Shown: in pieces, positions 1 through 64,000 of the stretch
Layout: the number at the start of each line of letters is the position of its first letter
Numbering within the stretch: position 1 is the first letter of the stretch
DNA from: Candidatus Micrarchaeota archaeon
GTDB taxonomy: Archaea; Micrarchaeota; Micrarchaeia; Anstonellales; Bilamarchaeaceae
Direction: 5' to 3'
Assembly (NCBI GenBank): GCA_043821365.1
Contig: JBDRCX010000002.1
Location: forward strand, 32,001 to 96,000
Length of the DNA stretch: 64,000 nt
The notes under the pieces: model-generated
What the model saw: the letters and a program-made list of their open reading frames with translations, nothing else
Told to the model about the DNA's origin: nothing
The model's database searches: none
Program-made: the position numbers and the translations under genes

Positions 1-904
1 CTCCTTTTGGACCTGAAACAAGCAATCTTAGGTCATTTGCTATTCTTGAAAGTGTTACTGCGTAATTTCTATAGGCACTTGATAATGCCAACAGATCATT
101 CATATTTTGGGTTATTTCTATTCCATCTTTTGCCATTTCAATTTCTATTTTGCCTTCTTTTCTTATGTAATCTGTTACCATTTCTCTAAATTTTGGGTGA
201 GCAGTTATCCCACTTCCAATGGCTGTTCCACCCACGCCAATTTCTTTGATCATTTCCAATCCAGCCTTCATATTCTCTATATCTTTTTCTATTGCTCTTG
301 CGTAAGCATCAAAGACTTGCCCATAACTCATGGGAACTGCATCTTGTAAATGGGTTCTTCCTATTTTCAATGTTTTTTTGTATTTGGCTGCCTTGCTTTG
401 AAATGATTTTTTTAAGAGTTCTGCTTCATTAATTGTTTTTTTAGTGAGTCTTATTGCTGCTATTTTTACTGCTGACGGTATGACATTATTTGAACTTTGA
501 GACATGTTTACATGGTCATTTGGATGTACTAATTTGTACTCTCCCTTTTTACCACCAAGTATCTCCTCTGCTCTGTTTGCAATAACTTCATTGACATTCA
601 TGTGTAATGGAGTGCCAGCTCCAGCTTGAAAAGCATCCAGTACGAATTCATTATTGAATTTACCACTGATTACCTCGTCTGATGCCTTTGCTATGACGAG
701 GCCTTTTTTCTTATCCAGTCTGCCAAGTTCTGCATTTGCCAAGGCAGCACATTTTTTTATTAGTGCAACTGCTTTGATCAATTCAATGTGAACTTTTATC
801 TCACTTAGTTGGAAATTTTCCTTTGCTCTTGCAGTAAATGAGCCATAATATGCGTCTTCAGGAACATTTACTCTACCTAGAAAATCCTCCTCTGTTCTCA
901 TCAT
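1..904 (-). CDS. Aspartate ammonia-lyase / class II fumarate hydratase, 3' part beyond window start
   Basis: Not in ORF track; my translation reads MMRTEEDFLGRVNVPEDAYYG...MNVNEVIANRA...HPNDHVNMSQSSNN...GRTHLQDAVP...NDLRLLVSGPKG, which are fumarase/aspartase superfamily motifs. GGTGAG precedes the tandem ATGs at 904/901. aspA vs fumC not resolved. Confidence 0.9.
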   Translation of the reverse strand, partial: MMRTEEDFLGRVNVPEDAYYGSFTARAKENFQLSEIKVHIELIKAVALIKKCAALANAELGRLDKKKGLVIAKASDEVISGKFNNEFVLDAFQAGAGTPLHMNVNEVIANRAEEILGGKKGEYKLVHPNDHVNMSQSSNNVIPSAVKIAAIRLTKKTINEAELLKKSFQSKAAKYKKTLKIGRTHLQDAVPMSYGQVFDAYARAIEKDIENMKAGLEMIKEIGVGGTAIGSGITAHPKFREMVTDYIRKEGKIEIEMAKDGIEITQNMNDLLALSSAYRNYAVTLSRIANDLRLLVSGPKG

Positions 905-1530
905 CTCACCTTGTATGCTAAAAGCAACAAACCAAGCGCAACTGGACAAAATCCAGTTTCAGGTCGTGGTTGAACTGGTGGTTGATATGGAACTGTGTTA
1001 TTGGTTGGTGGTTGGTAAGGTGTCGTATTGTTTTGCGTTATGTTCTGACTAAGATTTTGTGAGATGTTTGTTTGTGCTGGCGGATCTTCAGGGATTGTAG
1101 GGGGTACAACTGGATCTTCAGGTGGGTCTGGTTCTTGTGGAGGTGCACCAAAACATTTCATATATGTAAACTCTATCTCTTGGCTTTGGTATCCTGTTGC
1201 ATCTGCCCTAAATATGAACAGTGCACTTAGGTAATCCATATTGCCAATTACATTTATGGTACTGATACCTCCATTATCTGTTGTTCCTGTTCCTAGAAGC
1301 TGATAACCATAATCAGTATAGAAAACATATGTTTTTGCATCTGCAATTGGTTCTTCATCTTCGTTTGTTATAAATGCAGTAAGCTGCTTGTTGGAACAAT
1401 CAACTGTAAGTTCGATTTCTAGTTCACCAAGATTAGGATCTCCTGTGTTTTTTGTATCTATGTAACTTGGTTTTACAGTAAATGCCATAGTCAAACTTAT
1501 CATCATCAAAAGAACAACATACAATTTCAT
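901..1530 (-). CDS. Exported/surface protein with Pro-rich stalk and C-terminal Cys-containing hydrophobic anchor
   Basis: N-terminal signal peptide, Cys-bounded beta domain, P/N/Q/T-rich linker, C-terminus GFCPVALGLLLLAYKVR. Confidence 0.65.
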   Translation of the reverse strand: MKLYVVLLMMISLTMAFTVKPSYIDTKNTGDPNLGELEIELTVDCSNKQLTAFITNEDEEPIADAKTYVFYTDYGYQLLGTGTTDNGGISTINVIGNMDYLSALFIFRADATGYQSQEIEFTYMKCFGAPPQEPDPPEDPVVPPTIPEDPPAQTNISQNLSQNITQNNTTPYQPPTNNTVPYQPPVQPRPETGFCPVALGLLLLAYKVR

Positions 1531-2249
1531 TTTACACCCTCCTCACTAGCATTTTTATCTGCAACTGGTTTCTTTCCCTTACGCCAGTATAATTTAGTAG
1601 AAGAAAAACCAGTAAAGTTTTTCTTACATACTTTAGTTTGCTTGACGTATTTAAAAATTATAAGCAATATCGCAATGAGTGCTATGACAGGTACCCACTC
1701 AACAACAGTGCTTGAACTTGTTTCAATATAACTTTGATTTTGGTAGGTGTTGTTGTAAGTATAGTTGTTAGAATAATTTTGGGTTGTTTGATTTTGGGTT
1801 TGGTTGTAACTAATTGGTGTAGTTGTTTGTTTTACATAAGTATTTTCTGCAGGTGTCCAGTTTGAATAGCATGGTGCGAGGTCAAATTGTACTGCCTTAT
1901 TTCTGTACCCGTTTTTCTCTATCAGAAGATTCCAACGGCTTCTCATATAACTGGTATTGCCCGGAAGTTGATGGAGTGCGGTGCCATTTTTAGGGGTTGT
2001 TATGCGGGATATTATCTGATTTGAATTTTCCAAATATTGTAAATAGGTTGTTGCATTTTCCACAGGCAGGTTGGTTCCATTCATCACAATAAGGTAAAGT
2101 TGCGCCTTTTCACAATCAACTGCAATGGAATATGTAAACTGTTCAAATATTATATCTCCGAGATCATCCTGGTCCCATACTCTGACCGCAACAAAAACAC
2201 TACTACTTAAGGATAGGAAAATAATAAAAAAAATTAAGATCTTTTTCAT
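1527..2249 (-). CDS. Exported membrane-anchored protein, paralog of 901..1530
   Basis: Signal peptide; aligns with neighbour (VDC..QL, N....P...A.TY..Y, GN..Y, GY, final C); N/Q/T/Y-rich linker, TM helix and basic tail. Confidence 0.65.
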   Translation of the reverse strand: MKKILIFFIIFLSLSSSVFVAVRVWDQDDLGDIIFEQFTYSIAVDCEKAQLYLIVMNGTNLPVENATTYLQYLENSNQIISRITTPKNGTALHQLPGNTSYMRSRWNLLIEKNGYRNKAVQFDLAPCYSNWTPAENTYVKQTTTPISYNQTQNQTTQNYSNNYTYNNTYQNQSYIETSSSTVVEWVPVIALIAILLIIFKYVKQTKVCKKNFTGFSSTKLYWRKGKKPVADKNASEEGVK

Positions 2250-3205
2250 TCCAATCCTTTTGCAATTTGTGCTAAGAGTGCTTCTAATTGTATTCTGTCA
2301 TTTGCTCCTTCTACTAGCCTAAAATTATATTCACCAATCATTTCAATTAGTCTCATTCTTTGTTTTTCTGGTACTTCAATTTTCCCAGCTTCCCTGTAAA
2401 TTTGATAAAGTATGTCTTCTCCACTTAATCCATAGGTTATGATGAGCTTATCCAGATTCTCTCTTGCTGTTTGGAATTTTCCTTCAATTGCGCAATGTAC
2501 CATGTCCTTGATCTCTTTTGGCATTGCTTTGCTGCTAGTTTTATGTACAAGTTCACTTGTTATGTGATTTGATTGCATTGCACATCCTTGCATTATGTTC
2601 AATGCTCTTCTCATATCCCCTTCAGAAACGTAAAAAATTGCTTCGTATGCCTTTTCATCAATCTTAATTTTCTCAGACTTTGCTACATGTTCCAATGTTT
2701 TGTGCATTTCTTTGTCATCCAGAGGTACAAATCTAAAAACTGCACATCTGCTTTGTATTGGCTCAATTATTCTTGATGAATAGTTTGCAGATATTATAAA
2801 TCTTGTAACTGATGAATTTGCTTCCATTGTTCTTCTGAGTGCCTGTTGTGCATCTGTAGTTAGTGCATCTCCTTCATCTAAAAATATTAATTTGAATGGT
2901 GCTTCTCTCAATGAAACAGAACGTGCAAAATCCTTTATTCTTCCTCTGACAACATCTATCCCTCTCTCATCACTGGCATTAAGTTCAAGGAAATTACCAG
3001 CCAATCCATCGGGGTATAATTCATGTGCAAGAGCAAGAGCGCATGTTGTTTTTCCAACACCTGGAGGTCCTGCAAAAAGCATACTCGGCATGTTCTTTGC
3101 TTTGACAAACGCCTTCAGACTTTCAACTATTCCTTTTTGTCCTGCAACATCATCTAGCTTTTTTGGCCTATATTTCTCTGTCCAAGGTAAAATGTCCAAT
3201 TCCAT
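2246..3205 (-). CDS. rfcS: Replication factor C small subunit
   Basis: PWTEKYRP, GPPGVGKT, ELNASDERG, DEGD, SRC motifs. Confidence 0.97.
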   Translation of the reverse strand: MELDILPWTEKYRPKKLDDVAGQKGIVESLKAFVKAKNMPSMLFAGPPGVGKTTCALALAHELYPDGLAGNFLELNASDERGIDVVRGRIKDFARSVSLREAPFKLIFLDEGDALTTDAQQALRRTMEANSSVTRFIISANYSSRIIEPIQSRCAVFRFVPLDDKEMHKTLEHVAKSEKIKIDEKAYEAIFYVSEGDMRRALNIMQGCAMQSNHITSELVHKTSSKAMPKEIKDMVHCAIEGKFQTARENLDKLIITYGLSGEDILYQIYREAGKIEVPEKQRMRLIEMIGEYNFRLVEGANDRIQLEALLAQIAKGLE

Positions 3206-3256
3206 TAATTTAGTTCCATCGTCAATCTATATAAATTTTCGCAGTAAGATCAGTTC

Positions 3257-3943
3257 ATGGATCGCGTTAAAACAGGTATTTCAGGATTGGATGAGATGTT
3301 AAACGGTGGTATCCCCTCAGGGAGACACGTTGCAATCTATGGTGGACCAGGTTCTGGTAAAACTTCATTCTGTTTTGAATTTTTATATCGTGGAGCAAAA
3401 CTTGGTGAAAATGGTCTTTATATTTCCTTAGAAGAAACTCCAGAAGATCTGTCAGATAATATGAAAAGTACATTTCCACTCTTTACTGATTGTGAACAAC
3501 TTGTGGCCGACAAAAAAATAGAACTTGTTAAACCAAACCAGCTTGATCTTGAGAATGTTGCAAACCTTCTTGAGGATAGAATAACTTCAAATAATATCAA
3601 AAGGGCTGCAATTGATTCTGCAACCATGATCAAATTGGCATTTCAGAGTGATACAGAATACAGACAAACTCTTTTTGAATTTCTGTCTCTTCTAAGAAAC
3701 CTTGATGTTACAACTGTCACAACTCTTGAAGCAAGCAGTGCAAGAAAAGATGATATGAAGTTTGATATTGAGCATTTTGTTATGGATGGTATAATCAACC
3801 TTTATAACCTAGATAAGGAAGACCGCAGGGTAAGGGCACTTGAAATAATGAAAATGCGTGGCACCGATCATTCTCGTGATATGGTACCATTTAAAGTAAC
3901 TCCATCTGGTATCAAAGTTTACATTGGCGAAAAGGTATTTTAG
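3257..3943 (+). CDS. KaiC/RAD55-like RecA-superfamily ATPase
   Basis: RVKTGISGLDEMLNGG, Walker A GGPGSGKT, KMRGTDHS. Confidence 0.9.
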   Translation: MDRVKTGISGLDEMLNGGIPSGRHVAIYGGPGSGKTSFCFEFLYRGAKLGENGLYISLEETPEDLSDNMKSTFPLFTDCEQLVADKKIELVKPNQLDLENVANLLEDRITSNNIKRAAIDSATMIKLAFQSDTEYRQTLFEFLSLLRNLDVTTVTTLEASSARKDDMKFDIEHFVMDGIINLYNLDKEDRRVRALEIMKMRGTDHSRDMVPFKVTPSGIKVYIGEKVF

Positions 3944-4438
3944 TTATCTTCTACCAACTTTAAATCTCACACCAAAGGCAGTCCCAAGGTGTGGGTTTAT
4001 TGGTTCTATTTTAAATGCTGGTCTTGGTGTGAGTCTAAAATCAGTTGTGCCAAGAGGTCCACTACCCCTAATATTCGGAATTGGTTGGCTTGCCATAACT
4101 CTTGGTCTTACAAGTCCTTCAGTGCCATTATGATGATCTTTTTTTGAGCGTTTTGTTCTTCCATTTGTACTATCATCTTCGATCTCAGGTGTTTTTTTCT
4201 CTTTATTTATTGGGTGTCCAAATCTATCTGCAAGCTTTTCAAGCAATTGTTTATGTTCTGATTCTCTTATCTGGCCAGTTGCCAATGCATTCTCAATCAT
4301 TGTGCGAAGTTTTCCCTCACCACAACCACTATTGATTACTCGATTCAACAGTCTTTTGAAAACAACAGTTGGTTCCAAAAGATGGGCGTACTTGTTAGCT
4401 CTTCCTGTTTCTGGTTGTTCTGGTGTTGTGTTGCTCAT
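3944..4438 (-). CDS. Hypothetical protein
   Basis: 164-aa ORF filling the gap, no recognised motif. Confidence 0.55.
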   Translation of the reverse strand: MSNTTPEQPETGRANKYAHLLEPTVVFKRLLNRVINSGCGEGKLRTMIENALATGQIRESEHKQLLEKLADRFGHPINKEKKTPEIEDDSTNGRTKRSKKDHHNGTEGLVRPRVMASQPIPNIRGSGPLGTTDFRLTPRPAFKIEPINPHLGTAFGVRFKVGRR

Positions 4439-4587
4439 AGTTCCATTCTATGGTTGTTATATTTTTAAATAAGTGTTTTGTTTTTGTGTGACACCAGCTT
4501 ATAAATGCTTTTCGGGACAATCTATCTCTGCTAATTTGTGCCTTAGATAGAAAGATAACCTATCCGTATGGCTTAAGAGGGTTTTTG

Positions 4588-7413
4588 ATGTATGATCATA
4601 GGAAAGTAGAGAAAGAAGTATTGGAATTTTGGGAAAAAGAAAAAATATATGAAAAGGCAAAAGCCAAAAATAAAGGTAGTGAAACTTTTTATTTTTGCGA
4701 TGGCCCTCCTTATGCAACTGGTCAAATTCATCCCGGTACTGGATGGAATAAAACAATAAAAGATGCTGTTTGTCGCTATCATAGGATCATAGGAAAAGAT
4801 GTGAGAGTACAAGCTGGATACGATACTCATGGATTACCAATTGAAGTAAAAGTTGAACAAGAACTTAAGTTCAAACATAAAAGTGATATAGAAAAATACG
4901 GAATTGGTAAATTTGTTGATAGATGCAAAGAGTTTGCTACAAAATATATTGGAGTTATGGGCAACCAATTCAAATCCTTAGGGGTTTGGATGGATTTTGA
5001 TAATCCATATATTACCTACACAGACAGTTATATCGAATCCTCATGGAGAAACCTCCAATTAGCTAATGAAAGAAATCTTCTTCACGAAGGTGTCTATGTT
5101 CTCCCATACTGCTATAGATGTGAGACCACAATGGCCAACTATGAGTTGGAATACGCTGATGAATCTGATCCAAGTATTTTTGTGAAATTCAAACTTAAAA
5201 ACAAAGAAAATGAATATTTGATAGTTTGGACAACAACTCCATGGACATTAGTCTCAAACATGGGAGTTATGGTACATCCGACCTTTGCATATGTTCGCAT
5301 AAAAGTTGGCGAAGAAATATGGGTAATTGCAAAAGAAAGATTAGACTACCTTATGGAATTACTTGGAGAGAGTGCAACTGTTGTCGAGGAACTTCCTGGA
5401 AGAAAATTAAAAGATTTAGAATATGATCATCCATTTCAAGACAAAATACACAAACATGCAGATAGAAAAGTTGTTTTGAGTGATGAATTTGTTACTCTTG
5501 AAGAAGGTACTGGTTTAGTACACACTGCACCAGGACATGGTCCTGCGGATTTTATTATTGGTAAAAGATATGGTATAGAAATATTCTCACCTGTTGATGA
5601 AAAAGGTAATTATACTGATGATGCCGGTGTATTCCATAAGAAGAATGTTAGAGAATCTAATCCCCTGATTATAGATGTTCTTAAGGAAAAAAATGTTCTT
5701 GTTTACGAAGCACGAATAAAACATAGATATCCCCACTGTTGGAGATGCAAAACACCACTTATTTTCCTTACAACAAAACAATGGTTCATTACAATATCTA
5801 AGATCAAAGACCAAATGCTTAATGAGATTGAGAAAACCGAGTGGCATCCTTCATTTGCAAAAGACCGATTCAAGGAGTTTGTTTCAAATGCACCAGACTG
5901 GTGCATCTCTCGTCAAAGATATTGGGGCATTCCACTTCCAATTTGGAGGTGTGAATGTGGAAAGATAAAAGTTATTGGTTCAATGAAAGAAATCCCAAAA
6001 GTAAAGGAACTCCACCGGCCATATATTGACGAAATAGAGCTTGATTGCGAGTGCAGTAAAAAAATGAAAAGAGTTCCAGATGTTCTTGATGTTTGGTTTG
6101 ATTCTGGTAATGCAATTTGGGCGTCTTTAACACCTGAAGAAGCAAAAATTTATTCAGAAAGAGCAGATTTGATTATAGAGGGCCAGGACCAGATTAGAGG
6201 TTGGTTTTATTCTTTACTTGGTTCTGGTGTTGTTCGATATGGTGCATGCCCATACAAAAAATTGCTTATGCATGGCTTCTTTGTAGATGAAAAAGGAGAA
6301 AAAATGAGCAAATCATTAGGAAATTTCATTCCTTTGGAAGAAATTCTTGACAAATATGGTGCAGACAGCTTTAGGCTTTGGGGTATTAGCAACACAATAT
6401 GGGATGAACTTAAGTTTAGCTGGGAAGAAATGAAAAAAGCAACCAGCGATCTTAATATTGTTCTCAATATGGTTGTTTTCCTTGAGAGATTCCATCCAAA
6501 GAAAAAAATAGAAAAAGCAAAACTAACAAAAATAGATGAATGGGCCTTAAGCAGATTAAATTCAACTATTAGAGATTTCAGAGCATCATTTGAATCCTAT
6601 GAATTAAATCGAGCTTCAAAAATAATCAGGGCATTCATAGTCGATGACATTAGTAGATTCTACATGAAAATTGCCAAAGATAGGATTTCAAATGAAGAAA
6701 ACCACGAAGCTGCGTTATCTACTTTATACCACATAATGCTTGAATCATTGAAGATGATCAGCTGCCTAAGTCCAATGCTCAGTGAGCATCTTTATCAAAG
6801 ATTCTATAGGAAATTTGAGGATGAAGAATCAATTTTCCTTCTGCGTTTGTCTTCAGAAGATAGTGGAAAAATAAATCAATTATATGAAAAGCAGATGGAG
6901 ACGGTAAAGGAAGTTGTTTCTGTTGCTTTGTTGGCAAGACAGACTGCAGGGATAAAAGTGCGCTGGCCAATTCAAACACTTTACATTGAAACAAAATCCC
7001 ATGAAGTGAAAGATGCATCGGGTGCATTTACAGACATAATCCAAAGTCTGATCAATGTGAAAGAACTCAAGGTTGTAGAAGAAAAACCAAAAGCAGATCT
7101 TGCATCTCAAGAATTCACCAATGGTTCTGTTCATATCGACAAGAAAATAGGCGAAGAACTTTACGAAGAGGGTCTGTTGAATGAGGTTAAAAGAAGAGTT
7201 CAGATGCTTCGTAAAGAAGAAAAACTTGTTGAAAAAGATAAAATCACACTAACAATCAACACTGAGAATGAATTTGAAGCAATTCTTAAAAAACATAAAA
7301 AAGAACTCTCAGAAGCAGTTAATGCGTCTCATGTGCATTATTCAGTTGAATCAAAAATGAATGAGTATACTATAGACGGAAGATTAGTGAAAATAGTAAT
7401 AAAAAAGGATTAA
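4588..7413 (+). CDS. ileS: Isoleucyl-tRNA synthetase (archaeal type)
   Basis: DGPPYATG, WTTTPWTL, GTGLVHTAPGHG, WCISRQRYWG, KMSKS; ATG at 4588. Confidence 0.96.
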   Translation: MYDHRKVEKEVLEFWEKEKIYEKAKAKNKGSETFYFCDGPPYATGQIHPGTGWNKTIKDAVCRYHRIIGKDVRVQAGYDTHGLPIEVKVEQELKFKHKSDIEKYGIGKFVDRCKEFATKYIGVMGNQFKSLGVWMDFDNPYITYTDSYIESSWRNLQLANERNLLHEGVYVLPYCYRCETTMANYELEYADESDPSIFVKFKLKNKENEYLIVWTTTPWTLVSNMGVMVHPTFAYVRIKVGEEIWVIAKERLDYLMELLGESATVVEELPGRKLKDLEYDHPFQDKIHKHADRKVVLSDEFVTLEEGTGLVHTAPGHGPADFIIGKRYGIEIFSPVDEKGNYTDDAGVFHKKNVRESNPLIIDVLKEKNVLVYEARIKHRYPHCWRCKTPLIFLTTKQWFITISKIKDQMLNEIEKTEWHPSFAKDRFKEFVSNAPDWCISRQRYWGIPLPIWRCECGKIKVIGSMKEIPKVKELHRPYIDEIELDCECSKKMKRVPDVLDVWFDSGNAIWASLTPEEAKIYSERADLIIEGQDQIRGWFYSLLGSGVVRYGACPYKKLLMHGFFVDEKGEKMSKSLGNFIPLEEILDKYGADSFRLWGISNTIWDELKFSWEEMKKATSDLNIVLNMVVFLERFHPKKKIEKAKLTKIDEWALSRLNSTIRDFRASFESYELNRASKIIRAFIVDDISRFYMKIAKDRISNEENHEAALSTLYHIMLESLKMISCLSPMLSEHLYQRFYRKFEDEESIFLLRLSSEDSGKINQLYEKQMETVKEVVSVALLARQTAGIKVRWPIQTLYIETKSHEVKDASGAFTDIIQSLINVKELKVVEEKPKADLASQEFTNGSVHIDKKIGEELYEEGLLNEVKRRVQMLRKEEKLVEKDKITLTINTENEFEAILKKHKKELSEAVNASHVHYSVESKMNEYTIDGRLVKIVIKKD

Positions 7414-7415
7414 AT

Positions 7416-7892
7416 ATGAAAGCATTAGTTGTGTTTTATTCCAGGACAGGTACAACTAGGAAAGTTGCCAATTTAATCAAGAGTATTCTGAAATGTGATA
7501 GTGAAGAAATTCATGACATTACTAGTAGGAAAGGCATTGTCGGGTATATACTTGGAGGCAGAGATGCACTGTTCAAATTGTTTACTTCTATCAAAAATGT
7601 GAAAAAAAATCCATCTGATTATGATTTAGTAATTATAGGAACTCCAATTTGGTCTTTCACACTTACTCCTGCTATTCGTTCGTATATTAATGGCCATAAA
7701 TCCAGTTTCAAAAAAGTTGCATTTTTCTGTACCGAAGGAGATAGTGGCGGTCAAAATGCATTCAAAGAGATGGAAAAATTGTCTAAATTAAAACCCATAG
7801 CAACTCTAGAGCTTAAAGAAGATAGAATAAAAAAAGAAAAATACGAAAATCATGTCAAAAAATTCGTACAAACTCTCATTTCTTATTCTTGA
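7416..7892 (+). CDS. Flavodoxin-family protein
   Basis: VVFYSRTGTT FMN-binding loop, IGTPIW, VAFFCT. Confidence 0.85.
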   Translation: MKALVVFYSRTGTTRKVANLIKSILKCDSEEIHDITSRKGIVGYILGGRDALFKLFTSIKNVKKNPSDYDLVIIGTPIWSFTLTPAIRSYINGHKSSFKKVAFFCTEGDSGGQNAFKEMEKLSKLKPIATLELKEDRIKKEKYENHVKKFVQTLISYS

Positions 7893-7940
7893 ATTCAGTT
7901 CAGTATATTTATAAATAGTTGTGTGAATAAGTATATATCT

Positions 7941-9026
7941 ATGGTACATCGAACTGACTTCATCACTAATACTAGCCGTGCTTTAAATGATTATGCAAGT
8001 CGATCAGGTCTAAGGTTTAGGACTCCTATGCATGAAGGTTTAGAAAAATTTAGACGTCGTTTTGCTGATGCATTTGAAAAGATTGAAGAAAGACGTGATG
8101 GAGATTCAATCTATCAAAGTATGCTTCCTCTTCCTGATAGAAATGCAAAAATAACTACTGTAGAGGGAGATTCAGTTCATCTTTTAGTATCTAAGTTATT
8201 TCGTTCAAAAGACCAAGGTAGGTTAGGAGTTCTCATGTACCTGCTTAGAGAAGATAGTGTGAGAATATTCCTGATTTATCAAAGTCAAAGCCATTCAATG
8301 TGGAGAGTTGCACCTTCTGGTCATGAAGGTTGGTTTGGCAAGACAAACGATGAAAACCAGCTTAATCTTCCATGGACTTTTCAACGTATTTTGGACAGCC
8401 ACGCCTTAGATAGTCAAACTCGTCCAGAGTTAATCCATCCAAATCTTTTCAATTATCTTATTCTTCAACCAGCACTTTATGCCTTTTATGATGAAATGTG
8501 CAAAACAGTTCTTTTGGGGGTTGATGATCTAGAAACAACTCCTGTTCAATCAGGTGCAGCAATTGACATAAGAAGAGGAACTGTTAGCGATGTTCTTGAG
8601 TGGCCCACCCAAGGTTGTATCAAAAGAGCATGCTTTGATTCTTTAGATAGGGAAATCAGATATCATTTTGTTGTTTCGCCATATGGTTTTGGTATGTCAT
8701 CTGCAGAAGAACGTGTTTCTTTTAATAAATATGGTCTTCGTCCAATGCCAAAATCAATACTTCCACTTGTACGTCCATTTACTGATTATTATGAACAAAT
8801 AGATTATGCATTTGCTCCAGTTAATAGTCATTATGCATTACGGGATCCTGTTCGTATTTTAGCTGATCTTGCTCAAAAAATTGATGGCATCCAAATAGTT
8901 CCAAAAGAAGTGCTTCATTTTCTAAACTCTCTAAGAAAAGCTCTGATGGGTGAATGTGTAGATCTACCAAAAATAGATGAAAAAATATCTGCAAGATGGA
9001 GCGAAGCAGTTAGTTTGCACTCTTAA
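7941..9026 (+). CDS. Hypothetical protein
   Basis: Long ORF; ATG at 7941 lies 32 nt after TTATAAAT (7909). Confidence 0.65.
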   Translation: MVHRTDFITNTSRALNDYASRSGLRFRTPMHEGLEKFRRRFADAFEKIEERRDGDSIYQSMLPLPDRNAKITTVEGDSVHLLVSKLFRSKDQGRLGVLMYLLREDSVRIFLIYQSQSHSMWRVAPSGHEGWFGKTNDENQLNLPWTFQRILDSHALDSQTRPELIHPNLFNYLILQPALYAFYDEMCKTVLLGVDDLETTPVQSGAAIDIRRGTVSDVLEWPTQGCIKRACFDSLDREIRYHFVVSPYGFGMSSAEERVSFNKYGLRPMPKSILPLVRPFTDYYEQIDYAFAPVNSHYALRDPVRILADLAQKIDGIQIVPKEVLHFLNSLRKALMGECVDLPKIDEKISARWSEAVSLHS

Positions 9027-9198
9027 ATCTGCTTCTTTTGCTTATACTACTCCAACATCCTTTGCAAATGTATCTATGATCTATCTTCTTTCTTTTTTGA
9101 CTTTTTATGCATCCATTGCAAATATTTCTGTTACAGTAGTCGCATTCTTGAAGTTTGGCTGTTTGTAAGCCGCATCTTCCACATGTTTCAATAGCCAT
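9010..9198 (-). CDS. Small Cys-rich zinc-finger protein
   Basis: Four CxxC pairs (CGRC, CDYC, CNGC, CKGC) in about 62 aa. Confidence 0.7.
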   Translation of the reverse strand: MAIETCGRCGLQTAKLQECDYCNRNICNGCIKSQKRKKIDHRYICKGCWSSISKRSRFKSAN

Positions 9199-9278
9199 TA
9201 ATTTCACTCTCTTAAGAAAATTTGTAAGAAAACTTAATATGGAAACCTATTTAATAGGTATTCTGGCAATGTTTTTCC

Positions 9279-9773
9279 ATGAAAGGGCAGTCTGGGGTGG
9301 AATACCTAACAACTTACGGATGGGCAATTTTTGTATTGCTTTTAATCATAGGGATAATCGTTTCAAGTGGTGTTTTAACTCCTAATTATCTTATTTCAGA
9401 GGAGTGTACATTTGGAAACAATCTTAAATGCAATTTCCTACTCACAAATTCTCCTTCAACTGGACAAAGTGAAATGAAAATCCAATTATTCAATGGTTTC
9501 CCCTACAAGGTTACAATAGATAAAATTGAACTTGAAACAGAAGACGGAGCCCAACAGTTTAGTGGATTTTTACCTGCTAATGTTAATATCTCCAGTGGAG
9601 ATTCAGAAATTTTCACTGGAATCTTGATTGATGCTCCAGTTCCAGAAGGTATGACAAAAAGGTTTAAGGGCAATATAACTTACTATTCTTGCGCACCTGA
9701 ACTTGGTCCTGTTTGTAGTAATGTTTCTCATGTAATAACTGGAAGGATTGCTGCACGGGTTACTCCACAGTAA
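9279..9773 (+). CDS. Class III signal peptide (archaeal type IV pilin-like) protein
   Basis: MKGQ/SGVEYLTTYGWAIFVLLLIIGII: basic-G-Q cleavage site, Glu at +5, hydrophobic helix. Confidence 0.85.
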   Translation: MKGQSGVEYLTTYGWAIFVLLLIIGIIVSSGVLTPNYLISEECTFGNNLKCNFLLTNSPSTGQSEMKIQLFNGFPYKVTIDKIELETEDGAQQFSGFLPANVNISSGDSEIFTGILIDAPVPEGMTKRFKGNITYYSCAPELGPVCSNVSHVITGRIAARVTPQ

Positions 9774-12075
9774 CAGTAAGTTCTCCTTTTGTTGTTTCTA
9801 TTTTCTTTATTTTGCTGATTTTAGCAAGTTCGTCTAATAGTTCCTTGTCCATTTCTTCTGGTGTTGATAATCTTACTAATTCAAGTTCAGCATTTTGTGG
9901 AAGCTTGTTTTTTGATTTATATTGTCTTAATTGACTAACTACTTCGCTTAAAACCTCAACTTCTTCAACATCTTTTTTATATTCTTCTCCTGCTTCTGGC
10001 CATTTTTGGCTTGTTACATTTTCTTTGAATAAATTAGTGTAAATTTCTTCTGTTATGTGTGGTGTGAATGGTGACATTAGTTTCAGAGATTCCATAATCA
10101 CTTTTCTTAAAGTGTAGAATGATGCATTTCTTGTTGGTCCTTCTGTGTAAACTCTGTGCTTTACATACTCAAGATAATTATCACAGAACTCCTGCCAGAA
10201 AAATCTTTGTATCTTGTTCATTGCATAGTGATACTCGAAATTTTCAAGGTGTTCGGTACATTCTTTGATTAATGTGTTTAGTTTACCTATAATCCATTTG
10301 TCAACCATTGTCAGTTCTGGCTGTTCTTTTATCTCTTCTTTTACAACTGTCTCATAAAACCTTGCTGCATTCCAAATTTTACTTAGGAAACTTTTTGCAT
10401 ATTTTATGTCTTCAAAACTAAATGGTCTGTCTTTTGCCATTGCTCCGCTTAATGCAGCCCACTGCCTTATTGCATCAGTTGGATAGTCTTTGAGTAGGTC
10501 TGTTGGTGAAATTATATTACCCAAAGACTTACTCATCTTTTTTCCATCTGGTGCCAAAACATTTCCGTTTAATAGGATTGTTTCAAATGGAGGAATTCCA
10601 GTTAATGCTCCACTTCTATAAATTGTATAAAACGCCCATGTTCTCACTATTTCTACTCCCTGTGGACGTAATGAAACAGGATAGAACTTTTTCATTTTTT
10701 CCTTATCTGGCCATCCTGCAACTATCAAAGGACTTATGCTTGAGTCTACCCAACAATCGCATGTGCTTGTCTCTGCTTTCATTATCTTTCCGCATTCGCA
10801 TTTTTTTTCAGCTGCTTTTTCTGGATAGAATGGCAAATCTTCTGCTGGTGCTGTTTTTCCACATTCACATCCATAAAATGGCAATGGAGTACCAAAAACC
10901 CGTTGTCTTGAAATAACCCAGTCCCATTCTGCACCTTCTACCCAATCAATTAAATATGAAATTCCAAACTCAGGCACCCATTTTATCTTATGGGCCATTT
11001 CCTTGATTGTTTTTGCAGGTGTTCTTATGTCTGCAAACCATTGAAGGGATGGAATCAATTCAACTGCTGTTTTACATCTATCATGGACTTTTACTGTTTG
11101 TTTTAGGCTTTGTTTTTTGACAATTTTTCCTTGTGCTTCTAGTTCTTCAGTTATCTTTTTCTTTGCTTCAGCTATTTTCAATCCATCTAATGAATCAGAA
11201 TTGATCATTTTACCATACTGATTTATTGCTTGGTATAATGGAAGTTTGTGCCTGTGCATCCAGACAACATCCATTTTATCACCGAAAGTACAAACCATTA
11301 CCAATCCAGAACCAAATTCCTTGTCAACATCTTTATCTGGTAAAATTGGTACTTCTTTTCCTAATGGGGTTTTTATCTTCCCTGTTAATCCTTTGTATCT
11401 TTCATCTTCTGGATTGTAAAGAACTGCTTCGCAAGCATGTAATAGTTCTGGTCTTGTTGTTGCAATTATGTGTTCTTTATTGTCTTGAGTAAATTTGAGG
11501 TGGATCATATTCCCGTCTTTTTCTTCATCATCTAATTCTGCTTTTGCAATTGCAGAAACACATTTTGGACACCAATAAACAGGGTATTTATCTCTGTAAA
11601 CTAGCTTATTTTTGTACATTTCAATTAGTGAAATTTGGACTTTTTTATGATAATCAGGATCCATTGTTCTGTATTCATATCTCCAGTCTGGGCTGAAACC
11701 CATCTGAGTCATTTGTGTTTTCATTTTTGCTATCATTTCTTTTGTCCATTCAACGCATTTTTCTCTAAATTGTGGCGGTGGAAGTCGTCCATGTTTTTTT
11801 TCTACTTTTACTTCTGTTGGGAATCCTTGTGTGTCCCATCCTTGTGGATAATAGACGTTGAATCCTTTCATTCTTTTGTATCTTGCTGCAAAGTCAAAGT
11901 AGCTGTAGGAAAGAACATGGCCCATGTGCAATTCGCCAGATGTGAATGGTGGTGGGGTGTCTATTGAATAGATTTTTTTAGTGGCGTTATTTTCATCGAA
12001 ATTGTATGTTTTGTTCTCTTCCCAGTATTTCTGCCATTTTTCTTCTATTTTTTGATCAAATCTTTGTTGAAGCAT
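9760..12075 (-). CDS. valS: Valyl-tRNA synthetase (archaeal type)
   Basis: DTPPPFTSGELHMGH, ATTRPE, DWVISRQR, KMSKS. Confidence 0.95.
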   Translation of the reverse strand: MLQQRFDQKIEEKWQKYWEENKTYNFDENNATKKIYSIDTPPPFTSGELHMGHVLSYSYFDFAARYKRMKGFNVYYPQGWDTQGFPTEVKVEKKHGRLPPPQFREKCVEWTKEMIAKMKTQMTQMGFSPDWRYEYRTMDPDYHKKVQISLIEMYKNKLVYRDKYPVYWCPKCVSAIAKAELDDEEKDGNMIHLKFTQDNKEHIIATTRPELLHACEAVLYNPEDERYKGLTGKIKTPLGKEVPILPDKDVDKEFGSGLVMVCTFGDKMDVVWMHRHKLPLYQAINQYGKMINSDSLDGLKIAEAKKKITEELEAQGKIVKKQSLKQTVKVHDRCKTAVELIPSLQWFADIRTPAKTIKEMAHKIKWVPEFGISYLIDWVEGAEWDWVISRQRVFGTPLPFYGCECGKTAPAEDLPFYPEKAAEKKCECGKIMKAETSTCDCWVDSSISPLIVAGWPDKEKMKKFYPVSLRPQGVEIVRTWAFYTIYRSGALTGIPPFETILLNGNVLAPDGKKMSKSLGNIISPTDLLKDYPTDAIRQWAALSGAMAKDRPFSFEDIKYAKSFLSKIWNAARFYETVVKEEIKEQPELTMVDKWIIGKLNTLIKECTEHLENFEYHYAMNKIQRFFWQEFCDNYLEYVKHRVYTEGPTRNASFYTLRKVIMESLKLMSPFTPHITEEIYTNLFKENVTSQKWPEAGEEYKKDVEEVEVLSEVVSQLRQYKSKNKLPQNAELELVRLSTPEEMDKELLDELAKISKIKKIETTKGELTVTVE

Positions 12076-12176
12076 AGTAATACCTGCTAAATGTGGTGTT
12101 TACCTATACAAAAATGACGCAGTCTCCTTATAAATACGTGTTACGTCTGTTAAAATTAAGTAAAATAAAAATTAAA

Positions 12177-13115
12177 CTATGCAATCATTGTTCTTTTTGG
12201 AACAACTAGGTTTAGGTTGCCTGAATGGAGTTCTGTGACTGCACCTATGTGTCCGTCCAATGTAGATAAAACATCATCCATCTTATTTGTTCTAAGTGCT
12301 TCTTCAGCTGCTCTTATTGTGTTTGGTCCAAGTGATAGTAGTTTTGCAAGTTTTTCTCTTTCGAGCCTTCTTTCATCTTCACCTTTTTGTTCACTGATTA
12401 ATTTTGTAAGTGATTCTTTTGCTCTTTCTCTTGCATCAAGTGCTAAAAGTCTCATTGTTGGATTTGTTGAACTTTCTTCTCCACTTTGTGTTATCCCTAA
12501 TTGTTTTGCAGCTTCTGATACATCAGCAAGACCAAATCCCAATTGTAATGCCGCTCTAAGTCCGTCTTCTTGTTCTTGTTTACTTCGTCCTTCAAGGTAT
12601 TTAGCCACAAAAGTTGCTTTTGGTTGTCCATTTGCATAAGTTCCCCCATATGACGCTAGTTCGGCTGCAGTTTCCCCTCCTGTTGCCATGACTCCATTTG
12701 ATTCAGGCGTTCCTAGGGGGTGTGATTGTCCATACTCTACTGAATCATCAAGATTTTGTACTAGAAATACTTGCCTAAGTTCTCTAAATGTAGTTTCTGT
12801 TGCAACTACTGTAAGAGGAAAACTAAAACCGCTGAATCTAGCGAAATTGTTTTCAGCAATCGAAGCTACTACTGCTTGGTCTTGTTCCATCATCTTCGCT
12901 TGAATATCTTGGGTTATCCCGAGTGTTGGCGGTGTTTCCTGAAGGATTACTGGTAATCGTTCTTTGAATTTTCTTCTACTAACTTCAAAAAGGTCTACTG
13001 AGGCTTTTATATCTATTGGGGCTTCTGTTCTAATCGGTTGTTGTGCTGGTGTTTGTAATACAGGAGCAATTGGTGCATCTGTTTTATCCGGTTCAGTTAT
13101 TCTTGGAGCTGCCAT
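12177..13115 (-). CDS. Hypothetical protein
   Basis: 312-aa ORF, helical composition, no recognised motif. Confidence 0.65.
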   Translation of the reverse strand: MAAPRITEPDKTDAPIAPVLQTPAQQPIRTEAPIDIKASVDLFEVSRRKFKERLPVILQETPPTLGITQDIQAKMMEQDQAVVASIAENNFARFSGFSFPLTVVATETTFRELRQVFLVQNLDDSVEYGQSHPLGTPESNGVMATGGETAAELASYGGTYANGQPKATFVAKYLEGRSKQEQEDGLRAALQLGFGLADVSEAAKQLGITQSGEESSTNPTMRLLALDARERAKESLTKLISEQKGEDERRLEREKLAKLLSLGPNTIRAAEEALRTNKMDDVLSTLDGHIGAVTELHSGNLNLVVPKRTMIA

Positions 13116-13145
13116 AATATGTATTAGGAAAAGAGAATTAAAAAA

Positions 13146-13835
13146 CTACCTTCTTGCTATTGGTTCTTGTACTCCTGGTTCTAATGCTAAATATGCTCCC
13201 CCATAGAATTCTTTACTTGTTGTGTAATAAGAAGCTGCTGCAGTTAGATACCCACCTTCATGTTGTCCAAGTATTTGTCCTCGTTCATTCAGTGGTATCG
13301 CATAAGCAGTTATTACTTTTTCTCTAGACTCTCCCTCCTCGGTTATCTCAATTAATACTTTGAATCTTACTATTTTCTGACCTGTTAATTTTTCTATTGC
13401 ACTGGTGAAACCACTTATGTCTATTTGCCACATTCTTTTATCTTCTGGTATTGTTTTGTCGGTTAGTGAAAAACCCAAACTAGAACGAGTGTTTGGTACT
13501 ACAGTAGCTGCAATCAAACAATCTGGGTGTTGTTTTATATTCATGCGTCTTCCTGTTCTTGGTTCTATTACATCCTCTCTAAACTGATATTGTTTTTGCG
13601 TTTCTCTATCTAAATTAGGTATACTATCACCTAATCTTAGGGTATCGACCTTTATTCCAGCTACCTGTAATTCCTGTGCCATGGCAGCTCTTGGAGTAAA
13701 TAAAATTGCTGAAGTTGCACCAACAGTACCAAATGCTAATGCTGTACCTAATACAATAGAAGCAGCAAATCTATTAGAAACTTGAAAATAAGGACGCTTA
13801 GAAACTTCTGGTGGTTTGCGAAGCTGATCTTGCAT
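13146..13835 (-). CDS. Hypothetical exported protein
   Basis: From MQDQLRK (13835): long basic N-region, hydrophobic stretch, AMA/QEL signal peptidase I-like site. Confidence 0.6.
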   Translation of the reverse strand: MQDQLRKPPEVSKRPYFQVSNRFAASIVLGTALAFGTVGATSAILFTPRAAMAQELQVAGIKVDTLRLGDSIPNLDRETQKQYQFREDVIEPRTGRRMNIKQHPDCLIAATVVPNTRSSLGFSLTDKTIPEDKRMWQIDISGFTSAIEKLTGQKIVRFKVLIEITEEGESREKVITAYAIPLNERGQILGQHEGGYLTAAASYYTTSKEFYGGAYLALEPGVQEPIARR

Positions 13836-14099
13836 GTTACTGCGATGAAGTCTCATAGAAATCCATATAACTCGCCACAAAACCCATTAAAAAAACTATC
13901 GTTTTTTGTGAAAAATTACTATTTTTTTGAAAATTGTGATTTTTCCACATTTTCTAACCATCACAAACATGTGAAATGTTACAATTTACACTATTCTTGC
14001 AAAATCAGAGCATAAAATTAGAATTTTTATAACTGATTAAAAAAGTAAAAATAAAAGTGGATGCCTAAGAGTTATAATAATTCTTTTCAGAACTAATTT

Positions 14100-15494
14100 A
14101 TGAGAAAATTATCTGCTATTCTGGTTCTTTTGCTGGTATTTGGCTGCATCTCAGAACAACCAACTCAGAATCTTGATGAAAATGTTACAACCTATGAAAA
14201 CACATCTAACCTATCCAAATCAGATATAACCACAGCTGACAAAAATTATTCAATACGATTTGGTATTAATGGAGGTCTTTATTCAGATGGAAAAAACAAA
14301 CAGGAATTTTACTTAATAAAAAAACAACTTGATGATACTGGTCCTATTTGGCTAAGGCATCTTGGTAAAGTTGGGTGGTTTGACATATCTTCTCAGAAAG
14401 GAGAATGGGACTGGGAATTATTAGATAATGTTCTTCTGAATGATACTCACCCATGGGTAATAGAGATATTTGGTTCGACAGGAACAGTTTATCCGTATGG
14501 GGGATTCTCCCATGATTATCTCACTCAAATCCCTCGTAATGGAGGAACAAAAGAAGACATAATGAATTACATTAAATCATATTCAGTTAATCTTAGTGAT
14601 CCACAACAATTAGTAGATACTGAAGAGTATGTGAAAACCTTTGTATTGAGATACAAAGATCAGGTAAAATACTGGGAAATCAGCAATGAAGGTATAAATG
14701 CTCCAAACCGATACGAACTTATCAAATATTGCTATAAGTGGATAAAGGAAGTTCATCCAGATGCTATTATCATACTTACAGGAATTGCTGGAGATGATGA
14801 CGAGATGTTTGACACTGGTCTAGCATCCTTAGATACCATGTTGGCAAATGGCATTGGTGATTATTTTGATGTCGGTAATTTTCATTATTATGGAAAAATA
14901 GAAACTAATTTTGAGAAACAATTAGAGGATAGGTATTATGCCTATGATTCACTTCTAAAAAAATACAATCTAACCAAACCAATATGGGTTACTGAAACTT
15001 CCACGTCAAGTGCAACAAATTCTGTTTTATCAGGCCCAAGTTCCGAAAAATTACAAGCTCAGCATCTTGTAAAAAGATTTGTTGTTTTTGCAGGAATGGG
15101 AGCAGAAAAAGTGTTTTGGCATAGTTTCAAGGCATCAGATATTGATAATAAATTCTACGAATGTAATCTTGTTGATCAAAATACTAATCAACCAAAACCA
15201 GCATATTATACTTTCAAATTATTAATGGGCAAAATCGGGTATTTCCAGTCAGTTACAAAATTACAAGGAAATACTATAAGGTTATACAAATTCACTAATT
15301 CGGAAGATGTTGTTTTTGTTGCTTGGTCAACAAATTCTTCTCAAACACTTGATCTAAGTTCTTACTTGGGTTCTGATAGTGTTTTAGTGACACATCTTTT
15401 AGAAGAGAGGAATGCCACAATTATAAAAGAAGAATTACCTTCGAACAATATTACTATCACCGAAAGCCCGATTTTCATTGAAGAACTTACTTAA
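14100..15494 (+). CDS. Lipoprotein glycoside hydrolase, clan GH-A (GH39/GH5-like)
   Basis: Lipobox LVFGC; WEISNEG acid/base and IWVTET nucleophile motifs; C-terminal beta domain. Confidence 0.75.
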   Translation: MRKLSAILVLLLVFGCISEQPTQNLDENVTTYENTSNLSKSDITTADKNYSIRFGINGGLYSDGKNKQEFYLIKKQLDDTGPIWLRHLGKVGWFDISSQKGEWDWELLDNVLLNDTHPWVIEIFGSTGTVYPYGGFSHDYLTQIPRNGGTKEDIMNYIKSYSVNLSDPQQLVDTEEYVKTFVLRYKDQVKYWEISNEGINAPNRYELIKYCYKWIKEVHPDAIIILTGIAGDDDEMFDTGLASLDTMLANGIGDYFDVGNFHYYGKIETNFEKQLEDRYYAYDSLLKKYNLTKPIWVTETSTSSATNSVLSGPSSEKLQAQHLVKRFVVFAGMGAEKVFWHSFKASDIDNKFYECNLVDQNTNQPKPAYYTFKLLMGKIGYFQSVTKLQGNTIRLYKFTNSEDVVFVAWSTNSSQTLDLSSYLGSDSVLVTHLLEERNATIIKEELPSNNITITESPIFIEELT

Positions 15495-15601
15495 GTTTAT
15501 TTTCAACCAGAGGATCAAATTTCATCATTTGTTTTGCTGCACTTACTGTTATTGCAGTCATGACCATTGTTGCAATCATACTCTAAAATCATGCTTAAAA
15601 A

Positions 15602-16375
15602 TTAAAAAACTAGCTTCATACCATCTTTGGCAGCAATCGTTTTTACTCCACTTAATTTTTCGATTCTTTCAGCTTCTAAAGTTGGGCCAGCTCTAAGCAT
15701 TTTGATTCCCATATGCGTTATCACGCATGTTTTCGGCTGTGCTTCCTTAATTATCCTGACAACATCGTCTGTTTTCAAATGGCCTTCATATTCATCATTT
15801 TTTGGTTTTATGCAATTTATGATCAAAGCATCACAACCAGAAAATTCCTTACCAAATTCTTCTCTATATTCTGTATCGCTAATATAACCAACTACAACAT
15901 TATCTACTGTTAACTTAAACCCAAAATTACTTTCTTCATCATGCTTTAATTCAAGAATTTCAATTTCAAAATTTCCTTTACTAGTTTCAAATTTTTTCTT
16001 ATCACCGTACTTAGCTGAATAAACAGTGGAAACTTTTGACTGGTGCCATCTTCCTATCCCTCTATCTCTATCATCACTTCCATCTATGGTTTGCTTACTT
16101 CCAATCAAAATTCCTCTTTTTTTCAATGAATAATTAGTCATTCCCTCTATCAAAACAGCAGCATCGCTTACATGGTCAGTGTGGTTATGAGTTACAATAA
16201 TACAATCAAGATGCAAAGGATCCTGCCTATTCCTAATAGAATGCAAAAGTGCACCAGGTCCTGGGTCAACATGGATATTTGCTGAACGGGAGTTTATCCT
16301 AAATCCACCTGTCCCTCTAACCTGTTTTATAATATTAACGCGGCCACCGCCAGTTCCAAGAAAAACAAGTTCCAT
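15602..16375 (-). CDS. MBL-fold metallo-hydrolase
   Basis: FLGTGGG, VDPGPG, THNHTDH, SDT, THMG. Confidence 0.88.
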   Translation of the reverse strand: MELVFLGTGGGRVNIIKQVRGTGGFRINSRSANIHVDPGPGALLHSIRNRQDPLHLDCIIVTHNHTDHVSDAAVLIEGMTNYSLKKRGILIGSKQTIDGSDDRDRGIGRWHQSKVSTVYSAKYGDKKKFETSKGNFEIEILELKHDEESNFGFKLTVDNVVVGYISDTEYREEFGKEFSGCDALIINCIKPKNDEYEGHLKTDDVVRIIKEAQPKTCVITHMGIKMLRAGPTLEAERIEKLSGVKTIAAKDGMKLVF

Positions 16376-16395
16376 GTTCTTGATTTAACACTAAA

Positions 16396-17295
16396 TTATT
16401 TAATCATCTTGCAGAACATGCAAATTCCCTTTGATGAAGCTTCGCCACAAGAAGAGCAACTACCTATTTTTTTTATTTGTCCATATTTTTTACGTAGTGC
16501 ATCCTCTATTTCTAGAAATGAATTCACTATCTTGAATTTTGTCCCAGGGTATCTTTCTTCACTTTCATTAATCATCTTTCTTACATGCCCTCTGAAAGCA
16601 AATCTTGCATATGGACATTCAATATGTTCAAGATCAATTTCTTTCAATAAAGCATAGATGGCTATTTCTTTTTCAGGGGTTAACATGAGTGGTTTTATCC
16701 TTTGTACTAATTTTATATCATCAAAAAGAGGTTCATTAAATCTTGCAAGGCGTGAAGGTTCATTCCTCATAATATTCATCAAAACTGTTTGTGCAACATC
16801 ATCAAGATTGTGTCCAATTGCCAATTTGTTTGCTTTTACTTCTTTTGCACCTTTATTGAGCATATACCTTCTTATCACACCACAAAAACTGCAAGGTAAT
16901 TTTTCTTCATCATTTTTCTCTATTTGATCAAGTGTTTTTCCAGCAACTTCTTTGAAAGAAAACACATGATGTTCAATTCCGAGTTCTTTACATTGTTTTT
17001 TTGCTATTTTGAGTGTTTTAGCCCGGTAGTTTTTGATTCCTTCGTCTATGGTTATGGCAACAAGTTCAAATGGAAGGTCTTTTTGCAGTTGATAAAGTGA
17101 TTGAAGTAAAACACAACTATCTTTTCCTCCAGATAGTCCAACAGCTATTCTATCTCCCTTTCGGATCATTGAAAATAGTCTAACTGTTTTTCTGAACCGT
17201 TTGTCAAACATCTTGATAAAATGCTTCTCACAAAGATATTTGCTGGAGTAAGGTAATACCACAATTGGTTCTTTTCCACAATAGCATTTATTCAT
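16396..17295 (-). CDS. tRNA 2-thiolation protein (TtuA/Ncs6/TIGR00269 family)
   Basis: PP-loop SGGKDS, CSFCGVIRR, GHNLDD, CPYA, terminal CxxC pairs. Confidence 0.9.
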   Translation of the reverse strand: MNKCYCGKEPIVVLPYSSKYLCEKHFIKMFDKRFRKTVRLFSMIRKGDRIAVGLSGGKDSCVLLQSLYQLQKDLPFELVAITIDEGIKNYRAKTLKIAKKQCKELGIEHHVFSFKEVAGKTLDQIEKNDEEKLPCSFCGVIRRYMLNKGAKEVKANKLAIGHNLDDVAQTVLMNIMRNEPSRLARFNEPLFDDIKLVQRIKPLMLTPEKEIAIYALLKEIDLEHIECPYARFAFRGHVRKMINESEERYPGTKFKIVNSFLEIEDALRKKYGQIKKIGSCSSCGEASSKGICMFCKMIK

Positions 17296-17345
17296 TTTAT
17301 TACCACGGTGGTTCGTATCGAGCCGTTAGGCGAGACCAACGAACA

Positions 17346-17534
17346 TTAGCCTCCAAAAACTACTTTTATTATTTCAACTTTATCTGTTTTTTTAAGTTGA
17401 GTTGTTTCAGGCACAAGTTTTCCATTAACTTTTATCACTATTTCTTCTCTCATAAAACCAAGTTTCTTGACTAGTTCTATCATCGTACCATTAAAACTAA
17501 TTTTCTTCTTCTTATTGTCAATTATTATGTCTAT
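17346..17534 (-). CDS. Ubiquitin-like ThiS/MoaD/SAMP sulfur carrier (62 aa), apparent ATA start
   Basis: Missed by ORF track; reads (M)DIIIDNKKKKISFNGTMIELVKKLGFMREEIVIKVNGKLVPETTQLKKTDKVEIIKVVFGG-stop; C-terminal GG, VNG motif, directly upstream of the thiolase. Confidence 0.85.
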   Translation of the reverse strand: MDIIIDNKKKKISFNGTMIELVKKLGFMREEIVIKVNGKLVPETTQLKKTDKVEIIKVVFGG

Positions 17535-17538
17535 TTCA

Positions 17539-17889
17539 TCACCTTAGAATAGCATCCTGATTGGTATATTTCTTAATCAACTTAGTAAAAAATCCAATGA
17601 TCCACTGTTCTTCAAAATCATTAGCCCAAATCCCTGCTACATTACCATTAATTCTAAATGTATACATTACTTCATCAGGTATTCCATCTCTTTCTGAATT
17701 CTTAAGTTCAGGTATTTTTTCAAATTGTTTAAGTTCGTTTTCATCTAACTGAAAAGTGCCGTAACCAGTTATTTTTCCCTTAACATTATGTATTATTGAA
17801 AGCTGATTTCCAGAGAATTTCAATCCCCATTCTCCATATCCAATTGGGTGATTAGCGCCTCCACTAGAAAACTCAACTTCCATGGACAA
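17539..17889 (-). CDS. Hypothetical protein
   Basis: 116-aa ORF; its TGA overlaps the GGTGA RBS of the sulfur carrier. Confidence 0.6.
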   Translation of the reverse strand: MSMEVEFSSGGANHPIGYGEWGLKFSGNQLSIIHNVKGKITGYGTFQLDENELKQFEKIPELKNSERDGIPDEVMYTFRINGNVAGIWANDFEEQWIIGFFTKLIKKYTNQDAILR

Positions 17890-17934
17890 ATTTGTGTGCG
17901 TAAGCTAAATAAGGCTTGGCTAATTAATAATTTC

Positions 17935-19158
17935 ATGAAGATCACATCCATATGGGCACGAGAGATACTTGACTCTAGGGGGAATCCAACTGTCGAAGTT
18001 GATGTTGCTACTGAGAATGCATTTGCAAGTGCCGCAGCTCCAAGTGGAGCATCTACGGGCACTCACGAAGCAGTTGAGCTTCGTGATGGGGGCACTAGGT
18101 ATCTTGGCAAAGGAGTCATCAATGCAGTTGATAATATAAACAACATAGTTGCGCCTGCATTGCTTGGTATGGATCCAACTGAACAAGAAAAAATAGATGA
18201 AAAATTAAAACAACTTGACGGTACTCCTTTCAAAAGCAAACTCGGTGCAAATGCTACTGTTGCAGTTTCTATGGCAGTTTTAAGAGCAGCAGCAGCTTCA
18301 GAAGGTAAAATGCTTCACGAGTATCTTGGTGGTGATACTCTACCATTTGCATTGTTCAACATAATCAATGGTGGGAAACATGCTGGGAACGGACTTGCAA
18401 TACAAGAATTTATGATAATTCCAGAAGCAGACATATTCTCCGAAAGGCTACAGATGGCAAGTGAAATTTATCACATTCTCGGAAAAAGGCTTGTTGATAA
18501 ATATGGTCCAACTGCAAAAAATGTCGGTGATGAAGGTGGCTATGCCCCTCCGATAAATAACGCATATCAAGCACTGGATGCCATTGTTGGTGCAATTGAA
18601 GAAGCTGGATATAAGGATGCATGTTCACTTGCTTTGGATGCTGCGGCATCCTCTTTTTATGACAGTAAAAAAGGTACCTATTCTATTGATTCAAAACATC
18701 TGAAAGAATCAGAACTAGTAGATTATTATCTTGATCTTACAAAAGCCTATCCCATAAAAAGTATAGAAGATCCATTTGATGAGGAAAGCTTTGAAGCATT
18801 TGCCGTTTTACACAAGGAAGCAAGAAATATTCAGATAGTCGGAGATGATCTTACGGTTACAAATGTTAAAAGATTAAAAGAAGCAATTTCTCATAAATCA
18901 ATAAACGCACTTTTACTGAAATTAAATCAAATAGGTACGGTAACAGAAACATTAAATGCAGTTAGTTTGTGCAAGAAAGCTGGTCTTAATATCGTTGTTA
19001 GTCATCGTTCTGGCGAAACAGAAGATTGTTTTATTTCTGATTTTACTGTTGGTATAAATGCAAAACAGATAAAAACAGGCGCTCCAGCAAGAGGAGAAAG
19101 AACGGCAAAGTACAATCAATTGTTGAGAATTGAAGAGAGGTTTGGTCTCTCTGGTTAA
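17935..19158 (+). CDS. eno: Enolase
   Basis: From MKITSIWAREILDSRGNPTVEVDV; PSGASTG, NGGKHA, SHRSGETED, KTGAPARGER. Confidence 0.97.
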   Translation: MKITSIWAREILDSRGNPTVEVDVATENAFASAAAPSGASTGTHEAVELRDGGTRYLGKGVINAVDNINNIVAPALLGMDPTEQEKIDEKLKQLDGTPFKSKLGANATVAVSMAVLRAAAASEGKMLHEYLGGDTLPFALFNIINGGKHAGNGLAIQEFMIIPEADIFSERLQMASEIYHILGKRLVDKYGPTAKNVGDEGGYAPPINNAYQALDAIVGAIEEAGYKDACSLALDAAASSFYDSKKGTYSIDSKHLKESELVDYYLDLTKAYPIKSIEDPFDEESFEAFAVLHKEARNIQIVGDDLTVTNVKRLKEAISHKSINALLLKLNQIGTVTETLNAVSLCKKAGLNIVVSHRSGETEDCFISDFTVGINAKQIKTGAPARGERTAKYNQLLRIEERFGLSG

Positions 19159-19208
19159 ATAAAGGCTTAAAAAATATAGTGTGCAAGATTGCATAATAAA
19201 GTGAAATT

Positions 19209-20945
19209 ATGGTAGACAGAAAACCCAATCCAACAGATGCAAAAACATACTATCAAATGGGTAATGATTACTACGAAAAAGGCGACTATGACAAGGCCAT
19301 AGAAAACTACAATATGGCAATTTTATTAAATCCAATCTTCTCAGAAGCCTATTTCAATCGTGCTCTTTCTTATTATCAACTAAAAAACTTTGACAAATCA
19401 ATTGCTGATTATACAAAATCAATGGAACTTGACCCTCAAAATCCAATTATCTACAATAATCGAGGGGATGCATTTTATAGAAAACAAGATTTTCAAAGTG
19501 CAGTAAAAGATTATGATAAAGCAATTTCACTAAATCCCAATTACTTAAAAGCATTCTACAATCGTGGTCTTTCCTATGCTTCTATTGAAGAATATGAAAA
19601 AGCAGTGGAAGATTTTACTAAAGTTATTGGTTTGAAAGCTGATTTTGCAGAAGCCTATCACCTCAGAGGACTTGCATACGAGTATGCAGGTTCAATGTCA
19701 AGTGCAATTGCAGATTATGAAAAAGCACTTGAATTAAATCCAGAACTTACGGAGGCAAAAACACATTTAGATAGTGCCCGTTCCAAAAAAGACCAGGAAG
19801 GAAAAGGAGGGGAAGGTGGAACTGCAGATATAAAAATGCTTACAAAACCAAACATGAGCTTTACTGATGTTGCAGGTATGTCAAAGATGAAAGAAGAAAT
19901 CAGGGAAGCAGTTGTTTACCCGATGAGAAATCCAGACCTTGCAAGAAAATATGGTAAGCTTGGTGGTGGTGGTATTCTTATGTACGGGCCACCTGGTTGC
20001 GGTAAAACATTCATAGTAAAAGCAGCAGCAGGAGAATGTCATGCTGGCTTCATAAATGCTAAACTTTCAGATTTACTTGACATGTATGTTGGTAATACAG
20101 AAAAAAATATCCACAAGGTCTTTGAATTAGCCAGAAAAAATACACCATGTATTCTCTTCTTTGATGAAGTTGAAGCAATAGGTGGTAGAAGAGACCAACA
20201 GGAAGGTCAACAATATATGAAAATGGCAGTAAACCAGATGCTTTATGAAATGGATGGTGTTGAGGCCAATAATCAAAATGTGCTTATCATTGCAGCAACA
20301 AACGCACCATGGGATGTTGATCCTGCATTAAGACGTTCTGGTCGTTTTAGCAAAACAATTTATCTTCCAGAACCAGATTATACTTCTTGTGTTGCTATAT
20401 TGAAAATGCATGCAAAGAAAAGACCTCTAGGCAAGTTTATTCCATTTGGTGTACTTGGATTTGGAGTTTTGGGTTATGCATCTGCAGACCTAAAGGCAAT
20501 TGTTGATGATGCTGCTACCATTCCATGGAGACAGGCATTCCTTGGTATTGAGAAAAAAACAGAAGAACTAATGAAAGGTGGAATGTCAAAAGAACAGGCA
20601 GAAGAACTTGCACGAAAGCAGGTGCAGCAAAGACCGGTTACCATGGGAGACTTTGTACATGCAATTGTGAAAAAACGTTCCTCACTTCCTCCGTGGTATG
20701 AACAGGCAAAAAAACAAATCGGTAAGCAAGAAGAAATAACAATGGTCGATGGCAAAGAACACAAAAAAGTTACTGACAGCAAAATGGGACCTGGTGAAAA
20801 AGAAGCATTCAGAGACTTGCTAGGTACTATCAATGGCAGAAGTGAATGGTATAACAAAATTATCTATTCCATAAGAAAAGAATTGGTTCTTATTCTTTTA
20901 CGTTTAATAGTGGTAGTTACTGAACCTGGAAGGTTAATATTATGA
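19209..20945 (+). CDS. TPR-repeat AAA+ ATPase
   Basis: Five 34-aa TPRs, then GPPGCGKT, FFDEVE, ATNAPWDVDPALRRSGRF; hydrophobic C-terminal segment. Confidence 0.88.
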   Translation: MVDRKPNPTDAKTYYQMGNDYYEKGDYDKAIENYNMAILLNPIFSEAYFNRALSYYQLKNFDKSIADYTKSMELDPQNPIIYNNRGDAFYRKQDFQSAVKDYDKAISLNPNYLKAFYNRGLSYASIEEYEKAVEDFTKVIGLKADFAEAYHLRGLAYEYAGSMSSAIADYEKALELNPELTEAKTHLDSARSKKDQEGKGGEGGTADIKMLTKPNMSFTDVAGMSKMKEEIREAVVYPMRNPDLARKYGKLGGGGILMYGPPGCGKTFIVKAAAGECHAGFINAKLSDLLDMYVGNTEKNIHKVFELARKNTPCILFFDEVEAIGGRRDQQEGQQYMKMAVNQMLYEMDGVEANNQNVLIIAATNAPWDVDPALRRSGRFSKTIYLPEPDYTSCVAILKMHAKKRPLGKFIPFGVLGFGVLGYASADLKAIVDDAATIPWRQAFLGIEKKTEELMKGGMSKEQAEELARKQVQQRPVTMGDFVHAIVKKRSSLPPWYEQAKKQIGKQEEITMVDGKEHKKVTDSKMGPGEKEAFRDLLGTINGRSEWYNKIIYSIRKELVLILLRLIVVVTEPGRLIL

Positions 20946-21051
20946 TTAACTACAAACTTATTGTTTCATGCCCATTACCAGGGTAGCCCCCACCAGTCTT
21001 ATCTATAGCCATTTGGCCCGGATTTTATAAAATTTTAAATGAGGTGTAAAC

Positions 21052-21078
21052 ATGCCCCTGCATTTTTACGTCATCTAA
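21052..21078 (+). CDS. Candidate mini leader ORF MPLHFYVI upstream of proB
   Basis: ATG CCC CTG CAT TTT TAC GTC ATC TAA; preceded by GAGGTG and 28 nt after TTTATAAA (21024); stop abuts the proB-frame ATG at 21079. Confidence 0.4.
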   Translation: MPLHFYVI

Positions 21079-21816
21079 ATGAGGTGTTATTCATGGAACG
21101 GGATTTACTTCCATATCAAAAAATTAGTAATAAAAATCGGAACATCATGTGTTGTTGAGAATGGGCAATTCAATTATGGAATTGCTAGAGGATTAGTGAA
21201 ACAAATCTGCGATTTAAAATCAAAAGGAATTGCGGTGGTGTTAGTTGTTAGTGGAGCAGCTGCTCTTGCAAGTGGCACCACTTCCAAAAGATTACTTGCA
21301 GCAAAAGGTAGCCAATTGCTTTTCAATAACTATTCTAAGCTATTTTCAGAATATGGTTTTGAATCATTTACTGCACTTTTGCATATCGATGATCTGGTTG
21401 ATACTGAACTGAAAAATAATCTACACTACCTTGCTTCGGCTGAGAAGATCATATGTTTAGTTAATGAAAATGATTTTGCAAAGCAAAACACAACAAACAA
21501 TGATATCCTAGCTGCAGAAATAGCCAAAACTATTGAAAGTGATTGTTTGGTTCTTTTATCTCCTGTTGATGGGTTTCTTGACCACAATGGAGTTAGAATT
21601 AACTATGTTGATTCTATTGCAAAAGTAAAATCGATGGTTAGGGAACATAAAAGTGAAAACGGTACTGGTGGAATGAAAACCAAGCTACATGCATTTGAAA
21701 GATGCGGCTGTATGGGAGTGCTAGCCAACGGTAGGCATTCCAACACTCTCCAAAGAATTTTATCCGGAGAGGATGTTGGATCGTTGTTTGTAGTAAAAGA
21801 GGAGAAAAATGATTAA
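21079..21816 (+). CDS. proB: Glutamate 5-kinase without PUA domain; start ambiguous
   Basis: LVIKIGTS, VVSGA, VNEND, NDILAA, GTGGMKTK; the best-RBS ATG (21093) is out of frame. Confidence 0.8.
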   Translation: MRCYSWNGIYFHIKKLVIKIGTSCVVENGQFNYGIARGLVKQICDLKSKGIAVVLVVSGAAALASGTTSKRLLAAKGSQLLFNNYSKLFSEYGFESFTALLHIDDLVDTELKNNLHYLASAEKIICLVNENDFAKQNTTNNDILAAEIAKTIESDCLVLLSPVDGFLDHNGVRINYVDSIAKVKSMVREHKSENGTGGMKTKLHAFERCGCMGVLANGRHSNTLQRILSGEDVGSLFVVKEEKND

Positions 21817-21874
21817 TTCAATTTGTTTTTATCTGAGCTATTAGTTTATTATTTCTTTTCTACTTTTTTATATC

Positions 21875-23059
21875 ATGCTTGTTATCAAAAACGGAAGTGT
21901 CTTCATTAACGGAGATATCACCAAGAAAGATATTCTGATCGAAGATGGAAAAATCTCTAATATTAGTTCAAGCCTTGATGGAACAGAAACAATTGATGCA
22001 AGTGGAAAGATCGTTCTTCCAGGTCTTATTGATCCTCATGTTCATCTCCGTGAACCTGGAGATATTTATAAAGAAGATTTCATCACAGGAAGCAAAGCTG
22101 CCATTGCAGGTGGATTTACAACTGTGATGGATATGCCGAATAATAAATTTCCTACAATAACAAAGCAAAAACTCGACGAAAAAATCCAGTTGGCAAAAAA
22201 AGCAGTATGTGATATTCTTTTCCATTTTGGTGGTACTGATGATAATTTTGATGAAGTAAAAAAAGCAGATCCACAATCACTGAAACTTTACCTTGGAGAA
22301 ACAACTGGCATGCTTATTTTGAAAAATCAAGATTCAATTGAAAAACATTTCAACATATTCCCAAAAGAACGACCAATTGTTCTTCATGCTTCTGATCATT
22401 CAAAAGACGAATCAGTAAACCTACCAAAGACTTATGCCACAGTTGAAAATGCATCAAATCTAGCCAAAAAAACCAATCGTAGAATCCACCTTGCACATGC
22501 GTCTACAAAAAAAGAAATTGAAATTGCAAAACAATATAATAATTTCACAGTTGAGGCAGCTCCACACTATCTTTTTCTTTCATCTAATGATGCAAAAAAA
22601 CTAGGAGTATTTGGTAAAGTTTACCCTCCACTGAGAAGTGAAAAAGAACGATCAGAAATTTGGCAGGTTTTGCAAAAAGTTGATTGCATTGCAACTGATC
22701 ATGCACCACATACAAAAGAGGATAAGGAAAATGGGTGTGCTGGTTTCCCTGGTTTAGAAACAAGTTTGGCACTTATGCTTCGTGGTTCTGATCTTGGTCT
22801 TATTGATAGAAAATGGGTATTCAAAAGTATGAGTGAAAATCCAGCAAGGTTATTTAATATTCAGAAAAAAGGGAGAATTGAGAAAGGTTTTATCGGGGAT
22901 ATTACGATTCTTGATCCAAACAAAGTTTGGAAAGTGAAAGGAGAAGAAACTGAAACAAAATGCAAATGGTCTCCTTTTGAAGGAATGGAATTGAAAGGAA
23001 AAGTTCATTCAGTAATAAAAAGCGGAAATTTAATTTATCATGAATACGAATTTGTTTAA
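21875..23059 (+). CDS. pyrC: Dihydroorotase (type I)
   Basis: PGLIDPHVHLREPG, DMPNN, ATDHAPH. Confidence 0.92.
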   Translation: MLVIKNGSVFINGDITKKDILIEDGKISNISSSLDGTETIDASGKIVLPGLIDPHVHLREPGDIYKEDFITGSKAAIAGGFTTVMDMPNNKFPTITKQKLDEKIQLAKKAVCDILFHFGGTDDNFDEVKKADPQSLKLYLGETTGMLILKNQDSIEKHFNIFPKERPIVLHASDHSKDESVNLPKTYATVENASNLAKKTNRRIHLAHASTKKEIEIAKQYNNFTVEAAPHYLFLSSNDAKKLGVFGKVYPPLRSEKERSEIWQVLQKVDCIATDHAPHTKEDKENGCAGFPGLETSLALMLRGSDLGLIDRKWVFKSMSENPARLFNIQKKGRIEKGFIGDITILDPNKVWKVKGEETETKCKWSPFEGMELKGKVHSVIKSGNLIYHEYEFV

Positions 23060-23904
23060 TTTATCCGTCCAATTGAAAAGTTTTCCCATCCAGCTCCATA
23101 TGTATAATCAATAGATAAACTTATTTGTTGATGGGCAACAAGCGGAATTTCCTCTGGCAAAGGCACAATCATCTTTGGCATTGTATCATCTTGTGGATTA
23201 AACCTCATACCTTCGCATGTTTCTGTTATTGATATTAGTCTAAGTGCATTCACAGTTCCAGTTCTTAACGCACGTAAGGAAATTTGAATTCTAACATCTA
23301 ATTCTTGTTCTTTTGAAAATAATATTTCAGAAGCATTTACTAATGAAGTAAGTTTCTCTGCTTTTGGGTGTGTTTCTCTAAATTCAAAATATGTTGTTGG
23401 TATGTAAACCAAGCCATCTTTATCTCCAAATGATGCACCAACTCCTTCTGCATAATTTACTATTCTCCTCGGTATTGTTATTGCCCCACTATCAATCCCT
23501 AATAAATGCTTGAAAACTGGTACTTGGGGTTCAACAACGCACCAGGTGCTCAACAATTCACCAACTAGTATATTTAGGTGTGGCAGATCATCTTTTGTCA
23601 TTTCTAGCGCATTCCCTACAATGAGTTTGATTCTATCATCCAAACCATTCCTCTCAAAATTTGCTTTTGCTATTTCTGCCATTCTTTCATCTTTTTCAAT
23701 TGCAATAATTTGTCTTGCGCCAGCGAGTGCAGCATAAATAGCCATGATTCCTGAACCAGTTCCAACGTCTACAACAATTCGATCTGGTGCAAGTTTCTCA
23801 AAAGCTCTTCTGAATGCATCATTTCTTCCTTTATTCCTAACAAATTCTATGTGTTCTGCAGCATGGAATGAACCACTCTTAGTATCTCTGAGGGTACTTC
23901 TCAT
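23056..23904 (-). CDS. SAM-dependent methyltransferase, PRMT-like / archaeal COG4076-like
   Basis: VVDVGTGSGIMA motif I, IAIE, GELLSTW..EPQV, beta-rich C-terminal half. Confidence 0.8.
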   Translation of the reverse strand: MRSTLRDTKSGSFHAAEHIEFVRNKGRNDAFRRAFEKLAPDRIVVDVGTGSGIMAIYAALAGARQIIAIEKDERMAEIAKANFERNGLDDRIKLIVGNALEMTKDDLPHLNILVGELLSTWCVVEPQVPVFKHLLGIDSGAITIPRRIVNYAEGVGASFGDKDGLVYIPTTYFEFRETHPKAEKLTSLVNASEILFSKEQELDVRIQISLRALRTGTVNALRLISITETCEGMRFNPQDDTMPKMIVPLPEEIPLVAHQQISLSIDYTYGAGWENFSIGRIN

Positions 23905-23996
23905 TCTAGCCACCCAACATACAGCACAAATCCTGAGTTTGTTCTTTGGGTCTTAGAATGCATATCCCAAGAACGTTCACTAGTTTTGTGGTTCAT
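23901..23996 (-). CDS. Candidate 31-aa upstream ORF coupled to the methyltransferase
   Basis: MNHKTSERSWDMHSKTQRTNSGFVLYVGWLE; ATG 29 nt after TTATATAG (24025-24018); TGA overlaps the methyltransferase ATG (ATGA). Confidence 0.4.
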   Translation of the reverse strand: MNHKTSERSWDMHSKTQRTNSGFVLYVGWLE

Positions 23997-24032
23997 AATG
24001 TTATTGTATGTTTTGTTCTATATAATTCGGTG

Positions 24033-24050
24033 TCGTAAATTTTTTTACGA
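24033..24050. promoter_or_regulatory. Inverted repeat TCGTAAA-N4-TTTACGA, candidate operator
   Basis: Perfect 7-bp arms between the divergent methyltransferase and TrmB-like genes. Confidence 0.55.
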
Positions 24051-24083
24051 AAGCTTTTTATTATTTTTAGTGGTTATTTACTT

Positions 24084-24821
24084 GTGGCATCGATAGATAG
24101 GAATATACTCAAGGAGTTTGGCCTTACTAATAATGAAGTTGAAATCTATCTAAAACTACTTATGAGTGGTTCAGTAACAGTCAATGTTATTGCAGAAAGA
24201 ACAGGTATGCATCGCCAGGCATGTTATGATGCTCTTGACAGACTTTTGGAAAAAGGGTTTGTTAGTTTTGTAATAAAAAATAATAAAAAAAACTTCCAGG
24301 CACTTCCTCCCGAACAACTTGTTATTTATGCAGATGATATGCGTTCAAAGCTTATCCAAATGCTTCCAGAATTAACAAAACTTAGGTCAGTACCAAAAGA
24401 AACAACCTCTGTTGAAGTGTATAAAGGCAAAAACGTGGTTCGTACTATTCTTCGTGATATGCTTAACCATATGAAACAAACACGCGAACCAACACTTATT
24501 CTTGGTATTGATGAGGGAAAATTTCGTGAATATGATAAGGCTTCAACTGAGAAATACATCTCAGATATACGGAAATTCGGTCTTAAAGAAAAGCTTCTTT
24601 CGTGTGAGGGCGCAACCGAATTTTTCCCTGGTAAACAATCAGAATATCGTCTTCTTCCAAAAGAATTTTTCAATCCAAATCCAACATATATTTACGGAGA
24701 CAAAGTTGTTTTTCTCATCTGGGGAAGTCCCATGTATGTAGTTATGATAACAAGTAAAGAAATAGCTGACACATCTAGAAAACAATTTAATGTTCTATGG
24801 AAAATAGCTAAAAAAAAGTAA
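24084..24821 (+). CDS. TrmB-family HTH transcriptional regulator
   Basis: LKEFGLTNNEVEIYLKLL...HRQACYDALDRLLEKGFV winged HTH; C-terminal effector domain (IYGDKV). Confidence 0.85.
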   Translation: MASIDRNILKEFGLTNNEVEIYLKLLMSGSVTVNVIAERTGMHRQACYDALDRLLEKGFVSFVIKNNKKNFQALPPEQLVIYADDMRSKLIQMLPELTKLRSVPKETTSVEVYKGKNVVRTILRDMLNHMKQTREPTLILGIDEGKFREYDKASTEKYISDIRKFGLKEKLLSCEGATEFFPGKQSEYRLLPKEFFNPNPTYIYGDKVVFLIWGSPMYVVMITSKEIADTSRKQFNVLWKIAKKK

Positions 24822-24825
24822 AAAT

Positions 24826-25275
24826 TTAAGTCATTCTTTCTATTTTTATATGTGCTTCAGTGGTGCCATTGTAGGTTGAAGTTATTTTTATTTTAACCCA
24901 ACCACCAGAACCCATTGTATTTACAAGTGTTCCTGGATTATCTATTGGATATTTTACAACTTCAACAACTTCAGTTTCACCCTGGGGGGTATTTATTTTC
25001 AATGCTATTTCACCACCCCGTCCAGCATCATTTGTTGTTAGTGAAATGGTATTTGGTGGAACATAAACATCTGTAATTACCTGACTGCTAACACCCAAAC
25101 TTCCAACTGAATTTGCTAATGATCCAAGTCTTGAAACTGCAAGTTCTGCCTGATATGATGCTATCTGTTGGTTTGCATCATTTGCCTTCATATAAACAAG
25201 AACTAGCAATGGAATAAATATCAAAAGTACAAATCCCACAATAATCAGAAGTTCTGTACTAACCTGTCCTTTCAT
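24826..25275 (-). CDS. Class III signal peptide (pilin-like) protein
   Basis: MKGQ/VSTELLIIVGFVLLIF. Confidence 0.82.
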   Translation of the reverse strand: MKGQVSTELLIIVGFVLLIFIPLLVLVYMKANDANQQIASYQAELAVSRLGSLANSVGSLGVSSQVITDVYVPPNTISLTTNDAGRGGEIALKINTPQGETEVVEVVKYPIDNPGTLVNTMGSGGWVKIKITSTYNGTTEAHIKIERMT

Positions 25276-26364
25276 CTAATCTGCCCTCCTTTTTATTTTT
25301 GGTTTTTTCTTTTCCCTCTCCTTCCTTAGAACTGTGTTTGCTTCGCCTGCCACATCATCTATACATTCTTTGAGGAATTCACCCTCGCTTTTCATTGATC
25401 TGTGGCCATTATCTGTATCGAAATTTAGATTTACAACAAATGCTGATTTCCCTTCTTTTACATGTACATTGCAATTTCTTATGTTGAATGTTTTTCTGAA
25501 TTTCTCAAGTACATGGCTTATTTTTTGTTCTATATGACTATACTGGTTTCTACTATCTTCATTTAATCCAGAAATGTTAATTTGGATTCCTTTTTTGCTT
25601 AGGTCCTGGATTGTTTTGAAGATGTCAATTGCTGAAAGTACTCCAACTGGCTTTCCTTCTGCAACAACTATGACTGATGAAACCTGTTTCAGTATCATTT
25701 TTCTTACTGCCTGTTCAAGTGTTGTTTGTTCTTCAACAAGTACAATGTCTGGTCTAAGGAATTCTGATATCTTCATGTTATCTACATTGATCGTCTGATT
25801 CCGTATGTCTTTTCTACCAGTCACAAATAAATTTGGTCTGTTTGAAAGCGAACTAATATCATAAGTTGAAACAACACCAACAAAGTTTCTGTTGCGTGTT
25901 ACGACCAATCTCCTTGTTTTTCTTTCCTTCATGACCCTTCTTGCTATACCAACGCTATCGTTTTCATCAACAACATATGCTGGGCTACTCATCATTTCAG
26001 ACACTTCAATAACAGGTATCATCCTATCCTTGAGCATCTCCTTCATCAATTCAACTCTTGTTGTAATCCCAACTGGGCAATGTTCTCTATCTATGACTGG
26101 CAATGCTTTGTAATGCCCTGTCAGAAATGCGTCTATACGATCAAACAGTTGTGCAGTCTCAAAAAGAACTGGAGGTTTTACAACAACAGATTCACATCTT
26201 GTATTATGGGGTTCACGAACTTTCTGACCAATACTCTGATGGTCTATCATACCATAATATTTGCCTTTTTTCGTCACAATCACTGCCGGACTTTCATCAA
26301 GCTGAGAAAGTGCTTTTGATAACGAATCACTTGTTTCCAAAATTAAAGTTTGCTTTATTTCCAT
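25276..26364 (-). CDS. hibA: Four CBS domains plus C-terminal HPF/RaiA-like domain (archaeal ribosome hibernation factor-like)
   Basis: Two CBS pairs, then about 95 aa (IQINISGL...IEQKISHVLEKF...VHVK...VNLNFDT...ECIDDVAGEANTVLRKEREK) fitting the HPF beta-alpha-beta-beta-beta-alpha pattern. Confidence 0.65.
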   Translation of the reverse strand: MEIKQTLILETSDSLSKALSQLDESPAVIVTKKGKYYGMIDHQSIGQKVREPHNTRCESVVVKPPVLFETAQLFDRIDAFLTGHYKALPVIDREHCPVGITTRVELMKEMLKDRMIPVIEVSEMMSSPAYVVDENDSVGIARRVMKERKTRRLVVTRNRNFVGVVSTYDISSLSNRPNLFVTGRKDIRNQTINVDNMKISEFLRPDIVLVEEQTTLEQAVRKMILKQVSSVIVVAEGKPVGVLSAIDIFKTIQDLSKKGIQINISGLNEDSRNQYSHIEQKISHVLEKFRKTFNIRNCNVHVKEGKSAFVVNLNFDTDNGHRSMKSEGEFLKECIDDVAGEANTVLRKEREKKKPKIKRRAD

Positions 26365-26424
26365 AAACTAACACGCCCCTTGTTTCAGTATAAACTATAT
26401 AAAGGAAATAGGTATATAAGAATT

Positions 26425-27141
26425 ATGGCGAACCAGTTGCAGATTCAGTCAGCCCAGCAGTTTTCGTACTTCGAGTCAATGGTATCAAAACCAACCTGGA
26501 AAGATCTTCTTCTAGATTCAATCTCATCAAATAGTATTGACCCCTGGAATATTGATCTTGTTGAACTTTCTGATGCTTTCATAAAAAAAGTTCGTGAAAT
26601 GGAAAATATGGATTTTGTTCTTCAGGCCAATGTTATCCTTGCAGCATCAATTCTTCTGAAATACAAAAGTAATTATCTGAAAATGTTCAATTATCAATCA
26701 GAGATTCCGGAATTTATACCAGAAGGCGAAACATTTGAACCAATGGCAATGAGTGAAATCCCAGCCCTTGCATTAACCTCAAGGATTCCTCCAAAACGTC
26801 AAATCACACTCGATGAACTTATAGGTGAAATGGAACGCATAATCAAATATGATGATGTGGAAAGAGTTCACATTCCTAGGGGGTCAATAGTAGAAACAAT
26901 TGATATGGAACTAAGCGAACATGATATTGAAAAAGACATGGATGTTCTGCTTAGTGATATTAAGGCAAACACTGACGCCGAAGGCTGGTCTTTATTCTCA
27001 AGAGTTACACAAAATTCTAATCCTCATCAATTAATCTATTCATTAATATGTCTTCTACATCTTGTTCAGATGAGAAAAATTGATCTGAGACAAGATAAAC
27101 TTTATGGGGAGATATTCATCCGTTTTTTGGCTAAAATGTGA
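26425..27141 (+). CDS. scpA: Segregation and condensation protein A (SMC kleisin)
   Basis: IDPWNIDLVELSDAF, ASILLKYKS, ITLDELI, LHLVQMRKIDLRQDKLYGEI. Confidence 0.88.
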   Translation: MANQLQIQSAQQFSYFESMVSKPTWKDLLLDSISSNSIDPWNIDLVELSDAFIKKVREMENMDFVLQANVILAASILLKYKSNYLKMFNYQSEIPEFIPEGETFEPMAMSEIPALALTSRIPPKRQITLDELIGEMERIIKYDDVERVHIPRGSIVETIDMELSEHDIEKDMDVLLSDIKANTDAEGWSLFSRVTQNSNPHQLIYSLICLLHLVQMRKIDLRQDKLYGEIFIRFLAKM

Positions 27142-27203
27142 TCATATTTACATAATTTCACATTTAAACTAACCTTATAAATACTTTTACGCACCTTTTC
27201 ATT

Positions 27204-29345
27204 ATGGCTATAGATTCAGCTAGCACTATTTCTCAACTCAGAGAAGTTGCATCAGCACATCCAGAACTATTTCCAAATCTTGTAAATTTGGCTGGCCGTG
27301 ATGGTTTATATGTTCGTACTACACTCTCACCAATGATTCCAGCTTCAGTGTGGGAGGAACTTCAAATAAGTTGGATAGAAAATTCTCCTCAAGAAACTTT
27401 CCTAGCTGCATTTTCTGCAAAACAAATGATAAGAGTATCGTCTAAAGTTAGTCAAGCTATTGATAGAAAAATACTTGGATATGTAACTACTGTTCTCGAT
27501 ACAAGACCAGAATTATTTCCAACTGTAAATGGGTTGCTGGGCTTGAATTTGCCGCACATTACCTCGACACTCTTCTGGAGAATTCCCAAAGCAACATGGA
27601 GTAGTTTACAGTTAGATTGGATTGAAACTTCTTCTGATGCTAGTTTTGTAACTGCATTGAGTGCTAGTGCAATGCGTACTGTTTCACCAGTAGTGAACAG
27701 AGCATTGAACAAAAGACTATTGAAAATAGTTGAAAAAGATCTCCATGAAAACCCAGGTGTTTTTCCCTCCACACTTGGCTTATCTAAACTTTCTAATTTG
27801 CCAGCTCGTCATTTACTACATTCAAGAATTCCAAATCAAACATTAGAAAAACTTCAACTAAGATGGGTGAAAAAAAGCACAGAGGAACATTTTCTCGTTG
27901 CTTTTTCTACAAATTCATTTAGTCAAATCTCTGATGCTGTTACTGCTGCAGTGAATCAAAGATTACTAGTGATTGTTAAAAAAACAATGAGGAAACACCC
28001 AGAAGTGTTCCCCACATGTTCAAGTTTAGCGCAGGTTGATGGTCTACCATGTACTACTGTCTTAGCAAAAAGGATTCCAAAAGCCGTTCTAGACGAAATC
28101 CAATCAAATTGGGTTGAAAACTCTTCAGAAAAAAACTTTCTTGCAGCATTTTCAAACAGTTCTATGACTTCTGTTTCTGAACCTGTTCAACTTGCAATTG
28201 ATGGGAGATTAAGAGACATCTATGTTTCTCATCTATCTACTGGCCGTCCACTCCCTAAACTCGGTAAATCTACTTTCAGTTCCCATGTGGTTGATTTTGA
28301 TGATCTTAGAGCTATTCATGGGATTTTCACAGGTCAAAGAAGTCCGGATCAACAATTAGTTTCTAAAATAGGTTTAAGGGTTGCTGAAAGAGAATCTTGG
28401 GTTCATTCTCTTATGGAAAAAAGGCTAGAGCAATTATGGTTTTTCAGAGAATTGGCTGTTCTTGCATTTGTTGGGTACGCAGATAACTCTACTGTTGTTT
28501 CATTTTCTCATGAAACACTACCAATTAAATTACAAAAAATATTCCCAGCTGTTCAAAATGTTCAACATGTATTTTTAGAAAATCTTGAAGATGGCACTAT
28601 CAAACCTTTAGATAGAACTATTCTGCTATCTGTTTTTCAATGGCTTTCACAACCAAGATTAGCCAATCTCATTAGAAATCTTTCTCTTTCTACAAGTCCT
28701 GGTCATGAGGTTGTTTTTACATATCCTCAAGATCATACTCTTCTTCCAGACGCAGTGGATAATCTAGCCAAACTTGGTTTCGAATTAGTTCGTTTAGGAG
28801 AACTTAGACTTACTCCACATGCAACAGCACAAGAACCTGAAAAACTCGAACAATTTTCACGAGTCGGAGTTATGAGAAGAACTAGTGGTGTTCCTGCTGA
28901 ATTAGCATCAGTTGATTTGTTTTTTAGCGATACTTCTACTCCTTCATCAATACAATCTACTAATATACTTGCAAGAACATACAAACCAAAAGATCTTGTA
29001 GATTCTCATCATTCTGTTGTTCTTCATAGTTCTGATGCACATGTTGGTGGATTTACAAAACCACAACTTGTTGAAATATGTTCTCTTCCACCATCATTCA
29101 TTCTTACTTTTGCAGGCGGTGAAATTGCTGGTTTTGATATGCATCCATCAAAAAGAGGAACAGTTGAAATCGAAGGATCTCCAATTAATTATGGGGTTAT
29201 TCAAGCAACATTTGCATTACTAAAGGGGGCAACTCCGACATTAGATATTGCTGATTCTATGCGTGAAAATTATCGTGCTTTTGTTGCCAGTCTAAAAACT
29301 CGAACTCCTAATGTAGCAGAAACAAGAATAAGAAGAGTAAAATAA
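27204..29345 (+). CDS. Hypothetical protein with four 82-aa repeats and a degenerate methyltransferase-like C-terminal region
   Basis: 713-aa ORF; ATG 29 nt after TTATAAAT (27175). Confidence 0.7.
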   Translation: MAIDSASTISQLREVASAHPELFPNLVNLAGRDGLYVRTTLSPMIPASVWEELQISWIENSPQETFLAAFSAKQMIRVSSKVSQAIDRKILGYVTTVLDTRPELFPTVNGLLGLNLPHITSTLFWRIPKATWSSLQLDWIETSSDASFVTALSASAMRTVSPVVNRALNKRLLKIVEKDLHENPGVFPSTLGLSKLSNLPARHLLHSRIPNQTLEKLQLRWVKKSTEEHFLVAFSTNSFSQISDAVTAAVNQRLLVIVKKTMRKHPEVFPTCSSLAQVDGLPCTTVLAKRIPKAVLDEIQSNWVENSSEKNFLAAFSNSSMTSVSEPVQLAIDGRLRDIYVSHLSTGRPLPKLGKSTFSSHVVDFDDLRAIHGIFTGQRSPDQQLVSKIGLRVAERESWVHSLMEKRLEQLWFFRELAVLAFVGYADNSTVVSFSHETLPIKLQKIFPAVQNVQHVFLENLEDGTIKPLDRTILLSVFQWLSQPRLANLIRNLSLSTSPGHEVVFTYPQDHTLLPDAVDNLAKLGFELVRLGELRLTPHATAQEPEKLEQFSRVGVMRRTSGVPAELASVDLFFSDTSTPSSIQSTNILARTYKPKDLVDSHHSVVLHSSDAHVGGFTKPQLVEICSLPPSFILTFAGGEIAGFDMHPSKRGTVEIEGSPINYGVIQATFALLKGATPTLDIADSMRENYRAFVASLKTRTPNVAETRIRRVK
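27258..28241 (+). repeat. Four tandem 82-aa (246-nt) protein repeats
   Basis: Units start HPELFP (aa19), RPELFP (101), NPGVFP (183), HPEVFP (265); share IP...LQ..W(I/V)E.S....F..A(F/L)S. Confidence 0.85.
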
Positions 29346-29351
29346 AAAAAA

Positions 29352-29747
29352 TTATGAAATAATGGTTGCGCCAGGTTTTGCTTTTGGCTTTGCCTTGACA
29401 ATCTTTACATTTGCTGGTGTCAAGAGTATTAATGCTGTTTTTGTGTCATTTGCCAAGCCTGCAACATCACCATTAATTTTCCCACTATGACTTCTTATTT
29501 TAGATAAAATTGTCTTAAGCCTATTTGGCTGGTTCTTGAGTGGGTATACATCCAAAACAACAATATTCTTTTGGCTAAGCTCTTTTACTGCAAGTTCTCC
29601 GTCGCCTTCATTCCTCAATTCGACTTTCTTAACATAGAAATCCGCAGGAGGGCTTACAACGTCGCCTTCAGCATCCATTAAATCTTCCAAATCAGGTACG
29701 TCTGATTGTTCGTTCTTTCCACCTAATATTTTATCGAAAAGTCCCAT
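29352..29747 (-). CDS. sepF: Cell division protein SepF (archaeal)
   Basis: MGLFDKILG amphipathic N-terminus; NIVVLDV, INGDVAG, ILLTPANVKI. Confidence 0.85.
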   Translation of the reverse strand: MGLFDKILGGKNEQSDVPDLEDLMDAEGDVVSPPADFYVKKVELRNEGDGELAVKELSQKNIVVLDVYPLKNQPNRLKTILSKIRSHSGKINGDVAGLANDTKTALILLTPANVKIVKAKPKAKPGATIIS

Positions 29748-29801
29748 TAAATCACCACTGCATGGATACTCTTTAATTTAATGCAATTACTTTTTAAATG
29801 T

Positions 29802-29822
29802 ACGTCGACTTCAATTCGACGT
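29802..29822. other. Perfect hairpin ACGTCGA-N7-TCGACGT between the oxidoreductase stop and the sepF promoter
   Basis: 7-bp CpG-rich inverted repeat; terminator or operator role not resolved. Confidence 0.4.
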
Positions 29823-29830
29823 GTTTGCCA

Positions 29831-31123
29831 TTATGCAAACAATTTAGCCTTTTCAAATGCACTTTCAATGCATTTATCTGAATTATAATATCTAAATTCT
29901 GAGAATCTACCAAGTAGAGTTATGCCTTCAGATTTTGCAAAATCTTCTATGATTTTTATATTCTCTAAATAATCCAAATCATAAACAACATAGGCATATT
30001 TACACGTTACAAGTTTCTTGAAAACAACCTGCTTTTTGTCAATTACTTTTATATCGTGAAGATCATCTATTGTCCTTTCAATTATTTCACTTTTACTAAA
30101 TTTTGCTTTTTCCCCATCTGGCCGGAATGTTATTTCTGCAAGAACAGATGAATGCCCTTTAGGGACAGTGTTTGGACTCATATTTCCAGGGAAACTTATT
30201 CTATTTGGCAATCGTTCTTTGTCGGGTATGTATGCCCAATGTATGTCATTTAATTTTGGAGTTTCCAATCCAATCATTACTAAATAAATCGAGTTCCATT
30301 TTAGGTTGTCTACTGCATTTTTCACGTTTTCTGGTGCACCATCATATGCATGGATGAAATCACGGACGTGTATTGTGTTTACTATTTTATCATAGATTTT
30401 TTCCTCTGGTCCTTTCACAACCCAATTATCTCCTTCTTTTTTTATTTTATTTATTTTGAAATTTGTTATTATTTTTTTCTGATCAATCTGCTTGCTTATT
30501 GCATTACTTACTGTTTCGATTCCACCATAATTTGGATAATAAAAATTCAGTTGGTGGGTATATCCTTCTGATTCCATCCCCATTGCTGCTTTTTTCACGT
30601 CTTCTATTGGTGGTTGTGGTACCCTACCTTCAACCCAGAAGATATCCATTTTTTCAGTTGGATAATCCCAAACCTTGTTGTTGTAAGGATATAAATATTT
30701 CTCAGTTATTCCTTTTCCAAAACGGTAATACATCCATTCTTTGAAATTTTTTGGTTTGCTTAACTCACTTCCTTCTCTTTTATCATAGATTTCTTTGTAA
30801 TCATTGTAACATTCCATTGCTTCTTCTTTTGGTAAGTCTCCCAACCCATTTTCAAATGGATATTTAACTTTTATTCCTTTATAGAAAATTTTCGTATTTC
30901 TCCTATGTGTAAGCTTATTATCACCAAGAACATCCAACATATATTTTAGAACTTCCTGGTTTTTTGAAAATATTATGTGTGATCCCATATCAAAAGTATA
31001 TCCGTCTTCTTTCGCCGATCGCATAAGTCCTCCTACTGTTTTTTCCATTTCAAGAACTTCTGATTCGACTTTATTTGCAAATGTTAGGCCAGAAATACCC
31101 CCACCCAAAACTCCTATTTTCAT
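29831..31123 (-). CDS. FAD-dependent oxidoreductase (HemY / eukaryote-type UDP-galactopyranose mutase-like)
   Basis: MKIGVLGGGISGL, GSHIIFSK, YPFENG, PYNNKVW, GRFSEFRYYN; start could be 31132. Confidence 0.75.
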   Translation of the reverse strand: MKIGVLGGGISGLTFANKVESEVLEMEKTVGGLMRSAKEDGYTFDMGSHIIFSKNQEVLKYMLDVLGDNKLTHRRNTKIFYKGIKVKYPFENGLGDLPKEEAMECYNDYKEIYDKREGSELSKPKNFKEWMYYRFGKGITEKYLYPYNNKVWDYPTEKMDIFWVEGRVPQPPIEDVKKAAMGMESEGYTHQLNFYYPNYGGIETVSNAISKQIDQKKIITNFKINKIKKEGDNWVVKGPEEKIYDKIVNTIHVRDFIHAYDGAPENVKNAVDNLKWNSIYLVMIGLETPKLNDIHWAYIPDKERLPNRISFPGNMSPNTVPKGHSSVLAEITFRPDGEKAKFSKSEIIERTIDDLHDIKVIDKKQVVFKKLVTCKYAYVVYDLDYLENIKIIEDFAKSEGITLLGRFSEFRYYNSDKCIESAFEKAKLFA

Positions 31124-31184
31124 ATTTATCATTACTCTATTTGTGGTAGGCACCGGATTTTTAAACATTTACCTATTCTATCTG

Positions 31185-31335
31185 CTGGAATGTTTCACTA
31201 ATTTGCTTGCATACGCTTGCAAATGTGAACTATAACAAAATCCAGTTTTGCATTTTTCGCTTGGCAAGAACGAATTCTCGTTCTTGATTGTTTTGAACGT
31301 TTTGCGTTCAAAGGCATCGTGAAAAATTAGCAAAA
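31185..31335 (+). ncRNA. Highly structured 5' leader of hppA (candidate cis-regulatory RNA)
   Basis: Nested stems and two perfect hairpins (9 bp and 8 bp) between TTTAAACA (31160) and the GGTGA RBS (31341). Confidence 0.5.
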
Positions 31336-31349
31336 CAAAAGGTGAATAC

Positions 31350-33341
31350 ATGGATGCAATATCATTGGCTATAGGAGCCGGCATATTGACACTGTTATAT
31401 GCTGTATATCTGGCTTATAGAGTGCTCAATCAACCTAGTGGAAATGACAAGATGAAAGAAATTGCAAAAGCAATTCAAGAAGGTGCAAATGCATTTTTAA
31501 TGAGACAATACACTACTCTTGCAATAATAGTAGTAATATTATTTGCGGTAATTTGGGTATGGCTTACTCAAGAAATGGCTCTTGCTTTTATTGCCGGGGT
31601 TATATCTTCTGCTCTTGCAGGTTATGTTGGTATGCAAGTTTCAGTACGTGCAAATGTGAGGGTAGCTGAAGCTGCTAAAAAAGGACTACAGCCTGCACTT
31701 GACCTATCTTTCAAAGGCGGGGCAGTTACTGGTATGGCATTGGCAGGCCTTGGTCTTGTTGGAGTTGGAGTATTATACTTATATTTCGGCAACATCACTC
31801 CACTGATTGGTTATGGTTTCGGTGCATCACTCATCTCCCTCTTCGCCCGTGTTGGTGGTGGGATATATACCAAAGCAGCAGATGTTGGTGCTGATCTAGT
31901 TGGTAAAATTGAAAAAGGAATTCCAGAAGATGACCCAAGAAACCCAGCAGTTATTGCTGATAATGTTGGTGATAATGTTGGTGACTGCGCAGGTATGGCA
32001 GCAGATGTTTTTGAGTCATTTGTGGTTACTGTTATCGCAGCAATGTTGATTGGGTTGACGATGGCAGATAGTTTGTTAATTAACATCCCCCTTGCTATAG
32101 CAGCAATAGGTGTTTTCTCAAGCATAATCGGTTCGTTTTTTGTTAGAATAGGAAGGAAAGCTACCAAGATAATGCCAGCATTCTATACTGGAATGCTAAT
32201 AAGTGCATTGTTAATGATAATCCTGTCCTATGTTTATCTAACAAATATAGTTGGATTAACAGTTTCAGTAATGACATTATTTGTGCCAGTTATTCTTGGT
32301 GCCATAGTGACATTATTACTATTTGTAATTAGTGAGTATTATACTGCAACTGAATTCGGCCCAGTAAAAGCAGTTGCAAAAGCAGCAACAACCGGTGCAG
32401 GAACAAATCTAATCTCTGGTCTTGCAATTGGTATGGAATCAACTGCATTACCCACACTTGTGATTCTTTCTGCCATAGTTATTTCATATTCGGTTGGAGG
32501 ATTATATGGGGTTGGCCTTGCAGCAGCAGCGATGCTTTCATTAAGTGCAATAGTAATTGCAATTGATGCATATGGTCCAATTACTGATAATGCAGGTGGA
32601 ATTGCGGAGATGGCCCATCTTCCATCTACTGTTAGGAAAGTAACTGATGCATTGGATGCAGTTGGAAATACAACAAAAGCAACAACCAAAGGTTATGCAA
32701 TTGGTGGTGCAGCACTTGGTGCTCTTGCATTATTTGTTGCATATGCAGAAGAAACACACCTTACTTCAGTAAACCTTCTTGACACACCGGTTGTAGTTGG
32801 TTTATTTATAGGTGCATTACTTCCATTCATCTTCTCAAGTTTGCTTGTTCTTGCAGTTGGAAGAGCAGCATTCCAAATAGTTGAAGAAGTAAGAAGGCAG
32901 TTCAAGGAAATTAAAGGCCTTATGGCTGGTACTGGAAGAGCGGACTATGCAAAATGTGTTGACATTGCAACTGCCACTGCTCTACGTGAACTTGCTCTTC
33001 CTGGTATTTTAGCTGTTGCAACTCCTTTGCTAGTTGGTTATTTGTTTGGTGCAGCAGCACTTGGTGGTTTATTGGCTGGTGTTATTGCAAGTGGGCTTAT
33101 GCTTGCTTTGATGATGACAACAGCAGGTGCTTCTTGGGATAATGCAAAGAAGTACATAGAAGAAGGTCACTATGGTGGAAAAGGTAGTGAGGCACACAAA
33201 GCAGCGGTTATTGGTGATACTGTCGGTGATCCGTTAAAAGACACAGCAGGCCCAGCACTAAATGCTTTGATTAAGGTTGTGAATACAGTCTCACTTGTGT
33301 TTGCTGGCCTTATAATTGCAAAGAGCTTGAACATTATATAA
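31350..33341 (+). CDS. hppA: Membrane H+-translocating pyrophosphatase, K+-independent type
   Basis: GGGIYTKAADVGADLVGKIE, DDPRNPAVIADNVGDNVGD, GNTTKATTKG (Lys in the GNxxK motif), DTVGDPLKD. Confidence 0.96.
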   Translation: MDAISLAIGAGILTLLYAVYLAYRVLNQPSGNDKMKEIAKAIQEGANAFLMRQYTTLAIIVVILFAVIWVWLTQEMALAFIAGVISSALAGYVGMQVSVRANVRVAEAAKKGLQPALDLSFKGGAVTGMALAGLGLVGVGVLYLYFGNITPLIGYGFGASLISLFARVGGGIYTKAADVGADLVGKIEKGIPEDDPRNPAVIADNVGDNVGDCAGMAADVFESFVVTVIAAMLIGLTMADSLLINIPLAIAAIGVFSSIIGSFFVRIGRKATKIMPAFYTGMLISALLMIILSYVYLTNIVGLTVSVMTLFVPVILGAIVTLLLFVISEYYTATEFGPVKAVAKAATTGAGTNLISGLAIGMESTALPTLVILSAIVISYSVGGLYGVGLAAAAMLSLSAIVIAIDAYGPITDNAGGIAEMAHLPSTVRKVTDALDAVGNTTKATTKGYAIGGAALGALALFVAYAEETHLTSVNLLDTPVVVGLFIGALLPFIFSSLLVLAVGRAAFQIVEEVRRQFKEIKGLMAGTGRADYAKCVDIATATALRELALPGILAVATPLLVGYLFGAAALGGLLAGVIASGLMLALMMTTAGASWDNAKKYIEEGHYGGKGSEAHKAAVIGDTVGDPLKDTAGPALNALIKVVNTVSLVFAGLIIAKSLNII

Positions 33342-33411
33342 TTTTTTTATTTTTCTATTTTTATATCCCAAAAATGTTATTTTTTAATTTCTTGTACTCA
33401 TAACCAAAACC

Positions 33412-33921
33412 ATGGAAACACCCGATACTCCGTGGGCGCAAAACCATGATATCAGAATACACAAACCAAAAATAGATAGTCCTCATCCTACGGCGGTTTT
33501 CTTCTTAGAATTTTTAAAATCAAAGAATATCAAATCTGGCAGACTAATCGAAATAGGTGGTGGAAACGGTAGAAATGCCGTTTTCTTTGCTGAGAAAGGC
33601 TTCGAAGTCCATTCTGTTGATAAAGAATCAATACAAGATCTTGATCTATATGGGGTGTTTCCTCATTCGCACAGTGTTGGTGATTTTTGGAATTTTGAAA
33701 ACGCATATTTCAATATTGCATTTGATAGTTCTTGTTATCATAAACTTTCTAATAATGAAAAACAAAATTATTGTAATGAACTTGGCCGTGTTATGGATTC
33801 CTGCGGTATCTTTCTCCTGTCTATTCCAGAAAAAGAAACTGAAAAAATAGAATTCCCTGGTTTTCAAATAAGTTTAAGAAAAAATATTGAAGATTTTACT
33901 GTATTTGTTTTAATCAAATAA
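33412..33921 (+). CDS. Class I SAM-dependent methyltransferase
   Basis: LIEIGGGNGRNAVFFAEKGFEVHSVD, FDSSCYH. Confidence 0.8.
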   Translation: METPDTPWAQNHDIRIHKPKIDSPHPTAVFFLEFLKSKNIKSGRLIEIGGGNGRNAVFFAEKGFEVHSVDKESIQDLDLYGVFPHSHSVGDFWNFENAYFNIAFDSSCYHKLSNNEKQNYCNELGRVMDSCGIFLLSIPEKETEKIEFPGFQISLRKNIEDFTVFVLIK

Positions 33922-33937
33922 ACATAAACTGATCTGC

Positions 33938-35347
33938 TTATTTGTCAATTTTCCTAACAACTCCCAGATTCCCATCCACCTCTATCATATCTCCGTTTTT
34001 GAAAATCTTCGTTGCAATCCTGGTTCCAACAATACATGGCAAATTAAGTTCTCTAGAAACAATTGCCGCATGGCATAGTACCCCACCTTCATTTGTAACA
34101 ATTGCACCTGCTCTTTTCATTGCAGTTACAAAATCAGGGGTAGTCATTGATGTTATAAGTATCTCACCTTTTTTGATTTGCCCTGCTTCTTTAGCACTCA
34201 TTGTAATTCTTGCAACTCCCCTAACAATCCCCTTATTCGCAACCATTCCACTTACTTCAGTTATATCATCTGAATGGCTGATCTCATGGAATATCTGTTT
34301 TTCTTTTTCTACAGCAAAAAGTCCACTTCCAAATTCAGATTTATTATGTTCAAAATTCCAATTGTAAATAAAGCGTTTCATTCTTTCTTGCATCTTTTCT
34401 CTGTCCAATCTACCTGTTATTATTTCTTCAGGCAATGCATATTTCATTTCTTTTAATGAAATCCCTTTCCTTGCCCCAACCTCTGCAACTATCCAGTCAA
34501 GGTAATGTAAAAGTTGCATTATATACTCTTTTCTATAATCTTGATACCAGGAAAACATGTCAAGTAGTCTTATCAATTTCTTGTCTTTTTCCCCTAGTTT
34601 AAGCGTTTCTATTAGTTTTTCTTTTTCTCTATTGGTCTTTTCAATTTCATCATCCATTGCCTTTATCTGTTCTTCTGGTTCTGGGTATTTCTCTTCGATA
34701 TTTTTTAGTTCATTTAGGAAAAATTGCCGATCCAAAACTTCAGTAGTAAAATAATTATTGTGGATCCAATAATATTTTTTTACATGGTTTTCAATAAGAT
34801 CATCCAAATCTCTCTCAGTTTTTTTTGCAATTAATATTTCAAGCATCCCTCTGAGTTCTCTTTTACTAAAAGATTCTCTGTTAGTTGAAGTGAGGAGTGA
34901 TATTGCTTTTTTATCATTGTTTGTTATTCTTTCTAATATTCTCTCTCCTTGATGCCCTACTGGTTCAACAAGTCCACCAGGAACAAACCATTCGGTCCAC
35001 ATCTGTTCTATTCTTTTATAGGTTTCTATAATCTCGTTATCACTCAGCATTCTAAGGTTCGTTTCGTCTAACTTCTTGAATTCCAGATCAAATTTTTCTG
35101 TTTGTTTTTTTAGTTCTTGTTCAAATTCATCCATATCTATCTTTTTTGTGAATGTCTCAATCAAATACTGTCCATAATGGAGAAGCTCTTCCCATTTGTT
35201 GTACCACCCAACTATATCATTATTGTAAATTATCACTGTTGTTGGCCAGCATTTCCCATAAGCATTAGTCATTGGTTTTTCCCAAGCACGCATACACATT
35301 ATTATTGGCAATACGGTTGCTTGTCGTTCCCATTGAAACCATTTCAT
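33938..35347 (-). CDS. PEP-utilising enzyme mobile (phospho-His swivel) domain protein
   Basis: C-terminal MTTPDFV, VTNEGGVLCHAAIVSREL, PCIVG; N-terminal ~360 aa helical, no ATP-grasp domain. Confidence 0.85.
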   Translation of the reverse strand: MKWFQWERQATVLPIIMCMRAWEKPMTNAYGKCWPTTVIIYNNDIVGWYNKWEELLHYGQYLIETFTKKIDMDEFEQELKKQTEKFDLEFKKLDETNLRMLSDNEIIETYKRIEQMWTEWFVPGGLVEPVGHQGERILERITNNDKKAISLLTSTNRESFSKRELRGMLEILIAKKTERDLDDLIENHVKKYYWIHNNYFTTEVLDRQFFLNELKNIEEKYPEPEEQIKAMDDEIEKTNREKEKLIETLKLGEKDKKLIRLLDMFSWYQDYRKEYIMQLLHYLDWIVAEVGARKGISLKEMKYALPEEIITGRLDREKMQERMKRFIYNWNFEHNKSEFGSGLFAVEKEKQIFHEISHSDDITEVSGMVANKGIVRGVARITMSAKEAGQIKKGEILITSMTTPDFVTAMKRAGAIVTNEGGVLCHAAIVSRELNLPCIVGTRIATKIFKNGDMIEVDGNLGVVRKIDK

Positions 35348-35892
35348 ATTTCCCCCTCCACTTTTTCAGGCAATCCCAATTCATTCCGTATTCTCTTGAT
35401 TCTTTTATTATAGTGTTCAAGAATTTCTTTTGGTTTATCGTTGTAAATATAGTCTCCATAAAAGAAACAATCAAGACAATCTGCATCTTTTATTAGTTCA
35501 ACCAATTTATCATTACTGTAAATATGCTTATTACTGTGTTCATGAATTGCCATATAAATTTTTTCTATTTCATTTTTTTCAAAGTCCCTACTTTCTAATA
35601 GTTTCTTTGCTATCTCTGCACCCTTTTTTGCATGGCTTTCGTAATCCCCATTTACAATTACGTGTATGTCATGTAAACTTGCAGCTACAACGGCCAATTC
35701 TTCGTCAACTTCTCTTTTCTGTGCAAGTATTCTTGCCATTTGAATAACTCCAGAACTATGTTTTAGTTCCCATACTACGGAACTTTCTCTTTTTTCCTCA
35801 GGTACTTTCGAATTCAATATATGTTCAACAACTAAGAGTTGGATTTTTTCAGAGCGCGTAAGTCCGTTTCCTTTGAAATGATGGTAGGTCAT
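35344..35892 (-). CDS. HD-domain phosphohydrolase
   Basis: LKHSSGV, ASLHDI, HAKKGA, IHEHS, KDAD; ATGA-coupled to the next gene. Confidence 0.85.
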   Translation of the reverse strand: MTYHHFKGNGLTRSEKIQLLVVEHILNSKVPEEKRESSVVWELKHSSGVIQMARILAQKREVDEELAVVAASLHDIHVIVNGDYESHAKKGAEIAKKLLESRDFEKNEIEKIYMAIHEHSNKHIYSNDKLVELIKDADCLDCFFYGDYIYNDKPKEILEHYNKRIKRIRNELGLPEKVEGEI

Positions 35893-35926
35893 GAGAAGTA
35901 AGCCTCATTTATTAAATATATTTATT

Positions 35927-35950
35927 TACTACTACTATGAGGTAGTAGTA
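35927..35950. promoter_or_regulatory. Inverted repeat TACTACTAC-N6-GTAGTAGTA, candidate operator
   Basis: Perfect 9-bp arms ending on the A of the regulator's ATG, between divergent genes. Confidence 0.6.
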
Positions 35951-36705
35951 TGAATCTTGAAATCCTATATAAACTGGGACTTACAGAAAATGAAATAAAA
36001 GTTTATCTTTCACTTCTCGAACTTGGTCAGTCGACGACAGGTCCTCTAATTAAAAAAACAAAAATTCCATCATCAAAAATCTATCAAATTTTGGATAGTT
36101 TAGTTGGCAAAGGCATTGTTGGATATATTGCACATGGTGGTGTGAAAAAATTTAGAGCAAACAGACCAATAGTTTTGAGGCATCTTCTTGATCTTAAAGA
36201 GAAAGAAGTTGAAAGGTTGAAAAATGAACTAGAGGCAGTTCTACCCTCTTTGGAAAATGAGTTTCATTCTGAAAAAGTTAATTACAAAGTAGAATTACTC
36301 GAGGGAGTTCGAGGTATAAAAACAGTTTATGATATTTCTTTAGATTTGTTAAAACCAGGCGAGGAGATGTGCACTATTGGTTATCCAGTACTGGCAAGTG
36401 AAATTTTTAATGCATATTTTAGAGACTATCACAAAAAACTTGCAAAGAAAAAATTAAAGGCAAAAATATTGTATGACTATGATACTTGGTTCTCAAAAAA
36501 ACGTGAATCAAGACCCCATGCAGATCAAAAGTACCTTCCAAAAGGCATTGTAACTCCTGCATTTATTCATATTTTCCAAGATTATGTTGGCATAATGGTT
36601 GTTACTGAGAAACAAAAACTAAGTATTCTTATAAAAAACAAAGAAGTTGCAGAAAGTTATTTTCAATATTTCAAACTCTTGTGGAGATTGGGAAAAGCAC
36701 CCTAA
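35950..36705 (+). CDS. TrmB-family HTH transcriptional regulator
   Basis: LYKLGLTENEIKVYLSLLELG...SKIYQILDSLVGKGIV; same architecture as 24084..24821. Confidence 0.87.
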   Translation: MNLEILYKLGLTENEIKVYLSLLELGQSTTGPLIKKTKIPSSKIYQILDSLVGKGIVGYIAHGGVKKFRANRPIVLRHLLDLKEKEVERLKNELEAVLPSLENEFHSEKVNYKVELLEGVRGIKTVYDISLDLLKPGEEMCTIGYPVLASEIFNAYFRDYHKKLAKKKLKAKILYDYDTWFSKKRESRPHADQKYLPKGIVTPAFIHIFQDYVGIMVVTEKQKLSILIKNKEVAESYFQYFKLLWRLGKAP

Positions 36706-36706
36706 T

Positions 36707-37654
36707 TTATCCATTTCTTGGTGTTTTAAACCAAACTACTGGTCTGTTTAGTATTTCGTCAGCGAATCCAACAAAAAACAGAATTGGTATTACAATCCCA
36801 TAGATGCCTACTAAAATGGGACTCAAAATAACATCTTTAATTTGGCTTTTTGCGGTTATCTGTCCTACACTCAAAATAAATAACAAAAGTCCAAATAATA
36901 AAATTGAAACTACTGGTTGTAAAACTAAAGTTATTAGGATGAGTATGGAAATTACAGGTAAAAATGAGTATGCAATAGCTGTCAATAGGGGTATCCTATG
37001 TGTAAAAAGTACCTGAGCTAGCCCTCTCATCCACCGTTTTCTCTGCCTTAGTAAAACTGATAATTTTGATGGACTTTCTTGCCATGCTACTGCTTCGGAT
37101 ATGTACGTTACCTTTTTCCCTTTTTTTATCAATCTCAAAGACAAGTCCACATCCTCTGTTAATTTATCTTCACTGCAGGTTGCAAGTTCTTTTTTTATAA
37201 AATAATTCGTTCCGTGGAGCAGTGTTGGTATATTGAATTTTTGTAAAATTCCATCCATTAAAAATGTATAATTGTATTCTATACTTCCTATTCTTTCAAC
37301 TAATCCAGTTTCGTGAATTTTTATCCTACCATATGAAACGTCTGAGCGGGTTATCTCATCTACTAATTTTTCTATTGCATTTTTTTCTGGTCTGCTATCT
37401 GCATCATATATGCCAACAACATTCCCTTTGCACTTAAGTAGGCCAGTATTTACTGCACTGCCCTTTGTTTTACCATGACATACTATTGCAATTGCATTTT
37501 CCTTTGCTATAACTAGTCCTCCATCATCTGGAGGCAGCACTACGATCATCTCATGGCCTAATCTCTTTAACACCTGCAAAGTTGTCCACAGGATTTTTTC
37601 TTCATCCTTTGCAGGTATAATGATAGAAACGTTTACCTTACCGTCTTTCACCAT
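36707..37654 (-). CDS. Glycosyltransferase family 2 with C-terminal TM helices
   Basis: IIPAKDE, KGSAVN, YDAD, TED, QRKRW (D,D,D,QxxRW set). Confidence 0.88.
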   Translation of the reverse strand: MVKDGKVNVSIIIPAKDEEKILWTTLQVLKRLGHEMIVVLPPDDGGLVIAKENAIAIVCHGKTKGSAVNTGLLKCKGNVVGIYDADSRPEKNAIEKLVDEITRSDVSYGRIKIHETGLVERIGSIEYNYTFLMDGILQKFNIPTLLHGTNYFIKKELATCSEDKLTEDVDLSLRLIKKGKKVTYISEAVAWQESPSKLSVLLRQRKRWMRGLAQVLFTHRIPLLTAIAYSFLPVISILILITLVLQPVVSILLFGLLLFILSVGQITAKSQIKDVILSPILVGIYGIVIPILFFVGFADEILNRPVVWFKTPRNG

Positions 37655-40367
37655 AATTCTCCATGAATTTTTTGTATTCTTTTAGTATATCCTGCGTGAC
37701 TGATGGTCTTCTTGTTTTTATTATGTCAATAACCATCTTTGTTGAAACTTCCTGGGCATTTCCTTCGAGTTTTGAGCGCAATGCCTTCATTTTTACATTC
37801 TGGCAAATATCTGCAATGTCTGCACCACTGAATCCTGGTGTCATTTCAGCTAATAATTTTAAATCAACTTTATCAGCAAATTTCGAAAGATGAATTTTAA
37901 ACATTTCTGCTCTTCCACTAGCTTCTGGTGGTGGAATATAGAATATTTTATCAAATCTTCCTGGTCTCATAATTGCAGCATCCATCAAAGCTGGTTTGTT
38001 AGTTGCTGCAATAATCAAAACTCCCTTTTGGCCTTTTACGCCATCCATCTCGGTAAGGAACTGTCCTAATATTTCGGATGATCCTGTGATCCCTCTAGCA
38101 GGTGCAAATGTTTCTATTTCATCAACAAATATAATTCCAGGTGGATTTTCTCTTGCACGATTAAATGCTTCTTTTATTACATTAACTGCTTGTGTGTATC
38201 CTTTTTTCATAACCTCGGCAGCACTAAGAGACTGGAATGATGCCTTAAGTTCAGTTGCTGCTGCTCTTACTATCAAAGTTTTACCAGTACCAGGAGGGCC
38301 AAATAAAAGTATACCCTTACTTGGCTTGACTTTGAATTCTTTCATTTCAGCTTCATGCAAAAGAGGCAATTCTATTGCTTCAAGTAGGGCTTTTTTAATG
38401 TCCTCCATGCCAGCAACATCTGACCATTTTACTGCGCTTTCTTTTGCTGATTCTTCTTGTTTTCCTTTGTCTGCTCCAACTCTTCTTTCAAAGTCCAATC
38501 TGAATTGTTCATAACCATCCAGCTGTGCAAGTCCTGTACTCGGTTTTACTGCTTCAAGAACCTTGCGGAAGTGGTTCATTGACACTGGGACTATAACTCC
38601 TTTGTTAGTTGCTTCTCTTGCTGCCAGCCTCTCGGACTCTGTTACTATATTCTTCAGATCTGCACCTGAAAATCTCTCTGTTTTTTTGACTATATAGTCC
38701 ATATCAAGATCAGTTGGTCTAACCCCTTTTTTCATCTTTTTTATGTAAGTATTCACTATTGCTTTTCGTGCTTCAGGATCTGGAAGATGCATGTAGATTA
38801 TTTTATCTAATCTTCCTGGTCTCAAAAGTGCAGCATCTATTTCGTTTGGTAGGTTTGTTGCACCAATAACCATTACTGTTGCCTTGCTTTTTGTTCCCCC
38901 ATCAACTTCTTGCAATATGGTTGTAAGTACTCTGGGTCCAACAGTGTCTAAAGAATCTGCTCCTCTTTTCTTTGCAACACTATCTATTTCATCAAAGAAC
39001 AAAACAGTTGGTGCATTTTTTCTTGCATTTGAAAATATCTCAGCAACATTCTTCTCTGATTCTCCATACCATTGAGAAAGGATTTGTGAACATCTAACTT
39101 CTATGAAATTATATTTGAGCTCTTTTGCAAGTGCCCTCATAAGCATTGTTTTACCAGTACCTGGAGGACCAAATAAAAGAATACCTGCAGGTGGTTTTAT
39201 ACCATAGGCAAATGCAATCTCTTTCTTTTCAAGAGGCATAATGATGGCATCACGAAGTTCTTGTTTTACATCTTCATAGCCACCAACATCATCAAGTGAT
39301 TTTTCTCCAGAACTGTCTGACATGTCTGCCATGCCAAACTTCCCATATGATTTCATCTTTTCTTTTCTGTCAATTTCAGATTCTCTGCTAATATTAAGTC
39401 CAAAATGTTCAAGTGCACCGAGCGCTATCATTGCAGCAAAAACCCCACCTATAAATTCAAATCTAAACTGGGTACCATACATCATAGATGCAATGAAATT
39501 GATTGGTATCATTATTATCAATACAACTGATGCTATCAACTGGGATTTGCCCTTCATCTTTATTTTAGGCGGTAGCCATCCAATAAGATACAAAACAATT
39601 CCCCATCCAATTAGTTGCAAAATCATAGAATCTTTCAAAGCCAGGTCTACGATCCTCAATGCAATCAACCCAAGCGAATTACCCATTTTGCTCATGGTGC
39701 CGAAGTCAAGCAGCTTCCCAAATGAGCTTGCTGCTGTTGATCCAAGTGTTCCTATATCCACTGGTGGCTTGCTAAACTTCAGGTCTGCGTCTCCTGGTTG
39801 ATAATTATCCATGTTCAATGGCATATAAGCAGTATTGTTAATGCCCCATATCGAGGATAAAAGAAGTATGGCAACAACTGCAAAAAGAGAAACGGCAAGG
39901 CTTTTCTTTGAACCAAAAAACAATGCCCCCATGCTCATTCCTATTATTGTTATGTATCCGATTAGGGGGAATCCACTAAATGCAAAAGGGGCCATAATAA
40001 GTATTTCGAGGACAGCTATAACCATCCATTCTTCAAATACTTTGAAGAGAACAAGTACTATTACTAGTAAGTAAAACCATGCAAAAATGGTGGATTGATA
40101 AAGAACAGCAGGCAATCCAAAAATTACCCCAAGAATAACTCCTATTGCTGGTTTTTTGAAAGCAATAGCACCACACAATGCTGCAATTAGTAATACTACA
40201 TATATGGGGTAGAATGCGATTGTTGATAGCAGCATCAATACTCCAAAGAAAACGATGACTGCTGCCCACAATTCTTCACTTTGTTCTGCTTGTGCTACAT
40301 ATGCTGCTATTTTCTGTCCTGCCATGCTTTGATTGGCTTGTTGTATTTGTTGTGCAGGTGGTTGCAT
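37638..40367 (-). CDS. Polytopic membrane protein fused to two AAA+ domains (CDC48-like)
   Basis: About 330-aa multi-TM N-terminus; two GPPGTGKT; FFDEID and FVDEIE; RPGRLD and RPGRFD. Confidence 0.88.
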   Translation of the reverse strand: MQPPAQQIQQANQSMAGQKIAAYVAQAEQSEELWAAVIVFFGVLMLLSTIAFYPIYVVLLIAALCGAIAFKKPAIGVILGVIFGLPAVLYQSTIFAWFYLLVIVLVLFKVFEEWMVIAVLEILIMAPFAFSGFPLIGYITIIGMSMGALFFGSKKSLAVSLFAVVAILLLSSIWGINNTAYMPLNMDNYQPGDADLKFSKPPVDIGTLGSTAASSFGKLLDFGTMSKMGNSLGLIALRIVDLALKDSMILQLIGWGIVLYLIGWLPPKIKMKGKSQLIASVVLIIMIPINFIASMMYGTQFRFEFIGGVFAAMIALGALEHFGLNISRESEIDRKEKMKSYGKFGMADMSDSSGEKSLDDVGGYEDVKQELRDAIIMPLEKKEIAFAYGIKPPAGILLFGPPGTGKTMLMRALAKELKYNFIEVRCSQILSQWYGESEKNVAEIFSNARKNAPTVLFFDEIDSVAKKRGADSLDTVGPRVLTTILQEVDGGTKSKATVMVIGATNLPNEIDAALLRPGRLDKIIYMHLPDPEARKAIVNTYIKKMKKGVRPTDLDMDYIVKKTERFSGADLKNIVTESERLAAREATNKGVIVPVSMNHFRKVLEAVKPSTGLAQLDGYEQFRLDFERRVGADKGKQEESAKESAVKWSDVAGMEDIKKALLEAIELPLLHEAEMKEFKVKPSKGILLFGPPGTGKTLIVRAAATELKASFQSLSAAEVMKKGYTQAVNVIKEAFNRARENPPGIIFVDEIETFAPARGITGSSEILGQFLTEMDGVKGQKGVLIIAATNKPALMDAAIMRPGRFDKIFYIPPPEASGRAEMFKIHLSKFADKVDLKLLAEMTPGFSGADIADICQNVKMKALRSKLEGNAQEVSTKMVIDIIKTRRPSVTQDILKEYKKFMENYGERR

Positions 40368-40397
40368 GCTACTTTCTCTCTGCTTTCTTTTTTTAAT

Positions 40398-41444
40398 CTA
40401 ACGCAAAACCAACTTTAGCTTGTTTATTGCATTTGTCATGGTCTCTTCTGGTTGGTTTAGGCATATTCTGATGAAATTATCAATGCCAAATTCACTACCT
40501 GGTGCAACAACCACACCATTCTCCAATGCCATTTCAAGGAATTTATCAGAATTCTTAATATTGGGGTGCGTTGCGAATATGTAAATTCCACCATCTGGTT
40601 TTACGAATTCAAACCCTGCTCTCTGTAAAAGTGTTTGTGTTGTTTGCGATCTTGTTTCCCATATTTGTTTGTTTCTTTCGAGTATCTCATTTTCGTTTTC
40701 TAGGCATGCAATTCCAGCTTTTTGAGCAAATGGTGGGACACATGTTATTGTTATCTGATTGAATCTTGTGATTTTTTCAACTACTTCTTTTGGTGCAATT
40801 GCATATCCTATCCTCCAGCCTTCCATATTGAATTCTTTTGAGAACGATCTCAATCGTATTGCATTTTCATATATTGGAATTTCTTTGAATGCAAGCCCTT
40901 TGTATGCCTCGTCAATAATGACAATTGCTCCGACTTTGTTTGCTTTATTTATTGTCTCTTGAATAAGAGTATTATCATATTCTGTGCTAGTTGGATTAAG
41001 TGGATTACAGATAATCAAAACATCATCCTTAGTGAGTTTTGGAATTAGGAAAGACCACATATTCTTCATTGATGTCTCTATTGTTTTGAATTCTAAACCA
41101 AGTTGTTTACAGATTAATCTATAAGCTGGCCAGTATGGTTTTGGTGTAATGACTTGTTTTTTTCCCAATACTGAAAGAAGTGCAAACAAAAGTGCCTTTG
41201 ATCCTGGTCCAACAACTACATTTTCTCTTTTGCATTTTTCCCGTTCTGCTATCTTATCTCTGAATTCATTTGTTCCAGCTGATGACACATACTGTGCTTT
41301 TGCCTTTTTCATGCTTTCAATTGCTGCGTTAGTTGCACATTCTGGGGTTGGTAAATTTGTATCTCCAATGTTTAGGCGAATGATCTTTTTCCCTGCTTTT
41401 TCCATTGCAAGAGCCTTTTCAGCAAGTTCATAGAATCCAACCAT
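40398..41444 (-). CDS. PLP-dependent class I/II aminotransferase (probable aromatic aminotransferase)
   Basis: LNIGD, NPLNP, DEAY, SFSKEFNMEGWRIGY; last gene of the aro operon. Confidence 0.85.
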   Translation of the reverse strand: MVGFYELAEKALAMEKAGKKIIRLNIGDTNLPTPECATNAAIESMKKAKAQYVSSAGTNEFRDKIAEREKCKRENVVVGPGSKALLFALLSVLGKKQVITPKPYWPAYRLICKQLGLEFKTIETSMKNMWSFLIPKLTKDDVLIICNPLNPTSTEYDNTLIQETINKANKVGAIVIIDEAYKGLAFKEIPIYENAIRLRSFSKEFNMEGWRIGYAIAPKEVVEKITRFNQITITCVPPFAQKAGIACLENENEILERNKQIWETRSQTTQTLLQRAGFEFVKPDGGIYIFATHPNIKNSDKFLEMALENGVVVAPGSEFGIDNFIRICLNQPEETMTNAINKLKLVLR

Positions 41445-41448
41445 ACCA

Positions 41449-42222
41449 TCACCCTATATTCTCCCTTAATTTGTTGAAAAATTTCTTTGCTTCTTCGTAG
41501 TCTCTTGCTTTTATCACGTGTTTCAAAAATTCAAGTCTTGCTGTCACATGTTCTAGTTGCGTGAGTGAATATTTATTAAATAAAATTTCAGCAAGTAAAT
41601 TATCCTCTTCAGATAAAAGTCCTTTAGCGAGCAGTCGATGCTTTTTGAATGTTGTCCCTGGCACTGCTTTGGCATCCATACATGCAGCAAATACCATGGT
41701 TGATGCAAATGGCAATGTGAGAGAATATGCCATCATCTCATCATGCTCTTTGAAGGTATAATGGAAAATATTTATCTCCAGTTTCTTTGCAAGATCTTCA
41801 AAGAATTTTGCACCTTCTTGATCTGATTCTTTTATTATGGCCATGTTTTCATTTGAAAGTGCTTCAACATTTGCAAATGTTGGTCCGAACATTGGGTGAA
41901 CAGAAACAAATTTGTGTTTGCATCTCTGATAATATTCTAGTAATTCACCTTTAATCGATGCAACATCACAAATCATACATTTTTTGTCCAAGTGTTTCTC
42001 TATTTCTTGAAAAACTGATATTGTGTTCTCTAAACTTACTGCATTTATGAGTAAATCTGGTGCAGAAGTTTTTAATTCATCCAAACCAGCTAAGACCCTG
42101 CCAATTCCAACTCCGTCTGCTTTTTTTCTATTCCTATCATATAACAAAATCTCGTTATCTCTGGCAAGTTCTTTGGCAAGCCAACTTCCCATTTTTCCAG
42201 TACCTATAATCGCAATCTTCAT
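41449..42222 (-). CDS. tyrA: Prephenate dehydrogenase
   Basis: MKIAIIGTGKMG, DVASIK, HPMFGP, EHDEMMAY. Confidence 0.9.
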   Translation of the reverse strand: MKIAIIGTGKMGSWLAKELARDNEILLYDRNRKKADGVGIGRVLAGLDELKTSAPDLLINAVSLENTISVFQEIEKHLDKKCMICDVASIKGELLEYYQRCKHKFVSVHPMFGPTFANVEALSNENMAIIKESDQEGAKFFEDLAKKLEINIFHYTFKEHDEMMAYSLTLPFASTMVFAACMDAKAVPGTTFKKHRLLAKGLLSEEDNLLAEILFNKYSLTQLEHVTARLEFLKHVIKARDYEEAKKFFNKLRENIG

Positions 42223-43274
42223 TTTCCTCCCTCTTTGTAACATCCTAAAAATTTGAACATGGCAGTTTCTTTCTTTACTTTTTCTAATGCGTCCACCACT
42301 TTTCCATCTTGGTCAGATCCTTGGAAATCAAGAAGAAATCCAAACTTTCCAGGATCTTTAACTATTGGTCTTGATTCTATCCTTGTCAAGTTGATGCCAG
42401 TATCAGAGAATATTTTTAAAACTCCAAATAATGCACCGGATTTATGTGCAGTTGAAAAAACAATCGAGCATTTATCTCCTTTTTCCTGGCTCTTTTCTCT
42501 TGATAGAACAACAAACCTAGTAAGATTTGATTCATGATCCTCTATGTTCTCTTTGAGAACCTCAAGTCCATATATATCTGCACAAAGCTTGCTTGCAATG
42601 GCAGCAGCTGCAGCTGGCCTTTCGTTGGAAATCATCATCGCAGCTCCAGCCGTATCATAGTATGGCCTTGCTTCAAGTTTATTTCTTGCAATAAATCCTC
42701 TGCACTGAGACAATGCCTGTGGGTGTGAATAAATAACTTTTATGTCTCGATGATCTGTTTCTGGTATAGTAAGCAAACAATGGTGAATTGGAACTTTTAT
42801 TTCCCCGACAATTTTTAGTCCTGTCTCAACAAGAAGGTCATTCACCTGGGTGACTGATCCGCCCAATGAATTTTCAACAGGCACTATGCCAAAGTCGAAC
42901 TGACCATTTTCTACACCGTTAAAGACTTCCCCAAATTCATTGCAAGGTATTGGTACCCATGATTTGTTCAATGCCCTAACAGCAACTTCACTATAGGCCC
43001 CATGCTCCCCTTGAAAACCAACTAACCGTGGGTCCTGTTCTTGCAGAAGTTTTGATTCTCCAAGTATTTCACTATAAACCTTTTCACTAAATTCTGGTCT
43101 TATCAATCCACGTTGCGTTTTCACTTTCTTCATTATTTCAGTTTCCCTTACTGGGTCAGGAACTTCTTGTTTCAATTTCTTTGTCCTAAGTGCAAACTCC
43201 ATCCTTTTGTTGAGCAATTTAAGTATTTCAGAATCTATCAAATCTATTCTTTTACGTAATTCATTCAATTCCAT
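42219..43274 (-). CDS. pheA: Chorismate mutase / prephenate dehydratase (P-protein, with ACT domain)
   Basis: From MELNELRKRIDLID; PVENSLGG, SHPQALSQC, NLTRF, NLTRIESRP. Confidence 0.93.
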   Translation of the reverse strand: MELNELRKRIDLIDSEILKLLNKRMEFALRTKKLKQEVPDPVRETEIMKKVKTQRGLIRPEFSEKVYSEILGESKLLQEQDPRLVGFQGEHGAYSEVAVRALNKSWVPIPCNEFGEVFNGVENGQFDFGIVPVENSLGGSVTQVNDLLVETGLKIVGEIKVPIHHCLLTIPETDHRDIKVIYSHPQALSQCRGFIARNKLEARPYYDTAGAAMMISNERPAAAAAIASKLCADIYGLEVLKENIEDHESNLTRFVVLSREKSQEKGDKCSIVFSTAHKSGALFGVLKIFSDTGINLTRIESRPIVKDPGKFGFLLDFQGSDQDGKVVDALEKVKKETAMFKFLGCYKEGGK

Positions 43275-43275
43275 T

Positions 43276-44271
43276 CTAATCCCTCCAAATTCTTGGTATT
43301 TTTTGCTCCAAGAGCATAAGGTCAGCAAATACGATTGCAGCTACAGCTTCAACAACAACCGGAATTCGTAATGCTATACATGAATCGTGCCTTCCTTCTA
43401 CGCGTATCTCTGTATTCTTATTTGTCTTTAGATCAATAGTTTTGCCTTCTTTTCCTATGCTTGAAGTTGGTTTTACAACAACTCTAAAGACGATTTCGTT
43501 TCCATTTGTTAATCCCCCATTTATACCGCCTGCGTTGTTTGTTGTTGTTTTTCCATTTCTATCAATAATAGCATCATTACATTCGCTTCCTTTCATCTTT
43601 GCACTAGCAAAACCAGAACCAAACTCAATTCCTTTGATTGCAGGTATCGAGAAGATGATGTGGCTGATCAATGATTCAACAGAATCAAAAAATGGTTCAC
43701 CAAGTCCAATAGGAACTTCATCTATTTTACATTCAACTATTCCGCCTATTGAATCTCCCTCACTAATTGCAGTTTCTACATTCTTTTCTATATCGTTACT
43801 TCCGCCTACTTCTGTTAATTTCGCTTCAATTTTTGATGGTGCAACAAGTTTTTTTGCAACAACTCCAGCAGCAACAAGTCCAGTAGTTAAACGTCCTGAG
43901 AAATGCCCTCCTCCTCTGTAATCATTAAATCCATGGAATTTCTGAAATGCAACAAAGTCTGCGTGTCCGGGTCTTGGTGTATTCTTTATTTTTTCATAAG
44001 AAGAAGAATCCACATTTTTATTTTCGAATTCAATGACTATTGGTGCACCAGTTGTTTTCCCATTAAATACTCCACTCTTTATCTTTGGTGAATCACTTTC
44101 TTTTCTCGGTGTGGTTCCTTTTTTACCAGCTTTTCTTCTTTCCAAATCAAATTCCAATTCATTCTCCTCTAGTGGCAATCCTGCTGGGCATCCCTCAATG
44201 ACTACCCCAACTATTTGACCATGTGATTCTCCAAACATAGTTACTCTAAATAATCTTCCAAATGTGTTCAT
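43276..44271 (-). CDS. aroC: Chorismate synthase
   Basis: FGESHG, RPGHAD, GGGHFSGR, KPTSS, GRHDSC. Confidence 0.95.
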   Translation of the reverse strand: MNTFGRLFRVTMFGESHGQIVGVVIEGCPAGLPLEENELEFDLERRKAGKKGTTPRKESDSPKIKSGVFNGKTTGAPIVIEFENKNVDSSSYEKIKNTPRPGHADFVAFQKFHGFNDYRGGGHFSGRLTTGLVAAGVVAKKLVAPSKIEAKLTEVGGSNDIEKNVETAISEGDSIGGIVECKIDEVPIGLGEPFFDSVESLISHIIFSIPAIKGIEFGSGFASAKMKGSECNDAIIDRNGKTTTNNAGGINGGLTNGNEIVFRVVVKPTSSIGKEGKTIDLKTNKNTEIRVEGRHDSCIALRIPVVVEAVAAIVFADLMLLEQKIPRIWRD

Positions 44272-45503
44272 GCTCTCAACCTCTTCAAGTCTTCAAAAAA
44301 TTTAGGGTAGGATTTTGATACGCATTCGTGGTTTTTTATTTCAACACCAGTTTCAGAGTTTAGTGCTGCTATTGCTCCTGCCATTGCGATCCTATGGTCC
44401 CCGTGGGAATCGATGATCCCACCTTTTAGCTTCCCACCTACTATTTCCATTCTATCATCAATAATCTTTATGTTGGCTCCAATTTTTGTAAACTCATCTA
44501 GAAGTGCGGTTGCTCTATTGCTTTCTTTGTGCAATAATCTGCCAACACCGCTAATAACACTTTTACCTTTACAATTGCATGCTAATGCAACAAGTGGTGG
44601 AAATAGATCTGGTGAATTTGTTGCATCAAATTCAAATGCTTGGAGTTCTGATCTTGAAACAGAAACTGAATTTTTACTTAATTTAATATTTGCCCATGTC
44701 TTCACTAAAACTGACAATATCTCTTGGTCAGGTTGATCACTATCTGTTAATTCTTCTAATCCTACTTCGCCTGCAATTGCCCCTGCAACAAGCATAAAAG
44801 CTGCCCCAGACCAATCACCTTCAATTGTTATCTCTCTGCCTTTGTAAGCTTGGTTCCCATCAACTTCAAGCATTGTCATTCCTTCATCTAATCTGACACT
44901 ACCACCAAACGAAGAAACAACTGATTTAGTCATTGTTACATATGATTTACTTTTCAAATTTACTATCTTGACTACAGAATCATTTCTACACATTGGCAAT
45001 GCAATTAACAATCCACTTACAAATTGCGAACTTACACTACCGTCTACTGTTATTTCTCCGCCTTTTATCGGTCCTTTTACTGTTATTGGTGGTTTTTTGT
45101 TGTTAGTGCTAACCTCTGCGCCCATATCCCTTAATGGTTTTTCTATCATATCAACTGGTCTGTTTAGCAAAGAACTCTTTCCAGTTATTGATATTTTTTT
45201 ATTGAAGAGAGCTGCAATTGGTGTGAACATCCTCATGCAAAACCCTGATTCATTGCAATTTAATGTATCTGATACTGGTCCATTCTCACTACCGATTATT
45301 TCAACAAAGTCATTGTTGACAACTACTCTTGCACCTAATGCTTTTACTATTTCAATTGCTGCAAGTGAATCATCACAAAAAGAAGGATTTGCTATTGTTG
45401 ATGTGCCTTTAGCTAATGCTGCTATTGCAACAGCGCGTTGCATCATGCTTTTTGATGGTGGTGCTTTTATTTTACCAGCAACACTACCAGGCGTTATCTT
45501 CAT
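44268..45503 (-). CDS. aroA: EPSP synthase
   Basis: PPSKS, NESG, SSQFVSG, KESNR, DHRIAM, KSYPKFF. Confidence 0.95.
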   Translation of the reverse strand: MKITPGSVAGKIKAPPSKSMMQRAVAIAALAKGTSTIANPSFCDDSLAAIEIVKALGARVVVNNDFVEIIGSENGPVSDTLNCNESGFCMRMFTPIAALFNKKISITGKSSLLNRPVDMIEKPLRDMGAEVSTNNKKPPITVKGPIKGGEITVDGSVSSQFVSGLLIALPMCRNDSVVKIVNLKSKSYVTMTKSVVSSFGGSVRLDEGMTMLEVDGNQAYKGREITIEGDWSGAAFMLVAGAIAGEVGLEELTDSDQPDQEILSVLVKTWANIKLSKNSVSVSRSELQAFEFDATNSPDLFPPLVALACNCKGKSVISGVGRLLHKESNRATALLDEFTKIGANIKIIDDRMEIVGGKLKGGIIDSHGDHRIAMAGAIAALNSETGVEIKNHECVSKSYPKFFEDLKRLRA

Positions 45504-46767
45504 TTAGAATCCTCTCGGTTATTTGTTTTGGTATTCTGCCATCAGTTATTATTATGGCATCAGCTGTTTTTGCGTAAAGTGCCTTTCTTTTTTCAAGTAT
45601 CTGCTTTATTACTTCGCTGCGTTCATCAACATTAAGCAATGGTCTTTCCTTTCCCTGAACTCGTTTTTCTATTGTCTCAGGTGTTGCCCACAACCAAAAA
45701 ACAACTGCATTCTGTTTGATTATTTCTATGTTTTCTTGGTTCAGTACAACGCCGCCTCCACATGCAACTATTTTGTCTTTTATGTTGGCTAATTTTCTGA
45801 TCTGTGCTATTTCCATCTCTCTGAACTTGTCTTCTCCGTACTCCTGAAATATTGCACTTATCTTTTGTTCGTGCTGTGTTTCTATCTCATGATCACTATC
45901 AAAGATTCCTTTTCCTGTTCTCTCTGCCAATTCTATTGCGTTGGCTGTTTTTCCACTTCCCATCATTCCTACAAGTGCAATGTTAGTTGGTTTTGTTGTC
46001 TTCTGATCAATTACTGTTCTTATCATTTCAAAAGGTACTTTCCTCCCTGTGAATAATTCGAATACTTTTACTCCATGGTGGGCAAGCCATTCCTTTCCAT
46101 CTATTGTTTTACAGCCAACCTCTTTTCCATCTTTAATTAGTTGTGTTTCTTTCGCATAATTGGCATCAATAATTATCATTTCTTTTTTCAAAAGTTCTTT
46201 TGGTACAACTCTTTCATATGTGCTCAATGCAGAAATTAGAATGCAATTAGGTTCTAATTGTTTTTCTAATTCAGAAAGAGGAGAATATTCACATCCAAAT
46301 ATGTTTGCAATTTCCTTTGCTTTTTCAACAGTTCTGTTTACAACTGTGACTTTCATTCCTAAAGAAACAACTGCTGCAATGGCTGCTTTTGCAGCACCCC
46401 CTGCACCAAGCACAACTATCCTCTTATTATCAGTATCTTCTGCAGATAAAATTCCCACAACTCCGTCCACGTCTGTATTCATTCCAATTGTCTTTTCATT
46501 ATCAAACAATATTGTGTTCACCGCACCAAGTTTTTTTGCAACTGGATCAAGTTCGACTATTTTGGCCATTTCCTCTTTGAAAGGAGTTGTTATATTCAGT
46601 GCTTTGATTCCAATGGCCTTTGCAGTTTCAAGAGCTTCTTCAGCATTTTCTGCAGCTAAGCGTGTATAAACTGCATCAACTCCAAGTTCCTGAAACACAG
46701 AGTTCATCATCTGCGGGCTTCTACTATGTAATATTGGTTTTCCAACAACAGCAAAAATATCAGTCAT
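45484..46767 (-). CDS. aroE: Shikimate dehydrogenase fused to P-loop shikimate kinase (AroE-AroK)
   Basis: From MTDIFAVVGKPILHSRSP; NITTPFKE, NTD, GAGGAA; then GMMGSGKT, FREME, CGGGVV, RPLL. Confidence 0.9.
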   Translation of the reverse strand: MTDIFAVVGKPILHSRSPQMMNSVFQELGVDAVYTRLAAENAEEALETAKAIGIKALNITTPFKEEMAKIVELDPVAKKLGAVNTILFDNEKTIGMNTDVDGVVGILSAEDTDNKRIVVLGAGGAAKAAIAAVVSLGMKVTVVNRTVEKAKEIANIFGCEYSPLSELEKQLEPNCILISALSTYERVVPKELLKKEMIIIDANYAKETQLIKDGKEVGCKTIDGKEWLAHHGVKVFELFTGRKVPFEMIRTVIDQKTTKPTNIALVGMMGSGKTANAIELAERTGKGIFDSDHEIETQHEQKISAIFQEYGEDKFREMEIAQIRKLANIKDKIVACGGGVVLNQENIEIIKQNAVVFWLWATPETIEKRVQGKERPLLNVDERSEVIKQILEKRKALYAKTADAIIITDGRIPKQITERILNEDNAW

Positions 46768-47402
46768 TCTATCCCTAATTTCCCAAGAATCTCTTGGATT
46801 TCTGATTTTGTCATCTGCCCTTCTGCAGTTTCTTTTCCTTTTTCCAAACATGCAAATGTAAATGGGCTTCCTAAAATCGGTGCAACTATTCTTGTTATTT
46901 TTCCTTTCCCTCCCATCCCTATGACTATTATTTTTTTCTCACTATCTATCAACCCCAAAAGCCTTGCATTGTCTCTATTGGTATTCACCAAACAAGCTAT
47001 TTTTGCAATGTCTGCACCTGATTGAAAGCACCAATTCACTATTTGAGATAGTTCTGCTTCTGAAGGTGTTTTTTTGTAGTCATGGTAGGAAACTATAACT
47101 TTGCAATTTTTTGCCTTTGCCATATTTATGATTTCTTTTTTGTATTCATCACTAGCATCAACTTCAATATCAACAAAAGAAGCCCCGAAATTTATTGCGT
47201 TCAATAATATCCTCTTTCTTTCAGCGTCAGTGAGATTTTCAGGTCTGCATGTTGCAATTAGTTTTATTTTTTGTGAAAAAATCTCCTTTATGGTCTGACT
47301 GTCATTTGGAGTCTTGTCTAGTCTTATTTCTGCTAATTCAAGACCTTGGAGCACATTTATGCATTTTTCCAAATCAGGTTCAGCAATACTAACACAAATC
47401 AT
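46764..47402 (-). CDS. aroD: 3-dehydroquinate dehydratase type I
   Basis: AEIRLD, IATCR, VDIE, SYHDY, IAKIA, IGMG. Confidence 0.88.
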   Translation of the reverse strand: MICVSIAEPDLEKCINVLQGLELAEIRLDKTPNDSQTIKEIFSQKIKLIATCRPENLTDAERKRILLNAINFGASFVDIEVDASDEYKKEIINMAKAKNCKVIVSYHDYKKTPSEAELSQIVNWCFQSGADIAKIACLVNTNRDNARLLGLIDSEKKIIVIGMGGKGKITRIVAPILGSPFTFACLEKGKETAEGQMTKSEIQEILGKLGIE

Positions 47403-48414
47403 TCACAACACCTTCCAATTCTTCGATGCTGATCTCATCTATTTTACATCTACCTATCCCCTGAAGTAATGCCATCCTTATCTTATTACCGAATTTTTTC
47501 TTGTCTTTTTTGATGGCATCAATGAGTTTTTCTTTATTATCAGTTTTTGTTGGTAACCTGTATTGTCTAATCAAATTTTCTATTCTTTCTGCATCTTTTT
47601 TCTCTAATAATCCTTTTTGTAAAGATAAATTTGTTGCTGCTACCATGCCAATTGCTACTGCTTCGCCGTGCGGTATCTTTGTTGTTTTTTCAATTGCATG
47701 CCCAATGGTATGGCCAAAATTTAGTTTCATCCGTTCTCCTTTTTCTAATTCATCTTTTTTTACAATACTTAGTTTGACATTGATAGAATCATGGACTATT
47801 TTTTCTATTGTTGTTCTGTGGAGAGAAAGTGCCTTCTCATTATTTGTTTCCAAATATGAGAACAATGAAGAATCACCAATTGCTGCTTGTTTGATGACTT
47901 CTGCAAAACCACATCGCAATTCAATCAATGGCAATGTCTTCAGAACGTCGAAATCACATATGCAAAAATTTGGTTGGTTGATCACACCAACTAGGTTTTT
48001 GTAACCCTCGAGGTTCACTCCATTTTTTCCTCCAATACTGGCATCAACTTGCGCAAGAAGGGTTGTTGGAACAAAACCAAATTGTATTCCCCTCAAATAT
48101 GTTGATGCAACAAAACCAGTAACATCACAAACAATGCCCCCCCCAACACCAACTAATAATGAAGATCTGTCAATCTCACTGTCAAGTAATTTTTTGTAGA
48201 CTTTTTTTACTGTTTCAAGTGTTTTGTTTTCTTCACCTGGATTAATCTCAATAACCTCAAACCCATCCAACTTATCTGCATGAAATCTCCTGACATTGCT
48301 ATCTGTTATAATGGTGGTTTTTCTTTCTTCACAGTGGCTTCTGAGGTTTTCTATCGAATCCCCAAGTATTATCTGGCATTTTCCTCTCATACCATCAAGT
48401 TCAATTACTCTCAT
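47389..48414 (-). CDS. aroB: 3-dehydroquinate synthase
   Basis: [45 protein letters not shown]. Confidence 0.95.
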
Positions 48415-49229
48415 TTAAGCTCCCCCATCTTTTCTTTAAGCTGCCTAACCTTCTTAGCCATATCTGTAAATTGGGGCGGTGTCAATGCCTGGTCCTTATC
48501 ACTCAATGCTTCTGGAGGGTTTCTGTGTACCTCTACTATTATTCCATCTGCACCACATGCAACTGATGCCAGACTCATTGGTTCTATCAGACTGATCCTT
48601 CCTGTTCCATGAGTTGGATCAGTAATTACTGGGAGGTGAGTTAATTCTTTTACTGCCGGTACTGAGCTTAGATCAAGCGTGTTTCTTGTGTAAGTTTCGA
48701 ATGTTCTTATTCCACGTTCACATAGAATGACATCTGGATTTCCATCATTGAGTATGTACTCAGCACAGTTCAACCATTCCTCAATAGTAGAGTACATTCC
48801 TCTTTTGAGCAGGATTGGTTTGTTTGCTCGGCCAACTTCCTTTAACAAAGAGAAATTCTGCATATTTCTTGCTCCAATCTGTAGAACATCTGCGTATTCA
48901 CAAACCCAGGAAACATCTCGTGTGTCAATGACTTCAGTTACAATTGGCAAGCCAGTTTCATCCCTTGCTTTTTCAAGTATTTTCAATCCCTTGAGACCAA
49001 GACCCTGGAAAGCATAAGGTGAAGTTCTTGGTTTGAATGCCCCTCCTCGGAGCATATCTGCTCCTGCTTCTTTCACTGCTCTTGCAGTTTCAAGTGTTTG
49101 TTCTTCACTTTCAACACTACACGGGCCTGCAATTATTGTAAATCCCTGTCCAACCTTTACATTTCCAATGCGGACAACTGTTCTTCCGCTTCCATTTAAT
49201 CCAGCTAATTTTATATTTTTCATAATCAT
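48411..49229 (-). CDS. aroF: DAHP synthase type I-beta, no regulatory domain
   Basis: [42 protein letters not shown]; start among 49238/49229/49223. Confidence 0.93.
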
Positions 49230-49250
49230 ATACCTCATTCAATCAAAATC

Positions 49251-49409
49251 AACTCGCCAACGTCGAGTTCATCAAATAAAAATCAATACCTCTAATCATC
49301 ATAAGCATCAGGAAAACCCCATTAATATAATTTGTTTAGTGGTTCTCCTGATATCGATAGCTAAAGCTGAAATAATAGAAGAAGTTTTTCCAATTGTTTT
49401 CAGCTATCG
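49251..49409 (-). promoter_or_regulatory. Attenuator-like RNA structures in the aro operon leader
   Basis: 49398-49409 pairs with 49355-49372; 49341-49352 pairs with 49307-49318 (12 bp); hairpin 49251-49269 just before the RBS. Confidence 0.6.
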
Positions 49410-49422
49410 TCATGTGAACCAT
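49336..49422 (-). CDS. Aromatic-rich leader peptide MVHMTIAENNWKNFFYYFSFSYRYQENH
   Basis: 28 aa; 1 Trp, 4 Phe, 4 Tyr within residues 11-24; directly upstream of DAHP synthase; alternative start 49413. Confidence 0.75.
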   Translation of the reverse strand: MVHMTIAENNWKNFFYYFSFSYRYQENH

Positions 49423-49468
49423 CAATTTTATATGTTCATTAAATTTCTGATATCTTTTATTTATATAG

Positions 49469-50269
49469 CTATGTATCATCTTTCTCCCTCAGAACTTTTG
49501 TTATTTTCTTAGTGAATTCTGCAATTTCATCACATGCTTTATCTACGTCATCTAGATGATTTGAATAAATATCTACTAATTTACTGCCAATAATTATACC
49601 ATCTGCATCTGAATTTGAAAATATTCTGGCTTGTTTTTCATCTGATATTCCAAATCCTGCAACTATTGGTGTTTTTGTGATTTTTTTTGCCTGCTTTATT
49701 AGTTCAATTGCTTCTGATGATACTGTGTCTCGCATTCCAGTGGTTCCAAGAACTGATACTGCATATAAAAAACCAGCAGACTTTTCAGCAATTTTTTTCA
49801 TGCGATTTTCTGGTGTGTTTGGCGTAATGAAATATATCAAGGCAATTCCATTTTTTTTACATAAATTATCTAGTTCTTCTGACTCATCAATAGTAATATC
49901 AGGCACTATAAGTCCATCTGCCCCTGCTTCTTTTATTTCATTTACGAAGTTTTCAATTCCGTTTGAGTAAACTATGTTGTAATAGGTCATTACCATAATT
50001 GGTACATTGATTTTCATTTCACGTAATTTTGAAATAATATCAAGTGCTTTTTTCGGTGTCATTCCATTAGTTAGTGCTCTGTTTGATGCAGTTTGTATGA
50101 GTTTTCCGTCAGCAATTGGATCAGAAAAAGGAATGCCAAGTTCTATTGCTCCTGCTCCGTTTGCAACGAGTGTTTGAATAATTCTTATTGTGAACTCTTC
50201 TGATGGATCACCGCAGCATACATAAGGCATGAACACAGTTTCATTTTGGAATAAATTATCTAACGTCAT
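49469..50269 (-). CDS. trpA: Tryptophan synthase alpha chain
   Basis: [30 protein letters not shown]. Confidence 0.96.
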
Positions 50270-51438
50270 AATATCCCCTCTAACCTTCTAACATAATCAA
50301 CATCTTTGTCTCCTCTTCCTGAAAGATTTACAATAATTACTTTGTCCTGTTCAAGATTTTTTGCTATTTTAACTGCATGCGCTATCGCATGTGCACTTTC
50401 AAGAGCAGGTATGATTCCTTCTGTTGATGATAACATATGGAATGCATCTAGTGCTTCATCATCATTTGCAGTTACGTATTCTACCTTGTCCATTTCATCA
50501 AGCATCGCATGTTCTGGTCCAACAGCAGGATAATCTAAACCAGCTGAAACAGAATGCGTTTCTTTTACTTGGCCTGCATCATCTTGGAGCAAGTAAGTCA
50601 ACATACCATGTAAGACTCCCCTCTTCCCATCACCACAGAGTCTTGCTGCATGTTTTTTTCCATCTCCGCCTGCTTCAACCCCGATCATCCTAATATTATC
50701 ATTAAGAAACGGGTGAAACAATCCAATTGCATTGCTTCCTCCACCCACACATGCAATCAAGCAATCTGGTAATTTGTTTTCATAATCTATTATCTGTTTT
50801 TTTGCTTCTTTTCCAATTACTGATTGAAAATCACGTACCATTGTTGGATAAGGATGTGGGCCAAGAGCTGACCCTATAAGGTAATGAGTTGTTCCAAAAT
50901 TAGCAGTATAATCACGCATTGCATCGTTTATTGCATCCTTGAGTGTCTTAGAACCGGTTTCAACTATTCTTAATTTAGCACCAAGCAGTTTCATCCGATA
51001 AACATTGGGTGTCTGACGTTCTGCATCTGTTTTACCCATATAAATATCACATTCCATACCAAGAAGGGCAGCAACAGTTGCAGTTGCAACTCCATGTTGG
51101 CCTGCTCCAGTTTCTGCAATTATTCTTTTTTTCCCCATTTTTTTTGCTAACAATGCCTGCCCCAATGCATTGTTTATTTTATGTGCGCCCGTGTGAAGTA
51201 AATCTTCTCTCTTAAGGTAGATTTTTGCTCCACCAACTTCTCCAGTCAATCTCTCTGCAAAATAAAGTGGTGTTTCTCTTCCTGCGTATGTTTTTAGGTA
51301 ATTATCCAGCATGTTTTGGAATTCTTTGTCCATTTTTATTTCTCCATATGCATGCTCAAGTTCTGTTAATGCTGGAACTAATGTTTCTGGTATAAACTGT
51401 CCGCCATATTTCCCAAAGTATCTATCCATTTTTTGCAC
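50266..51438 (-). CDS. trpB: Tryptophan synthase beta chain (TrpB1)
   Basis: [40 protein letters not shown]. Confidence 0.97.
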
Positions 51439-52195
51439 CTTCCTTAAGCTCTTTTATTTTCTCTTCAATGTTATCTGATTTCCAGATAGCAGTTCCAACT
51501 AAAACTCCGCTTGCACCTGATGATCTAACAAATGCAACATCATTTGCATTTCTAATTCCACTTTCGCTTATCACTGGTCTATCTACGTTTCCAATATCAT
51601 CAAGGATTTTCTTTGTTCTTCCAATGTCTATTTTCAAAGTATCAAGATCTCGATTATTTATTCCTAAAATGTCTGCTTTGGTTTTCATTGCAGTTCTCAT
51701 TTCATCTTCGTCATAACTTTCAAGAAGTACTTCAAGTTCGTTTTCATGTGCTATTTCTATAAGTTCATCAAGGTCAAGTTCGAGTTTTTTAGCAACTTTT
51801 ACAATAAGCAGTATTGCATCTGCTCCAACATTTCTTGCTGCTTCGATTTGTTTTCGTTCAATTATGAAATCTTTGAATAATACAGGCAATCCTGCCTTTT
51901 TCGCCAAAGGTACGTCTCCTATATTTCCCTTGAATATTGTTGGTTCAACAACCACTGAAATTGCATCTGCCCCACTATTGACAAAACTCATGGCAGAACC
52001 TTCAACATCCATTTCATCAAAAGAATACTCTCCTGCAGGTGAAGCATGCTTTATTTCTGTTATTATGATGAATTTTTCAGATCTGATTCTTTGTATTAAT
52101 GAGCATCTGGGACCAACAACTCGTGATCGGACATTATAGTACCCAGTGGATATATTTTCCTTTGCGTGTTCTATAAATTTATCAAGCAAGTTCAT
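51422..52195 (-). CDS. trpC: Indole-3-glycerol-phosphate synthase
   Basis: [35 protein letters not shown]; no TrpF extension. Confidence 0.93.
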
Positions 52196-53186
52196 TTTCT
52201 TCACCATCAAATTTCATTAGTTCATTCAATTTTTCCATTGCCTTTCCAGAATCAATGGAATCAGTTGCCTTTGTTATTCCATCTTCAAAACTACCCATAC
52301 CACTAACATAGATGGCTGCAGCAGCATTCAGAACTGCAATATCCCTTGCAGGGCTTGTTTTTCCTTTAAGTATCTCTAGTATTGTTTCTGCACTTTTTTC
52401 TTTGGAGTCGACTATCAGCATCTCTGTTTTCTTAAAACCAAATTCGTTTGCATCAATTATGTATTCTTCAATACTTCCATCGTTTATTTCTGCCACATTT
52501 GTTTTTTCTAATCCTATTTCGTCTGTTCCATCAGAATGCACTACCATTGCTTTTTTTGTGCCTAATTCTACTAGTGCCTCTGCCATTGTTTTGATGAGAG
52601 TTCTATCAAAAACACCAAGTACTTGTGCATGTGCGCTTGCAGGGTTTGTTAGTGGTCCGAGTATGTTGAAAACCGTTCTAACTCCAAGTTCTTTTCTTAC
52701 TGGTGCAACATATTTCATTGCAGGGTGGAAGTATGGTGCAAACATAAATCCAATTCCAATTTTTTCTATGCATTTTTCTACTTTCTTAGGTTCAAGCATT
52801 TTTACCCCAAGTTTTTCAAGTACATCTGCTGAACCACATTTACTTGAAACTGAACGATTGCCATGCTTTGCAATTTTTATTCCTGCTCCAGCTGCTATCA
52901 GAGCTGCAGTTGTTGATATGTTGAATGTATTTGACGAATCTCCCCCAGTTCCGCATGTGTCAACTAAATTCCCAACATTTGGTTTGATCCTAATTGCATT
53001 TTTTCTCATTACACTTGCGAATGCTGCTATTTCTGTTTTTGTTTCTCCCTTCATTTTCAATGATGTAAGGAGAGCAGCTATTCTTGTCTGGCTTTCTGAT
53101 CCTGACATAATTCTTGTCATAATTGATTCTGCTTCTTCACATGTAAGATCCTGCTTTTCCATGAGTTTCTGGAGTATATTTGTCAT
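52182..53186 (-). CDS. trpD: Anthranilate phosphoribosyltransferase
   Basis: DTCGTGGD, FNIST, KHGNRSVSSKCGSAD, FNILGPLTNP. Confidence 0.96.
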   Translation of the reverse strand: MTNILQKLMEKQDLTCEEAESIMTRIMSGSESQTRIAALLTSLKMKGETKTEIAAFASVMRKNAIRIKPNVGNLVDTCGTGGDSSNTFNISTTAALIAAGAGIKIAKHGNRSVSSKCGSADVLEKLGVKMLEPKKVEKCIEKIGIGFMFAPYFHPAMKYVAPVRKELGVRTVFNILGPLTNPASAHAQVLGVFDRTLIKTMAEALVELGTKKAMVVHSDGTDEIGLEKTNVAEINDGSIEEYIIDANEFGFKKTEMLIVDSKEKSAETILEILKGKTSPARDIAVLNAAAAIYVSGMGSFEDGITKATDSIDSGKAMEKLNELMKFDGEENELA

Positions 53187-53755
53187 ACTGCCAACTCCAA
53201 GAAATTTTTCAGAATTTTCTCCCCATTCTCTGTCATTATACTTTCTGGATGGAATTGCACACCATAAATAGGAAGGCTCTTGTGTCTGATCGCCATAATC
53301 ATGTTGTCATCGTTGCTTTTTGCAATCACTTCTATACAATCTGGAATTTTTGTTCCTACAAGAGAATGATACCGCATCACACGCATTGGACTTTTCAATC
53401 CGTTGAAAATTCCATTTTCACTATGGCTTATGTTGCTTGTTTTTCCATGCATTGGTTTTGTTGCTTTTCCAACAACTCCACCAAAATAATGGATAATCCC
53501 CTGGTGACCAAGACACACCCCAAGTATCTTTGTTTTGTTCATTTGTGGAATTATGTCTGCACACACTCCGAAATCTCGTTTATTAGCAGGATGGCCTGGG
53601 CCTGGAGATAGGATTATTGCATCTGGCCTCAGTTTTTTTATTGCATCAATGGTAATCTGATCATTGCGAATTACTCTCACATCTTTGTCCAATTTGCTTA
53701 GGTACTGGAAAAGATTGTAAACAAATGAATCATAATTATCTATTATCAAAATCAA
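53183..53755 (-). CDS. trpG: Anthranilate synthase component II
   Basis: IDNYDSF, SPGPG, GVCLGHQ, QFHPES. Confidence 0.96.
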   Translation of the reverse strand: MILIIDNYDSFVYNLFQYLSKLDKDVRVIRNDQITIDAIKKLRPDAIILSPGPGHPANKRDFGVCADIIPQMNKTKILGVCLGHQGIIHYFGGVVGKATKPMHGKTSNISHSENGIFNGLKSPMRVMRYHSLVGTKIPDCIEVIAKSNDDNMIMAIRHKSLPIYGVQFHPESIMTENGEKILKNFLELAV

Positions 53756-55164
53756 AATCTCACCTCCAGTGCTTGCATAAGTGAGCGCATTTTGTTTTCA
53801 GTTTCATGGTATTCCTTTTCAGGAATTGAATCATACACTATTCCGGCTCCAGCCTGGACATATGCGTTTTGTCGTTGTGCTATCAATGTCCTTATGGTAA
53901 TTGCAAAATCACAATTTCTATTAAATGAAAAATATCCAACAGCCCCACCATAAGCACCTCTTCTATTTTTTTCAAGTTCTTCAATTATTTCCATTGCACG
54001 GACTTTTGGTGCTCCACTCAATGTTCCTGCAGGAAAAATTCCATCAAAAACATCAAAACAGTCTTTTTTATCAGCCAATTCACCACAGACATGGGAACTT
54101 AAATGCTGGACATGACGATACTTATGAACTTCCATAAGTTCTGGAACTGATACTGAACCAGGAGCAGAAACCTTTCCAAGATCATTTCTTGTAAGATCAA
54201 CAAGCATAAGATGTTCTGCCCTTTCTTTTTCATCATTGATAAGTTTTTGTTCAAATATTTTGTCTTCTTCTATTGTTTTTCCCCTTGGCATTGTACCAGC
54301 CAAAGTTGCATAGCTGTCAATTTTCTTTCCTTCAACTCTTACTAAATTTTCTGGACTGGATCCAATTATTTTTCTATCCCCAAAATTAAGGCAGTACATA
54401 TATGGAGAAGGATTTGTTTGTTTTAGATAATTATAAAACCTAAGCAAATTCCCTTCATATGGCAAGGTGTATCTTCTTGATAAGACAACTTGGAATATAT
54501 CGCCTTCAACTATTCTTTCTTTTGCAGTTTCAACTGCCTTTTCAAATTCATCCTTTTCCATATTTGATTTTGGATTACCAGCTTCAAATGGCCCTGAAAA
54601 AACATCTTCTTTTGAAAGCGAAAGAATCTCTGCTGATCTATCATCTCCATGACTCAGGTAGTGCACTGTTCTATCTCTCTGATCATAAATAATACAATCA
54701 TCAAAAATACCAAATTCAAAATCAGGGAATTTCAAATCATCTTTTGTTTTTTCCGGAAGCTTCTCTATGTTTCTGATATAGTCATAGGCAAAATATCCAA
54801 CAGCTCCACCAGCGAAACCTTCTTTTTCTATGTTTATTTTCGGAATGTTATCTGCAAGTGTTCGTATTGGTTTTTGCGAATCAATTTCTTCGTCACCAAC
54901 AGTTACAACTTTTTCTTTTGCAGTTATCATCTTTTTTGGATTAAAACCAATAAAAGAAAATCTTGCAAGCTTTTCCTTTTCACTGGATTGACTATCTGTG
55001 GCATTTGAAGAAGCTTGCATCTCCTTTGTATCAATAGACTCAAGCAGAAATGTTTCTCTGTACTGTCTGTTTATCAGCAAATATAGCTGGTATGGGTTGA
55101 GAGTAATTTTTAGTTTTTTATATATCAATTTACACACCTTTTTGTTTGACTCAAACTTACTCAT
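53752..55164 (-). CDS. trpE: Anthranilate synthase component I
   Basis: [42 protein letters not shown]. Confidence 0.96.
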
Positions 55165-55190
55165 TAGTCAATACTTCAACTGCTCACAAA

Positions 55191-55244
55191 TCAACGTATA
55201 GATTCATGAGTCAAGGTCCATCTTGCTAATGTTATCATTGTCAT
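55191..55244 (-). CDS. Trp-containing leader peptide MTMITLARWTLTHESIR
   Basis: 17 aa, single UGG; ATG 29 nt after TTTAAATA; stop lies 27 nt before trpE. Confidence 0.65.
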   Translation of the reverse strand: MTMITLARWTLTHESIR

Positions 55245-55265
55245 CTATAATTAGCACCAATGATA

Positions 55266-55273
55266 TATTTAAA
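55266..55273. promoter_or_regulatory. TATA box apparently shared by the divergent trp-leader and trpY promoters
   Basis: TTTAAA core at 55268-55273; 29 nt to the leader ATG (minus) and 31 nt to the trpY ATG (plus). Confidence 0.55.
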
Positions 55274-55280
55274 GCTTTTA

Positions 55281-55296
55281 TGTACAAAAATATACA
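55281..55296. promoter_or_regulatory. TRP boxes TGTACA-N4-TATACA
   Basis: Match the TGTACA consensus described for TrpY in Methanothermobacter; located between the TATA box and the trpY start. Confidence 0.75.
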
Positions 55297-55298
55297 TT

Positions 55299-55802
55299 AT
55301 GTATCCTATTCTAGAAGATGCGTTTTTACGCTATCCAATGCGCAAAAAGGTGGCCGAGCTTTTGCTAAAATATGGCCTTAGAGTGGACAAAAAAGCTGTA
55401 ATTTACTGTGGTGAAATAGAACTCAGTCCAGCAAAAATTGCAAGATCACTTAGGGTTGATCGTAGGGTTGTCATCGAAACAGCACAAATGATCGCAGAAG
55501 TAGAAGAACTGTCAAACATTTTTGAGGATTTAATTCCAAAAGCATTTATTAGTGGAGTAGCAAAACATCTTGGATTTGAAGTTCTTGAAATAGAATCAAA
55601 ACCTCATGCTGTTGGTATTGTAAGTGCAGTTACCAGGATAATCGCAGATGCCCGAATAAGTATCCGACAAGTAGTAACTGACGATCCTGACATTTATCCA
55701 AATCCAAAATTAACAATAATTCTTGAGAAAAAACTTTCTGGTTCAGCATTGATAAAATTAAGAGAACTAAAATACATAAAGAAAATATCTCTGGAGTCAT
55801 GA
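55299..55802 (+). CDS. trpY: TrpY-type tryptophan-responsive regulator (HTH plus ACT)
   Basis: From MYPILE (55299); YP.R..VA..LL..G.R(V/I)D...IYC, VDRR.V, GISIRQ-like, DP.....P.LTII pattern of the TrpY family; divergent from trpE. Confidence 0.82.
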   Translation: MYPILEDAFLRYPMRKKVAELLLKYGLRVDKKAVIYCGEIELSPAKIARSLRVDRRVVIETAQMIAEVEELSNIFEDLIPKAFISGVAKHLGFEVLEIESKPHAVGIVSAVTRIIADARISIRQVVTDDPDIYPNPKLTIILEKKLSGSALIKLRELKYIKKISLES

Positions 55803-58800
55803 TTTTTTTCGTTTTTTTCTGGTTGTTTTTGAGGATTCGATTTTTGGTTTTTTCAATAGGAATACTGCGGCTCCTAGTGCCGCACCAACTACCCCAACCA
55901 CGGCAACGGCGCCAATTATAGTCAGACTAGCATCCAAGTCATTCTTTTCTATTGGTTCTTCTTTTTTACAGTCAATACAGCTTTCATTTTTCTTTATTGT
56001 GATATTTGTTGTTGTATTTGTTTCTGGCAGTTGCACCTCGATAGTCAAGCAACTGTTATTGCTACATATTTGATTGGTGCCACATTCATTGTCCCAACAA
56101 CAGTCATAATAATTCCATCTATGATTTGCTGCATATCCGCAGATGCCAGTTACTTCCTTACATTCACCACCAAGACATGCTTTGCTGTCTGAACATTCAG
56201 AATCAATTGTACATTCTGGTTTGGTTACATTTGTTTGGTGGATTATAGTTACATTTTTGTCAGTTGTGGCAGCTCCTCCACTACCTCCTCCGCCACCTCC
56301 TCCCCCCCCTCCACTACCTCCGGAGGTAATTATAAGATCCCATTCTTGGCTTAGGTCAGAATTACCAGCAAGATCTGTACAGATTACATACCAAGTGTGG
56401 TCACCTAATGATAATACAGATGAAGTTAACTGAGTGTTTGTATCGTTGTCAACAGTTGTATCTGTTGCTTCAAGGTCATCATCAACATATAAAGAACAAT
56501 TTGCTGTTGGTGATGTTGTATCAGTATACCTGAAAGTGAAGGTTGGTGTGGTGTCAGTTGTTGATGAACCATCGGATGGCGAGATTAATATTGTCGTTGG
56601 ATTATTTGTGTCCACAGTGAAATTCCTTACTTCACTATAACCAATATTGTATCCGTCACTGCAATTAACACTCCAGTTGTGCCTGCCATCATCCAAAAGA
56701 CCAATACTATGTGGTCCAGTAGTACTTCCGTTTGTTAAGACAAATATTCCTGACCCCACTTCGTCAACATATAATGAGCATGTCAATGAGAGTGCTTTGT
56801 CATCCGTAACATTCCATCGGAATGATACATTAGAATCGTTTGTATTGTAGTCTTCTATTGGTTGTATCAGACTAACATTAGGCTGCGTTAGGTCGACAAA
56901 TGTTATCCACATAGGACTACTCCATGCCATCTGTCCATTATTCTGTGTTGCCTGAATGAAGATATAATCCTCTTCTCCTGGCCTCAAAGTTTGTATGAAG
57001 CTTCCTGATGTATTTGCTGTATTGACAATGGTATGATTCACTATAACTCCGTTGTAGAATAAACTTACGTTGGCAATGAGCAAGCCATCACTTGCATTGA
57101 TTGTGTAATCAATTGTTATATTTGGAGATAATGATGCGAATATATCTCCCATTATGTAGACTGCCGAACCATTATCTGCAGTAACTTGCATGATTGTTTT
57201 ATTCTCTGCTGCCCATGTATGTCTCTTTAATACAGTTTCCAAAACTCCAAGGCGTGTCCAATTTGGTGGATTGGCAAGTCCAATGAAACAATCAGCTGAA
57301 AAAGGCGATGAATGATCATCGCTGCTACAACTAAATCCAAGATGATGTCCATTGTCCAGTGCATATTTAACCCAACCAGTACCTTCGGGGTGGCCTCCAC
57401 TTGGATCATGAGGGTTTGTATAGTTTGTACAACCCGAGCCATCAGAACAGTTCCAATAATAATTCCAATGCCATTCACCCTTATTTTGCATGTCAACTAA
57501 TGGTATCCAGCTATCATTAGTCTTTGTTGGGTCACTGAAATCAGTTTGGCTTCCTGCATTCCTTGCAGGATGGTTATGCTCACCAAAACCTTGATTATTA
57601 GAAAGCCACTCTGCAAGTTCTGCAACTGTATTAAAATCTGGATTTGCAGCACTCATCACAGTTGTGTTCGGGTTGGCAGTTATGTAATAAATATGATTAC
57701 TTGTAGAAGTCCATTCTGCTCCAAAAAAGTATGTAAAATTTCCATCAATGTTGTCTGCATTTGTTCTGCTAATAATATCAGTCCATTCTGTCTGATCCAA
57801 ACTTGTATCGTGATCATTCCAGCCAGCACAGTCATAATTCATTTTGAGTGTGCTTGTAAATTCGTCTTGTTCAAAATCTCCATCACTATATGTTGTGTGC
57901 ATGCTATGGAATCCACACCAAACCGGTGAGCTGTCCTGTATAATTATTGTTCTTGAAGACGAACTATTCGTGTTCCCTCTACTGTCATTTACATAAACAC
58001 TATAGTTTATCACGCCGTTTGATTGATCTGTCACATTAACATAACAATTTGTGTCTGTTCTTGTCATTGAAATATTAGTTATGCTTCCGTTATTCCATAC
58101 GACCCAACATGAGTCTGGATTTGGTTCTGTAAATGTTACGTTTATGTAAATCCAGCTTCTGTTTGTTATTGAAGTATTCTCAAGAGTAGGTGCTACAAAT
58201 TGAATGTTTGATGGTGGGTATACGTCTGGACAGTTTATTGGATAGTTTTCATATCTCATCACTCTGCCAGAATCTTCAGCTATGAATAATGTTGTTTCTG
58301 TGTTTGGACAAGCAGGTAAAAAGGTTATCCCCTCCTGGTTAAGGCCTGGTGCTGGGTACTCTGTAATGTATGTATTATTGCTTGTAATCTCTCTTATGAA
58401 ATTGTCAGTATCATATAACACATACAATGTTTCTGTTTCAGTGCTGAAGAACAAATCTGAGATGTCAGTTCTACCTGGTACTGGTATAAAAGAATCAATC
58501 AATGTTGCAGTACTCAAGCCAAAATCTACATCCACTACGTATATTACTCCGTTTTCTTGTACGCCAAAGTAGAATAATCCACCTGCCGAAGAGTTGGAGT
58601 ATGGGTGATCTCCATTTGGAACGTAAGCTATACCCTCAATTCCAGAATTTGGGTTGCCTGTTGCCGGAATAATTCCAGTTAGACTGATCTGTGCAGATAC
58701 CACTCCTTGTGATGCATTGAACCTAATTATTTCAAATGGATATTCTACAGCAACATAAACATAATCCAAATTTTGGTTTGCTACTGAAACTCCTTCGAAA

Positions 58801-61800
58801 TCCCCTCCAATATTCCAATTAACTACGTTTGCACCATCAATATCAATCTTGCTTATGTTGCCTCCATCACCAACTAAAAATAATGAATCAAAGTATGGAT
58901 GCCATACAATTCCACTTGGTTCATACCCATCCGGGAGGTTTTGTTGGATTTCAGTACCTGTCCCAGCCCAACTGCTTACAAGTATTATGGAGGTATTTAC
59001 AGGCTCTGCTTCGTTACCATTACCATCTTTACACTGATAATATACAGTTTTATTACCAAGTTCGCTTGTTAGGTTCCATGTTTTTGTTGTTGAATAATTT
59101 TCATAGTTTGTGTATTCGGTGCCGTTGTTTGAGTAATGGCATTGTAATGTTGTTGCATCACTAGCATGTAAGGTTAAGCTCACTGTTGCGTTACCTGTGT
59201 TGGCAGCACCGCTGTTTATTATAATCGAAAGATCTGTTGGTGGTTCCACATCCAACCATTCAATTATTTTCTTCATTAATATGTTTCTATCATTTGCAGA
59301 GTTTACTGTTTCAAAATTAAATGCCAAATAAACTAATTGGTAAGAATCATTGTATCTTAATCCTGCATATCCGTCCCCAGTGTATGTGAATATTTCAGTA
59401 GAACCATCTAGTGGCAAAATCTCATCCGGGAAGTCATTGTCATCTGCTCCATCTCCACCAGCTAATCCCAAGGCCATTCCATTGGTTATTGAATCGTCTA
59501 CTATACCCTGCACACTATTAATTCCAGAATCATCGTTAAGATAAAAAGCTTTCAAGTAGTCTCCATAAAATGCGGTGGCTCCTGCGTAATATCCAACTTC
59601 CTGTCCAGAAAGAAATAAGCTTTTGTTTTCATCAAGGTAATTTTGCAGAACTGCCGCTTCATCTGAGGTAATTGTTTCTGAATATTCCTGACCAGTAAAC
59701 CATACCACTATTTGGAATTCATCCACCATGTCGCTATTTGGTATACCCTGGGTGTCAGTGTTCCAGCTTTCATAATCATAATTATTTGCAGCTAGGGCGT
59801 TTTCAAAATATGTCTCATAGAGGTCCCCTCCATCGTCATCAATAAGCAATATTTTTTTATCAGTTACGGTTATTTCTGTGCTTTGTTGGTTATCATCTGT
59901 CTCCGTCTCACCAGTCACAGGGACAACATAAATTGTTAAGTTGTAATTACCAATATTTGTGCTATTACTCCAATTAAGTGAAACGACTGTTGATGTTAAT
60001 GTTTCAAGACCTGCAATAGTTGTGTTTGTATATTCAGTTCCGTTTTGAAGTAATTTTATTTCAATGTCACTCTCGTTATTTGTTCCAAAATTCCATATGG
60101 TGGCCGTCACTGATACTGTGCCTTCTTGTTGTATGATTGAGGGGACAGTTGTTATTTCAGTAACAATTAGGTTGTGTTCTTCACTACTGCCAGCAAGAAC
60201 TACTGAATATGATTCTATTGCATCGCCGTTTGAGCTGTTTTTTGCTATAGCAAGCACACCTTCATCATAATCTGCAGCATTACCAAAGATAATCGAGCCA
60301 TCAAAATTCCCATCCAAAATAATTTGTTCAATGGTATATTCACTGCCATTCTTTTTTATGAGGTAAATAGCATAATCGCTGCTGCCATCGAAGAGAATAA
60401 TGATATTCTGAAATGAGGCGTTTCTGACATTTATGAAATCAATACCCCACCTGTTTATTGTTCCTGCTACAGTTGCACTATCTCCACTCCATACTGGGTT
60501 TGTTTTTGTGACATTGTCATGGTATTGTCCCCAGCTTTGGTTGTTGCTTCCATCTGCTTCGCCCCATGTAAAATTCTTTGTATAAATAGCAATTGCAAGA
60601 TCAGCTATAACTTCACCGAAACTATCATGACCACCTGGAAGTGCCACTACTTGGTCTATAATATTCTCTAGTCCAGTGTCATAGGGTTCAGCATAATTTG
60701 TGAGGTTATATTCTATTCCTCTTATTGCTTCTATACCATTGTGCTGGTAAATAAAGCCCCATACAAGTGCATAACTATATGAGAATGCACCAAGTGCCCT
60801 ATCCGTATTTAGTAAATAAGAATTATGTTCATCTATTGTTGATGCTGTGAGAGCACCATTTACCCATGTGCTTGCATTTGGGTATGCAATACTCTCACTG
60901 TTTCTTGCCATACCTTCCACATTAGTATTCCTGCCTGCCCATCCGTTTGCTCCCCACTGTAAATTGTGGTAGAATTCATGCTCAATAATCACATTTTGCA
61001 TATCTCTTTCAGTTTCAAACTCCCAGCCATATCCAACTATTATTGATTCAAGATTAACTCTGGTACAAAACCTTCCATCATTTCCACTATGTGAGTGGGC
61101 ATTTGGAGGTAAGTCTCTCGGCGCATTCTGGTCAGGGTCAAACCATGCAGATTCAATATTATTGCCATTGGTGATAAAGACCTGGAATGTTTGGTCTGGA
61201 TCAGGACTTTCAAAACCCCAGTCCAGAACATCTATGTTGTATGCATTTGCGCAAGCATTTGAGCTATCATTTGCATATTCATCTGCTCTTGTTCTATCCC
61301 ATCCAAATGATGCGCTGAAATAATATGCCTTACATATGAAATTATCATCACTTGAATTTCTTTGTGCAATCTTTTCAATAATAAAATAACAGTCTGTTGT
61401 GCAGCCATTATTGATGGCTGTATTGTAGTATGATGCGTTGTTTGTCGGATCACTAAGCTGCACGGCACGGATATCCCCCACACCACTATGAGTATCTGTT
61501 TGTGGGGTGTACGTCCAGGTGTATTCCCCTGCCCCGTCTGTGGTTATGTTCGTTACATTGATTGTTTGTGCAATTGTTGAACCCATGCCTGATACTGGAT
61601 ATGAGAACAAAACCACGCTGATTTCTACTGTTGTGCTTGGATCAAAACCTACCAGATCGACTTGTACTGTTTCAACATTTATTTCTGTTTCTGTCCATAA
61701 AATATCAAGATAGCTATCATTTACTGTTATTGTTTGTGATGGGTAGAGTCCAGTAACTTCTTCTGGTTCGTCTTCAATTTCTTCTTCATATTCATCCCCG

Positions 61801-62372
61801 ATAAGAACTGATGCATGTTCCCAATCAAGTTCAGCATCACCAATTCCAATAGCAAGAACCTCCCATTTTATTTTTTCTATTTTACTTTTTTTAGTGGTTA
61901 GAGTCCATTTTATAAGTACGCCGTTTGTTTGGCTCCAGGTGTATGCAATTATTTTGTTGCCTTTTTTTGAAAGTGGTTCTATTTCATCTTTCCATTTTTT
62001 GTCAACTTTTCCGGGGATGTCCTTTATAGATTCAAGTAATTTTCTAACATGAAATCTCTCTGGGTTTGATGTTCCTATATAAACTAGGGCCATTTCGTCT
62101 GTATCATCAGTCGAAAATGCTTCTGATGCATAAAGATCGCCACTATGCTCTATCACAAAACTTTCTTTTGGTGGCATTGTTTCATAGCTGAGAATTTGAT
62201 ATATTTTCAAGTTTTCTATGTGTAATCCAGTTTCGTTCTTTTCAAGTTGTCTCACGTCTGCTTTGACCTTATGTGTTTGTTCAAATGTTTTTTTTATCCC
62301 TGGTGCTTTATCTATTGATGCGAACACCAAACTTGCTATTAAAATGAAGATCAAAATTGTTCGTATTCGCAT
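55797..62372 (-). CDS. 2191-aa multidomain cell-surface protein (HExxH protease-like, CARDB, beta-propeller, PHP-like phosphoesterase, Ig-like, TM anchor)
   Basis: Signal peptide; HEFYH at 60980-60966; HSMHTTYSDG at about 57908 with NDHD, HNHP, SSDDH; poly-Gly linker, Cys-rich domain, TM helix and Lys/Arg tail. Confidence 0.8.
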   Translation of the reverse strand: MRIRTILIFILIASLVFASIDKAPGIKKTFEQTHKVKADVRQLEKNETGLHIENLKIYQILSYETMPPKESFVIEHSGDLYASEAFSTDDTDEMALVYIGTSNPERFHVRKLLESIKDIPGKVDKKWKDEIEPLSKKGNKIIAYTWSQTNGVLIKWTLTTKKSKIEKIKWEVLAIGIGDAELDWEHASVLIGDEYEEEIEDEPEEVTGLYPSQTITVNDSYLDILWTETEINVETVQVDLVGFDPSTTVEISVVLFSYPVSGMGSTIAQTINVTNITTDGAGEYTWTYTPQTDTHSGVGDIRAVQLSDPTNNASYYNTAINNGCTTDCYFIIEKIAQRNSSDDNFICKAYYFSASFGWDRTRADEYANDSSNACANAYNIDVLDWGFESPDPDQTFQVFITNGNNIESAWFDPDQNAPRDLPPNAHSHSGNDGRFCTRVNLESIIVGYGWEFETERDMQNVIIEHEFYHNLQWGANGWAGRNTNVEGMARNSESIAYPNASTWVNGALTASTIDEHNSYLLNTDRALGAFSYSYALVWGFIYQHNGIEAIRGIEYNLTNYAEPYDTGLENIIDQVVALPGGHDSFGEVIADLAIAIYTKNFTWGEADGSNNQSWGQYHDNVTKTNPVWSGDSATVAGTINRWGIDFINVRNASFQNIIILFDGSSDYAIYLIKKNGSEYTIEQIILDGNFDGSIIFGNAADYDEGVLAIAKNSSNGDAIESYSVVLAGSSEEHNLIVTEITTVPSIIQQEGTVSVTATIWNFGTNNESDIEIKLLQNGTEYTNTTIAGLETLTSTVVSLNWSNSTNIGNYNLTIYVVPVTGETETDDNQQSTEITVTDKKILLIDDDGGDLYETYFENALAANNYDYESWNTDTQGIPNSDMVDEFQIVVWFTGQEYSETITSDEAAVLQNYLDENKSLFLSGQEVGYYAGATAFYGDYLKAFYLNDDSGINSVQGIVDDSITNGMALGLAGGDGADDNDFPDEILPLDGSTEIFTYTGDGYAGLRYNDSYQLVYLAFNFETVNSANDRNILMKKIIEWLDVEPPTDLSIIINSGAANTGNATVSLTLHASDATTLQCHYSNNGTEYTNYENYSTTKTWNLTSELGNKTVYYQCKDGNGNEAEPVNTSIILVSSWAGTGTEIQQNLPDGYEPSGIVWHPYFDSLFLVGDGGNISKIDIDGANVVNWNIGGDFEGVSVANQNLDYVYVAVEYPFEIIRFNASQGVVSAQISLTGIIPATGNPNSGIEGIAYVPNGDHPYSNSSAGGLFYFGVQENGVIYVVDVDFGLSTATLIDSFIPVPGRTDISDLFFSTETETLYVLYDTDNFIREITSNNTYITEYPAPGLNQEGITFLPACPNTETTLFIAEDSGRVMRYENYPINCPDVYPPSNIQFVAPTLENTSITNRSWIYINVTFTEPNPDSCWVVWNNGSITNISMTRTDTNCYVNVTDQSNGVINYSVYVNDSRGNTNSSSSRTIIIQDSSPVWCGFHSMHTTYSDGDFEQDEFTSTLKMNYDCAGWNDHDTSLDQTEWTDIISRTNADNIDGNFTYFFGAEWTSTSNHIYYITANPNTTVMSAANPDFNTVAELAEWLSNNQGFGEHNHPARNAGSQTDFSDPTKTNDSWIPLVDMQNKGEWHWNYYWNCSDGSGCTNYTNPHDPSGGHPEGTGWVKYALDNGHHLGFSCSSDDHSSPFSADCFIGLANPPNWTRLGVLETVLKRHTWAAENKTIMQVTADNGSAVYIMGDIFASLSPNITIDYTINASDGLLIANVSLFYNGVIVNHTIVNTANTSGSFIQTLRPGEEDYIFIQATQNNGQMAWSSPMWITFVDLTQPNVSLIQPIEDYNTNDSNVSFRWNVTDDKALSLTCSLYVDEVGSGIFVLTNGSTTGPHSIGLLDDGRHNWSVNCSDGYNIGYSEVRNFTVDTNNPTTILISPSDGSSTTDTTPTFTFRYTDTTSPTANCSLYVDDDLEATDTTVDNDTNTQLTSSVLSLGDHTWYVICTDLAGNSDLSQEWDLIITSGGSGGGGGGGGGGSGGAATTDKNVTIIHQTNVTKPECTIDSECSDSKACLGGECKEVTGICGYAANHRWNYYDCCWDNECGTNQICSNNSCLTIEVQLPETNTTTNITIKKNESCIDCKKEEPIEKNDLDASLTIIGAVAVVGVVGAALGAAVFLLKKPKIESSKTTRKKRKKS

Positions 62373-62408
62373 ACTCTCTACCCTGTTTGTTTAAATCCTT
62401 TTCTGAAA

Positions 62409-62678
62409 CTATCCAACCCTAATATCTGGTTCAACCTTTCTCCAATCCCCATTCATATATTGCCAAAGCTGTTTCAATACAGAATCATAAACCAGATTAT
62501 TTTTTGATGCACTTTCCTTTGGTCTGTCTATCTCAATTAAAATAAATCTGCGCATCCAATCTATTTCTTCCCCGAATGGATTTCTTTCAATAACGTATAT
62601 TCTATTCCTTTCTTTCTTTACTTTCTCACACCATTCTACAACTTTGTCTATCTCATCTTTACTAACCATATTTTTCAT
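62409..62678 (-). CDS. Hypothetical small protein
   Basis: 89-aa ORF with protein-like composition. Confidence 0.6.
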   Translation of the reverse strand: MKNMVSKDEIDKVVEWCEKVKKERNRIYVIERNPFGEEIDWMRRFILIEIDRPKESASKNNLVYDSVLKQLWQYMNGDWRKVEPDIRVG

Positions 62679-62720
62679 TCAATGTTAATCTTTAAATAAA
62701 GTGCCAGTAAACTACTAAAT

Positions 62721-63023
62721 ATGATAGAACTATTATCTGCAACAAGCTCTTCATCAGCAGGTGCATTAGCTGGTATGATGGGTCTGATGGCAGGATTTTG
62801 GGGAGTCATGGGACTAATTTATTGTTTGTTCTTAGTTTTTGCATTAATTTTCTTTATCTTTTGGGTTTGGATGCTTATAGACGCTTTATCAAGAAAAGAT
62901 TATGATACTGAGAATGAAAAACTACTTTGGTGTCTTGTTATTTTCTTTGGAGGGACACTTGGCGGAGTAATCTATTTCTTCCTCATTAAGCAGAAGAAAG
63001 ATCCAATTGTGCTAAAAAAATAA
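62721..63023 (+). CDS. Small membrane protein (PLDc_N-like)
   Basis: FWVWMLIDALSR...KLLWCLVIFFGGTLGGVIYF. Confidence 0.7.
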   Translation: MIELLSATSSSSAGALAGMMGLMAGFWGVMGLIYCLFLVFALIFFIFWVWMLIDALSRKDYDTENEKLLWCLVIFFGGTLGGVIYFFLIKQKKDPIVLKK

Positions 63024-63028
63024 TTTTT

Positions 63029-64000
63029 TTACCTTTTTACAATTTGTATTATATCTCCATCAGCCACTACATGTACTAATCCAACCCTCTGTGGCTGGTG
63101 CTTAACACTCTTCCCCCATATTAAAGCATACCTAAAATCTCTTCTAAGATCTCTGTGTAGTTTCTCACAAACCTTACCAACACTTATTCCCTTTCTTACA
63201 ACCAGAGGTTCTGTTAGGTCTGCATCTTCTCCTCTTTTTTTAGTGTAAATATTAATCAATTCAAGTTTCTCATAAATTGCTTTTTTCAATTCTTCAATTC
63301 CAATCCCTTTCTCAGCAGAAAGTGGTATATAAGGGTGGGGGAGCTTTGGTAGTTCTTTTACAAGGTCACATTTGCTTAATGCAATTATTGTTGGGATGTA
63401 TGCACGGTTTCCTTCCAAACCATCAATGAACTCGTCTATGCTTATGTCATTTCTTATGACAACATTGGCATTGAATATGCTATATCCACTCATTGCAGCA
63501 AGTATCTCTTTTTCAGTAATTTTTGTGAGTGGCACGGTGGAATTTATTGTTACCCCGCCACGGACTTGTTTTCCTATTGAAACATCTGGTTTTTTTCCAT
63601 TCGGCCGAATGCCAAAACCATAAAGTTCAGTTTCAATTATCTTAAGCTGTCTTGGGTTTGTTGCTTCAATCAAAATCAATATCAAATCTGAGCTTCTTGC
63701 AACTGCAATGACTTCTCTTCCTCTACCTTTGCCATCCTTTGCTCCTTCAATAATTCCTGGTAGGTCTAAAAGCTGAATTTTTGTTTGGTTGTATTCCATC
63801 ACTCCAGGTATGCATTTAAGTGTGGTAAAAGAGTATGCAGCTATTTTTGAATCTGCATTAGTGAGTTTGTTTAGTAAGGTTGATTTACCAACACTCGGAA
63901 GCCCTATTATGGCAACAGTTGCATCACCACTTTTCTTAATATCAAATCCTCCTGCACTTGCCCCATGTTTTCTTGGTGATATTACTTCTCTTCTTAATTG
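63029..64000 (-). CDS. DRG/RBG1-family GTP-binding protein with TGS domain, 5' end beyond window
   Basis: Frame is open to the window end: GDATVAIIGLPSVGKSTLL, YSFTT, DLPGIIEGA, WGKSVKH..QRVG. Confidence 0.92.
   Translation of the reverse strand, partial: QLRREVISPRKHGASAGGFDIKKSGDATVAIIGLPSVGKSTLLNKLTNADSKIAAYSFTTLKCIPGVMEYNQTKIQLLDLPGIIEGAKDGKGRGREVIAVARSSDLILILIEATNPRQLKIIETELYGFGIRPNGKKPDVSIGKQVRGGVTINSTVPLTKITEKEILAAMSGYSIFNANVVIRNDISIDEFIDGLEGNRAYIPTIIALSKCDLVKELPKLPHPYIPLSAEKGIGIEELKKAIYEKLELINIYTKKRGEDADLTEPLVVRKGISVGKVCEKLHRDLRRDFRYALIWGKSVKHQPQRVGLVHVVADGDIIQIVKR

Follow-up and report, generated by a model that had tools for sequence, protein, structure and literature searches.

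Leader-peptide attenuation is textbook regulation by coupled transcription and translation. In the enterobacterial systems pheL-pheA and trpL-trpEDCBA one RNA fold results when the leader is untranslated or the ribosome stands at the stop codon, and the other fold results when the ribosome is stalled. In tnaC-tnaA and in mgtL-mgtA of Salmonella the translation of the leader ORF sets the access of a termination factor, which is Rho, to unstructured RNA beside the stop codon. Archaea likewise couple transcription and translation, and their termination proceeds without hairpins. To our knowledge leader-peptide attenuation has been established in bacteria only; full-text literature searches brought up no description of an archaeal attenuator of this kind, which is no proof of absence.

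Among characterised systems the closest is aroR-aroF of Corynebacterium glutamicum (Neshat et al. 2014, summarised in PMC11802643). There, a short ORF with Phe and Tyr codons immediately precedes the DAHP synthase gene, and ribosome stalling at these codons raises the transcription of the operon, with a classical attenuator at the end. The leader analysed here resembles aroR in being an aromatic-codon ORF directly before a DAHP synthase gene. It differs from that system by its archaeal host (with TBP, TFB and aCPSF1), by 5-9 aromatic codons that usually include Trp and by having no conserved hairpin-plus-U terminator (one is found in 4 of 44 leaders). That a conserved and frame-constrained aromatic leader is embedded in a covarying two-state RNA before archaeal aromatic operons is well supported by the comparison of related sequences given below, and this leader very probably represents a ribosome-based amino-acid sensor, i.e. 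a kind of regulator established so far only in bacteria.

The locus and its host

The window, i.e. the whole stretch of 64,000 nucleotides that was analysed, belongs to a genome of 1.2 Mb (87% complete, 36% GC) from an uncultured organism. The closest aroF proteins in a database comparison come from Candidatus Micrarchaeota and Bilamarchaeum assemblies, and the DNA of the window occurs in groundwater and biofilm metagenomes. The source genome encodes TBP, TFB (on the window's own contig) and an aCPSF1/FttA orthologue that scores 817 bits and lies over the curated cut-off. Because these genes are present, the leader's host is an archaeon with archaeal transcription machinery, as the earlier note on this DNA had claimed.

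The window contains two operons for aromatic amino acids on the minus strand. The stop codon of trpA at 49469 is followed by a gap of 230 nt, after which the DAHP synthase starts at 49223 or 49238.

55164 to 49469, minus strand: trpE-G-D-C-B-A (Pfam)
49236-49232, minus strand: Shine-Dalgarno sequence GAGGU of aroF (sequence)
48411..49223, minus strand: aroF, DAHP synthase type I-beta, which opens the aro/phe/tyr operon (Pfam DAHP_synth_1, 2.5e-81)

The database gene call of aroF comprises 270 aa. Past the gap the gene order according to Pfam is aroF, aroB, aroD, an aroE-aroK fusion, aroA, aroC, pheA, tyrA and an aminotransferase, with the end at 40398; an AAA ATPase gene flanks the aro operon. 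The fusion gene (45484-46851, minus strand) combines shikimate dehydrogenase with a shikimate kinase of bacterial type (SKI family), here in an archaeal genome. The six trp genes of the window showed no trpF (PRA isomerase) domain. Another uORF of 17 codons, MTMITLARWTLTHESIR, with a single Trp codon (55191-55244, minus strand) is preceded by a TTTAAATA box carrying a TGTACA motif and followed by the start of trpE at 55164. Divergent from trpE, a 180-aa ORF on the plus strand (55260-55802) matches no Pfam family at a threshold of 0.001 and gives only a faint ACT match (E = 0.007); the Pfam scan by itself gives no support to its reading as a TrpY-like regulator.

The leader reading frame and its promoter

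The earlier note had placed in the gap the sequence TATATAAA and an ORF with nine aromatic residues in a stretch of 14. Both elements are found there on the minus strand.

49460..49467, minus strand: TATA-like promoter box TATATAAA (sequence and relatives)
49422-49336, minus strand: leader ORF including an upstream in-frame ATG, reads MVHMTIAENNWKNFFYYFSFSYRYQENH (sequence)
49336..49413, minus strand: leader ORF from the conserved start, MTIAENNWKNFFYYFSFSYRYQENH plus stop (sequence and relatives)
49351..49392, minus strand: regulatory codon run W8, F11, F12, Y13, Y14, F15, F17, Y19, Y21 (frame-specific aromatic enrichment in relatives)
49338-49336, minus strand: leader stop codon (sequence)

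A TTTAWAWA box (at least 7 of 8 positions) precedes the leader ATG by a median of 46 nt, and in 25 of 37 relatives the distance is 40-52 nt. This conserved TATA-like box suggests that the leader has its own promoter, and the implied 5' UTR would measure about 20-25 nt. The conserved start of the ORF among the relatives compared is the second ATG at 49413, and the ATG at 49422 would add MVH, so that the reading frame in the window comprises 25-28 codons. A Shine-Dalgarno-like segment of the GUGGU type is located 5-6 nt 5' of the leader ATG. In this genome, the Shine-Dalgarno consensus of which is AGGTGA(T), GTGGT is over-represented before starts (30 versus 8); the anti-Shine-Dalgarno was derived from motif enrichment upstream of starts, with the 16S gene assembled as a 5' fragment only. 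ORFs with nine aromatic residues in 14 are not rare here (32 of 10,164 short ATG ORFs genome-wide); therefore it is the fold and the conservation of the leader that go beyond chance, and not its aromatic richness.

The comparison drew on 190 aroF loci gathered from related genomes, metagenomes and GTDB genomes. An aromatic-rich uORF occupies the same position in nearly every Micrarchaeota-type aroF locus, and a search with the leader profile yielded about 46 distinct homologous sequences. The alignment comprises 39 sequences with a median pairwise identity of 57% (28 clusters at 80%). According to the leader covariance model, 35 of the 151 genomes from this order contain the element (13 of 45 genera), each with exactly one copy.

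The aligned leaders have 20-31 codons with 5-9 aromatic residues each, and their frame is open in 39 of 39, whereas the remaining two frames are open in 14 and 0. Some segments, above all the G-F-F-S-F-S-Y codons, show nucleotide-level conservation that extends to third codon positions. In the variable part, which is unconserved at this level, aromatic codons make up 36% in frame 0 versus 2.5% and 9.6% in the other frames, and this enrichment is the strongest evidence for selection on codons and not on RNA alone. The length and the N-terminal half of the peptide vary freely, whereas the aromatic content, the RNA pairing and the FFSFSY motif are kept; more distant leaders have the aromatic codons in common but not the sequence. 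Of the three amino acids that had been proposed to be sensed, Phe and Tyr stand with codons in 39 of 39 leaders, and Trp stands in part with a codon in 28 and none in 11. Two leaders (L008, L020) carry an in-frame insert of about 45 nt within the ORF, with extra local hairpins (GGAAGC..GCUUCC) and an aromatic run split in two. A scan of the genome for other amino-acid leaders, i.e. small ORFs before genes in which a single amino acid is enriched, returned no convincing candidate.

RNA structure of the leader

For the leader RNA (49437-49300) the folding energy is -35.9 kcal/mol compared with -18.9 for shuffled sequences (z = -5.4). Its segments are the following:

49416..49422, minus strand: C0, directly 5' of the start codon, AUGGUUC here (pairing with inner B)
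49398..49409, minus strand: 5' arm of helix P1, codons 2-5, CGAUAGCUGAAA (RNAalifold and pair counts)
49355..49372, minus strand: 3' arm of P1, codons F-S-F-S-Y-R, UUUCAGCU and AGCUAUCG (RNAalifold and pair counts)
49339..49352, minus strand: B, the 5' arm of helix P2, last five codons (RNAalifold and pair counts)
49321..49338, minus strand: P2 loop including the stop codon, A/U-rich in the window
49305..49320, minus strand: C, the U-rich 3' arm of P2, GGGGUUUUCCUGAUGC, 14-29 nt past the stop (pair counts)

Both helices that had been noticed in this single sequence, P1 between 49409-49398 and 49372-49355 and P2 across the stop codon, were confirmed as conserved and covarying. In the family as a whole P1 joins codons 2-6 to the codons F-F-S-F-S-Y-R. 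The arms of P1 enclose aromatic codons (z = -3.2 for the arm duplex), and in the outer part of this helix (P1a) every pair covaries, one of them for instance being GC in 13, CG in 12, AU in 7 and UA in 2 leaders. In P2, where AUCAGGAGAACC (49352-49341) pairs with GGUUUUCCUGAU (49318-49307), 11 of 14 pairs changed on both sides, 89% of the cells are paired and the B:C duplex has a z-score of -5.2. For P1 and P2 together 86% of the cells pair, as against 38-51% with the partners slid, and none of 500 shuffles reaches the observed values, though these shuffle statistics overstate independence as the aligned leaders are relatives. The inspection of related genomes that the earlier note had proposed thus shows aromatic-rich uORFs conserved before aroF together with compensatory changes in the helices.

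P2 has a competitor in a third pairing. The segment C0, which is GUGGUU in most relatives and resembles a weak Shine-Dalgarno sequence, duplicates the inner portion of C and is able to pair with B. In the C0:B helix 87% of the cells are paired (duplex z-score -2.35), and the minimum-energy fold of several relatives prefers C0:B to P2. The pairings that exclude each other, C0:B and B:C, overlap the leader ORF. In those variant leaders that have an altered B (L226, L126, L134, L117 and L017) both C0 and C are altered to match, and such three-way co-variation of B, C0 and C is as predicted for a two-state switch. The equilibrium energies amount to about -20 kcal/mol for P2 and about -9 for C0:B; because P2 beats C0:B at equilibrium, the closed fold would matter only kinetically.

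The region downstream of P2

Three further elements lie between P2 and the start of aroF:

49282..49304, minus strand: conserved downstream block, ..UGAUGAUUAGAGGUAUUGAU (..UGAC..UAGAG..AUUGAU; alignment)
49278..49282, minus strand: T5 tract downstream of P2 (a T run of at least 5 occurs there in 2 of 39 leaders only)
49241..49269, minus strand: hairpin AACUCG..CGAGUU (49269-49251) with the U-rich tail GAUUUUGAUU (flagged by a terminator scan)

The earlier note had described the AACUCG/CGAGUU hairpin with its U tract before the aroF Shine-Dalgarno sequence. It is present and flagged as terminator-like, but it is specific for this lineage, being an insertion in the leader of the window (L001) that is missing from all aligned relatives. 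Likewise the proposed trpL/pheL-like layout with hairpin plus U does not hold for the family, since a conserved terminator of the bacterial type is missing: such a structure occurs in 4 of 44 Micrarchaeota-type leaders versus 30 of 43 bacterial ones.

U-rich sequences are found elsewhere in the leaders. The P2 loop of the relatives is on average 68% pyrimidine, and a T run of at least 5 follows directly after the leader stop in 25 of 39, whereas the loop of the window is without one; C carries T4-5 in 34 of 39 leaders. Throughout the genome of the window (G000) T runs of at least 5 peak in the first 10 nt past stop codons (7.7% coverage versus about 1% inside ORFs), as is expected for archaeal terminators, whereas A runs show no peak after stop codons.

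In the conserved downstream block the UAG is nearly invariant, and the block is retained where the downstream gene is an Asp kinase gene. Among the aligned relatives it shows no significant complementarity to any other leader segment and no fixed reading frame. The Rfam search (gathering and permissive thresholds) yielded no T-box, Phe_leader, Trp_leader or credible family, the gap giving only snoRNA-type matches with E of at least 0.14, which is chance level. A C/D-box sRNA after P2 (UGAUGA-like and CUGA-like boxes, weak sR3/SNORD matches) was considered and rejected as the D box is unconserved in relatives. A second uORF from an AUG inside the 3' arm of P2 was also set aside as unconserved: it has 2-25 codons, its stop varies and it overlaps the aroF start in few loci.

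Association with aromatic pathways

Most copies of the leader precede aroF, and many loci have no trp operon upstream. In one genome (G150, leader L227; G150:C5:97000-109300, minus strand, about 5900-12300) the leader is followed by genes for Asp kinase, ASA dehydrogenase, a DeoC-family aldolase, a methyltransferase, DHQ synthase II, an unknown protein and TrpA. This leader-led operon corresponds to the archaeal ADH route to dehydroquinate, and DAHP synthase is absent at that position. In G151 the leader is found 5' of an Asp kinase gene and in G124 5' of a gene for a divergent DAHP synthase. In G036 (L224 / L228, G036:C44) most of the operon is gone and only the genes for EPSP synthase and then for the AAA ATPase known from the flank of the operon in the window follow the leader; the RNA pairing is still recognisable there, and no ATG is in frame with the aromatic codons. 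This locus has the appearance of a natural loss of both the operon and its sensor. Hence the tie to the aromatic operon that had been noticed at this one locus extends to the relatives, in which the element travels with aromatic-pathway operons. As the first genes differ between the loci, the leader would appear to regulate aromatic biosynthesis as such and not to be tied to the aroF sequence.

Homologues of aroF with 72-80% identity occur in Syntrophorhabdaceae, Desulfobacterales, Ignavibacteriota/Bacteroidota/Chlorobiota, Aminicenantes and Spirochaetota. Many of these bacterial loci (L153, L076, L138, L148, L176, L174, L164, L079 and others) have their own aromatic-rich leader ORFs, e.g. ..YFSRFYGWWFYFY.. 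or ..RYYFFYYPRARDRALS... They share with the Micrarchaeota the gene family and the position of the uORF but differ in that they have classical attenuator folds with a canonical GC-rich hairpin and U run (in the 30 of 43 mentioned above), and nhmmer detected no homology of their leader sequences to the Micrarchaeota leader. A quick aroF tree is a near-polytomy and gives no direction of the transfer of aroF between archaea and bacteria.

Proposed mechanism and alternative readings

With moderate confidence we read the leader as a leader-peptide attenuator in the functional sense, i.e. one that is read by the ribosome, with P2 as the ON state and the free loop plus C as the OFF state acting through premature termination. 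The promoter directly after trpA would start an mRNA the first ORF of which has 25 codons, 9 of them for Phe, Tyr or Trp. In the closed fold C0 would pair with B and P1 would zip up the ORF, so that the leader start is occluded and C is left free; in the open fold B would pair with C to give the strong hairpin P2. A ribosome stalled for want of charged tRNA at W8 or F11-F15 would keep P1 and C0:B apart and leave B free, and P2 could form while C is being transcribed. A ribosome at the stop codon, which is located inside B or immediately behind it, would cover B as judged from the usual footprint, and C would emerge unpaired. If the leader is untranslated, C0 would sequester B, P1 would close and C would again stay unpaired. 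Thus P2 would form only with a stalled ribosome.

The assignment of P2 to the ON state follows from the analogy with the trp logic. The three states outlined above fit those of pheL-pheA and trpL-trpEDCBA, with C0:B corresponding to the pairing 1:2 and B:C to 2:3. In contrast with these, the archaeal leader is without segment 4 and hence without a 3:4 terminator hairpin, and its OFF fold would expose a U/pyrimidine-rich single strand. The OFF state would then be premature termination, either of the archaeal U-tract type or dependent on aCPSF1/FttA, in the untranslated RNA ahead of the first enzyme gene. Loop and C together would represent naked U/pyrimidine-rich RNA, recognised either intrinsically or by aCPSF1/FttA, and P2 would largely hide it. 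This arrangement recalls tnaC-tnaA and mgtL-mgtA, with the difference that the candidate factor, by presumed involvement, is archaeal aCPSF1/FttA and not Rho.

We favour archaeal U-tract or factor-dependent termination as the read-out because T runs after stop codons peak genome-wide, because 25 of 39 leaders possess such a run and 34 of 39 have T4-5 in C and because the indications for sequestration of the ribosome binding site are weak. Several observations count against this model. The P2 loop of the window itself has no U tract, its sole T5 being located downstream of P2. A U tract in the loop stays single-stranded in P2, and the hiding of a terminator would therefore be incomplete. Stalling at the two final aromatic codons would place the ribosome over B and so have the opposite effect. 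The conserved downstream block has no explained role, and 11 of 39 leaders have no Trp codon.

The same sensor could act on translation instead, if the freed loop and C paired with the purine-rich ribosome binding site of the first gene and P2 set this site free. We regard this read-out as unlikely, though it has some points in its favour: the aroF initiation region has a predicted accessibility of 0.45 with a ribosome at the leader stop and 0.50 with a stalled one (Wilcoxon p = 0.0045, related sequences), and the minimum-energy fold of leaders of the L016 group pairs C with the aroF start. Nevertheless the difference in accessibility is small, and the pairing of C with the initiation region does not surpass that of shuffled C. 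Moreover, one leader type serves unrelated starts (aroF, Asp kinase, EPSP synthase), and since P2 always wins at equilibrium the C0 mimic would be without a role in such a scheme.

It is very improbable that the RNA alone is the sensor, binding either uncharged tRNA in the manner of a T-box or a metabolite, with the ORF being incidental. The nucleotide-level conservation described above, which includes third codon positions and is most evident in the G-F-F-S-F-S-Y codons, would suit such a sensor, and the occurrence of ACCA in B and of UGGU in C and C0, which we take to be the pairing that T-boxes make with the 3' end of tRNA, provides a lead only. However, no Rfam family matches, T-box included. 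The frame-specific enrichment and an ORF that stays open in 39 of 39 leaders despite many indels are unexpected for a non-coding sensor, and distant leaders keep the aromatic codons and not the sequence.

Likewise very improbable is a functional aromatic micropeptide or a mere trp/aro intergenic promoter and terminator without sensing. In favour of these readings, the FFSFSY motif is conserved and AT-rich genomes have many aromatic-rich small ORFs by chance. Against them, the peptide is free to vary in length and in its N-terminal half while aromatic content and RNA pairing are kept, and many loci have no upstream trp operon. The leader also accompanies aromatic operons whose first genes differ, and in G036 it has decayed along with the operon.

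Significance for the Archaea

If the attenuation by termination outlined above applies, then this family might be, as we suggest tentatively, the first ribosome-mediated transcription attenuator of the Archaea, rebuilt for termination that is independent of hairpins: P2 would hide the U-rich RNA, the C0 mimic would make OFF the default and the same module would serve the DAHP and the ADH routes. The family bears on the question of how Archaea, which are without hairpin terminators, could use the logic of attenuation. With its switch between C0:B and B:C and about 46 natural variants, it offers a concrete design for how the archaeal transcription machinery might read the position of the ribosome, and the natural decayed control as well as the use before two different aromatic pathways add to its value. 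DPANN archaea are usually seen as host-dependent; here such an organism has its own synthesis of aromatic amino acids together with a predicted tight regulation.
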